Translations under genes and position numbers: made by a program
Notes under the pieces: model-generated
Seen by the model: only the letters and a program-made list of their open reading frames with translations
What the model was told of the DNA's origin: nothing
The model's database searches: none
Shown here: one piece after another, positions 1 to 41,508 of the stretch
How the letters are laid out: the number at the start of each line of letters is the position of its first letter
Position numbering within the stretch: the first letter of the stretch is position 1
Virus record (IMG/VR): IMGVR_UViG_3300020045_003383
Location: 1-41,508 of that record
Origin: a virus
Lineage: Duplodnaviria; Caudoviricetes
Length of the DNA stretch: 41,508 nt
Strand: one strand, 5' to 3'

Positions 1-121
1 AATGTAACTCACTTAGATAGCTGGGTAGATAAAGCAGGCTATTCAGCTTGTGCAGGCGGACTCCTTGTTAATGCTTCTAACCAAATTGTAAAAAGCGCAG
101 AAGCAGAAGTTTCTAATAAAA
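1..121. repeat. Terminal direct repeat (copy 1), most likely circular-assembly overlap
   Basis: Identical to 41388-41508; lies inside a reading frame that runs through the junction. Confidence 0.95.
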
Positions 122-222
122 CAGATGGCGACAATGCCCTACTTGCTAAGACTGAAAAGCCTTTAACTAACTTGCAAAAGCTTTTACAAAAAGCACAAGA
201 AGCTGCTTCTATTAAAGAATAG
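1..222 (+). CDS. C-terminal part of DUF6378-like protein (gene starts at 41106 and crosses the junction)
   Basis: Frame 1 reads NVTHLDSWVDKAGYSACAGG...SIKE, stop TAG 220-222; in frame with ATG 41106. Confidence 0.85.
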   Translation, partial: NVTHLDSWVDKAGYSACAGGLLVNASNQIVKSAEAEVSNKTDGDNALLAKTEKPLTNLQKLLQKAQEAASIKE

Positions 223-268
223 ATTTTATTTCGTAGCCTTTTATGAGAGGGCTACCGACTACAATCTA
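220..268 (+). promoter_or_regulatory. Long imperfect intergenic hairpin (possible RNase III processing site)
   Basis: GTAGCC(233-238)/GGCTAC(250-255) upper stem, extended by TAGATT/AATCTA lower stem; no U-tract follows. Confidence 0.4.
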
Positions 269-292
269 CCACGTTAAATAAAGAATACTATC

Positions 293-1195
293 ATGCGCAA
301 AACTATACCAATACATGCTACTAGATTATCAAATTCTACTATGTCTTTAGTCAATACTTGTGAAAGAAAGTTTCAATTAGAGAAACTTCTTTGGACAGAA
401 AAGCCTAGAGATGAAACGCACCATACTATTTATGGTCAAGCCTATGGCGTAGGCATAGCAGAATATTTTATCAATAAAGACGTTAACCAAGCCGTACTTA
501 AAACTTGGTTAGCCTATCACCCCGAATTAGAGGAAGATAAAAAGACTGTAATGAAGTGTATTAATGCTTTGCTATGCACTATTCCAGTCATTGATAATCT
601 TTTATTAGAATACGAAGTAGCTTACTTCAATGGCAAACCTGCGGCAGAGTTATCTTTTTGCTTATCTGCTAACGAAGACTACTACTATGTAGGGTATTTA
701 GACTTAGTGTTGCGGAATATTTTTACAGGTAAGTACGTTGTACTAGATGCTAAGACTACTGGCTTAGAGTTACATAACTTAGACCCGTTGTATAAAAACT
801 CTGGGCAATTAGTAGGCTACTCTATCGCATTAGATGCTATCGCGGGCGAGGAACAGACTGAGTATGAAGTTATTTATCTTGTTAACCAAACAGGTAGAGA
901 ATTTGCCCCTGTTATTCAGCCTTTAAAATACACAAAGACTTTAACTGACAGACTTAACTGGTTCATTACATTAGGCTTAGACATTGACAGAATTACACGC
1001 ATGAGAGAATTAAATGTATTCCCTATGCGAGGCGATAGTTGCCTTAAGTTTAACAAGCCTTGCTATCACTTTGCTACTTGCGGATTAAAGTCTTCTGACC
1101 GCCCTAAAGTAGATGAAGAGGATACTACAGAGTATGACTTTTATTTTGAATTGCAAGAATTAATTGATAACCACGTAGCACGAGTATATTCATAA
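293..1195 (+). CDS. PD-(D/E)XK (Cas4/RecB-like) exonuclease
   Basis: N-terminal LSNS..CERKF, catalytic E..GYLDLV..VLDAKTTG, QLVGY, C-terminal C..FNKPC..FATC cysteine cluster. Confidence 0.85.
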   Translation: MRKTIPIHATRLSNSTMSLVNTCERKFQLEKLLWTEKPRDETHHTIYGQAYGVGIAEYFINKDVNQAVLKTWLAYHPELEEDKKTVMKCINALLCTIPVIDNLLLEYEVAYFNGKPAAELSFCLSANEDYYYVGYLDLVLRNIFTGKYVVLDAKTTGLELHNLDPLYKNSGQLVGYSIALDAIAGEEQTEYEVIYLVNQTGREFAPVIQPLKYTKTLTDRLNWFITLGLDIDRITRMRELNVFPMRGDSCLKFNKPCYHFATCGLKSSDRPKVDEEDTTEYDFYFELQELIDNHVARVYS

Positions 1196-1216
1196 TTTTA
1201 TTAACAGGAGATTTAC

Positions 1217-2128
1217 ATGGCTAAAGAAATAGTTTATTACCATAACAACTGCGCAGACGGATTTGCTTCTGCTGTAGTTCATTACATTGAAAGCGGAAAA
1301 GAAGCTGAGTACATTCCGTTTGAATACAACAAAGCTTCTGTAGATGTAGCCAAAGCATTAGCATCAGATGACATTGTATTCTTAGACTGCTGCCCAGATG
1401 CAGGCACATTAGCTATTCTGTTAGCTAAGGCTAAGTCAGTAACAATCATAGACCACCATGAAACAGCCATAGCAATCTTAGACCAATTCTCTACATTTGA
1501 CTACTCTAACTTAACTAAAGTATTTTCTGATGAAGTAAGTGGTTGTAAGTTAGCGTACCAATTCTATGACCAATCAGAATTAGATTGTTCTAAAGCTGTT
1601 GAGCTAATATCAGACCGTGACACATGGCAGTTTAAAATGCACGAGTCTAAAGCTTTTCATGCGGCTATTATGATGCAAGTTAGAAGCATTGAAGTATGGG
1701 CTGATATCTTTGCAAGTCCTTACATGATACAACAACTAATTGCTCAAGGGCAATCTGTTCTACAGTTCCAAAGTGATGCAGTAGAAAATATTGCTAAGGA
1801 CAGATACATGGGTACAATAGAGGGCGTTCCAGTGTTCTTTGTTAATTGCCCATACCAATTCCGTTCTTATGTAGGGGATTTTATTGTAAAAGAATATGCA
1901 GAACTAGAAGGCAATCCCTTTGCAGTAGCCTTGTTCACAGTAATGGGGACTAAAGTATTCTATTCTTTACGTTCAGACAAACGAGTAAACTGCGCTAAGA
2001 TAGCAGAGAAGTTTGGAGGCGGGGGACACGCAGGTGCGGCAGGCTTTGAACTACCTGCTAGAGTTTCTCATCTATGGCAAGATACTGGCATGACAGAATT
2101 ATTTGTGCCGAAAGCAGATGCACTATGA
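1217..2128 (+). CDS. DHH/DHHA1 family phosphoesterase (NrnB-like)
   Basis: YHNNCADGFAS, VFLD, IIDHHETA, DRDTW, SLRS, GGGGHAGAAGF motifs; AGGAG RBS. Confidence 0.9.
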   Translation: MAKEIVYYHNNCADGFASAVVHYIESGKEAEYIPFEYNKASVDVAKALASDDIVFLDCCPDAGTLAILLAKAKSVTIIDHHETAIAILDQFSTFDYSNLTKVFSDEVSGCKLAYQFYDQSELDCSKAVELISDRDTWQFKMHESKAFHAAIMMQVRSIEVWADIFASPYMIQQLIAQGQSVLQFQSDAVENIAKDRYMGTIEGVPVFFVNCPYQFRSYVGDFIVKEYAELEGNPFAVALFTVMGTKVFYSLRSDKRVNCAKIAEKFGGGGHAGAAGFELPARVSHLWQDTGMTELFVPKADAL

Positions 2129-2949
2129 GATTAGATGCTGCGGCTAGGGCTGCCAATGTAAAGCCCGACAATCACTCAATACTTCTATACGGTCCGCCAA
2201 AGACTGGTAAGACTAGACTAGTAGGTACTGCGGCAAAGATTGAGCCGATAGAAAAAATCTACTGGATTGACTGCGAGAATGGTTCAAGTACTCTTCTCAC
2301 TATGGGCTTGTCTGATGCAGAACTTAAAAAGTTTATTGTTTACAAACTACCTGACTTGCGTGAAACTCCTCGTGCGATAGAAGGCGTTCTTAAGATGCTA
2401 ACTGGTAAAGGCGGGGTTCGTATCTGCGACGAGCATGGCATAGTAAACTGTACTACTTGTAAGCCAGGCTATGCAGGAGAAGACTTTGACTTATCTAAGT
2501 GTACTCATAATGACTTAGTAGTTATTGACTCAGGCTCTCAGCTAGGTATCTCTGCTCTTAACTTAGCCTGCTTAGGTAAACCAACTACTTATAAGCCATT
2601 GCAAGATGACTGGGGTTCAGTAGGCAAGTGGCTTACAGATATTCTTTTAGTAGTGCAACAGGCTCAGCATACAAACTTTGTTGTTATCACGCATGAGATT
2701 AGCACAGAAGGCGAAGATGGTAAAGAAAGAATTTACCCACTAATGGGGACTAAGAATTTTTCTTCAAATGTAGGTAAGTTTTTTGGCTCAATCGTGTATA
2801 CTACAGTTAAGCTAGGCGCTCACTCTGCGGCTTCTTCTTCTACGTACAAGCCAGACTTAATCACAGGCTCGCGATTGAATGTAAAATTAGAAGGCATTAA
2901 AGACCCTTCTATGAAAGACATTCTAGTAGCAGGTGGAGTTATTAAATAA
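2125..2949 (+). CDS. AAA_24/Sak4-like P-loop ATPase (single-strand annealing recombinase-like) with Cys/His insertion
   Basis: Walker A GPPKTGKT, IDCENG, VVIDSGSQL, VVITHE; CDEH..CTTC insertion; start placed at ATG 2125, which overlaps the upstream stop (ATGA). Confidence 0.8.
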   Translation: MRLDAAARAANVKPDNHSILLYGPPKTGKTRLVGTAAKIEPIEKIYWIDCENGSSTLLTMGLSDAELKKFIVYKLPDLRETPRAIEGVLKMLTGKGGVRICDEHGIVNCTTCKPGYAGEDFDLSKCTHNDLVVIDSGSQLGISALNLACLGKPTTYKPLQDDWGSVGKWLTDILLVVQQAQHTNFVVITHEISTEGEDGKERIYPLMGTKNFSSNVGKFFGSIVYTTVKLGAHSAASSSTYKPDLITGSRLNVKLEGIKDPSMKDILVAGGVIK

Positions 2950-2958
2950 CAGAATTCA

Positions 2959-3046
2959 TACTGGTTATGGGGCAGTAGGTCTTAGTAGTATCCCATTAAA
3001 TTATCTTATCATTATTATTTTATTATCATATCAAGGAAACTAAACC
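2959..3046 (+). promoter_or_regulatory. Putative H-type pseudoknot plus AU-rich leader (translational operator) upstream of SSB
   Basis: Stem1 2959-2963/2973-2977; stem2 2967-2972/2991-2996; then a G-free, A/U-rich tract up to the AAGGA RBS. Confidence 0.6.
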
Positions 3047-3538
3047 ATGGACTTTTCAATCTTAGACTTAGACACAATGTTAACAACTTCTTTAGACACA
3101 GTAGAAGACATTCCAGACTATGTTACGCCACCTACTGGTAATTACAAACTAAGCATTGCTAATGCAGAATTAGAAAAGCTAGAGGCTAAAGGCACTAAAC
3201 CAGCTTCTGCCCGCTTCCTAATTACTTACAAAGTAGAAGCAACTACAGAAGTTAAAGATGCTTTACCAGTGGCAGACGGCTCAATGTTCTCAGAGCGCTT
3301 TACTTACTCAGAAGATGGCTTGAAATACTTCAAACGTCAAGCTAAGAACTTGTTGCAAGTAGAGTCTTTAGATGGTGTAAACATTGGCGAAATTCTTGCG
3401 GCATTAAAAGAATCTCCAGTCATTGATTGCGTTGTAACAACTACTGTAACTCCTGCTAATCCAACTGCTACTCCTCCTACACCTGAGTATACTAATACTC
3501 GTGTACGTGCAATTCCAGCAGAAGCAGCTACTGCTTAG
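3047..3538 (+). CDS. Putative single-stranded DNA-binding protein (DUF669-like OB fold)
   Basis: PPTGNYKLSI..AE N-terminal pattern, beta-rich, acidic; located between Sak4-like ATPase and DNA polymerase. Confidence 0.6.
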   Translation: MDFSILDLDTMLTTSLDTVEDIPDYVTPPTGNYKLSIANAELEKLEAKGTKPASARFLITYKVEATTEVKDALPVADGSMFSERFTYSEDGLKYFKRQAKNLLQVESLDGVNIGEILAALKESPVIDCVVTTTVTPANPTATPPTPEYTNTRVRAIPAEAATA

Positions 3539-3544
3539 TTTTAC

Positions 3545-3604
3545 GTAGAGTAACACAAAGACCTTCTTTTGTAATCTAAGAGAAGGTCTTTTTATTTATT
3601 CTAC
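3545..3604 (+). terminator. Hairpin after SSB: intrinsic terminator and/or RNase III site
   Basis: AAAGACCTTCT(3557-3567)/AGAAGGTCTTT(3581-3591) followed by T-rich tail; outer stem GTAGAGTAA/TTATTCTAC. Confidence 0.65.
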
Positions 3605-3627
3605 TACATACAAACAAGGATTTAATA

Positions 3628-5913
3628 ATGAAAGTATTAGTAAACTACGAAGCTAGTGAAAAAGGGTACTTGTCAGGCTTAGCTTATGTCTTACGCAAAC
3701 TAGGCATGGAAGCAGTATCTACTCCTACAACTCATACCCCTTTAGAATTAGTACGCAAAGCAAAAGCAGTAGGCTGTCAAGCTATTGTTATATGCAATGA
3801 AAGTACGTTAAGAAACTGCGTGCCTAATCCAAAGGCTACTCTTGATAACTACAGAGGTTCTAAATTAAAATACGAAATACCACTTCTAATTGTAAACAAA
3901 CTAAATCACATTCACACAATAGACCACGGGCAATGGCTTCTTACTAATGACTTGCAGAAATTGCAAAGCATGGAAGTTGCGCCTGTGTTTAACTTCTCTA
4001 TTCTGCAAGACCAATCTCTTTATCCCCAAGTTCTATCTGAGATGCGTAAGTCTATCTTAACTGCTTACGATATTGAAACAATCACTATTCTTGAAAACGA
4101 AGAAGAACGCAGAGCAGGGCATACACTAATATCTTGTGCAAGCTGGAGTATTCTTTTACCATCAGGCGAAATCAAAACTTACGTTCTTCCAATGATAGAC
4201 TTCCATGTAGAACATTGGAAAGGTATGGGCGAGTTTGAAACCGCAGTAGAGTTCTTACGTGAAGCTAATAAAATTGAAGTGCCTATGGTTATGCACAATG
4301 GTATGTATGACTGTACTCATTCTATTGTATACCACGCAGAACCTGCTTTCTTCTGCTTAGACACAATGGCTATGAGCCACGCACAGTATGTAGAACTACC
4401 TAAGTCTTTAGACTTTGTAGCTTCTGTTCATTTACCCGACTATATACAATGGAAAGATGATGCCGCTTCTGCTACTAAAGATAAAGACATTCGCAAATAC
4501 TGGGCTTATAATGCTAAAGATACTTGGCACACGCTTAGAGTTTGTATGGCACAGCTTCGTAGTATGCCTGCCTATGCTTGTATTAATTACGCTGATAAGT
4601 TTAAGCTCGTATTCCCTGCTTTGTATTGTGCATTTGAGGGGCTAAGGATTGACAATAATAGACTAGATGAAATCAGAAGCGAACGTCAAATTATTCTTGA
4701 TAGAAACAGAGATGAGCTTAGAGTTCTATTGGCTGACCCAACTTTTAATCCTGGCTCTTGGCAACAAGTTCAGAAGTATGTATACAAAGTCTTTGGAGGA
4801 GTTCACCCTAAGATTGGCAAGAGTACTAGTGGTACAGATGAAAAGAATTTAGAAGCAGTAGGCGACCAACACCCTTTGCTTGCTCTTATCTGCCATAGAA
4901 TTATTGCATACAGAGAAGCTCAGAAAGCTATTGGTACGTACTGTAACTATTTGCAAAAGCAAGGCAGACTTCTATGGAGTCTTAATCCTTTTGGCACAGA
5001 AACAGAACGTATGGCATGTAACAGTAGTAACTTTTGGTGTGGCACTCAAGTACAGAATATTCCTTACTATGCAAAAGACGCTCTTATTGCAGACGAAGGA
5101 TTTGAGTTAGTAGAAATTGATAACAAACAGTCTGAAGGTAGATGTACGGCGTACCTCGCTCAAGAAACTAATCTCATTACGGCATTAGAATCCCCTACTC
5201 ATGACTTTTATAAAACACTAGGGACTTTGTTCTTTGAAATTCCTTATGAGCAAGTAACAGATTTTTTCCGTAACAAAGTATTAAAAAAGATTGTTCATGG
5301 AACTAACTACATGATGGGGGCTAATACCTTCAAAGAGAATATTGGATTAAAAATCCTACACGAAACAGCTTCAGTACTAGGGTATAAACTAATACCAAAA
5401 CCTTCTGCTAAAAGAAAAGAAGAAAAGACTATTCTAGGTTTTTGTAAAGAACTTCTAGATAAGTACCACGTTCCTTTCCCAAGAGTAAGAGAATGGTATC
5501 AAGAAATCTACCATGAAGTAGCTACTACTCACATGCTTAAAAGTCCTTTAGGTCATGTAAGATACTTCTTTGGGGACATTACCAAACAGCATAATATGCT
5601 ACGTAGCGCAGTTGCACATCAACCGCAAAACTTATCTGTAACTATTTTAAACAAAGGATTCTGGCGTATCTATAAAGACTTAGTAGTACAGCCTATCAAT
5701 GGATTAAAATTAGGTGACGTAAGACTTAAAGCTCAAATTCATGACTCTAATTTTGGGCAATACAGAACAGAGTTACGTGACGTAGTAGTTCCTCTTATGC
5801 TAGAAAGAATGGTTAACCCTGTAGAAATTCATGGCAGAGTATTAGACATTCCTTTAGATGCTAAAGTAGGACAAGTCTGGTCTAAATGTAAAGAATATAA
5901 AGCAAAGGAATAA
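3628..5913 (+). CDS. polA: Family A DNA polymerase with 3'-5' exonuclease and degenerate N-terminal UDG-like domain
   Basis: ExoI YDIET, ExoII HNGMYD, ExoIII YNAKD; motif A DNKQSEGR, motif B R..LKKIVHGTNY, motif C QIHDS. Confidence 0.95.
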   Translation: MKVLVNYEASEKGYLSGLAYVLRKLGMEAVSTPTTHTPLELVRKAKAVGCQAIVICNESTLRNCVPNPKATLDNYRGSKLKYEIPLLIVNKLNHIHTIDHGQWLLTNDLQKLQSMEVAPVFNFSILQDQSLYPQVLSEMRKSILTAYDIETITILENEEERRAGHTLISCASWSILLPSGEIKTYVLPMIDFHVEHWKGMGEFETAVEFLREANKIEVPMVMHNGMYDCTHSIVYHAEPAFFCLDTMAMSHAQYVELPKSLDFVASVHLPDYIQWKDDAASATKDKDIRKYWAYNAKDTWHTLRVCMAQLRSMPAYACINYADKFKLVFPALYCAFEGLRIDNNRLDEIRSERQIILDRNRDELRVLLADPTFNPGSWQQVQKYVYKVFGGVHPKIGKSTSGTDEKNLEAVGDQHPLLALICHRIIAYREAQKAIGTYCNYLQKQGRLLWSLNPFGTETERMACNSSNFWCGTQVQNIPYYAKDALIADEGFELVEIDNKQSEGRCTAYLAQETNLITALESPTHDFYKTLGTLFFEIPYEQVTDFFRNKVLKKIVHGTNYMMGANTFKENIGLKILHETASVLGYKLIPKPSAKRKEEKTILGFCKELLDKYHVPFPRVREWYQEIYHEVATTHMLKSPLGHVRYFFGDITKQHNMLRSAVAHQPQNLSVTILNKGFWRIYKDLVVQPINGLKLGDVRLKAQIHDSNFGQYRTELRDVVVPLMLERMVNPVEIHGRVLDIPLDAKVGQVWSKCKEYKAKE

Positions 5914-5915
5914 TC

Positions 5916-7145
5916 ATGCAGGACTTTTTTAAGTCTTACTTTGACTATGCTTTAGTAGGTAAAAGCGAACCACCTGCAATGTTTCACAGGTGGACTGCGG
6001 TTAGCATGATAGCCGCATTGCTTGGTAGAAATTGCCACTTACCTTTTGGGCATAGCAAAGTATATCCTAATCAGTATATTATGCTAATGGGAAGTCCAGG
6101 CACTAGGAAGTCTAGTGCTCTTAACATTGGGGTAAACTTGCTTAAGAAGTCTGGATACAACAGATTCTCTAGTGACTCTACTTCTAAGCAGCGTATGCTA
6201 ATGGATATGAAACAAACAGATGAATTGACTTCTCAGATGGATTTGGAAGTCTTAACTTTAAACGAGCCTTCTGAGATATACGTAGCAATCGGAGAGTTTA
6301 CAGACTTTATTGGCATGAATAATATGGACTTTGTAACTATGCTTACAAACTTATATGACTGCCCAGCAAAGTATACTAACCCAAAGATTACTTCAACAAG
6401 CGTAGAAGTTGAAAAGCCAGTAGTCAATATCTTAGGCGGAAATACTTCACAAGGCTTCTCTTTAGCCTTCCCGCCCGAAGCTTTAGGCAATGGCTTTCTT
6501 TCTAGGCTAATTCTAGTACATGGAGAAACATCAGGGAGAAAAGTAACCTTCCCACCCGAGCCTGACCTTTTGTTAGAAGCCTCTTTAATAGAAAGAATAA
6601 AAGAGATTAAAACTAAAGTCACAGGCGTTATTACTATGACCGATGAAGCTAGACAAGTTTGCGATATAATATATAATTCTGATATTGTAATTGACGACTC
6701 TCGTTTTAGGCACTACCAGCAACGCAGGTTCGCGCATTTACTCAAGCTAAGTATTGCTATTGCCGCCAGTGATATACGCACAGAAATCGCCACAAGTGAT
6801 ATTCTCAAGGCTAATACACTCTTATACAATACAGAAAAGAAAATGCCTAAAGCACTGGGGGAGTTTGGTAAAAGCAAGCACAGTGACACAAACAATGCCA
6901 TTATGGAGATTTTAAACGAAGCTAAAAAGCCTTTGAATACTCAGGATTTATTTAAGAAAGTTTCGCAGGATATATCCAAGCCCTCGGAACTAGCAGAAGT
7001 TTTAAAGAACTTAGAAAGTGCTGATAAGATTGAGCTTATAAACCTAAAAGGTAAAACAGGCTATGTTACTAAAGCACGAAAATCTAGGGAATGGGAAGAT
7101 TATTTGTTAATGCCAGAATGGTTAACTACGGAAGAATTAAACTAA
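5916..7145 (+). CDS. DUF3987-like AAA+ (MCM/SF6-related) ATPase, probable replicative helicase, with C-terminal winged helix
   Basis: SEPPAMFHRW, variant Walker A GSPGTRKSS, NILGG, GNGFLSRLILV, C-terminal wHTH-like segment; adjacent to polA. Confidence 0.65.
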   Translation: MQDFFKSYFDYALVGKSEPPAMFHRWTAVSMIAALLGRNCHLPFGHSKVYPNQYIMLMGSPGTRKSSALNIGVNLLKKSGYNRFSSDSTSKQRMLMDMKQTDELTSQMDLEVLTLNEPSEIYVAIGEFTDFIGMNNMDFVTMLTNLYDCPAKYTNPKITSTSVEVEKPVVNILGGNTSQGFSLAFPPEALGNGFLSRLILVHGETSGRKVTFPPEPDLLLEASLIERIKEIKTKVTGVITMTDEARQVCDIIYNSDIVIDDSRFRHYQQRRFAHLLKLSIAIAASDIRTEIATSDILKANTLLYNTEKKMPKALGEFGKSKHSDTNNAIMEILNEAKKPLNTQDLFKKVSQDISKPSELAEVLKNLESADKIELINLKGKTGYVTKARKSREWEDYLLMPEWLTTEELN

Positions 7146-7154
7146 GGAAGAATT

Positions 7155-7442
7155 ATGAAACCTATTAAACCCACGGAAGGCTACCAGCGCTCTAGCCACC
7201 CCGACTTTGCAGACACAGCAGAATTAGTTAAAATGCAATTCTCAGGACAGCGAGTAAATTCTATCTCAGGCTACTATGAGATTTGGATTAAAGGCAAGAT
7301 TAGAAAAGAATTATCTGCGGCTCAGATAGAAGCCAATCCAATGGCAGTCACTGAAGCAATCGCAGAAGTCTTTGCACTAGACCATGTAGCGCCTGATACA
7401 GCTGAAGCACGAAACTTCTATTCCAATCAATCAAAACATTAA
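7155..7442 (+). CDS. Hypothetical protein
   Basis: AAGGAAG RBS; last gene of the + arm. Confidence 0.75.
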   Translation: MKPIKPTEGYQRSSHPDFADTAELVKMQFSGQRVNSISGYYEIWIKGKIRKELSAAQIEANPMAVTEAIAEVFALDHVAPDTAEARNFYSNQSKH

Positions 7443-7447
7443 GACGT

Positions 7448-7482
7448 AAAAAAAGCCTAGCAATTAGCTAGGCTTTTTTTTT
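7448..7482. terminator. Bidirectional rho-independent terminator between the convergent arms
   Basis: A7-GCCTAGC-AATTA-GCTAGGC-T9. Confidence 0.95.
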
Positions 7483-10400
7483 ATTCTAATTCCCCATCTA
7501 AAGAGTCTACCATATACATAACAGGATTATCAGGTTTAAGCAAATTAACTAACTGCTCTCTGCCTGATAAGTTTGTTTCAGCTAAAGCAGAATTCACTGC
7601 ACTTCGCCACCCATTTGATGTACCGCTTTTTCTTAAGTAGTCTTCTGCATACTCTTGAAGTTTCTCATTACTTAAAGTCCCTTCACGAATAGCCGTTTTC
7701 AATTTCTTAGTTACTACTTGACGATTTTCTCTTTCAATGGAATTATAACTACGATTGAGATAATCTGCTTCCCGTGCAACTGCTTCTTCAATTGGGCGAA
7801 CAGCTAACAGCCTAGAGATAATACCAGTAGAACTACGAACTTCTTCTGGGGTAGCAATAGTCCGACCTTGCTGAGTAATTGAATACCCTGAGAACAATTC
7901 TGCTACCCTTGCTAAAGGTCTTGATACAGACTGTAAACTAATAGCTTGAGCTACTGCTTGAGTTGCATCATCTGTACCAGCCGCTTTAGCTAAGTTACTC
8001 CCAAACTGCATAGTCTGCCCAATTAAATTAACTGCTGCAATCTTAGTAGGGTCTGTTGGTGGAACAAAGCGTGGAGCAATATCTCCCCTTGAATAGAAGG
8101 CTGGACCTAAACTACTAGGTAAGCCATACAGAATTGCTTGAGCTTGAGGGTCATCAAACATTTTAAAAGTCCCTGTAGTCAAGTCTGTATTATCATCAGA
8201 GAAATGGTCACCAATAGTATTTGATACTAAGTCAAAGCCTGGAAGACTCTGAGTACCAAACAAACTACTTTGTAACATAGCAGCTTTACCAATTTCTTTG
8301 TAGTTCTTCATTTCTAAGTGGCGGTACATAGACTGCCCTAGCGTTAGCATATACGTTTGGAATAAGCCTAATGCAACTCCAGCTGTGCCTTGAAAGAATA
8401 CAGGTCTTTGGGCAGAGTTATAGTTACCCATTGACTTGTCCATAAAATCCCGCGCAAAGATAGTAGCCCCTGTATCATTTAACTCTGGGTACAAGCGCTT
8501 AGCTAGTGCATAGCCTGTATACATAGTCTTACGACGAAGCATGTTTTCAGTCCAGTCTGCTGGAGTAGACAAGATATTAACAAGAGCAGAATCCAAAGCA
8601 TTCTCAATCTTAGGTAGAGTTCCTGGTAAAAGCTTTCTGCTCTCTCTAAGAATATCATTTGCTTCAGATACAGCCCCCTTAAAGTAGCCTGCTTCAGCCC
8701 ACATCTTATCCAAGTGTGAATGCTTCCCTGCCGCCGCCATTCTCCAGCCCTCGTACATAATAGAAGGTAAAGAAGTCTTAGCAGTAGTTTCTAATTGCTT
8801 ACCCATAAAACTAGCTGGGTGCTTCTCAGCTTTTGCTAAGTAGGTAAGAATAGGTAAGGACATCGCGTTAACGAGAGGTTGAGCAACTTCCAACACACGC
8901 AAAGCAGCAGTAGCAGCAAACATATTAGAAGCATAGATTGCTCGCTTAGAGGTATTCTGTGCTTCATGGATTTGACTAACCTTAAAAATATTTGCAGCTT
9001 CTTCGTCGAACTTAGCATAAGGCCAAGCCACACCACGCTTAGCAGCCTCTGCCGCCAAGACTTCGTAATCCAAACTTTTAACTGTCTTAGCATTTAGAAT
9101 ACCTCCAACGGGGGCAAGAATAGTCTTCACTGCAGAAGTGATTCCATTCAAGCCCCAAGTAGTTACTGTTTCAAAAGTTTCGTTATAAGACTTCCAAGTA
9201 GTAGTATCGTTAAGATTAGAATTACCTAGTAAGACATTTCTAACTGTACGAGCGCCATCTTTTGGTGATGCAATAGCCTTTTCTACTAGACTTAGAGGCT
9301 GGTCTTTAATACCTTTTTGGTTAAAAGCAGACATCTTATCCAATTCGTCTACGATATCATGTAGCATTATCTTAGCAGTCTGCTTAGTAGTGCCTTCTAC
9401 ATAATTAGTATAGCCTTGAATATGCTCAGAAAAAATGTCTGTAGTAGACTTAACAATAGCAGAAGAACCAGAGCCAGTATTAAAGTTTTCCACGTTAGCA
9501 ATCTGCATAGTCAAAGGGTCTGCTCTATCATTAAGCATATTCCACATGCCTTGCTCTGACTTGCTTTCAATAATCTGCACTTTAGCAGGCTTACCTACTG
9601 AGGACATTAAATCTTCAGGCGCAATAGTACGTTTGTAGGCTTGGATATTAGTAGCTAATTCTTCTTCCGTTCTGCCCCAAATTAACTGAGTAGTGCGGGT
9701 TTCATTATTCCACACATAGCCAATTCTTTTACCAGTAGCATTGAAAGGAGGTTGCCAAAAGCCTAAGTCACGTAAAGGGGGTTTACCATATAGACGGTTA
9801 AGAGTATTCTTTTGTTCAAACATCTCTCTACCTGCTACTACATATTCATCAAACAAGTCCATTACAGACTTAGTCTTAATCTCAAACACTTTGCCATCAA
9901 CTTCAAATGGTTTTAAAATAGTCTTACCCATTGCATCTACTTTGTCAGTAGGTACTAAGAATTTTCCATTCTCATAGAAGCGCGGACCTTTGATAGACGC
10001 TACTACGTTAGAAGCAAAGTTAGCCTCTACTAAAGCAATAGGGTCTTTTGCTACTAAAGCCATCTTGTCACTCAAAGGCTTAACAATCTTTTCAGTAGCA
10101 GCTGATGCAATAGCTTGAATTTCTTTACCAATAAAAGCAGCTTCCGCCCCAAAGCCTGTGTCTTTAATAGCTTGGTCGGCAGACTGAAAGAATTGATTAC
10201 CTACTTTAGAATTTACAGCATTGCCAATCTTAGAGCGAATAATATCTAACACAGGGCGAATACCTGCTGTAGACATAGAGTCACCTAAGAACTTCTTATG
10301 GAAATTCTGCATCATATCACTCTTAGAAGTTAAAAGACTTTCATCCATAAACTCCATGTTAGTGTTGTACTGGAACTTAGCATTAGCCCCTGCCATTGTA

Positions 10401-12727
10401 GTGTTATAAGTAGGACGGTTAGTATTAGTTTTAAGACGTAAAGGTCTGTTTTCAGGTGCTAAGTATCCAGCTACATTAGAAGCATCATTATAGCGATTTA
10501 ACGGATAGCCTTCGCCTAAACGACTCAAGTCTGAAATACTTTGCCCATTAGTTAATCCAGTTGCATAGGCTTGAACAGACTGAATTGGAGTATTAGTCCG
10601 AATAGCAATGGCTTCCATAGGCATACCCCGTCTAAGCATGTTAGAAATCATTGAGTCTTTGCCTTCTACTAAAGCCTTATTAATAGAAGTGCTATCCCAT
10701 ACATCAGTGCCATAGTCTTTAACTAAGTTAAAAGCCTGTTTACTAGAAGATACGTTAATATCAATAGGGCTTAGTGCGCCTTTTTGGGAAACTAAGAATT
10801 CTGTTGTATTGCCTTTTACATTTACTGCGCCAATTACGTCATCAACAGCAACTTTGTAAATAGTAGCACCTTGAGAGATACGAGCAGCCGCTGACTTGGA
10901 AGCAGTGAAAGACTGCAAAGCTTCATCAGATGCATTCTTACCTTTAGCAGCTTTATATAGATAGACAAAACCATCTTCAGATTTAGCTTGCAAAGACTCT
11001 CGAACTGCTTTAGAAGATACAGAGTTATAGATTTCATTTACATAAGCAGATGCTTTTGTATTTAGCCCCCCATTTAAATCTGCTACGCCTTTACGCATAA
11101 TAGATTTAGCTTTTGAAACGCCTTCTGTATAAGCCTTAACTAATAACCCAGTGCGTTCACTTAACAAAGGAATTTCATTTACAATATTAGTGCCTACATT
11201 AGCAGTAGTTAGTTCATCTAATTCTTTAAAGTACGTAGTAGATAGTTTCTTGTTACCAATTACTGAGGCTTCAAAGTTATCAAAGTTAGAAGAAGTACGT
11301 TTAACCTTAATGCCTAAACCAGCAAAGAGTTCTGGTTCTTTAACAGCCCTAGCACTTAAAGCATTAAGCATAGAATAGTCATCTGCGCCTACGATAAGAT
11401 TCTTTAATTGAGCTTCTGACATCATATCAACAGTCTTTAAATCTACTAAGTATTTTGTAGACACATCTAAAGACGGAGCTGTGCTTACTGATACAGGAAA
11501 GTCTTCTACAGCATTTGAATTAATGTTTACTTTTGCGCGGGCGATGACTTCTGCTTCACTAATGCCAGAGGCTGAAGCATCTAAGAAATTTACTGCTTCT
11601 TTTTCGGTAGCAAACTTATTTAAGCCTGGAAAGTATACTACATCGTCAACGTCTTTTACTTCGCCTTTGTCTGTCTTATTAACCTTAGGAGCAAACACCT
11701 CACTTAGTTTTGAAGTAAGACTTTTACGAGTAATACTCTTACCTTCGTCATTTTTGTAGAAAGTAATAGAATCAATACCAGCTACTTGTTTTTGCCCTAG
11801 CACATTATTCATGATAAGGTTTCTAGACTCAAGAGGCAAGTCTTGCAAGTCAGTAGAAATCAAACCTTCAAAACTCTCTTTACGCATTACTTCTAATTGC
11901 TGTAAGTAGTTACCTGCAAATTCTTTTGTAGCTTCGTTAGCAGGATAGTTAGGGTCTGTTAGTTTCTTTAAAGAAGCAATGTTGTAATCTACCACTTTTA
12001 ATTTGTCTAAAGCAGGGGCAGACGGGGCTAAAGTTCGTTTTGTAAAACCTAAGGTAGTATTAACTGCCTCAGACTCCACAGCTCCGACTACTTTATTAAT
12101 TTCACTTTTAGATACAATAGAGCCTGCTAATCCACCAATAGCCCCGCCAAATGCTAAAGACAAGCCAATGTTAGTTACTGGTTCTTCCCAATAATCTTCT
12201 AATAAAGGGTGGGCAGACATAGTGCCTAAGACTGCGATTTCAGAAACAGCCGCATCGGTAAGACCATTAGCTACAGCAATGCCATAGCTCTCACGGCGAA
12301 TTTTACGAATAAGACCAGTAGAGGAAGTGCCTTGCTCTGCGAGTTCTTTTAGTCTGTTATTACGAGCTAGCTTACCTGCTTCAGAAAACCAAGACGCACC
12401 TTTAGCCCCTGCACGCAAAGCAGTTAAACCTTTAATAGCCATCCCACCTGGGATAAAGCTACCTCCAATCAAAGAAGCAGCTTGAATTACTTCTGTGTTT
12501 TCTTCATAGACTCGTGCAGCATTCTGATTAAAGCCTTCAAGAAAGTCTTGAGTTTCAACTTCTTCTGTCCCAGGCAAAGAATTATAAACAGATACGCCAA
12601 AGTCAGCTACTGTAGCAATTACCCCTCCTGTAATGTCTGAAAGAATAGAAGACTTTGTGTCATAGTCTGTACGACCAATTTGCATCTGCCCATCATTTTC
12701 TTCGTTACCAAAAATATCTAACGCCAT
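7481..12727 (-). CDS. Large internal virion/DNA ejection protein (polyvalent), with ART-like domain
   Basis: 1748 aa, last gene of the structural arm, predicted helical, glycine-rich hydrophobic N-terminal segments; AAGGAG RBS. Confidence 0.65.
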   Translation of the reverse strand: MALDIFGNEENDGQMQIGRTDYDTKSSILSDITGGVIATVADFGVSVYNSLPGTEEVETQDFLEGFNQNAARVYEENTEVIQAASLIGGSFIPGGMAIKGLTALRAGAKGASWFSEAGKLARNNRLKELAEQGTSSTGLIRKIRRESYGIAVANGLTDAAVSEIAVLGTMSAHPLLEDYWEEPVTNIGLSLAFGGAIGGLAGSIVSKSEINKVVGAVESEAVNTTLGFTKRTLAPSAPALDKLKVVDYNIASLKKLTDPNYPANEATKEFAGNYLQQLEVMRKESFEGLISTDLQDLPLESRNLIMNNVLGQKQVAGIDSITFYKNDEGKSITRKSLTSKLSEVFAPKVNKTDKGEVKDVDDVVYFPGLNKFATEKEAVNFLDASASGISEAEVIARAKVNINSNAVEDFPVSVSTAPSLDVSTKYLVDLKTVDMMSEAQLKNLIVGADDYSMLNALSARAVKEPELFAGLGIKVKRTSSNFDNFEASVIGNKKLSTTYFKELDELTTANVGTNIVNEIPLLSERTGLLVKAYTEGVSKAKSIMRKGVADLNGGLNTKASAYVNEIYNSVSSKAVRESLQAKSEDGFVYLYKAAKGKNASDEALQSFTASKSAAARISQGATIYKVAVDDVIGAVNVKGNTTEFLVSQKGALSPIDINVSSSKQAFNLVKDYGTDVWDSTSINKALVEGKDSMISNMLRRGMPMEAIAIRTNTPIQSVQAYATGLTNGQSISDLSRLGEGYPLNRYNDASNVAGYLAPENRPLRLKTNTNRPTYNTTMAGANAKFQYNTNMEFMDESLLTSKSDMMQNFHKKFLGDSMSTAGIRPVLDIIRSKIGNAVNSKVGNQFFQSADQAIKDTGFGAEAAFIGKEIQAIASAATEKIVKPLSDKMALVAKDPIALVEANFASNVVASIKGPRFYENGKFLVPTDKVDAMGKTILKPFEVDGKVFEIKTKSVMDLFDEYVVAGREMFEQKNTLNRLYGKPPLRDLGFWQPPFNATGKRIGYVWNNETRTTQLIWGRTEEELATNIQAYKRTIAPEDLMSSVGKPAKVQIIESKSEQGMWNMLNDRADPLTMQIANVENFNTGSGSSAIVKSTTDIFSEHIQGYTNYVEGTTKQTAKIMLHDIVDELDKMSAFNQKGIKDQPLSLVEKAIASPKDGARTVRNVLLGNSNLNDTTTWKSYNETFETVTTWGLNGITSAVKTILAPVGGILNAKTVKSLDYEVLAAEAAKRGVAWPYAKFDEEAANIFKVSQIHEAQNTSKRAIYASNMFAATAALRVLEVAQPLVNAMSLPILTYLAKAEKHPASFMGKQLETTAKTSLPSIMYEGWRMAAAGKHSHLDKMWAEAGYFKGAVSEANDILRESRKLLPGTLPKIENALDSALVNILSTPADWTENMLRRKTMYTGYALAKRLYPELNDTGATIFARDFMDKSMGNYNSAQRPVFFQGTAGVALGLFQTYMLTLGQSMYRHLEMKNYKEIGKAAMLQSSLFGTQSLPGFDLVSNTIGDHFSDDNTDLTTGTFKMFDDPQAQAILYGLPSSLGPAFYSRGDIAPRFVPPTDPTKIAAVNLIGQTMQFGSNLAKAAGTDDATQAVAQAISLQSVSRPLARVAELFSGYSITQQGRTIATPEEVRSSTGIISRLLAVRPIEEAVAREADYLNRSYNSIERENRQVVTKKLKTAIREGTLSNEKLQEYAEDYLRKSGTSNGWRSAVNSALAETNLSGREQLVNLLKPDNPVMYMVDSLDGELE

Positions 12728-12751
12728 AATAAACTCCTTAGTTTAAAATAA

Positions 12752-14533
12752 TTACTTACCTTCATTTAGCTTGCGTAGAATCTCTTGGGCTTCAGGAGAG
12801 TCTTTTTCTGATTGAAAGAGTTTTGCAATCCCTTCTACAGTAAAAGAGCCTGCTTGCATTACTCTGCCTGGGATACTAGCCCCTGCTAATGTATTAGCTA
12901 CGCCAACTGTTCCAGTAACAAAGTCCGAATGTAAGAATCTATCAATAGGGTCTTCTTCTTTCAACACATAGCCCCCAATGCTATCTACTAATTCTTTTAC
13001 AGGCAAAGTAGAAAACATCATACGAGCAGAAGCATCACTAGCTTTTAGTTGCACAATGCCTTTTAACTGTTCAGCTTTAGCATTACGTTGTTGAATAGTT
13101 CCATTACCAATAAAGGCTTTTGCTACATTCTCAAAATTAGCAGGTTGCCCAGTAGCTTCTACTGCTTTAATAGCCTCAGCCATATCAGAGCCAGTTGCCC
13201 AGCCTTTTACATTGTTTTGGAAGCCAGCTAATTCTTTTATTGCAAATGCTTCTTTAGCTACGCGGTATTGAATTTCAGGGAGAAGTTTTCTATCTTCAGC
13301 TTTCATTTCTAACGCAGAAGGAGCATTAAATAAAGCATACTCTCTAGAGTCTTTACCTAGCACTTTAGCGGCAGCAAACTTCATAGTAGGGTCAGCTTTA
13401 TTATTTTTTAAGTTGTCAAAGCCAACAAGCTGATTCTGCGCTGTTACTTTGCCAGTTTCGCCGCCAATAGACTCTGCTTGTAATAACAGCATTTTTCTAG
13501 CTACAGGATTATTTTCACCTAAAGCTAAGTCTTTAACAACTTCTTCTGTAGGAGCAGTCAAAGCTTTGCGCTCAGCAGAGTCTGGCTTAAGCCCAATAAT
13601 ATAATCAGAAATCTGTTCTGTAGTAGCTTTAGTTACATTGCCTTTAGCATCTGTTGTGTCTAACAAGCCAATCTTAGCAGCACGGTCTACTGCTACAGGA
13701 CCCGCCTTTCCAAAGACATTCTCTACTTTAAGCCTACGAGCCTCATCTTTCTGTTCTTGAGCAGTTAAGACTTTACCCAACGTATTAGACGTTTGAATAC
13801 CCGCAGAGATTTTAGTCTGCAAGTTAACATAGTCTGGGTTGTTAGCCATTGCATCTTCTGTGCGCTTTTCTGCTCTTGTCAATGCCTGCATCTCTTGTGC
13901 CTGTAGTTGCACTAGGTAAGGAGAAGAAACTTGCCCATAAGGAAGAATTGCGCGCTCTTTAGCAATAGCCTGTTGAATACCAGGAATGTTTTCAAAGCTT
14001 TTGTTTGTTTCAAGAATTTGATTCTTTAGATTAACAGACTCCACAGCAAAATCAGCCTGTAATGAAGTCAAAGCATTTGCACGTTCTACACTAATTGGTA
14101 AAGCATAGAGTTCATTTAAACGCTTATCTATTGTATCTAGCATACGAGGCTTTTCACCTTGAGCTTGAAAGATACCTTGCCCAATCTTAGCCCCTGAGCC
14201 TGTAATAGTGACTCTACCGTCAGAGCCTACTTCAGCTTTAACAGAGTTCTTTCCATAAGCACCCTCTGCTGCTAAGGTATTAATACGAGTAGCCGCCATG
14301 CCATTACGCGTAGCGGATTGTTGGTCATTTTGTTGAATTAAAGCACTAAGGGCATTAGACATAGCAGACTCTTTTTCAGCCTGCTGTACTATCATTTGCA
14401 CTTGTGCTAAGTCTTCTTCTGTTTCAGGTCTTACTTGGTTGCCAATAGGGGCTTCTTTAAAATAGTCTTCTTCCCCTGTTTGCATATTTTGAGTATTTCC
14501 AAATAAGCCTGTTAATTGCATTGGTAAAGCCAT
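12752..14533 (-). CDS. Probable internal virion/ejection protein
   Basis: 593 aa, A/Q/K/E-rich helical; position between nozzle and large ejection protein. Confidence 0.5.
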   Translation of the reverse strand: MALPMQLTGLFGNTQNMQTGEEDYFKEAPIGNQVRPETEEDLAQVQMIVQQAEKESAMSNALSALIQQNDQQSATRNGMAATRINTLAAEGAYGKNSVKAEVGSDGRVTITGSGAKIGQGIFQAQGEKPRMLDTIDKRLNELYALPISVERANALTSLQADFAVESVNLKNQILETNKSFENIPGIQQAIAKERAILPYGQVSSPYLVQLQAQEMQALTRAEKRTEDAMANNPDYVNLQTKISAGIQTSNTLGKVLTAQEQKDEARRLKVENVFGKAGPVAVDRAAKIGLLDTTDAKGNVTKATTEQISDYIIGLKPDSAERKALTAPTEEVVKDLALGENNPVARKMLLLQAESIGGETGKVTAQNQLVGFDNLKNNKADPTMKFAAAKVLGKDSREYALFNAPSALEMKAEDRKLLPEIQYRVAKEAFAIKELAGFQNNVKGWATGSDMAEAIKAVEATGQPANFENVAKAFIGNGTIQQRNAKAEQLKGIVQLKASDASARMMFSTLPVKELVDSIGGYVLKEEDPIDRFLHSDFVTGTVGVANTLAGASIPGRVMQAGSFTVEGIAKLFQSEKDSPEAQEILRKLNEGK

Positions 14534-14543
14534 TATGTTCCCC

Positions 14544-15395
14544 TTAAGAAAGAAGGCTAGTTAAGTCAGTTCCATTAATCAAAGAACCACTGTAACGGTC
14601 AAAAGCATCTTGAGATAAGCCGTAGCCATCTGTATCAATGGTATATTTATTAGAGCCAGCAGCAGTATTAGTTCCGCCTCCATTGCTACGCCCACTTGAA
14701 CCACTACCAGAAGAATCCCTGTTAGGGTCATAGGCTAGGTCATTCATACGATTTCTGTAATAAGAGTCGTCTGTACCAAAGTCAAAAGGCTGAATACCGC
14801 CAGGAGCTACTACGCCTACGCCATTAGCAACAGCAGTCGGACCAGAATTATATCCAGCCATAGTAAACTGCTGCATAGAGTTTCTAGTCACTTCGGCTTG
14901 AGTCCGAATAGCATTCAGAAGAAGCTCTTGATTAGAAGTATCAGGGCGAGTCAGAGCTTCTAAAGTACTAGACAAACCTGCTTGAATTTGCCCATACTGA
15001 ACAGCCTGTTGAGCACCTAGAGCACCTGAGCTTTCTGCGGCGCGAGTAGAAGCATCTTGAATAAGAAGAGCACGTAATGCGCTACCACTAGTTCCTGCAG
15101 ATTCTGCTGCTCGAGTTAGGGCAGGTAAAGACTCTTCTAAAGCTAGACGTTGCTGACGATTAACTAAGTCTGCGGCATCTGCAAAAGCTTCATCTTTAGA
15201 ATACTCACCACGAATACCTCTAGTGGTGTCAATCTCTTGCTTACGGTCTTTTAGCTGCTGCTTACGTTGAGCATCTCCGCCGTTTAAAAGACTTTTAATA
15301 AGAGCAGCTAACGCGTCTGTAGAAGACTGGTCAATAGAGTTATTAAAAAACCCAGTAGAGTTTGCTGCCCCTGTTACTTGAATTGGCTGTGCCAT
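14544..15395 (-). CDS. Probable small ejection/pilot protein
   Basis: A/Q/S/G-rich with GTSGSALRAL segment; directly after nozzle, as in podoviruses. Confidence 0.5.
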   Translation of the reverse strand: MAQPIQVTGAANSTGFFNNSIDQSSTDALAALIKSLLNGGDAQRKQQLKDRKQEIDTTRGIRGEYSKDEAFADAADLVNRQQRLALEESLPALTRAAESAGTSGSALRALLIQDASTRAAESSGALGAQQAVQYGQIQAGLSSTLEALTRPDTSNQELLLNAIRTQAEVTRNSMQQFTMAGYNSGPTAVANGVGVVAPGGIQPFDFGTDDSYYRNRMNDLAYDPNRDSSGSGSSGRSNGGGTNTAAGSNKYTIDTDGYGLSQDAFDRYSGSLINGTDLTSLLS

Positions 15396-15418
15396 GATAA
15401 TTTCCTTAAAATAAAATA

Positions 15419-18400
15419 CTATCTGTTACCTACATAAGAGCCTCTGTACTCTAAATACTTAATATCAAAGTTACCTTTAAATACATAAGTATGCCAGCGA
15501 GCAGAAGAAGATGGGTACATTACATGCTGTAAAGAATTAGTATACGTTTCAGTCTTTGTTAAAAGAGAGTCTATCAAAGCCCCATTAAGAGAAGACTCAA
15601 TAGTAATAGTGCCAGTGCTAGGACTTCTAAATGATACTTTAAATTCTTCTGCACTGGTAAAGCCTTCTCTTTCATACCCAATCTTACCATAGCGTAACAT
15701 GGAGTCAATAGGGTTTTTGTCAAAGATTTTTACCTTACCGCTGGCAGTCAGAATACCTGCTTGCATACCAAAGGTTTCAAAGTCTACTAAATCAGTAGAA
15801 GTATTATTAATAGGAGAATAGTCTAGCAATAGCTTATAATCCTGTTTAACTTTACCCCACTTCTTAAGTTGCATATCGTATACTAACGCAGACTCTATCG
15901 TAGGATAGATTGGGCCAATCCCGCCTTTTTGTAATAAGAAAGAAGAACCTGGAAAGACTAAGTTAGGAATAGGAGGATATTCGTTGCCAGTAGAAGGCGC
16001 TTCATAATTTACTTCAATGGCAGGAATATTAATTAATTCTCCTTCTACGCTTTCGTAAACATACTCTTTTACTTTTAAAGTAGCTTCTTGGTAAGGAGAA
16101 AACCCGTCAACAGGCGAATCTCCTAGTACTACTACTAACTCTGCTTTACATTCTGTGCATAAGTGCTGAGGAGGAAAGCTATAGCTGTTGTTTAAATCAG
16201 AATCTCGGTAATCAGGGAATCTCATACCTAAGAATCTGCCAGTTACTTTACTAAACACTGCGGCTACGCCTGTACGATAGCGTCTGTATCTAACTACATT
16301 GCCTACAAATGAAATAGTATTTTGCCCCCAAGCAGAGGCAATTGCCCCTAAGTTACGAAGAGGGTAAGCGCCGTCTACTGGAGGATATGCTAAGTTCTCA
16401 TATGGAAAAGAAGGATTAGGCTCGCCTCCAATGATTGTTAAGTCGCCTTCTAAGTCAGTAAAGATAAGCAACTTACTAATAGTCAAAGCCCCGTCTGTTT
16501 CATCTGCTTGTCTAGGGAAGTAAAAAACTTTTTGCTTGTCACTGAAAGCATTCAAGTAGTTAATCCATTCTGATACTTCTAAGTCCCTTGCTAGCCAAAG
16601 TTCATTTTGTTTACGATAGAATTCTGCTTCTATTGTAAGTTCTTCTACAGGAAAACGAGTTTCCCCTGGAATAATAGCTAGTTCACCTTTTAAATAAGGA
16701 TAATTAGCAGGGTCAGATGCCCCTGTATCAATCTCAGAATTTAACACAAACGTAGTCTTATTAATAGTGTGCAAAGTACCTGTTGGTCTAGGTCCTGCAA
16801 ATAAGGCTGCGTTAGTCGTAACTACGTTAGGATTAGAAAGAATTTCTTCTGCTCTAGAAGGTATAATAAATCTATCAGGCGTATAATAAGTATTTGGGAG
16901 AGAGGCTACTATTACATCATCAATAGGAGGAACGCCTTGAGGAATAGGGCGTACAATCTCTTGGTCTACATAAGCAGCTTCTAGGATAGTAGTAATCTTA
17001 GAATTAGGAAGTCTTACTGATAAGCCTTCTTGCAAAATGTAAGAGTCTATTGCCTCAGCCTGTCCTTCCCCTACTCCATTCAAATAGTCATTAATAAACT
17101 TATACTCTTGGTCAGCTCCTTGCCCTGTAGTAAAGGACACTAATCCATTAGTATAATTACCATCTAGTACTTCTAAAAACAAGTATCTGCCTGCAATAAT
17201 TTTTAAATAGACAGGCTCTTTACTGTCTTTAAGGAAGTCTGTTACTTCAGGAATAATTACTTGCCCATTGCCATTAGTTATTTGGTACAAACCAATTGGG
17301 GTATAGGCAAATTGAATAGTATCAGAAGCACCTGCACAGCATTCTCTGCGAAAAGAAATACCCGCATTCTTAATAATTACTCGTGGAGCAAAGCCTAATG
17401 TAGCAGAAACATTTCGTTCAATGTAAATAATGCTCTTTGTAGAGTAGATTATAAAGCCGTCCCCACTAGATAGAATGTTAATAATTCTGCCTGTGACTTC
17501 TTGGAAGGTAGAAATTCCTGCTAATGTTTTAACTGCTGGCTTAAAGTCTGTAAAATCATCAATATTAGATGTAGCAATAGCATTTGCAGAGTCCCAGAAG
17601 CCTAAGCGTGAGCCTGCTTTAAATAAGCCCATTTGCCCTTCCATGTTAATAAAGGTAGGAACTACAGGCTGAAAGTGGTCTGGTAGTAAGCTGTATGTAA
17701 CTGGGGCAGTACGAACAAAGTCTTCATCTAAAATATCTGCGTATAAAATAAAATTCTTTCTAAATTCAAAAGAATCATTTAAACGCTCAGGGTTAGCAGT
17801 AAAAGGCATAATGTTATCAATTACATACTTAATAACTTCTGTTTCACCAAATGGCTGGAAGTCTACATAAATTCTGTATTTATAGGTGTCATCTATTGCA
17901 GGAAAGAAGTACGTAAAAGCACTAATGGCACTGAATTCTGTTATGTTAGCCGCAGAGAAAATAGCGGTAGCTGGGCTAATATCTCCATTAGGTGCAATAG
18001 TTGCATAGCCTATGCCATACAAGCCAGGAGGAAATACGTCTAAAGAGTCTACAGGAAACGCAGGCTGTTGAGTTAATCCGCCTTCTGCTAATACATCTAC
18101 GTTTGTGTTTACTCTAGTAATGCCTAATTCTGAGAACTTGTAATACTGAGCGCCTGCTTGTCTGTAGCAGTAAAGAGTATTCTGAATAATACAGTGCGAC
18201 CACTCTAGCTTAGTGCCTGTAGCAGGAAGAGGCAATTCAATTTGCTGTTCCCAGTCACCTTCTTCTGTGGCAGATTTAGTCCAAATACCTGTATCACATA
18301 AGGCGATAAGGATATTCTCAAAGCGCCCAGTCTGAATCATAAAGATATCATCTGCGTTAGCAGGAAGATTTTCAATAGCTAGCTCAGTATTTAAGCCAAA

Positions 18401-18589
18401 AAAGCTTCTGTAGCCATAAGAAGTAGGCATAAAATTATATCCTTCGTAAGGAAGGACAGATGGGTTTTCCCCTACTTCGCTTTCAGATACTGCTCTGCTA
18501 CTGATTAAATAATTCTCAGGAAAAGAATTTGGGTCAATAGGAACATAGGATAAAGTAGTAGGAATTTTCTTTGTAGTCTGTTTGCCCAT
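15419..18589 (-). CDS. Tail nozzle / tubular protein B-like (stabilisation protein) with large insertions
   Basis: NFMPTSYGY N-terminus, beta-propeller-like repeats, LVYDMQLKKWG near C-terminus; gene order. Confidence 0.6.
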   Translation of the reverse strand: MGKQTTKKIPTTLSYVPIDPNSFPENYLISSRAVSESEVGENPSVLPYEGYNFMPTSYGYRSFFGLNTELAIENLPANADDIFMIQTGRFENILIALCDTGIWTKSATEEGDWEQQIELPLPATGTKLEWSHCIIQNTLYCYRQAGAQYYKFSELGITRVNTNVDVLAEGGLTQQPAFPVDSLDVFPPGLYGIGYATIAPNGDISPATAIFSAANITEFSAISAFTYFFPAIDDTYKYRIYVDFQPFGETEVIKYVIDNIMPFTANPERLNDSFEFRKNFILYADILDEDFVRTAPVTYSLLPDHFQPVVPTFINMEGQMGLFKAGSRLGFWDSANAIATSNIDDFTDFKPAVKTLAGISTFQEVTGRIINILSSGDGFIIYSTKSIIYIERNVSATLGFAPRVIIKNAGISFRRECCAGASDTIQFAYTPIGLYQITNGNGQVIIPEVTDFLKDSKEPVYLKIIAGRYLFLEVLDGNYTNGLVSFTTGQGADQEYKFINDYLNGVGEGQAEAIDSYILQEGLSVRLPNSKITTILEAAYVDQEIVRPIPQGVPPIDDVIVASLPNTYYTPDRFIIPSRAEEILSNPNVVTTNAALFAGPRPTGTLHTINKTTFVLNSEIDTGASDPANYPYLKGELAIIPGETRFPVEELTIEAEFYRKQNELWLARDLEVSEWINYLNAFSDKQKVFYFPRQADETDGALTISKLLIFTDLEGDLTIIGGEPNPSFPYENLAYPPVDGAYPLRNLGAIASAWGQNTISFVGNVVRYRRYRTGVAAVFSKVTGRFLGMRFPDYRDSDLNNSYSFPPQHLCTECKAELVVVLGDSPVDGFSPYQEATLKVKEYVYESVEGELINIPAIEVNYEAPSTGNEYPPIPNLVFPGSSFLLQKGGIGPIYPTIESALVYDMQLKKWGKVKQDYKLLLDYSPINNTSTDLVDFETFGMQAGILTASGKVKIFDKNPIDSMLRYGKIGYEREGFTSAEEFKVSFRSPSTGTITIESSLNGALIDSLLTKTETYTNSLQHVMYPSSSARWHTYVFKGNFDIKYLEYRGSYVGNR

Positions 18590-18597
18590 GATAGTTC

Positions 18598-18993
18598 CTA
18601 TTGATTAGTATAAGTTAAATCGGTAGATAGACCTGCCCAGCGCTCAATGACTTGAATAACTAGACTGCCTGACTTAGATAAGCCTCGAACAGAAAAAGTT
18701 TCTGATAAAAGCGAAGAAGTAATTGCATGCCCTTTAGGACAGAAAAGACAATTAGGCTTAAACTCGCCGCTTACAATAGCAGTAGCTTCCGCTTCAAATA
18801 CTACGTAGCATTCTTCAGAAGCATAGAAAATAGCAACTTCTGCCGAGGCTGGAAGAACGTACTCAGTCAAAGAGCCTACTAAAAAGTCTGCAATTAAAAC
18901 CCCATTAGGTCTTAGCACATCTAATGGGATAGGAACGCCTTCTGGGCTAGATAGGATATAATTATCCTGTGGGACATTAGGGTCAAGTGCCAT
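18598..18993 (-). CDS. Hypothetical structural protein (beta-rich)
   Basis: Start overlaps upstream stop; within structural operon. Confidence 0.6.
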   Translation of the reverse strand: MALDPNVPQDNYILSSPEGVPIPLDVLRPNGVLIADFLVGSLTEYVLPASAEVAIFYASEECYVVFEAEATAIVSGEFKPNCLFCPKGHAITSSLLSETFSVRGLSKSGSLVIQVIERWAGLSTDLTYTNQ

Positions 18994-19391
18994 TATTTGC
19001 TCCCTTGGAATTCTTTTAATCGTTTATTATAGTAAGTATGTCCGCCAATGCGTACGCCTTTGTACATAGCCCAAGCTAAGGCATGGGAAATATCAGAAGC
19101 TCGTAATGCATAGTAGAATAACTTATCACAAGTTTCTTGGTCAAACATAAGAGTTGTGTAAAGCCAGTCGTGTAATACGGCAGCCTTATGACCTCGCCCG
19201 CCCACTAGCCAGTAGATAACTGGAACACGTGGAACAGAAGCTAAGTCTGTGTGAAAGCCTTCTGGCACTACTACTTCTTCTGCATAGATAGAAACATAAA
19301 AGTCTTCTTTTAACTCAAAAGCATTGTCTTTTACTACTTTTAATATTAAGTCTGTTATAAACTTAATAGGATTTTCTGCTGATAAAGTCAT
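18993..19391 (-). CDS. DUF1353 family protein
   Basis: VPEGFHTDLASVP..AAVLHDWLY..CDKLF..MYKGVRIGG signature. Confidence 0.85.
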   Translation of the reverse strand: MTLSAENPIKFITDLILKVVKDNAFELKEDFYVSIYAEEVVVPEGFHTDLASVPRVPVIYWLVGGRGHKAAVLHDWLYTTLMFDQETCDKLFYYALRASDISHALAWAMYKGVRIGGHTYYNKRLKEFQGSK

Positions 19392-19733
19392 TTACTTAAC
19401 TCCATTATGTTCTAAAGAGTAGTGGTTGCCATCATTAAATCTGCCGCCCCAAGTGCCGCCCATGCTTTCCCACTTCTCTCCAATAGGCTTATGGTCTTCT
19501 GTGGTTTGGAGAAACTTGCCATTTTTAAATAAGTTCAAATCACGTGCAAGTCTGTTTTTATGGGCCGATTTGCCTTCACTGTATGAACCTTTAACTCCTT
19601 GTGCGCCATGCACTCTAGGGTCACGGAAAGAGTCGCCTTCTGTCATTTCATAGCCTTGAGCATACGCCCAGATTATAAGATGCGAAATCATGATAGTAAA
19701 GCGACTTTGTTTTTGTCTGAGAGATTCTTTCAT
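19392..19733 (-). CDS. Endolysin, M15 family (L-Ala-D-Glu-type) peptidase
   Basis: SAHKNRLARDL (H/D zinc ligands), WGGRF.DGNHYS. Confidence 0.9.
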   Translation of the reverse strand: MKESLRQKQSRFTIMISHLIIWAYAQGYEMTEGDSFRDPRVHGAQGVKGSYSEGKSAHKNRLARDLNLFKNGKFLQTTEDHKPIGEKWESMGGTWGGRFNDGNHYSLEHNGVK

Positions 19734-19747
19734 TTTATTAAAGCCTT

Positions 19748-20887
19748 TTAGATATAAGGGTAATCTTCTAACACTTCTGTACGAGTATATACTTCTAAAG
19801 ACTCAAAGTAAATTGTTTTTGCCGCTGAGGTAGCTACGGTTGAGTGCTTTGCCCCTGCTATCCAGTCTGAAGCAGTTTCTGGTACTTGAGATACAGGATA
19901 GATTTGTTCAAAGTACTCTGTTTTATATGGAGAAACTCGGGCAGAGCCTACTTCTTGAATAGCTTCTACGGCTACGGAAACTCTTATTCTAAAGTCTTTT
20001 AAAGGCTCAATGATAACTTCTACTGTGCGGTCTACATTATTAGCAGAAACAGTAGTATCAGCAGGGTAAGGAATTCCAGTGTCTACGTGGAAGTTTGCGC
20101 CATTTAGTCTGTTTACAATATGAATAGTACCTGGGTTTAAGCCCCCTGCTGAAGTACCTTCTACTGCAATTCCAAGGCAGTTTGCATATTCTGCATTAGA
20201 GATAGCAGCATTGGTAAAAGCAGTCTCTCCTCTTTTAAGACCTGCGAATACTCGATAGTTTGTAGAAGCAATTCCTGGTAAAGCAAAGCGAATAATTACA
20301 GGCTCTTTATTTGCCCAGCAAGCTACAGAAGTTCTAAAAGCAGCTACTGCGGTGGTAGAGGCAGTGCCTACTACATAAGAAACTCCTTTCTTTCTGTCAT
20401 TTATCCCTACATCTGCTTTTGCTGTAATAGTTCCTTGCCCCGTAATTACTCCTGCTACCGTAAAAAGAGTAGTTACTTTTTTCATGGCATACACACCAAA
20501 AAGAATATCTCGAAGACTTCTTTGTAAATCAAATCGTTTTATTTTAGCCTCACCTATCTTAGCAACAGTAGTCCCTGTTACCTGCTTATTCACTATTACA
20601 TTACTATAGCAAGTTACTCTATTACCTGCTTGGTCAAGAAATAAGTTTGTATAAGGAAAAAAGTCGCCATTCGTATATCCGTAAGAAGCGGGGGCATAGA
20701 TAGTAGCATCAGTGGAAGCAAACGAACTAATATCAGGATTAATTTCTTCTAGTTTATCATTGCGCACCGCTAGAATTCTTTTGCTTGTAGTAGAATACAC
20801 AATGGCATTATTATTACCTGCTGTAACTGCCCCATTCTGAGCAATAGGTAATTCTAATAGACGTTGGAAAGATACGACTTTTTGCAT
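19748..20887 (-). CDS. Putative tail fibre/receptor-binding protein (lectin-like C-terminus)
   Basis: Beta-rich, T/A/V-rich; AAGGAG RBS; located among tail genes. Confidence 0.45.
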   Translation of the reverse strand: MQKVVSFQRLLELPIAQNGAVTAGNNNAIVYSTTSKRILAVRNDKLEEINPDISSFASTDATIYAPASYGYTNGDFFPYTNLFLDQAGNRVTCYSNVIVNKQVTGTTVAKIGEAKIKRFDLQRSLRDILFGVYAMKKVTTLFTVAGVITGQGTITAKADVGINDRKKGVSYVVGTASTTAVAAFRTSVACWANKEPVIIRFALPGIASTNYRVFAGLKRGETAFTNAAISNAEYANCLGIAVEGTSAGGLNPGTIHIVNRLNGANFHVDTGIPYPADTTVSANNVDRTVEVIIEPLKDFRIRVSVAVEAIQEVGSARVSPYKTEYFEQIYPVSQVPETASDWIAGAKHSTVATSAAKTIYFESLEVYTRTEVLEDYPYI

Positions 20888-20910
20888 GGTAAGACTCCTT
20901 TTAAATAGCC

Positions 20911-20931
20911 AAAAGCCCCAATAAAGGGGCT
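20911..20931 (-). terminator. Intrinsic terminator
   Basis: Minus strand AGCCCC-TTTATT-GGGGCT followed by TTT. Confidence 0.6.
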
Positions 20932-20955
20932 ATAAGAAAAGACTTTTAGTATTAA

Positions 20956-21327
20956 TTAAGGAATATTTTGCCCAATTACAGTCACACGATAGAAGTTTGC
21001 AGCTGGGGCAGTAGCAAACTTCACTGTAATAGTATCATCTGTAGTTAATTCTACTTCAGCCATCACAATACTAAATGGGGCAGCTGCCTCTGCTACAGTA
21101 ACAGCTACTTGTTTATTGTTTAGGCTATGCGTTACAACAATAGAAGTGGCTGCGGCATCGCCTATTAATACTGAGTAAGTAGCTGCCCCTCCGCCTCCGC
21201 CAGCCGCGGCAATCAAATTTGCTACTTGGTCAAGACTGACTGCTTCATCAGGGTCTGTTGCTACTGGCAAGCCTGTTAGTCTGGCACCACCTACTAATTC
21301 TACATCACTTACAATTTTTTGAGCCAT
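20956..21327 (-). CDS. Fibre/decoration-like virion protein
   Basis: LTGLP.ATDPDEAVSLDQV neck-like motif, poly-G linker, VTHSLNN..V.VTV module. Confidence 0.55.
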   Translation of the reverse strand: MAQKIVSDVELVGGARLTGLPVATDPDEAVSLDQVANLIAAAGGGGGAATYSVLIGDAAATSIVVTHSLNNKQVAVTVAEAAAPFSIVMAEVELTTDDTITVKFATAPAANFYRVTVIGQNIP

Positions 21328-21352
21328 TTTACTTTCCTTTAATTAAAAAGTC

Positions 21353-22081
21353 TTACGTTAATATAACAGTGCCTACTGCAGAGCTAGCTAGTCTTACTTC
21401 TAAGACATCCAAGCTAGTATAGGATATCTCAGCTAATACTTCTTCTCCTGCAATAAATACTTTTACAGCAGGAAGGTAATGTAAGTTATGAGTAATTTCC
21501 CATACAGCAGAAGCTACTACAATTTCAAATTCAATGTTTAAGTCTTTTATTTCAAAGCCTTCTCCATCAGCTACTGTTTTGCTAATAATTCTTCCTACTG
21601 AAGAGCCTGTTGGACCAAACATAGCACTAAGGTTAGACAGATTCTCATTTAGAGGCTGCTTAAGTTCTATTTGAGCTAGTAGAAAGTCTATGTTTGCATC
21701 AATTAGTTCATGCGTCAGAGTTCCAATGTCAGTTAAATCTAAATGGCTAGTAATGGGCGGAGTAGTATCAATAGCAACTAACTCATACCCAGTAGCCCCT
21801 ACGTTAACCGCTAAGACTTTTCCTCCTTGCCCTACTAATGACAAGTCTGCAATAGCCTGTAAGACAGAAGGAAGCTCATAAGGGTCTCCTCCTCCAACTA
21901 ATGCCCATGAAGGGGGGTCTGCTACGTTAAGCACATACAAATTTCCAGTGTCTAGTGTTTTAGCGACTTTGCCTTCATCTTCGCCTTCTACTACAACTAC
22001 TCCTGCTAATGCTGCAAAGTTAGCTACATTAAAAGCCACAATGCCATGCATATCAGCAGGTAACATATTCTTATGTAGCAT
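21353..22081 (-). CDS. Fibre-like virion protein
   Basis: SHLDLTDIG..TH..ID trimer motif, LKQPLNENL, C-terminal WEITHNLHYLPAV.V module related to the one in 20956-21327. Confidence 0.55.
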   Translation of the reverse strand: MLHKNMLPADMHGIVAFNVANFAALAGVVVVEGEDEGKVAKTLDTGNLYVLNVADPPSWALVGGGDPYELPSVLQAIADLSLVGQGGKVLAVNVGATGYELVAIDTTPPITSHLDLTDIGTLTHELIDANIDFLLAQIELKQPLNENLSNLSAMFGPTGSSVGRIISKTVADGEGFEIKDLNIEFEIVVASAVWEITHNLHYLPAVKVFIAGEEVLAEISYTSLDVLEVRLASSAVGTVILT

Positions 22082-22082
22082 G

Positions 22083-22256
22083 TTATTCTACCTCTCTCAA
22101 AGGATTAGCTAATGCCATAACAATATCTCCCCCAATGGTAAAGACTAGCTCACCTGGAGGAGCTATTACAGGCTCATAAATTCCGCTACTAGGAGTAGAA
22201 GCTTCTTCCTCAGAATTAGTAATCTTTACAAAAGCATTATTCCTAGTAGCAGTCAT
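22083..22256 (-). CDS. Small hypothetical protein, 57 aa (not in ORF track)
   Basis: MTATRNNAFVKITNSEEEASTPSSGIYEPVIAPPGELVFTIGGDIVMALANPLREVE; ATG overlaps upstream TAA and fills the gap exactly. Confidence 0.75.
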   Translation of the reverse strand: MTATRNNAFVKITNSEEEASTPSSGIYEPVIAPPGELVFTIGGDIVMALANPLREVE

Positions 22257-22495
22257 TATCCTTTCTCCCTTGATACGGCATCTTTGAACTCAAGTAAAGC
22301 TACCCTGTTTTGAATAGTAGTTATCTCTACCCGAAGTTCTTTGTCAATATTCTGCATGCACTTAGATATTTCATCTAGTCTGTCATGCACCCGAGTTCCT
22401 ATCCAACCTAGAAGGACAATCAAAACAGCTACTAAGCCTGCAATGATTTCTAACAAGGTCGCTAGGACTGTTGCATTGGAAAAAAGCATTTCCAT
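22256..22495 (-). CDS. Membrane-anchored coiled-coil protein (holin candidate)
   Basis: One strong TM segment (IIAGLVAVLIVLLGWIG) followed by coiled coil. Confidence 0.45.
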   Translation of the reverse strand: MEMLFSNATVLATLLEIIAGLVAVLIVLLGWIGTRVHDRLDEISKCMQNIDKELRVEITTIQNRVALLEFKDAVSREKG

Positions 22496-22497
22496 AG

Positions 22498-23088
22498 TTA
22501 TCCTAGGTTTATACCGTACTTAAAGTCACGTTGAGCAGAGATAAACGCAAGGGCAAATAACTGTTCTTGCTTTGCGGTTTCAGTAGTATTCCCTACTTCA
22601 GAAAATACTAAAGCTGCTGCTTTGTGTAACACCATATACGGAGAGTCTTCAAGAAGCCAGTACTGAGGAGAAGATGCAGTCATTACTGGCGCATTGCGGA
22701 AATAGCCTACAATAAGACCTGGGCTAGGAGCTTTTAATTTAAGCTGCAAAGAATCCCCTGTAATGTAAAAAACGTCTAGCTTCTCTACATTATCTTGAAA
22801 CACAAAGTCTGCGCCTTTATGGCAAAGATAAGAGTTTCGGTTATTTGGTCTAATGTAAGTAAACTTCCTAAAGCGAGGAAAAGTACCTAATGGAATAGAA
22901 TGAATAGTAGCAGAAGGGTCTAAGGTTAAAGTAGCAAAGTCCACGGCTACCTCATCAGTATCGCGAGCAAAGTTGCCTTCTGTTGCAATAAAAGACAAAG
23001 CTGCATTAATTGCCCTATTAATAGATTGCACCTTGTCAGGGCGCTTAGTCATATCTACTACTTCTGCTACTGCTTCTGTGAATGTCAT
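22498..23088 (-). CDS. Head-tail adaptor protein
   Basis: MTFTEAVAEV..KRPDK..INRAINAA; C-terminal WLLEDSPYMVLHKAA; downstream of capsid. Confidence 0.7.
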   Translation of the reverse strand: MTFTEAVAEVVDMTKRPDKVQSINRAINAALSFIATEGNFARDTDEVAVDFATLTLDPSATIHSIPLGTFPRFRKFTYIRPNNRNSYLCHKGADFVFQDNVEKLDVFYITGDSLQLKLKAPSPGLIVGYFRNAPVMTASSPQYWLLEDSPYMVLHKAAALVFSEVGNTTETAKQEQLFALAFISAQRDFKYGINLG

Positions 23089-23104
23089 TACTATCCCCTT
23101 AGGA

Positions 23105-23602
23105 TTAAACTACTTTTTCTGCTTTGCCTGCTGCCGCAAAATATTCTAACTGGTCAATTGCTTCAGCTGGTAAGCCTTCTACTTCGTAATAACCAAAGCG
23201 GTTAGGGTAGTAGCGTTTTCCATGCGACATGGTTAATGAGTGCAGACGAATGTTTTTATAATCGCCTGCTTTTGGCTCATACGGGGCAGTGATAGAATCC
23301 ATTTGCGCCATAATTGCATCTAAGCTCTGAGAATTGCCTAAGCCCGTAGAAATAGGTGCAACGCCTGGGTTAGCACCAAAGCTTTTGCTAGCGCCTAAGA
23401 CTTTTTCAGTGAAGCCAGTTTCTGCGTCTTGTAAGGCAGCTGGTTGTTCTAAGGCAGCTTGAGCTTCTAATGTCTTTGCAAGGGCTTCTGCATTAACAAG
23501 AGAAGTATCTAATTCAGGGGCATTTTCTTTTAATCCTTCTTCTGGTTTTACTTCTGATTCTGCTGAGGCTGCTTTTGCAGCTAATACGTCTTTTAGTGAC
23601 AT
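23105..23602 (-). CDS. Hypothetical protein downstream of capsid (165 aa)
   Basis: Start moved to ATG 23602 with AAAGGA RBS (MSLKDVLAAK..). Confidence 0.7.
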   Translation of the reverse strand: MSLKDVLAAKAASAESEVKPEEGLKENAPELDTSLVNAEALAKTLEAQAALEQPAALQDAETGFTEKVLGASKSFGANPGVAPISTGLGNSQSLDAIMAQMDSITAPYEPKAGDYKNIRLHSLTMSHGKRYYPNRFGYYEVEGLPAEAIDQLEYFAAAGKAEKVV

Positions 23603-23631
23603 GGTAGTTCCTTTGTGAGTATTTGAATAAA

Positions 23632-23685
23632 TTAAAACCCCTACCATAGGGGCTAAGCGAGGAGTGGCGCTATCTATGGTAGGGG
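23632..23685 (-). terminator. Long hairpin after major capsid gene (terminator/attenuator)
   Basis: 12-bp stem CCCCTACCATAG(23638-23649)/CTATGGTAGGGG(23674-23685), inner AGCG/CGCT stem; TTTT follows on minus strand. Confidence 0.7.
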
Positions 23686-23713
23686 AAACCTTCTAACCTA
23701 AGTCAGAAGTTTT

Positions 23714-24907
23714 TTAAGCGGCAGCTGTTAAACCTTCAATCAAAGCACAGCCATAAGGGTTTACTAACTCTACAGCACATTCTGTTGTAAGTGAGCCACC
23801 TACACCATCAATGCCGCCTTCAAGAATTTTGCCGTTAGTGCCGTATTCTTCTGGCTTAGTATCACGACCATCCATGTAGGCTAATTTCAATGCCATAGGG
23901 TCTAACACAAGAGCCATGCCTTGACGACCTAAGCCGTTAAGCATAGGGTGCTCTTTCATGTGAATAGTACCTTTGTAGAATGTCATGGTTTGGAATTTCA
24001 TACCGAAATTAGTTTCAGTCTGTACGATATTCACTTCACCATAGAGGCGACCAATGTTATGCAACACACGGATAGCCTGTGAGTCACCTAAAAGAATACG
24101 CTCATTAGGATTACCAGCATCAGTAGAGTAAGTGAACGCTGGCTCTAACATTGAAACCATTTGGTCGTATGTAGTAGTCGCACCTGCTTGGTTAGTATTT
24201 GCAGGAGCATACTGTTCCATGGCATCAATTACGCCTTGCGTAGAGTGGATAATCTGACCACCAGAAGTGTCCATCTTAGCCTGACCCCAAATGATAGCAG
24301 TTTCAATGTTCATTGCGTGAAACATGCCACATTCTTTTTTGTCTTCTGCTACGTTAGAGTAGCCCATTTCAGCCATAGAAGCACGAGCAGTATCAGTTAA
24401 GCCCCAAGCGTCACGGAAAATTTGAGTGAAGTTTGGAATGTAAGTAGTCTGCAAACGACGAGCAGTAGGACGAGTAGAGCCTTCTTCAAAAGCAGTACCA
24501 ACTTGGAACAAGTCGTCGCCGATGTTCATAGCAGCCGCTGCGACACGACCAAAGCCACGCACTACGGTAATGTTTGTAGCGTCTACTACTGCTGATACAC
24601 GAACGTTTTCACGTGTGCGCTCGTTATGTAGTACAACGCCTGCTACCATACCTGCAGTAGAAGGCACTACAATGTTAGTAGCTACGTTAGTTACAGCAGC
24701 AGCTAAAGTCTGCATTACAAAGGTCATTGTTTTTGAGAAGTAGCCATGAGTAGCAGACTTCGCACGTGAGCGACCTACCATAGAGCTAATACCAAACAAA
24801 GGAGCAGAGCCATCAGGGAATAAACGAGTAATGTTAGCAGCAAAGCTACGTGCGTTTAATTCTGTTGGGTTAAGGGTAGTATTAAAAATACCAGTTGTTA
24901 AAGCCAT
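23714..24907 (-). CDS. Major capsid protein (SU10/DUF5309-type)
   Basis: VGTAFEEGS.RP..NFTQIFRDAWGLTDT, IETAIIWG, STQGVI, TTECAVE; inserted beta domain; start at MALTTG with GAAGGA RBS. Confidence 0.9.
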   Translation of the reverse strand: MALTTGIFNTTLNPTELNARSFAANITRLFPDGSAPLFGISSMVGRSRAKSATHGYFSKTMTFVMQTLAAAVTNVATNIVVPSTAGMVAGVVLHNERTRENVRVSAVVDATNITVVRGFGRVAAAAMNIGDDLFQVGTAFEEGSTRPTARRLQTTYIPNFTQIFRDAWGLTDTARASMAEMGYSNVAEDKKECGMFHAMNIETAIIWGQAKMDTSGGQIIHSTQGVIDAMEQYAPANTNQAGATTTYDQMVSMLEPAFTYSTDAGNPNERILLGDSQAIRVLHNIGRLYGEVNIVQTETNFGMKFQTMTFYKGTIHMKEHPMLNGLGRQGMALVLDPMALKLAYMDGRDTKPEEYGTNGKILEGGIDGVGGSLTTECAVELVNPYGCALIEGLTAAA

Positions 24908-24947
24908 GATTATTTCCTTCAAAATTGTAAAACAGGTTTAACGCAGA

Positions 24948-25703
24948 CTAATTAAAATAAGAAGTCCAATCTACTTCACCAGACTTTTCTTTATCTTTCT
25001 TAGCTGCATCTTCGGCAGAAGTGCCATTAATTGCATTAGCCATTTCAACAACGTATTCTTTTGCCATACGGGCAATATCAGCAGGAGCTGCGTCTGGATT
25101 AGCCTTAGCTAAGCGTTGCGCTACTTCTGTTAGTTGTTGTTTGACTACTGGGTGGTTAAAATTAGCTGTAGTGCTAAGTTCTTGTTGCGTTAGTTGCGAG
25201 TTTACCTTAGAAGCAAAGCCTTTTTCATCAAAGGATAAACGTTGGTTAATAAACTGGTCTGATAGCTTAGACCCATGGTCTAAGGCAGACTGGTAGGAGC
25301 TACGGCTAGCATGTTGAATTACTTCAAGGAAAGAAGCCGCATCACCTGTCATTGCTTTTTGTAGAAGTTCTTGGTCAAGCCCCTGTAAGAAGTCCATAGA
25401 CTTTGCAGTAGCTTCTAATTTGTCTTTAGGTAAGTCAAATTTTGGTACAGTGTTCTGTTCACCGTTATCAGTATTCTGAAACATTGAGGTGAAAGCGTCA
25501 AGTGGATTTTTAGCTTCGTTAGGATTTCCGTGTTCGCCTTTATCCATAATACCACTGTTAGTCTGTTGTTGATTGCCATTCTGTTGCTGTTGGTTTTGTT
25601 GCTGATTACCTTGTTGGTTGCCTTGTTGTTGCTGATTCTGCTGTTGTTGATTAGTATTTTGTTGCTGTTGATTTTTGTTACCAAAAAGATTAGGGAATGC
25701 CAT
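24948..25703 (-). CDS. Capsid scaffolding protein
   Basis: Between portal and capsid; helical; Q/N-rich N-terminus; C-terminal VDWTSYFN. Confidence 0.75.
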   Translation of the reverse strand: MAFPNLFGNKNQQQQNTNQQQQNQQQQGNQQGNQQQNQQQQNGNQQQTNSGIMDKGEHGNPNEAKNPLDAFTSMFQNTDNGEQNTVPKFDLPKDKLEATAKSMDFLQGLDQELLQKAMTGDAASFLEVIQHASRSSYQSALDHGSKLSDQFINQRLSFDEKGFASKVNSQLTQQELSTTANFNHPVVKQQLTEVAQRLAKANPDAAPADIARMAKEYVVEMANAINGTSAEDAAKKDKEKSGEVDWTSYFN

Positions 25704-25730
25704 GATACTACTCCTATTGAATGGATAAAA

Positions 25731-25985
25731 TTACACTTGGGTTGGTTGTGGGGGATAGGCTACTTCTAGCATCTCGGAAATGATTGCTACGCCTCCCTGT
25801 GAAAAAGAAGCCCTTAATTGGAAATCTACTGCAGTGGGGAATTCCATTGCTCTAGCATTTACCAAATCAAAGGCCGTCTGCTCTGCTACAGCTTTTAAGT
25901 ACTTGACTAAGACTGGGGTTCTTAATACTTGTACTAATTCAAGTTCTTCTGCTTCATTTAAAACTACTGCTTTAAATAATTCCAT
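25731..25985 (-). CDS. Small helical head-assembly-associated protein
   Basis: AGGAG RBS; between portal and scaffold; ..SQG..I..L pattern. Confidence 0.55.
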   Translation of the reverse strand: MELFKAVVLNEAEELELVQVLRTPVLVKYLKAVAEQTAFDLVNARAMEFPTAVDFQLRASFSQGGVAIISEMLEVAYPPQPTQV

Positions 25986-26015
25986 GTTACTCTCCTATTT
26001 TACTTCTACTAAATT

Positions 26016-27950
26016 CTACTGGTTAAGCAAAGGCGCTACGGGTGCGGTAGACTGGGTTGCTGGTTGAACTACTTGTCCTTGCGCTGGTTGTGGCAAATAT
26101 AAGTCTAAGTTCTTAACTCCGCCTAGACTCATCATATGCGAGAACATGTTACCTAGTCCTTGCCCAAACTGCTGTTGCAAGATAGGAGAATTCATTATCA
26201 TGTTCATGCCTGCTGTAAGCATATCAGTTGAAGCAAGAGTAGACTTAGGTGAGTAACCATCAGCGAGTTTAAAAGCTAAGACTTCTTTACGTAAAGCGTC
26301 TATATCAATATCAACTACTTCGCCTGTGCGCTGAGATACTACCTTAGCATTCTCCCCAAACTGGAAAATATTTAAAGCTAAGATTTGTTTTAATGGCGTA
26401 AAGACTTGGCATTGTAGAATCAAAGCTGGTAGTCTTAGTCTTGAATCAGACCCGCCAATAGTATCTTCCCACTCACGCACAGACTTATTACCTTTCTGGA
26501 ACTGTCCTTGTTGCGGTCCGTTGATACCAGAGAGTTCTTGGCTAAAGCCTACTATTACACGCGCATCAGACAATGTTGTTTCAGTGCCGCGCATATCAAA
26601 GGGAATTTGTTTATACGCATTATCAAAGCCTAATGTAGACAAAGCCTTAAAGCGGACTGGAATTTTAGCAGAAGCCACTTTGCTATTAGCATGGTCTGGG
26701 TTAATTAAGTCTGGGTTATATAAAGCTCTGTCGCTTACTGCGCGTCTAGCTGCTGAGAAACGAATGTTAAATAAAGTAGAAGCTGCGTCTTGAAATGGAA
26801 TAGCCCCTTCTGCTAAAGACTGAGTCTGATAGCCTAAACCATCTTCTAAAGGTTGCCCCATTAGGATAGGAAGAAGGTCATAAGCAGAGATTAGTCTTTC
26901 TGCCTGCACTACTACTTCGCCATTGACTACTACAAACTTCCAAATCTGTGGAGTATTAGGAGAAGGAGCTTTAATGTCCATATCATCAGGAAGAATACGA
27001 GCATATACAGTAATTTTTTCATACGAAGAGCCATCATAAAGGTTAGTCTTTTTCTTTTTACCCACTGCGTTAGGCTCAAAGTACGTTGACCAGTCTGTAT
27101 CACCTTTGGCTACTGTTCGTGTTACATATTCTGATACAGTAGGGTGGTCACGGAAGTTGCCTGAATAGTTATTAGATACTGTGCCAGTAGAAGCTGTATC
27201 ACGACGAAGGTTTAATGCTTCTTTTACGTTCATTGATTTCTTTTCGTTAGAAAGTCTGTTCAAGAAGCGTTTCATCTTTTGCTTAGTAACAATTTCAATG
27301 TAGCCCGCATAGTCGCCTTCAGTAGCTACGTCGCCTGGATTTACAGAAGTATCCCATAAAAGATTATAAGGGTCTAGGCGTTTTAGCTTATTAAGATAGT
27401 TTAGCTTCTTATCTACTTTACGACCTTTAGCTACATCTTGAAAGTCTGACTCTACTGAGAATTGGTCAATTGAAGACCATTCTACTTCTAAGCCAGAGAA
27501 GTTATACTTTAATCCATCTCGTAAGAACATACTAAGCTGGCGCACATAGCCGCCTAATTGAGCATGGTCGTCTAAAAGGACTTCTAGTTTTTCACCAGTA
27601 GATACTTTGTTAGGAGGAGATACTACAGGGAACAAAGGAGTACCACTTAAGAAAATATCACTTAAGTAAGCAGTCATAGTATCCACTTGAGATACTACAA
27701 TAGGAGGAATTATGTTGTCTGAATCAAATACGTTACCACAGCCTACGTCTTTATCACGAGAATTATCTCTTCCAGAAACGTCTAAGCCTTGCGGGAGAAC
27801 AGAAGTCTCTTTATATCGAGCATAGGCAATGTCGATATTCTCCATCTTAGTGTAAATTTCTTGAAACTTCTGGCGCTTTTCTAGAATTCCCTTAACGAGA
27901 CTAATGATATTCTTCTGAGCTTTGTCGTTTACGATAATGGTATCAGCCAT
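26016..27950 (-). CDS. Portal protein
   Basis: 644 aa directly after TerL; PPIVVSQVD, RLDPYNLLWD, ELSGINGPQQGQFQKGNKS. Confidence 0.85.
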   Translation of the reverse strand: MADTIIVNDKAQKNIISLVKGILEKRQKFQEIYTKMENIDIAYARYKETSVLPQGLDVSGRDNSRDKDVGCGNVFDSDNIIPPIVVSQVDTMTAYLSDIFLSGTPLFPVVSPPNKVSTGEKLEVLLDDHAQLGGYVRQLSMFLRDGLKYNFSGLEVEWSSIDQFSVESDFQDVAKGRKVDKKLNYLNKLKRLDPYNLLWDTSVNPGDVATEGDYAGYIEIVTKQKMKRFLNRLSNEKKSMNVKEALNLRRDTASTGTVSNNYSGNFRDHPTVSEYVTRTVAKGDTDWSTYFEPNAVGKKKKTNLYDGSSYEKITVYARILPDDMDIKAPSPNTPQIWKFVVVNGEVVVQAERLISAYDLLPILMGQPLEDGLGYQTQSLAEGAIPFQDAASTLFNIRFSAARRAVSDRALYNPDLINPDHANSKVASAKIPVRFKALSTLGFDNAYKQIPFDMRGTETTLSDARVIVGFSQELSGINGPQQGQFQKGNKSVREWEDTIGGSDSRLRLPALILQCQVFTPLKQILALNIFQFGENAKVVSQRTGEVVDIDIDALRKEVLAFKLADGYSPKSTLASTDMLTAGMNMIMNSPILQQQFGQGLGNMFSHMMSLGGVKNLDLYLPQPAQGQVVQPATQSTAPVAPLLNQ

Positions 27951-27959
27951 GATTCTTCC

Positions 27960-29486
27960 TTAGAAAGGGGCATTGTCAGCCACTACGCCAACGTTGCCGT
28001 GAGATTGAACTACGTTTAAATTATTTCCTATCATGTGCCAGTATTCCGTACGCATGTCTAGTCCGTATGCTTGAGCGTCTAAGATATCATCTCGATTATC
28101 CTTTGCGCCAAGTTTGTAAGCCATAGCCTGAAAGGTGAATAAGGCTCTTTCTTCTGGATTGTGATGAGAGTAGTTTCCTTCATATAATTCCTGAACAAAG
28201 GCACGAATTCTAGACTCTTTACTTCTTCCATGCGGCTTTAATTCTACTACTTGTATGCCAGTTATCTCTAGTGCAGTAAGATAGTGCTGTAGCCAGAATT
28301 GTAAAGACTGCTGGTAGCCTACAGTTTCTACTCCAATTACTGTTGCGCCTAATTCAATAGCCATAGCAATGGCGGTTTTAACAGTCTGCTCTGGTGTAAA
28401 CTTGCCTGCTGCTGTCTTTAAGACTACGCCTTTGTTATCATGAATACCATGCCCTACTACTACGTTATCATCAGAGGTTTTTCTGTAACCCGCAGGGTCA
28501 ATTGTAATAAATACGCCATCAAAGGTATTAGGATTAAGCTCAGGAATAGGTAATGGTATAGGAAGAAGGCTAGTGCCTACACTTCTAGGGTCATTCATGA
28601 CCTCTGCGTACCATTCGTCTGCTAAGCCTAGGCTCTCATCATGGAAAAAAGACTCCATAAGAGATTCTAAAGAGTGAATTTCTTTCCATAAAGGCTCGCC
28701 GTTCTCAAGAATTGCGCCAGTAATAAGACTAATCCAATAAGGAGAGTCTTGCAATTGTTTTAAAATGCACTTATCCGAATACATATTCCCAATATAGAGG
28801 ACTAAGCGGTTGCCTTTTGTTTCAATAGACTTTAAAAGGGTAGCACCAAACCAAGAAAGCAGAGAAGTTCTTTCAGTAGGACTTTTGTCATTCTCTTTAG
28901 TCTGCATGTCATCGCAAAGAATTACTTCAGGGCGTACATTGTCCTTATTATTACCACGAACAGCAGTCATTGCGCCTCTAGCCTGCAGCATGACGATTAC
29001 GCCGTTATAAACACAAGTCTTTGACTCTTTATTATCTACACTTAGGTTATTCTTCCATGAGCCATAGACGGCTTCCATGTTAGGAGAACCCATTATGTTA
29101 CTTAAGTCATCTATTAGGTTTTCCGCATTAGGCTGGGTTGAGCAGACTACCATGTAAGAACGCGCTTGTTTATAAGCAATCATCCAAGCAAGGATAACTT
29201 TAATAAAGGTAGTCTTTGCATGCCCCCGTGGTAAGCCTAAAGCAAAGCGAAGAATAGCCCCCTGAGCAATGCCGCCTCTTTTAATGATAATTTGGAAGCA
29301 CATTAAATAGAAGTACGGCAATGCAGAAAGCATTACACTTGGAAGTGCCAGAGCAGCAAAGAAGTTAATGTCTACAAAGCCTCTTTCATACGCAGAAGAT
29401 ACTTCCGCAGAGATAGTTAGTAGCTCTGGACCTTCTTTTATCTCTTCTAAGATAGCTTGAGAGCCAGAAGTTTGTAACTCAGCCAT
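27960..29486 (-). CDS. terL: Terminase large subunit
   Basis: Walker A PRGHAKTT, Walker B RPEVILCDD, YIGN coupling motif, nuclease ITIDPAG, GVETVGYQ, DDILDA. Confidence 0.95.
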   Translation of the reverse strand: MAELQTSGSQAILEEIKEGPELLTISAEVSSAYERGFVDINFFAALALPSVMLSALPYFYLMCFQIIIKRGGIAQGAILRFALGLPRGHAKTTFIKVILAWMIAYKQARSYMVVCSTQPNAENLIDDLSNIMGSPNMEAVYGSWKNNLSVDNKESKTCVYNGVIVMLQARGAMTAVRGNNKDNVRPEVILCDDMQTKENDKSPTERTSLLSWFGATLLKSIETKGNRLVLYIGNMYSDKCILKQLQDSPYWISLITGAILENGEPLWKEIHSLESLMESFFHDESLGLADEWYAEVMNDPRSVGTSLLPIPLPIPELNPNTFDGVFITIDPAGYRKTSDDNVVVGHGIHDNKGVVLKTAAGKFTPEQTVKTAIAMAIELGATVIGVETVGYQQSLQFWLQHYLTALEITGIQVVELKPHGRSKESRIRAFVQELYEGNYSHHNPEERALFTFQAMAYKLGAKDNRDDILDAQAYGLDMRTEYWHMIGNNLNVVQSHGNVGVVADNAPF

Positions 29487-29489
29487 TTT

Positions 29490-29618
29490 TTATGCTAGCT
29501 TTGGCAAATTTAAAAGACTTTTACTAGGAACTACTAAGCTTTTTAAGGCAATAGCAGCACTTAGTGCATTCTTTTTAGCCATTTGTACTTGTATTTCTTT
29601 AGTTTGAGCGATTGTCAT
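29490..29618 (-). CDS. Small hypothetical protein, 42 aa (not in ORF track)
   Basis: MTIAQTKEIQVQMAKKNALSAAIALKSLVVPSKSLLNLPKLA; GAAGGA RBS; ends 3 nt before TerL start. Confidence 0.65.
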   Translation of the reverse strand: MTIAQTKEIQVQMAKKNALSAAIALKSLVVPSKSLLNLPKLA

Positions 29619-29665
29619 AGTAGTTCCTTCCATATTCTTTTAAGTTAATAAGAATTTTGTGTTAA

Positions 29666-30178
29666 TTAAGCGTCTTGAGCTTCCAAAACCTTCTTGTCGA
29701 ATAGACTTTTAACAGCCCCCGAAGGCATTGGACTCATTGGTTTGTTTTCAATAGTAGTAATTTCAGAAGCAGAATTCACTGTATACTCAGGAATAGCATG
29801 AGCAGGAATATTAAGTGTTACTCTGATTTCTGTTAAGCCTGCGGCAGAAGGATTATAGCCTGCTTTACGATTAGCAATCTTGTCTTGACGTGAGCCGACT
29901 ACTTCTAAGGTTCGTGTAGCCTCTCGTATATCACTTCCTGGAAGTAGGGCTTCTATTCGTTGTAGAATTTTATGCTCCAAACTTAAGTGTTTATTAGAAA
30001 TAATTTCTTCTTCATTTGCAGCTTCCATGTAAGGCTTAGCAGCTTCAGCTACTTCTTTCATGAACTCTTCATTCTTAAGCAAAGAGTTTAAATAAGCAGG
30101 CTGGCAGCCTACTACACTCAGAACTTGCTGAGGAGTCATGCCTTGTGCTAGGAATTCTTTTATTCTTGCATTGCTCAT
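29666..30178 (-). CDS. terS: Probable terminase small subunit
   Basis: N-terminal HTH (GMTPQQVLSVVGCQPAYLNSLL), helical core; upstream of TerL; AAGGAG RBS. Confidence 0.65.
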   Translation of the reverse strand: MSNARIKEFLAQGMTPQQVLSVVGCQPAYLNSLLKNEEFMKEVAEAAKPYMEAANEEEIISNKHLSLEHKILQRIEALLPGSDIREATRTLEVVGSRQDKIANRKAGYNPSAAGLTEIRVTLNIPAHAIPEYTVNSASEITTIENKPMSPMPSGAVKSLFDKKVLEAQDA

Positions 30179-30222
30179 TTTAAATTCTCCTTACGACTTC
30201 TGTTGCCCCTTACTATGTTCTT

Positions 30223-30251
30223 AATATACGCTAGGAAAAGAAGAAAATCAA
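30223..30251 (-). promoter_or_regulatory. Sigma70-like promoter for the morphogenesis arm
   Basis: TTGATT-N17-TATATT, 45 bp upstream of terS. Confidence 0.6.
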
Positions 30252-30611
30252 GAAAAATTTTTAGAATTTTTATGGGCGAATAAGAAGACTATCTTAGAAA
30301 CAGAAGTATAGTAAGAAATTTGGTTTTTGGTAGAAAATTAGTTGAGAGGGATTATTGATTCAGGCGTAGTAAAAACTAAAAAAGGTCTCCACTAGGGGGT
30401 ATCTTAGGGTTTCTTTTGTGAAACAAAAGCAGGGTTTAAAGAAGTAGTTAAGCATACGTAGTATTCATTGTTAGAACGTTTTTAAATAAAGAGTTCCTTT
30501 TAAGGGTTTAGTCTTTTTCCTTAGAATAAGGAAAAAGAAAAATTTTTTGCACTATTATGGTGCATAGTCTTTTCTATTGTTAGTCTGTGGGTTTTAGTAG
30601 AATGAATAGGC

Positions 30612-30653
30612 AAAATAAAAGCCCTTAAAAATACTAAGGGCTTTTATTCTTTT
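30612..30653. terminator. Intrinsic terminator (bidirectional geometry) separating the small minus-strand cluster from the late arm
   Basis: AATAAAAGCCCTTA(30614-30627)/TAAGGGCTTTTATT(30635-30648). Confidence 0.85.
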
Positions 30654-30674
30654 ACGGCTGGCTACTGCTAACTA

Positions 30675-31331
30675 TTAAAAGTCATCTGCTGTCGTAGTAT
30701 CTTCGCAGATTTCAGCCAATACAGTTAAATAGTTCTCGTAACGTGTAGCCTGTTCCGCGCTTAGTGTGTCGCTAAAGTCTGAAACATAAGATAGCATTTT
30801 CGCTTTGACTTCTGCCGCTTGAGTGCCTAGTGCATCTTTTGAGCTAAACAAGGCTAAAAGTTGCTCTTGTGTTTTAGGCGTTTTACCTAGCGTTTTAACC
30901 CACGCACCAAATAAGGCTTTTACTTCGCGCAAGATTGCTAATCCCTCGCCTGTGTTAGTGCTTTCGGCTGTTAAGTCTGCCCAGTCTTTCGCCACTGTAG
31001 ATTGGCTAGACTTGAATTCTAGGCTTTGCGGTTTTAGTTTGTTGCGTGTTTGGTTCTTTACTTGATTAAAGATGGTAGCCTGTAACCAATTATGAACAAT
31101 ATTCTTGTAAACTGGTAGACCGTCGTCGGTTTTGACTTCTGTTTTGTCTGCGTTAAGTTCACGTTCCAAGCCTGTTAAACCCTCTAGGGCTTCTAGCGTT
31201 GGGACATAGATTTCAACATTGCCAATGGCTTCGCGTTTTTTAGTCTTATCATTAGTCTTTGATACTTCCATTTGATAAGCGATAAAACCCACGGCTAAAC
31301 CTGCTACTACTGCGCTTTTAACTTGTTCCAT
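30675..31331 (-). CDS. Hypothetical protein (218 aa)
   Basis: ATG 31331 with AGGAG RBS 8 nt upstream; acidic C-terminus ending DDF. Confidence 0.8.
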   Translation of the reverse strand: MEQVKSAVVAGLAVGFIAYQMEVSKTNDKTKKREAIGNVEIYVPTLEALEGLTGLERELNADKTEVKTDDGLPVYKNIVHNWLQATIFNQVKNQTRNKLKPQSLEFKSSQSTVAKDWADLTAESTNTGEGLAILREVKALFGAWVKTLGKTPKTQEQLLALFSSKDALGTQAAEVKAKMLSYVSDFSDTLSAEQATRYENYLTVLAEICEDTTTADDF

Positions 31332-31456
31332 TTTTAACACTCCTAAAATTTGCCCTTGCTTGGTAACGGTGCAAAGGCTTAACCGCTTAAAACTCTGTTT
31401 AACTAATATGTGTTTAGTATATCAAATTAAAATAAGAATGTATACATATTAAAATA

Positions 31457-31708
31457 TTAGTCTGTTTGGATAATAACTTCTATTCCACCTTGTTCTAAAA
31501 TTGCACTAATATTAAAAACTCTATCCCTAGCCTCTTCGCTAGTGGCTTTCTTTCTCCATTGCAAAAGACAATCATTAGTATAGTCTATTTCTTGTTGCTT
31601 ATTGTCATTAATGAAAGGCTGATTATTTTGTGCTTGTATTGCTTTAATAAAATACTCTTTAGCCTTTTTTGGGCTGGTAGGCTTTCCGTCAATATATAGT
31701 AAGACCAT
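31457..31708 (-). CDS. Hypothetical protein
   Basis: AAGGA RBS; 83 aa. Confidence 0.7.
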   Translation of the reverse strand: MVLLYIDGKPTSPKKAKEYFIKAIQAQNNQPFINDNKQQEIDYTNDCLLQWRKKATSEEARDRVFNISAILEQGGIEVIIQTD

Positions 31709-31741
31709 GATTATTCCTTTATATGTATATAAGTATAAGAA

Positions 31742-31879
31742 TTAAACTACTGTTAAACCGCTTGCTAATACTATGCGCGCTATGTTTAACGGCACATTCT
31801 GTTTTTGTAACATTCTAGCTACTGCATAAGTTCCGCATTTTCTTTGTAAGGCTTTAAGTTCTTTATATGAATAAGGCAT
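31742..31879 (-). CDS. Small basic helical protein, 45 aa (not in ORF track)
   Basis: MPYSYKELKALQRKCGTYAVARMLQKQNVPLNIARIVLASGLTVV; GGAG RBS. Confidence 0.7.
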   Translation of the reverse strand: MPYSYKELKALQRKCGTYAVARMLQKQNVPLNIARIVLASGLTVV

Positions 31880-31941
31880 TTTGTAAACTCCAATTAAGGT
31901 TAAAAGTCTGTTCGGTTAAATTCGTTTAGTGCATGAATAGA

Positions 31942-31970
31942 ATATTAATTGAATACAAAAGACTGTGCAA
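31942..31970 (-). promoter_or_regulatory. Possible sigma70 promoter for the minus-strand three-gene cluster
   Basis: TTGCAC-N17-TAATAT. Confidence 0.35.
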
Positions 31971-32263
31971 GCTATAAATGCAAATAAATTCTATTTATAT
32001 GTAAATTCTTTTCTTTTGTTGTATTTAAGCAACATTCTAGGTAACGAGAAAAGACTATTTTTAAAAAGAATTCTATGCACTAGTTTGGTGCATTTTGAAA
32101 GTCTTTTTATTTTGGAAATTCTTTTTTATTATTCCATAAGTAATACAAAGACAGACCTATTTTCCTTGCATTCTTTCTTATATACGTAGAAATTCTATAT
32201 ATGACTAACAGACTATTCTTTTTAGTAGAAATTCCAAAACTCTCCGCTTTCCCCGCTTTCCCC

Positions 32264-32568
32264 AAATTCCATGTTTAGGGGGGTAGAACCTGAAAACCGA
32301 TAAACTATATGACAAATGTGAATAGACTATCCTGCTACGCAGACTGATTAGCTAGGTAGGAAGTATTTAAGGAGTAAAGAATTTTTAAGGTAGAAAGAAG
32401 TTTACGTAATATTAAAATAAATTAAAAATTTTGTTCTATATGAAAAACTGGGTACACTACATGAAACTACTTCCTTTTAACATCAGACTATAATACAAGA
32501 ACAGACTACTAGATTATTCCTTATTATATACATGGTTTTAAACTCTCACCCCCCTATTAGCGGAATTT
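32264..32568. repeat. Dyad-symmetric non-coding element (candidate origin)
   Basis: AAATTCC-N5-TAGGGGGGT-N8-AAAACC at 32264-32298, inverted copy at 32534-32568; inner AGGAAGTA/TACTTCCT; AT-rich centre. Confidence 0.8.
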
Positions 32569-32618
32569 TGAGATTTTCAGGCGTTTTGAGATTTTTTAGC
32601 ATTTTTGCATTCTAGCTA

Positions 32619-32647
32619 TTGCGTTTTGTGTTAAATTCCTGTAAGCT
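32619..32647 (+). promoter_or_regulatory. Possible sigma70 early promoter
   Basis: TTGCGT-N17-TAAGCT, upstream of first + arm gene. Confidence 0.4.
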
Positions 32648-32760
32648 ATAGGAATGTAATAATATTAATATTCTATTCTATGGTTTATAGTCTTTCTTTA
32701 GAATAGTAGTTTGAATGTAAAAGACTATAATTAAATCAACTTTTTACAAAGGTGTATATT

Positions 32761-33813
32761 ATGTTACTTAATGCTAAGAATTTATTTTTGGGAATAGACT
32801 CCACGATGAAGTCAGAATTCTCTCTTACTTGCCCCAAGACTGGAATTGTTCTTCTAGTACAAACGAATTCTTCTTCCTTAGATTCTGTTTTAAAGTTTGA
32901 GTCTGAGTATGCTTCTTTTCAATGGTGTATTGGTTTGGGAAAGAAAGAATTGGACTCTTTGAATAAGAATACCTTGAGTGGTATTTTACTAACAGTGTAT
33001 AAGAATTTTGACTTAATTCTAAGTAAAGACCCTATTGAAGTACAGAATTCTTTATTAAGTAGTGCTTCTGCGGATACATTGAAGTCTTTAATCTTAATCG
33101 GCTTAGGCTTCACTGAAAAGAAAGCAAAGAAAATTCCTTCTATTAATATTTCTTTTGATAGCCAAAAGACTGTTAAGAGCGCAGAAGAAATGCTTATGGA
33201 AGAATATAAGCGTATTAAAGAAATTCTTTTAACAATGAATGCCAATAGGAATGTTGAAAAGTATTCTTATGATGAGAATTCTGACGAAGAGTATGAGAAA
33301 GTTTATTCTGTTATTGTTAAGAGCAAAGCCTCTAAGAATGCAATTGCTAAGAATGAAATTCAAGAAGCAAAGTCTTTAGCTGTTAAAAGTATTTCTTTCT
33401 TAAAGACTGCTTTAATAGATGGGGGATATGAAAAACTCTTTCAGAAGTATTCTTCTATCTTAATCGCAAAGACTGCCTATACAATTGACGCAGAGCTTAG
33501 AGAGAAACTAATTCTACGCCTAACTCAAGCTAACATGGAAATAGGCGAAGCCTTTACAAAAGAATTCGGACATTGCATTCGTTATCTACAAAAAACTAAT
33601 TCTCTAGTAGGTTCTTCTTCTTTTGTAAATTCAATTGATACACTAAGCCATTCTATGCTAGAAGAAGATATTAAAGAACACAAGGTAGAAACCTTTAGAG
33701 AGAAATTAGCCCGTAAAGCAAAAGAACGCGCAGAGAGAGCTTTGCAAGTAGAAAAGAATAACCTTGAAGGCGATATTTTCTTAACTCAATCTACATTCAC
33801 AAAAGAAGACTAA
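32761..33813 (+). CDS. Hypothetical protein, first gene of early arm
   Basis: Long ORF; start 32761 (AAGGTG upstream) or 32806; LTCPKTG near N-terminus; ETFREKLARK near C-terminus. Confidence 0.8.
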   Translation: MLLNAKNLFLGIDSTMKSEFSLTCPKTGIVLLVQTNSSSLDSVLKFESEYASFQWCIGLGKKELDSLNKNTLSGILLTVYKNFDLILSKDPIEVQNSLLSSASADTLKSLILIGLGFTEKKAKKIPSINISFDSQKTVKSAEEMLMEEYKRIKEILLTMNANRNVEKYSYDENSDEEYEKVYSVIVKSKASKNAIAKNEIQEAKSLAVKSISFLKTALIDGGYEKLFQKYSSILIAKTAYTIDAELREKLILRLTQANMEIGEAFTKEFGHCIRYLQKTNSLVGSSSFVNSIDTLSHSMLEEDIKEHKVETFREKLARKAKERAERALQVEKNNLEGDIFLTQSTFTKED

Positions 33814-33815
33814 TC

Positions 33816-34520
33816 ATGAAAAAAGCTACTGATAATGCATTATTACAATTAAAGAATACTCTTAAAACTAATTCTTACTATTCAAACACAAAGCATATCT
33901 TATATGCAGTAGACTTCTCAATTTTCCACACTGGCAAAGTTAAAAAGTCTTTCATTAAGTCTGGCTTTATCCGTTCTATGCTAATGACTAATAAAACTCT
34001 TCTTGAGTATAGTACATTAGTTTATTGCAATCAGCCTTTTGTTTTACACGTAGAATTATCCTTTCAAAGCAGAATTAAAACAAAAGTCTTAAAAGGTGAC
34101 GCTACTTTAAACAATTGTATTCTATCCTTTCAAATCCATACTGATGGTAAACAGATTGTTGTAGTAAAAGAAGATAACCAGCCAATTAAAACGGCAGAGA
34201 AAAAGAAGGCTAAGAAGCAAAGACTCCACGGTAGCATAATCCCTTTCTCTCCTACAGATTCTTCTATTAATCAAACTTCGTTGCAAGGCAATAGACCTGA
34301 TTGGGTAATAGTAGATGAATATATGAAAGAAGAAGAATTAAAGGATAGAAAAATACAAAAGGATTCTATTCATTTTATGGCTTCTGAAAGACTTAAAGAC
34401 CAAATTAAGCAATTCCATCACGCTAGTAACTACGGAATGTCTAAAGAAGACTTCATAGCTTTAAGAGAAGGCTCATTTGACGTAGAATTCCCAAATAAAG
34501 AAGTAGGAGAAGAAAAATGA
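33816..34520 (+). CDS. Hypothetical protein with C-terminal terminase-like and PolA-like motif fragments
   Basis: HGSIIPFS..SLQGNRPDWVIVDE and KQFHHASNYGMSKEDF. Confidence 0.8.
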   Translation: MKKATDNALLQLKNTLKTNSYYSNTKHILYAVDFSIFHTGKVKKSFIKSGFIRSMLMTNKTLLEYSTLVYCNQPFVLHVELSFQSRIKTKVLKGDATLNNCILSFQIHTDGKQIVVVKEDNQPIKTAEKKKAKKQRLHGSIIPFSPTDSSINQTSLQGNRPDWVIVDEYMKEEELKDRKIQKDSIHFMASERLKDQIKQFHHASNYGMSKEDFIALREGSFDVEFPNKEVGEEK

Positions 34521-34855
34521 GTCCATTTAAACAAAGAATTAATGACAACCTCTTTTCATTGCGAAGAGTACGAGGCGAAAGCCTTGCCATGCTAGAGAAT
34601 TTAACTAAGCATTCTATCTACTTGTATGGGCTAGAACAGACTATTATCATGCTAAACAAAGTAGCTGGATATTCTTTAACTGGTAAAGTAGAAAACTTAT
34701 TAGCACCAGCAGTCCAAGCCTTAGACGTAAGTGGCGAACTAAGAAAGAATATGAGTATGGAAGACTTGCTTCTTTTGCAGTCTAAACCAGGCTACATTTA
34801 CGTTACTATGGCGGCTATCAGAATTCTTGAAGACTTAGCCCCTAAATTAGAATAA
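34517..34855 (+). CDS. Hypothetical protein
   Basis: ATGA overlap, AGGAG RBS. Confidence 0.75.
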   Translation: MSPFKQRINDNLFSLRRVRGESLAMLENLTKHSIYLYGLEQTIIMLNKVAGYSLTGKVENLLAPAVQALDVSGELRKNMSMEDLLLLQSKPGYIYVTMAAIRILEDLAPKLE

Positions 34856-34869
34856 TACTGGAGAATATA

Positions 34870-35277
34870 ATGAGCTTATTAGGACAAGACTTTTCTTCCC
34901 ATTCTTTAATGACAGAAGAAAAAACTTATAACTACCAATTTGAACGAGCAAAGACTTTTACCCTTGACCACTTAGAAGATTTAACAGATGAAATTCTATG
35001 TAGGCAATACAATAACCCCAATACTTACATTCTATTTCGTCAGCTTGATTGGGGTAAAGAAGGCTACAAAGCAATCAAAAGTCAATACTTCATAGACTCT
35101 TTAGTTACTAAAAGCCTTGACTTAGAAATAATAGAATTACATGAAATAACAGAAGATGAGCTAGTTAAAAAGTTTCGTAAAGCTTTTGACTTCATTATAA
35201 AAAGAAGCTATCAAAAGCTATTAGATATGGAATACACAGACTCGTTACAATCAGACTCATTGGAGAAAATATCATGA
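34870..35277 (+). CDS. Hypothetical protein
   Basis: GGAG RBS, in operon. Confidence 0.75.
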   Translation: MSLLGQDFSSHSLMTEEKTYNYQFERAKTFTLDHLEDLTDEILCRQYNNPNTYILFRQLDWGKEGYKAIKSQYFIDSLVTKSLDLEIIELHEITEDELVKKFRKAFDFIIKRSYQKLLDMEYTDSLQSDSLEKIS

Positions 35278-37796
35278 CCTTAGCAGAAAAATTAGCCTTA
35301 CGTAGGCTTCAACAAGACTTAGCAAACAAGCCAGTAGTAGCAGAAGCTCAACCATTAATAGTAAAAGAAGAGAAAATTCTTTCATTTGCAGAAAGGATGG
35401 CTCTTAAAAAACAATCTGCTATGCAGGTAGATGCTTATAAAGAAAGTCTACCAAAAAATGATGCACCTATTTTAAGCCCTTTAGACGCGTTAAAAAATGA
35501 AAGCAATACTAATATAAGCACTTTACAGGAAAACGCGCCAAAATCGGTTTCTATACCATTGCAAGCGGTTTCTAACACTTCATTATTCAATATCGGAAAA
35601 AATACCCAAGAAAACGCGCAGACTATTCAACAGTCTATTACTAAAGAAGAAGTCCTTACTGTAATCCAAGATGCACAAAAGACTCTTACTTTCGCAGAGA
35701 AAATGGCTTTACGCAAAGCAGAGAAGAAAGTAGAAGTTGAGAACGTTCTACCTCTTCTTAATGTAGAGCAACGCCAAGTTGTTGAGAAGTCTTTACCGCC
35801 AACTACTATTCCCTCTCTAACCGAAATGGTTATGCATAGAGAAAAAGAGCTTGGCAGAAAAATGACTTTAGTAGAGAAGATTAATTACACAAAAGAATAT
35901 AAGACTAATTTAGAGCTTATGCAAACTATGTGGACTGTTAATACTACTCAAGGCGAAGAAGTACTTCCAGAAGAAGTCAATGCTGGAAACACAGTAACAA
36001 CAAACTATCCTGACACTGACTTAGTTCCTAACATAGCAGTAGCTATCAAAGAGTCTTTGTCTGAGAAGTTGAAAAGAATTGCACGTGAAAAGGCAGGGCA
36101 TATTCCTCAGCCAGAAGCTACTCCATACGATGCTACTAAGGAGGAAGTAGAAGCTGAAGTAAAAAAGCCTTCTTTGAACGAAATGGCTACCACAAATCAG
36201 ACTATAAGCCCAACGTTCACTAACAAGGCTACTTTCTCATTAGACATTATTCTTAACGACAAGCAACAAGCCGCTGTTGACCTTATAGGCAGTGGTAAGT
36301 CTGCTGTTCTGTTAGGTGCTGCTGGTACTGGTAAGACTTCTTCTGAGCGTGAGATGCTTAAAGCCTTATTAGAATTAGACACTATGAGAACTACTTCTTT
36401 TAAACTAAGTGGCGATAGCCGTGTGGAAGCCCCTTCTGTTGCAGTAGTAGCCTATACTCGCAGAGCAGCTTCTAATTCAGCTAAGGCTATTCTTAAAGAC
36501 CCTATCTTAGCTAACAAACTAACTTACAACATCATGACTATTCACGCATTGTTAGAATTTGTGCCTGTGGAATACTATGATGAAGTAGAAAAGAAGATGA
36601 TGTTCCGCTTCTTACCGCAACGTCACAAAGACGCCCCTCTTACTATTACGCACTTAATCATAGAAGAAGCTACTTTAGTAGGCTTAGACTTATGGGAACA
36701 ATTGTTTGATGCTTTACCACACGGCTGTAAAATAGTCTTCGTAGGCGACATTAATCAGTTACCCCCAGTCTTCGGACCGAGTATTCTAAACTATGCAATT
36801 ACTAGACTACCAGTAGTAGAACTTACCCAAGTCTATCGTCAAGGAGAAGGCTCACCTATCATTACTAATGCCCATAGAATTCTTGAAGGCAAATTCATTG
36901 AGTCAGGAACTACTGACCAAGGTAAGCTAATAGTAATTAGTGGAAAGAATGAGAGAGCTGTGGGGCAAGAGAAGACTGTTCGCGCAGTTAGCTCATTGCT
37001 TGAACAATTCTATGACAAGGAACTCTACTCGCCCGAAGAGGATATGATACTTTGCCCTTACAACAAGCAACCCTGTGGCACTATCAATCTGAATTACTAC
37101 ATAGCAGAGTTCTTAAGCAAAAGAAGAAAAGCCGTAGTGTATCATATTATTGCTGGCTTTAATTCTTTATACTTAGCAGAAGGCGACAAGGTAATGTTTA
37201 ACAAGAGAGATGCTATTATTGTTGAAATAAACCGCAACCCTTCTTATGTAGGTAAAGAGCCTATGCTACATGGTTCAGACTTATCAAGGTTTGGAGTACG
37301 TAGAGTAGGGGAGAATTCTGACACAGACTTAGAAGACTTTGACCTTGTTTCAAGTGAAGAAACTTTTGTACGAGATTATTCTGATATGTCATTAGAAGAA
37401 ATCAAAGCAGAAGCCGCTAACAGAGTATTTCAAGCTTCTCATAAAATTACTATTGCATACGAAACTGGTAACACAGAAGTTATTTCTAGTGCAGGGGATT
37501 TGAATGATAGCAACTTCCAACTAGGCTATGCTATGACTGTGCATAAGAGCCAAGGCTCTGAGTGGCGCAGAGTTTTCTGCTTATTCCACCCTGACCAACA
37601 GCGCAATCTAAGTCGTGAAATGCTTTATACTGCTATTACTCGCGCACGTGAAGAATGCTATCTTATTTCAAAACAGGCTATCTTAGATAGAACAGTAGAA
37701 ATTCAACGAGTACGAGGCAATACACTAGCAGATAAGATTGCATACTTCAATAGTGGCGTAGAACAGAATGACAGCGTGCAAGTAGTTAAAGAGTAG
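35274..37796 (+). CDS. RecD/Dda-like SF1B helicase with ~320-aa low-complexity N-terminal extension
   Basis: LNDKQQAA, GAAGTGKTS, TIHALL, IIEEA, VGDINQLPPV, LTQVYRQ, YAMTVHKSQGSEW, YTAITRA. Confidence 0.92.
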   Translation: MTLAEKLALRRLQQDLANKPVVAEAQPLIVKEEKILSFAERMALKKQSAMQVDAYKESLPKNDAPILSPLDALKNESNTNISTLQENAPKSVSIPLQAVSNTSLFNIGKNTQENAQTIQQSITKEEVLTVIQDAQKTLTFAEKMALRKAEKKVEVENVLPLLNVEQRQVVEKSLPPTTIPSLTEMVMHREKELGRKMTLVEKINYTKEYKTNLELMQTMWTVNTTQGEEVLPEEVNAGNTVTTNYPDTDLVPNIAVAIKESLSEKLKRIAREKAGHIPQPEATPYDATKEEVEAEVKKPSLNEMATTNQTISPTFTNKATFSLDIILNDKQQAAVDLIGSGKSAVLLGAAGTGKTSSEREMLKALLELDTMRTTSFKLSGDSRVEAPSVAVVAYTRRAASNSAKAILKDPILANKLTYNIMTIHALLEFVPVEYYDEVEKKMMFRFLPQRHKDAPLTITHLIIEEATLVGLDLWEQLFDALPHGCKIVFVGDINQLPPVFGPSILNYAITRLPVVELTQVYRQGEGSPIITNAHRILEGKFIESGTTDQGKLIVISGKNERAVGQEKTVRAVSSLLEQFYDKELYSPEEDMILCPYNKQPCGTINLNYYIAEFLSKRRKAVVYHIIAGFNSLYLAEGDKVMFNKRDAIIVEINRNPSYVGKEPMLHGSDLSRFGVRRVGENSDTDLEDFDLVSSEETFVRDYSDMSLEEIKAEAANRVFQASHKITIAYETGNTEVISSAGDLNDSNFQLGYAMTVHKSQGSEWRRVFCLFHPDQQRNLSREMLYTAITRAREECYLISKQAILDRTVEIQRVRGNTLADKIAYFNSGVEQNDSVQVVKE

Positions 37797-37823
37797 TATT
37801 TTATTATTAATAGGAGAATTAGC

Positions 37824-38114
37824 ATGGCACAAGAAATTAAACCTTTCTATGGCAAAGTAGTTAAGGTGCATCAAAATCACTCAATGCACTCTAATTGCTA
37901 TCCAAAGATTCTTACTTACGCATTAGAAGCTGAATTAGTAGGCTTACGCTTTAAGTCTTCTGCTTCAGACCTAATGACAGATAGACCAGTATCTGATGAA
38001 GCATTAGACTTTTATTACTTCTGCGAAGTGGTAGAATTAAATTGGTTTGAGAAACTATGGTTTGACTTAGGCACAGTGGTAGCCTTTTTAATGCAAAGAG
38101 AATATTATGACTAA
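37824..38114 (+). CDS. Hypothetical protein
   Basis: AGGAG RBS. Confidence 0.75.
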   Translation: MAQEIKPFYGKVVKVHQNHSMHSNCYPKILTYALEAELVGLRFKSSASDLMTDRPVSDEALDFYYFCEVVELNWFEKLWFDLGTVVAFLMQREYYD

Positions 38115-38355
38115 CTTAATTGCAGGGGCTAGTGCTTGCCTTAATGGAATTCCAGTATATGAAAGTAATTTAATTGCTCCTAAACCAGTCTTACGACTAA
38201 CAGAAGAAGTCTTAATATCTGATAGCTTTAGAGCAGAATTTAATGATTGGCTTCTTCAAAAATTTGGAAAGACTTATCCAGCTATTGTTACAGGCGCAGG
38301 AATTTTTATGCACCCAATAGCTTTTAGACAACTTAAAAAGGAAATAATAAAATGA
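38107..38355 (+). CDS. Hypothetical protein with HK97-capsid-like motif fragments
   Basis: LNGIPVYESNLI and IFMHPIAFRQLKK; overlaps upstream gene. Confidence 0.75.
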   Translation: MTNLIAGASACLNGIPVYESNLIAPKPVLRLTEEVLISDSFRAEFNDWLLQKFGKTYPAIVTGAGIFMHPIAFRQLKKEIIK

Positions 38356-38603
38356 ATAATTCTATTTGGCAAGACAGAGAAGTAGACTTAGAGCCTAAGA
38401 CCCCTGAAGAGAATTTGGAGGTACAAGTCCACTGTACTTTTGAAAGAAGCCATAATACAGCCATTACAGTTTTTAATTGGTCTGACGAAGAAAAGAAGTA
38501 TTTGCAAGAAGAAACTCAGAAAGCTTGGCTTCTTTTTATGGCAGGGTATCAAGCTGGCTTTAGGCAAGCAAGAAAAGTCTTTTCTCAATTACAAAGGGGC
38601 TAA
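38352..38603 (+). CDS. Hypothetical protein
   Basis: AAGGA RBS; FE..Y...TQKAW..F.AG pattern. Confidence 0.75.
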   Translation: MNNSIWQDREVDLEPKTPEENLEVQVHCTFERSHNTAITVFNWSDEEKKYLQEETQKAWLLFMAGYQAGFRQARKVFSQLQRG

Positions 38604-38605
38604 TT

Positions 38606-38959
38606 ATGACTACTTTTCCGCCAATAAAACTCTACCGTATTCGTGCAATTAACCTACCCGAAGCCCGTACTCAACTGCCTGATAAAGACTTGCTAGGAAA
38701 TACTGTTTTTGTTTGTGGCTTCTTTGGTGACTTAAAAGCACTACCAAATGGAAACATTAGAAGTTCTGTAGAAGTTGTTTTACAAGATAAAGATTTCAAA
38801 TGCATATACAGAAAGCTCTTATACAGAAGTTTCTTTCTAATCAACGTAGAATTACAACCTGTTCTTCCTCAAGACGTAACAGAATTCTTAGCACAATTTA
38901 TTAACAATGTAGAAATAAGGGGGTATACTCATGCAGACTACCGAGAACAAAGACTCTAA
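38606..38959 (+). CDS. Hypothetical protein
   Basis: AAGGGG RBS; tight packing. Confidence 0.7.
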   Translation: MTTFPPIKLYRIRAINLPEARTQLPDKDLLGNTVFVCGFFGDLKALPNGNIRSSVEVVLQDKDFKCIYRKLLYRSFFLINVELQPVLPQDVTEFLAQFINNVEIRGYTHADYREQRL

Positions 38960-39242
38960 CAAATGGGCAAATTATATGAACCCAGTCCAACTAGATATAG
39001 ACTTCGTGCCTGAGCCTTCTTATAAAGCAGAAGAAGGATTAAAGGTATGGCAAGTCTTAGTCTTAATAGCTGTTAGTATGTGGCTCGGCTACCAACTAGC
39101 TTGTTTTAACTTCCGTACTTTTGTAGAAGAAAATAATCTAATCTGTGAAGTAGAACAGTATACTACAGATAAACAGTCTATCTATCTTATGGGTTACTTA
39201 AATGAAAAGTCTAAGAATTTATTGATTGACAAAAGTTTATAA
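38931..39242 (+). CDS. Hypothetical single-pass membrane protein
   Basis: TM segment VWQVLVLIAVSMWLGYQLA; AGGGGG RBS. Confidence 0.65.
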   Translation: MQTTENKDSNKWANYMNPVQLDIDFVPEPSYKAEEGLKVWQVLVLIAVSMWLGYQLACFNFRTFVEENNLICEVEQYTTDKQSIYLMGYLNEKSKNLLIDKSL

Positions 39243-39260
39243 AAATGCGAAAATCCGAAA

Positions 39261-39581
39261 ATGCAGAAAATCAAAACTTCTAATGTTAGACTTCTATTAG
39301 TCCTCGGCTTATTTGATAGACTCTTATCGCAAGGCTGGGGACTTCTGTACCATGAACTAGACGAAGATGATGTAGTAGCTTTATGTACTTGGTTAGAAGT
39401 CAAACCCGCATCAGACAACTTGGATAACAGAAGCCACTTAATGTTCCAAGCCCAAAGCAAAATAAACTGGGCTATTGAGAAGTATATGGAAATAGGCTAC
39501 GATGAACAAACAGTAGTTTCTGTAGATTATTTAAATTTCAAAATAGGATTACAACATGAACAGAGTTCCACTAAAAGTTAA
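39261..39581 (+). CDS. Hypothetical protein
   Basis: In operon; weak RBS. Confidence 0.6.
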   Translation: MQKIKTSNVRLLLVLGLFDRLLSQGWGLLYHELDEDDVVALCTWLEVKPASDNLDNRSHLMFQAQSKINWAIEKYMEIGYDEQTVVSVDYLNFKIGLQHEQSSTKS

Positions 39582-39834
39582 TCGTTCATTGCTTGTTGAG
39601 AGTTTTTCAAACAAAGACTATCAAGCAGGTTATTTACAAGCACGATATACCCCAGCTAATTCTTATCCAAACCCTATGAGCAGACTGCAAGCAACAGAAG
39701 CAGACACACAGTTTAAAGCAGGCTTTGCTATGGGCAAATTAGAAATGGCAATGCTAGAAGACTATGAACACATGGTTAATCAGTTAGCAGACTTACAATC
39801 AAACAAACTCACAGAAAAGGATAGCGTATCATGA
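39556..39834 (+). CDS. Hypothetical protein
   Basis: AGGA RBS; YQAGY / FKAGFAMG helices. Confidence 0.7.
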   Translation: MNRVPLKVNRSLLVESFSNKDYQAGYLQARYTPANSYPNPMSRLQATEADTQFKAGFAMGKLEMAMLEDYEHMVNQLADLQSNKLTEKDSVS

Positions 39835-40163
39835 ACGTAGATGAATTAGATGACGAAGAAGACTTTGAAGAAGAAGGCATGACCATTCATGAAATCTACG
39901 CTAATCTTCTTTTAACAGATAGCCTTATCTTAACCACATCAGAAGAAGACTACACTAGAATTCGTAGTGCTATCGCTAATGTTAAAGGTAAAGAAAATGC
40001 CAAGCTGAAAGCAAAAGACTTACCCGTAGATGATGCTAAGTTAGACTTTGCTGTCTTACCTGCAATTGAAGGGCAAGAAGAAGGTTCAACTCGGTTTCAA
40101 ATTTCATTAATTAGAAAGAAGGCTTTTAAAGTTAAATTAGAATTGCCTTCTGATACTTTGTAA
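39831..40163 (+). CDS. Hypothetical protein with acidic N-terminus
   Basis: MNVDELDDEEDFEEEG; AAGGA RBS; ATGA overlap. Confidence 0.75.
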   Translation: MNVDELDDEEDFEEEGMTIHEIYANLLLTDSLILTTSEEDYTRIRSAIANVKGKENAKLKAKDLPVDDAKLDFAVLPAIEGQEEGSTRFQISLIRKKAFKVKLELPSDTL

Positions 40164-40174
40164 GGAGTAGAATT

Positions 40175-40495
40175 ATGGGAATGTCAAAAGCTGCAATGAT
40201 ATTACTAAGTATGGGTATGGGAATTATTGCAAACCATGCGCCTAGACCAGCAGAAGCAATAGCTCGTAATGTAGTAGCTAATTCTCAGACCATGAAAAGC
40301 AGATTATTTTCTAAATATAATATTCCTTTTTACGGAAATCTTTTAATTAGAACTTCTTTTACTCGCTCAACTAAGCAGACTAAAAATAGTCGTAATGCTA
40401 TTAAAAAGCATAAGCAGAAAGAAGCTAATAAATTTAGAATTGTTTGGGGCTATGCAGACGACGGTAAATACCGCTACAGGGAGTTAAAATGCTAA
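40175..40495 (+). CDS. Hypothetical basic protein with hydrophobic N-terminus
   Basis: AAGGAG RBS. Confidence 0.7.
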   Translation: MGMSKAAMILLSMGMGIIANHAPRPAEAIARNVVANSQTMKSRLFSKYNIPFYGNLLIRTSFTRSTKQTKNSRNAIKKHKQKEANKFRIVWGYADDGKYRYRELKC

Positions 40496-41076
40496 CCTTT
40501 AAAGAAAAACTAGCCGCTAAAAAATTAGAAGCTGAGCAAGCTACCCAGCTATCTGCGTATACTACAGCCGTAGAAGTTGTGCAAGTAGTACAACAGCCTG
40601 CTGAAATTAAAACAGAAGTTTCTAATAAGCCCTTAACTTTAGCTGAGAAACTTGCTTTGCGGCGTAAAGAAGAAGCCTCTGCACCACCAATTGTTAAGCC
40701 CGAAATCTTTGCTTTAGGTGAGGTAGCCTTAGCCGTTGAAGATGAAAATGCTGGCACAGTACATTCTTTAATTCAAGAGCAATCTGATATTACTGTAGCA
40801 GATATTGTGCCTCGCATTAGAAGTCTTAATGATTTAAGCCAAGCTGATTTAAAGAACGAAATGTCCTTACTAAAGAATGCCTTGTTAGCAAACCCCGAAG
40901 CAGTTGCTCACCTTCTACCAACAGACGTAGGTGACTTAGTAAAAGCCGCTAGGAAACTACTTGGTATGGAAATTGTAGAGTCTGTTAAGACTAAAGGCAA
41001 GAAAGAGAAAACTTCTAAACTTCCTGCCGCAGAAATTATGAGTACAGAAGACATTTTAGGTTTAGTAGATTTTTAA
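40489..41076 (+). CDS. Hypothetical protein with two copies of the TLAEKLALRR-type motif
   Basis: GGGAG RBS; C-terminal helical domain LKNALLANPEAV..LLPTDVGDLV. Confidence 0.8.
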   Translation: MLTFKEKLAAKKLEAEQATQLSAYTTAVEVVQVVQQPAEIKTEVSNKPLTLAEKLALRRKEEASAPPIVKPEIFALGEVALAVEDENAGTVHSLIQEQSDITVADIVPRIRSLNDLSQADLKNEMSLLKNALLANPEAVAHLLPTDVGDLVKAARKLLGMEIVESVKTKGKKEKTSKLPAAEIMSTEDILGLVDF

Positions 41077-41105
41077 CCGTAGTATTTTTAACATTGGAGA
41101 TAAGC

Positions 41106-41508
41106 ATGGAACAAGCGCAAGCCCCCGAAGAACCAAAGAAACCTCTTACACAAGCAGAAATTCGTGCGATAGAAAGTCATGAAAGCCGTTCTACTTTTAT
41201 TGAAACAGTAGCCAAAGCAGTCTTACAAGACCGTAATGTAGCCTACGGTACTCCAGAAGATAATTTTCAAACCATTGCAGACTTTTGGAACTTGTGGCTA
41301 CTTAAACGTACAGGTATTCGTATCAACCTAAGCGCACTAGACGTAAGTATGATGCAAGACCTAGTAAAGACTTCTCGTTTAAGTGGCAATGTAACTCACT
41401 TAGATAGCTGGGTAGATAAAGCAGGCTATTCAGCTTGTGCAGGCGGACTCCTTGTTAATGCTTCTAACCAAATTGTAAAAAGCGCAGAAGCAGAAGTTTC
41501 TAATAAAA
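41106..41508 (+). CDS. DUF6378-like protein (all-alpha, dNTP pyrophosphohydrolase-like), 167 aa, continues to 222
   Basis: GGAG RBS; DRNVAYGTPEDNFQTIADFW..DVSMMQDLVKTSRL..HLDSWVDKAGY. Confidence 0.8.
   Translation, partial: MEQAQAPEEPKKPLTQAEIRAIESHESRSTFIETVAKAVLQDRNVAYGTPEDNFQTIADFWNLWLLKRTGIRINLSALDVSMMQDLVKTSRLSGNVTHLDSWVDKAGYSACAGGLLVNASNQIVKSAEAEVSNK
41388..41508. repeat. Terminal direct repeat (copy 2)
   Basis: Identical to 1-121. Confidence 0.95.

Follow-up and report, generated by a model that had tools for sequence, protein, structure and literature searches.

Bacterial sensors that recognize conserved phage proteins cover most of the phage core proteome (PMC13581612). Two core enzymes are among the triggers, the terminase, which is sensed by Avs1-3 and Upx (PMC13601566), and the family A DNA polymerase, which is sensed by Avs19 (PMC13581612); that both are known triggers of protein-sensing defenses speaks for the original prediction for the locus analyzed here. 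At least 12 of the 14 Avs families studied envelop the folded core of their target (PMC13581612). Avs2 has a large shape-complementary pocket and a bridging ATP. Upx is modeled to thread disengaged strands of the terminase ATPase by beta-augmentation, and its binding is described as independent of sequence and mostly survives mutation of Walker B (PMC13601566). Phages also encode partial terminase look-alikes: vs.8, Ksap1 and Ksap2 activate Avs2 and do not block it (PMC13601566, PMC11564622). Viral mimicry of immune-sensed proteins, including decoys, is already known as a kind, and the protein described below, P0001, would be a variant of it; our literature search, which covered few subscription journals, found no account of phage accessory proteins in which short terminase or polymerase pieces serve as decoys.

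The carrier domain of P0001 and its tail

The window, that is, the whole stretch of DNA analyzed (41,508 nucleotides), is IMGVR_UViG_3300020045_003383, a phage genome of 41.5 kb that is complete and has direct repeats at its termini. Positions 1-127 overlap the last 127 bases, and ORF 41094 runs on through the junction. The minus strand carries the structural genes, and a plus-strand block leads into the helicase and replication genes; P0001, the 234-residue product of the ORF at 33816..34520 (plus strand), is encoded by the second gene of this block. Counts of promoters and terminators around this ORF are at chance level. Two enzymes of the same genome served for comparison, its large terminase (27960..29486, minus strand; phrog_38, E 2.5e-55) and its family A DNA polymerase (3628..5913, plus strand; PF00476, E 2e-29), the latter with a motif B that starts at nucleotide 5284. 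The nearest relatives of the polymerase are those of Polaromonas phage Tiera (52.8%) and EBPR podovirus 3 (50.8%), followed by the PaP2/119X/PaMx41 group at ~39%. In a search for the host, none of the 88 candidate stretches from GTDB genomes proved to hold a terminase of this clade.

Elsewhere in the genome, a short motif, L-[ST]-[FL]-A-E-K-[LM]-A-L-[RK], occurs in several copies in the N-terminal region of the helicase (35274-36250) and in a 195-aa ORF (40489-41076); similar motifs are found in neighboring genes of relatives such as Tiera and L005, and the repeats are possibly a shared docking tag. ORF 38107-38355 (82 aa) carries short motifs that we take to be reminiscent of major capsid proteins; a reading of it as a capsid-protein mimic was not borne out by searches at the family level, by tblastn or by fold.

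P0001 consists of a conserved small domain and a lineage-specific tail. The original prediction had placed the ORF and three stretches within its tail correctly (aa138-168 at 34227-34319, aa192-213 ending at 34454, and aa217-222 at 34464-34481) and had missed that the first ~125 residues hold a conserved family domain of ~100 residues and that the tail occurs in this genome only. Related loci were gathered through terminase and helicase homology, and a profile built from 11 of their small ORFs, with P0001 excluded, matched aa23-123 of P0001 at E 1.2e-10 (N-terminal domain, aa ~23-123; 33882..34184, plus strand). Eight of these 11 seeds were earlier weak matches of P0001, and the synteny evidence is independent of them. 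Upstream lies a conserved 353-aa gene (32752..33813, plus strand) that belongs to a family of 40 ORFs and defines the synteny: its clade homologs, also conserved and 290-560 aa long, almost always have a small-domain gene right behind them, directly so in 29 of 39 other loci, the remaining 10 being explained by a contig end (6), one intervening gene (3) or overlapping ORF calls (1).

A database search with 22 aligned members as query, run over 3,825 candidates of 46-410 aa, added 37 further members of 86-135 aa. This clade-wide, unnamed carrier family now comprises ~70 homologs (L010, L078, P0002-P0038 and others), proteins of 84-145 aa with an invariant F and S-x-Q, whose C-terminal ends vary freely, with up to ~45 extra residues in L010. 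Neither Pfam nor PHROGs nor fold searches yielded an assignment for it. AlphaFold2 predicts a confident alpha/beta domain at aa ~50-120 of P0001; Foldseek returned no match at E 0.001, the best VIA structure match was to ribosome chains (Z 5.5, rmsd 3.1, 80 aligned), and the best E in a PDB sequence search was 4.6.

The ~110-residue tail is found in P0001 only, being absent from all 37 database members and from all 33 ORFs of related loci (26 distinct), and no full-length homolog of P0001 was found in 5.8 billion proteins, 1.84 billion representatives, IMG/VR and INPHARED. Because no homolog carries it, the tail is, on this comparison of sequences, a gain in the lineage of P0001 that lies outside the conserved fold; the possibility raised alongside the original prediction, that the motif segments belong to one fold shared by all homologs, falls away. 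Its codon score of 0.179 is native: 81 in-frame pieces give 0.200 ± 0.066, and 405 off-frame ones give -0.095 ± 0.137, 13 of the latter getting as high as 0.179. The score is native in the coding frame alone, the other frames scoring -0.169 and 0.008. Both motif pieces lie in the coding frame and on the coding strand of this 110-codon open extension. AlphaFold2 gives pLDDT <50 for aa138-170 and a long helix at aa169-204, in a model of the tail built from one sequence, where low pLDDT is no proof of disorder. Between the two pieces runs a charged, predicted helical linker (aa169-197; 34320..34406, plus strand) for which no source was found, and neither it nor aa214-234 had a convincing match anywhere in our searches. 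Fold searches put a name to the tail no more than to the carrier domain. Searching the tail by blastn against all loci and the genome returned only motif codons and low-complexity purine runs, and no other ORF in the 223 clade loci has a comparable piece. The tail is thus far represented by a single sequence, which tells nothing of selection.

Terminase-like and polymerase-like pieces

The first piece, aa138-168 (34227..34319, plus strand), comprises a strand, an 11-residue loop and a Walker B motif, without Walker A. Its pattern, [LF]QG-x3-D-x-hhh-DE, was terminase-like by eye in 107 of the 120 IMG/VR loci listed (11 of 64 parts scanned), and the other 13 loci (6 helicase-like, 7 other) were left out before profiles were built. 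This pattern and the polymerase pattern described below were both designed from P0001, whereas the matrices made from the phage's own clade were not. On a 15-column matrix from 14 own-clade terminases the piece scored 7.6 bits; among 284,715 control windows, 6 did at least as well. Control windows were drawn from 1,149 proteins. Against foreign terminases, the piece stays in register over 28 columns that the pattern does not include (p 9e-4, from 227 of 259,437 windows); of 29 real terminases, 2 have a lower 37-column score than P0001, and the best single terminase match is identical at 12 of 37 positions. On the foreign terminase profile P0001 ranks third of 7,357 ORFs, with 12.7 bits and E 0.014 in 7,443 ORFs; the two ahead of it are unassigned 491-aa ORFs that are identical to each other, and only 1 of 5,000 shuffled tails reaches its score. 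A matrix search of the 223 clade loci (28,050 distinct six-frame segments) returned P0001 as the top non-member at 27.9 versus 12.1 bits, a result that is partly circular; own-clade terminases have a median of 9.4 bits on the same matrix. In the terminase type of this phage the Walker B motif ends in DD.

Alignments to terminase profiles cover aa124-174 of P0001 only, where the Walker B region and the preceding strand are present at motif level. Searched unanchored, aa125-155 had no terminase among its best 50 matches, and the upstream strand is not detectable alone. No Walker A motif or complete ATPase domain was found in P0001 by any terminase-profile alignment or by Pfam or PHROGs, and the C-terminal RNase H-like nuclease domain of TerL was not found either, no alignment running past aa174, 60 residues before the protein ends. 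Two further candidate pieces were rejected. A third, terminase-derived piece at aa208-224 (34437..34487, plus strand) had p 0.006 per window, which loses significance once ~95 windows are allowed for, and its pattern gave no terminase among the 119 matches listed (120 prokaryote-genome loci, both terminase profiles), a weak test with few terminases there. The top matches of a supposed second copy of the strand, at aa182-190, included no terminase.

The second piece, aa198-213 (34407..34454, plus strand), resembles motif B of family A polymerases, with K, H (where motif B has H, F or Y), Y and G in register, an exact match to the pattern K-x3-H-A-x-N-Y-G-M over aa198-208, and F at aa213 in register as in many motif B members. 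Its K, H and Y are spaced as in motif B, where we take them to correspond to 758, 762 and 766 in E. coli numbering. The pattern marked polymerase motif B in 118 of the 119 IMG/VR loci listed (48 of 64 parts scanned), the one exception being a 34-residue stop-to-stop stretch. The gap-free alignment to motif B of the phage's own polymerase (aa553-568) on which the original prediction was built was reproduced, with 6 of 16 residues and 24 of 48 bases identical. A matrix of motif B was built from own-clade polymerases, 7 of them after removal of redundancy, picked by whole-protein homology; on it the piece scored 14.9 bits, a value that none of the 278,970 control windows reached, though the best of them (14.5) came within 0.4 bits. 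Against foreign polymerases, the 19 columns outside the pattern gave -7.8 bits (p 0.018), below all 21 real members, and the polymerase matrix search of the 223 clade loci again returned P0001 as the top non-member (21.7 versus 13.8 bits, partly circular). Motifs A and C and the ~400-residue polymerase domain were looked for in P0001 and not found, and PF00476 did not match it.

Most polymerases of this clade (5284-5316 in this genome) have a motif B that ends in NYMM and in which His takes the place of the sugar gate; HASNYGM is found in a widespread phage subtype. In one relative (L105, G018:C1:40219-42501) the polymerase match is broken by one TAG stop.

P0001 had no terminase or polymerase match in Pfam, PHROGs, NCBIfam or PADLOC; within this set PF03237 and PF03354 are uninformative as a test, as they match nothing in this genome, its own terminase included. 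tblastn against 50,697 phage records returned one unannotated match (E 4) for one piece and none for the other, and of 32 longer candidate proteins searched with aa136-226 none was found at E 10 or better. The expectation that profiles would recognize each piece therefore failed for the standard libraries and held in the motif-level tests, where the non-circular chance per tail is ~3e-4 and ~2e-3. Judged by the own-clade motif matrices and the in-register columns, the likeliest ancestors of the two pieces are a terminase gene and a family A polymerase gene, as originally proposed: we consider it probable that both are real relics of such genes and highly probable that one or both are, with more confidence in the terminase piece than in the other. 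P0001 itself is neither enzyme, which also agrees with the original prediction; it is without Walker A, nuclease and polymerase motifs A and C, and what ATPase or polymerase activity would require is missing from it.

The proposed derivation from enzymes that this phage itself encodes found no support. Other phage lineages are a better fit for the pieces (27.9 bits against the own-clade median of 9.4; NYGM against NYMM), and an origin from the enzymes of this phage or its clade was rejected on the full-length own-clade profiles, which gave a non-significant 3.8 bits for the terminase (E 7.9) and -0.6 bits for the polymerase (aligning aa197-214 only), as well as on the blastn result above. The pieces were likely borrowed from other phages, although the searches found no donor gene for either.

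A second terminase pattern returned 19 loci, which by eye comprise 5 terminases (2 of them confirmed by PHROGs), 1 helicase, 3 exonuclease-like and 2 structural-like genes, and 8 loci (5 distinct) in which a short or orphan frame carries an isolated Walker B piece. Walker B-like pieces of this kind, without Walker A and in unrelated phages, lie at L235:1544-1768, L236:1580-1831, L243:1271-1963 and L374:1369-1596, with duplicates in L237, L247 and L427 and, further, L234/L242. L235, L236, L243 and L374, the last of which came from the [LF]QG scan, look like real genes, L235 having a clear ribosome-binding site, and L244 is without a start codon. L236 scores weakly on terminase profiles (TerL_ATPase E 0.068, phrog_9 E 0.087).

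Readings of the tail

The explanation that we place ahead of four others, tentatively and with less than even confidence, is that the tail acts as a non-activating decoy for protein-sensing defenses. A small conserved phage protein would have gained a tail with foreign-type terminase and family A polymerase pieces; if expressed early, as its gene position suggests, and with its terminase piece presumably exposed and unfolded, the protein could bind and occupy bacterial sensors of both enzymes before the real enzymes are made. Sensors that recognize short or unfolded segments, Upx being an example, would fit best. DSAD1 provides a precedent for competitive blocking of a protein sensor, and the decoy reading gains support from the recurrence of stand-alone Walker B pieces in small genes of other phages.

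It is possible, if doubtful, that the pieces are instead relics without function, brought in by illegitimate recombination at a dispensable 3' end and recognizable only where they preserve bits of famous motifs. Such debris would be in keeping with a tail that is a singleton, with the freely varying and sometimes extended C-termini of the family (as in L010), and with the failure of aa169-197 and aa214-234 to match anything convincing; that conserved motifs are what was spotted may itself reflect ascertainment bias. It is harder to reconcile with a 110-codon open extension that has native codons and both pieces in frame and on the coding strand, with a scan of 2.74 Mb of clade DNA in which nothing antisense or out of frame scored similarly, and with similar pieces in small genes of other phages, some with a ribosome-binding site (L235). 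As debris, too, the tail would be a record of foreign core-gene pieces captured in frame.

We consider it unlikely that one or both pieces are coincidental look-alikes in an orphan tail. No standard search was significant, the third candidate piece failed, and the pattern scans themselves yield chance matches (1 of 119 and, in unrelated exonuclease-like or structural genes, 5 of 19); moreover, a reader might have been struck by any of many motif classes and subtypes, and the finding was chosen out of a very large scan. Coincidence would nevertheless have to account for two pieces within 80 residues of each other at non-circular per-window p of ~4e-6 and 2.5e-5, for the in-register match outside the search pattern, and for a terminase-profile score that shuffling the tail almost never reproduces.

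The resemblance of the pieces to foreign lineages, seen in the matrix scores and in the NYGM ending where the clade mostly has NYMM, would also suit interference, with the pieces as dominant-negative peptides against the packaging motors or polymerases of co-infecting phages, or against proteins that partner with either. A Walker B strand is a buried element and an active site is where motif B lies, so that neither piece is an obvious docking surface, and we hold this explanation to be quite improbable. Very improbable is a decoy at the level of DNA, with the motif codons as spare targets to be cut by the homing endonucleases of competitors or addressed by their RNA-guided, wobble-blind systems: homing endonucleases do target coding regions of essential genes (PMC5871332) and VIPR guides ignore wobble positions, with decoy sites existing in that system (10.64898/2026.10.15.759431), but such a decoy has no need of an in-frame site within an expressed gene, and identity at 24/48 bases to the phage's own polymerase site and at 36/60 to the best foreign site would make a poor shield for the phage's own genes.

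Should the tail be a non-activating decoy, phages may more generally graft short core-enzyme pieces of other lineages onto small early proteins as multi-epitope decoys, the tail of P0001 jamming terminase and polymerase sensors at once and the stand-alone Walker B pieces belonging to the same overlooked anti-defense class; this wider proposal is conceivable, and we regard it as doubtful. If it is true, phages would have, in small early proteins with short borrowed pieces, a cheap and evolvable escape from sensors of immutable parts, in a form that escapes ordinary annotation. Testability is good: natural tail-less orthologs exist, and the sensors are cloned.

Comparison with sensors and known mimics

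Avs receptors, the target named in the original prediction, are poorly supported as the target of a decoy. At least 12 of 14 Avs families envelop folded targets, and vs.8 and Ksap1/2 activate Avs2; because Avs reads folded domains, a 31-residue piece would be a poor ligand for it. Upx would fit a short unfolded piece better than Avs2 or Avs3, but binding that is described as sequence-independent and is mostly proof against Walker B mutation would not explain why catalytic residues are retained. For the polymerase piece, Avs19 is the only named candidate sensor that we found.

Among enzymes, the closest likeness of the first piece is to Terminase_6N-type proteins (L330-L449) with the pattern [LF]QG-x3-D-x-hhh-DE, which have the same in-register strand, 11-residue loop and Walker B as aa138-168; the piece in P0001 is only ~31 residues long and is without Walker A, the coupling motif and the nuclease. 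The second piece matches the K-x3-HASNYGM subtype of PF00476 motif B (the O-helix) exactly over aa198-208, and extends to 11-16 residues without motifs A and C.

Among small phage proteins, vs.8 of T4, Ksap1 and Ksap2 are likewise terminase-ATPase-like, and their engagement of a terminase sensor is known or predicted (PMC13601566, PMC11564622). They are folded, and vs.8 has both Walker A and Walker B, whereas P0001 has a short piece on an unrelated carrier beside a polymerase piece, and no alignment of P0001 contains Walker A, so that a folded ATPase domain of the vs.8 type was not found in it. The ankyrin-repeat ORFs of Bodo saltans virus carry catalytic-domain fragments, DNA polymerase among them, on an unrelated carrier and were proposed as decoys (PMC5871332); they belong to a giant eukaryotic virus, occur as many paralogs and hold 5'-end fragments, and a decoy role is only suggested for them. 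Although DSAD1 (anti-DSR2) targets a tail-tube sensor and P0001 is likened to it in proposed logic alone, DSAD1 is experimentally shown to occupy a phage-protein sensor at its trigger site without activating it (PMC11087589).
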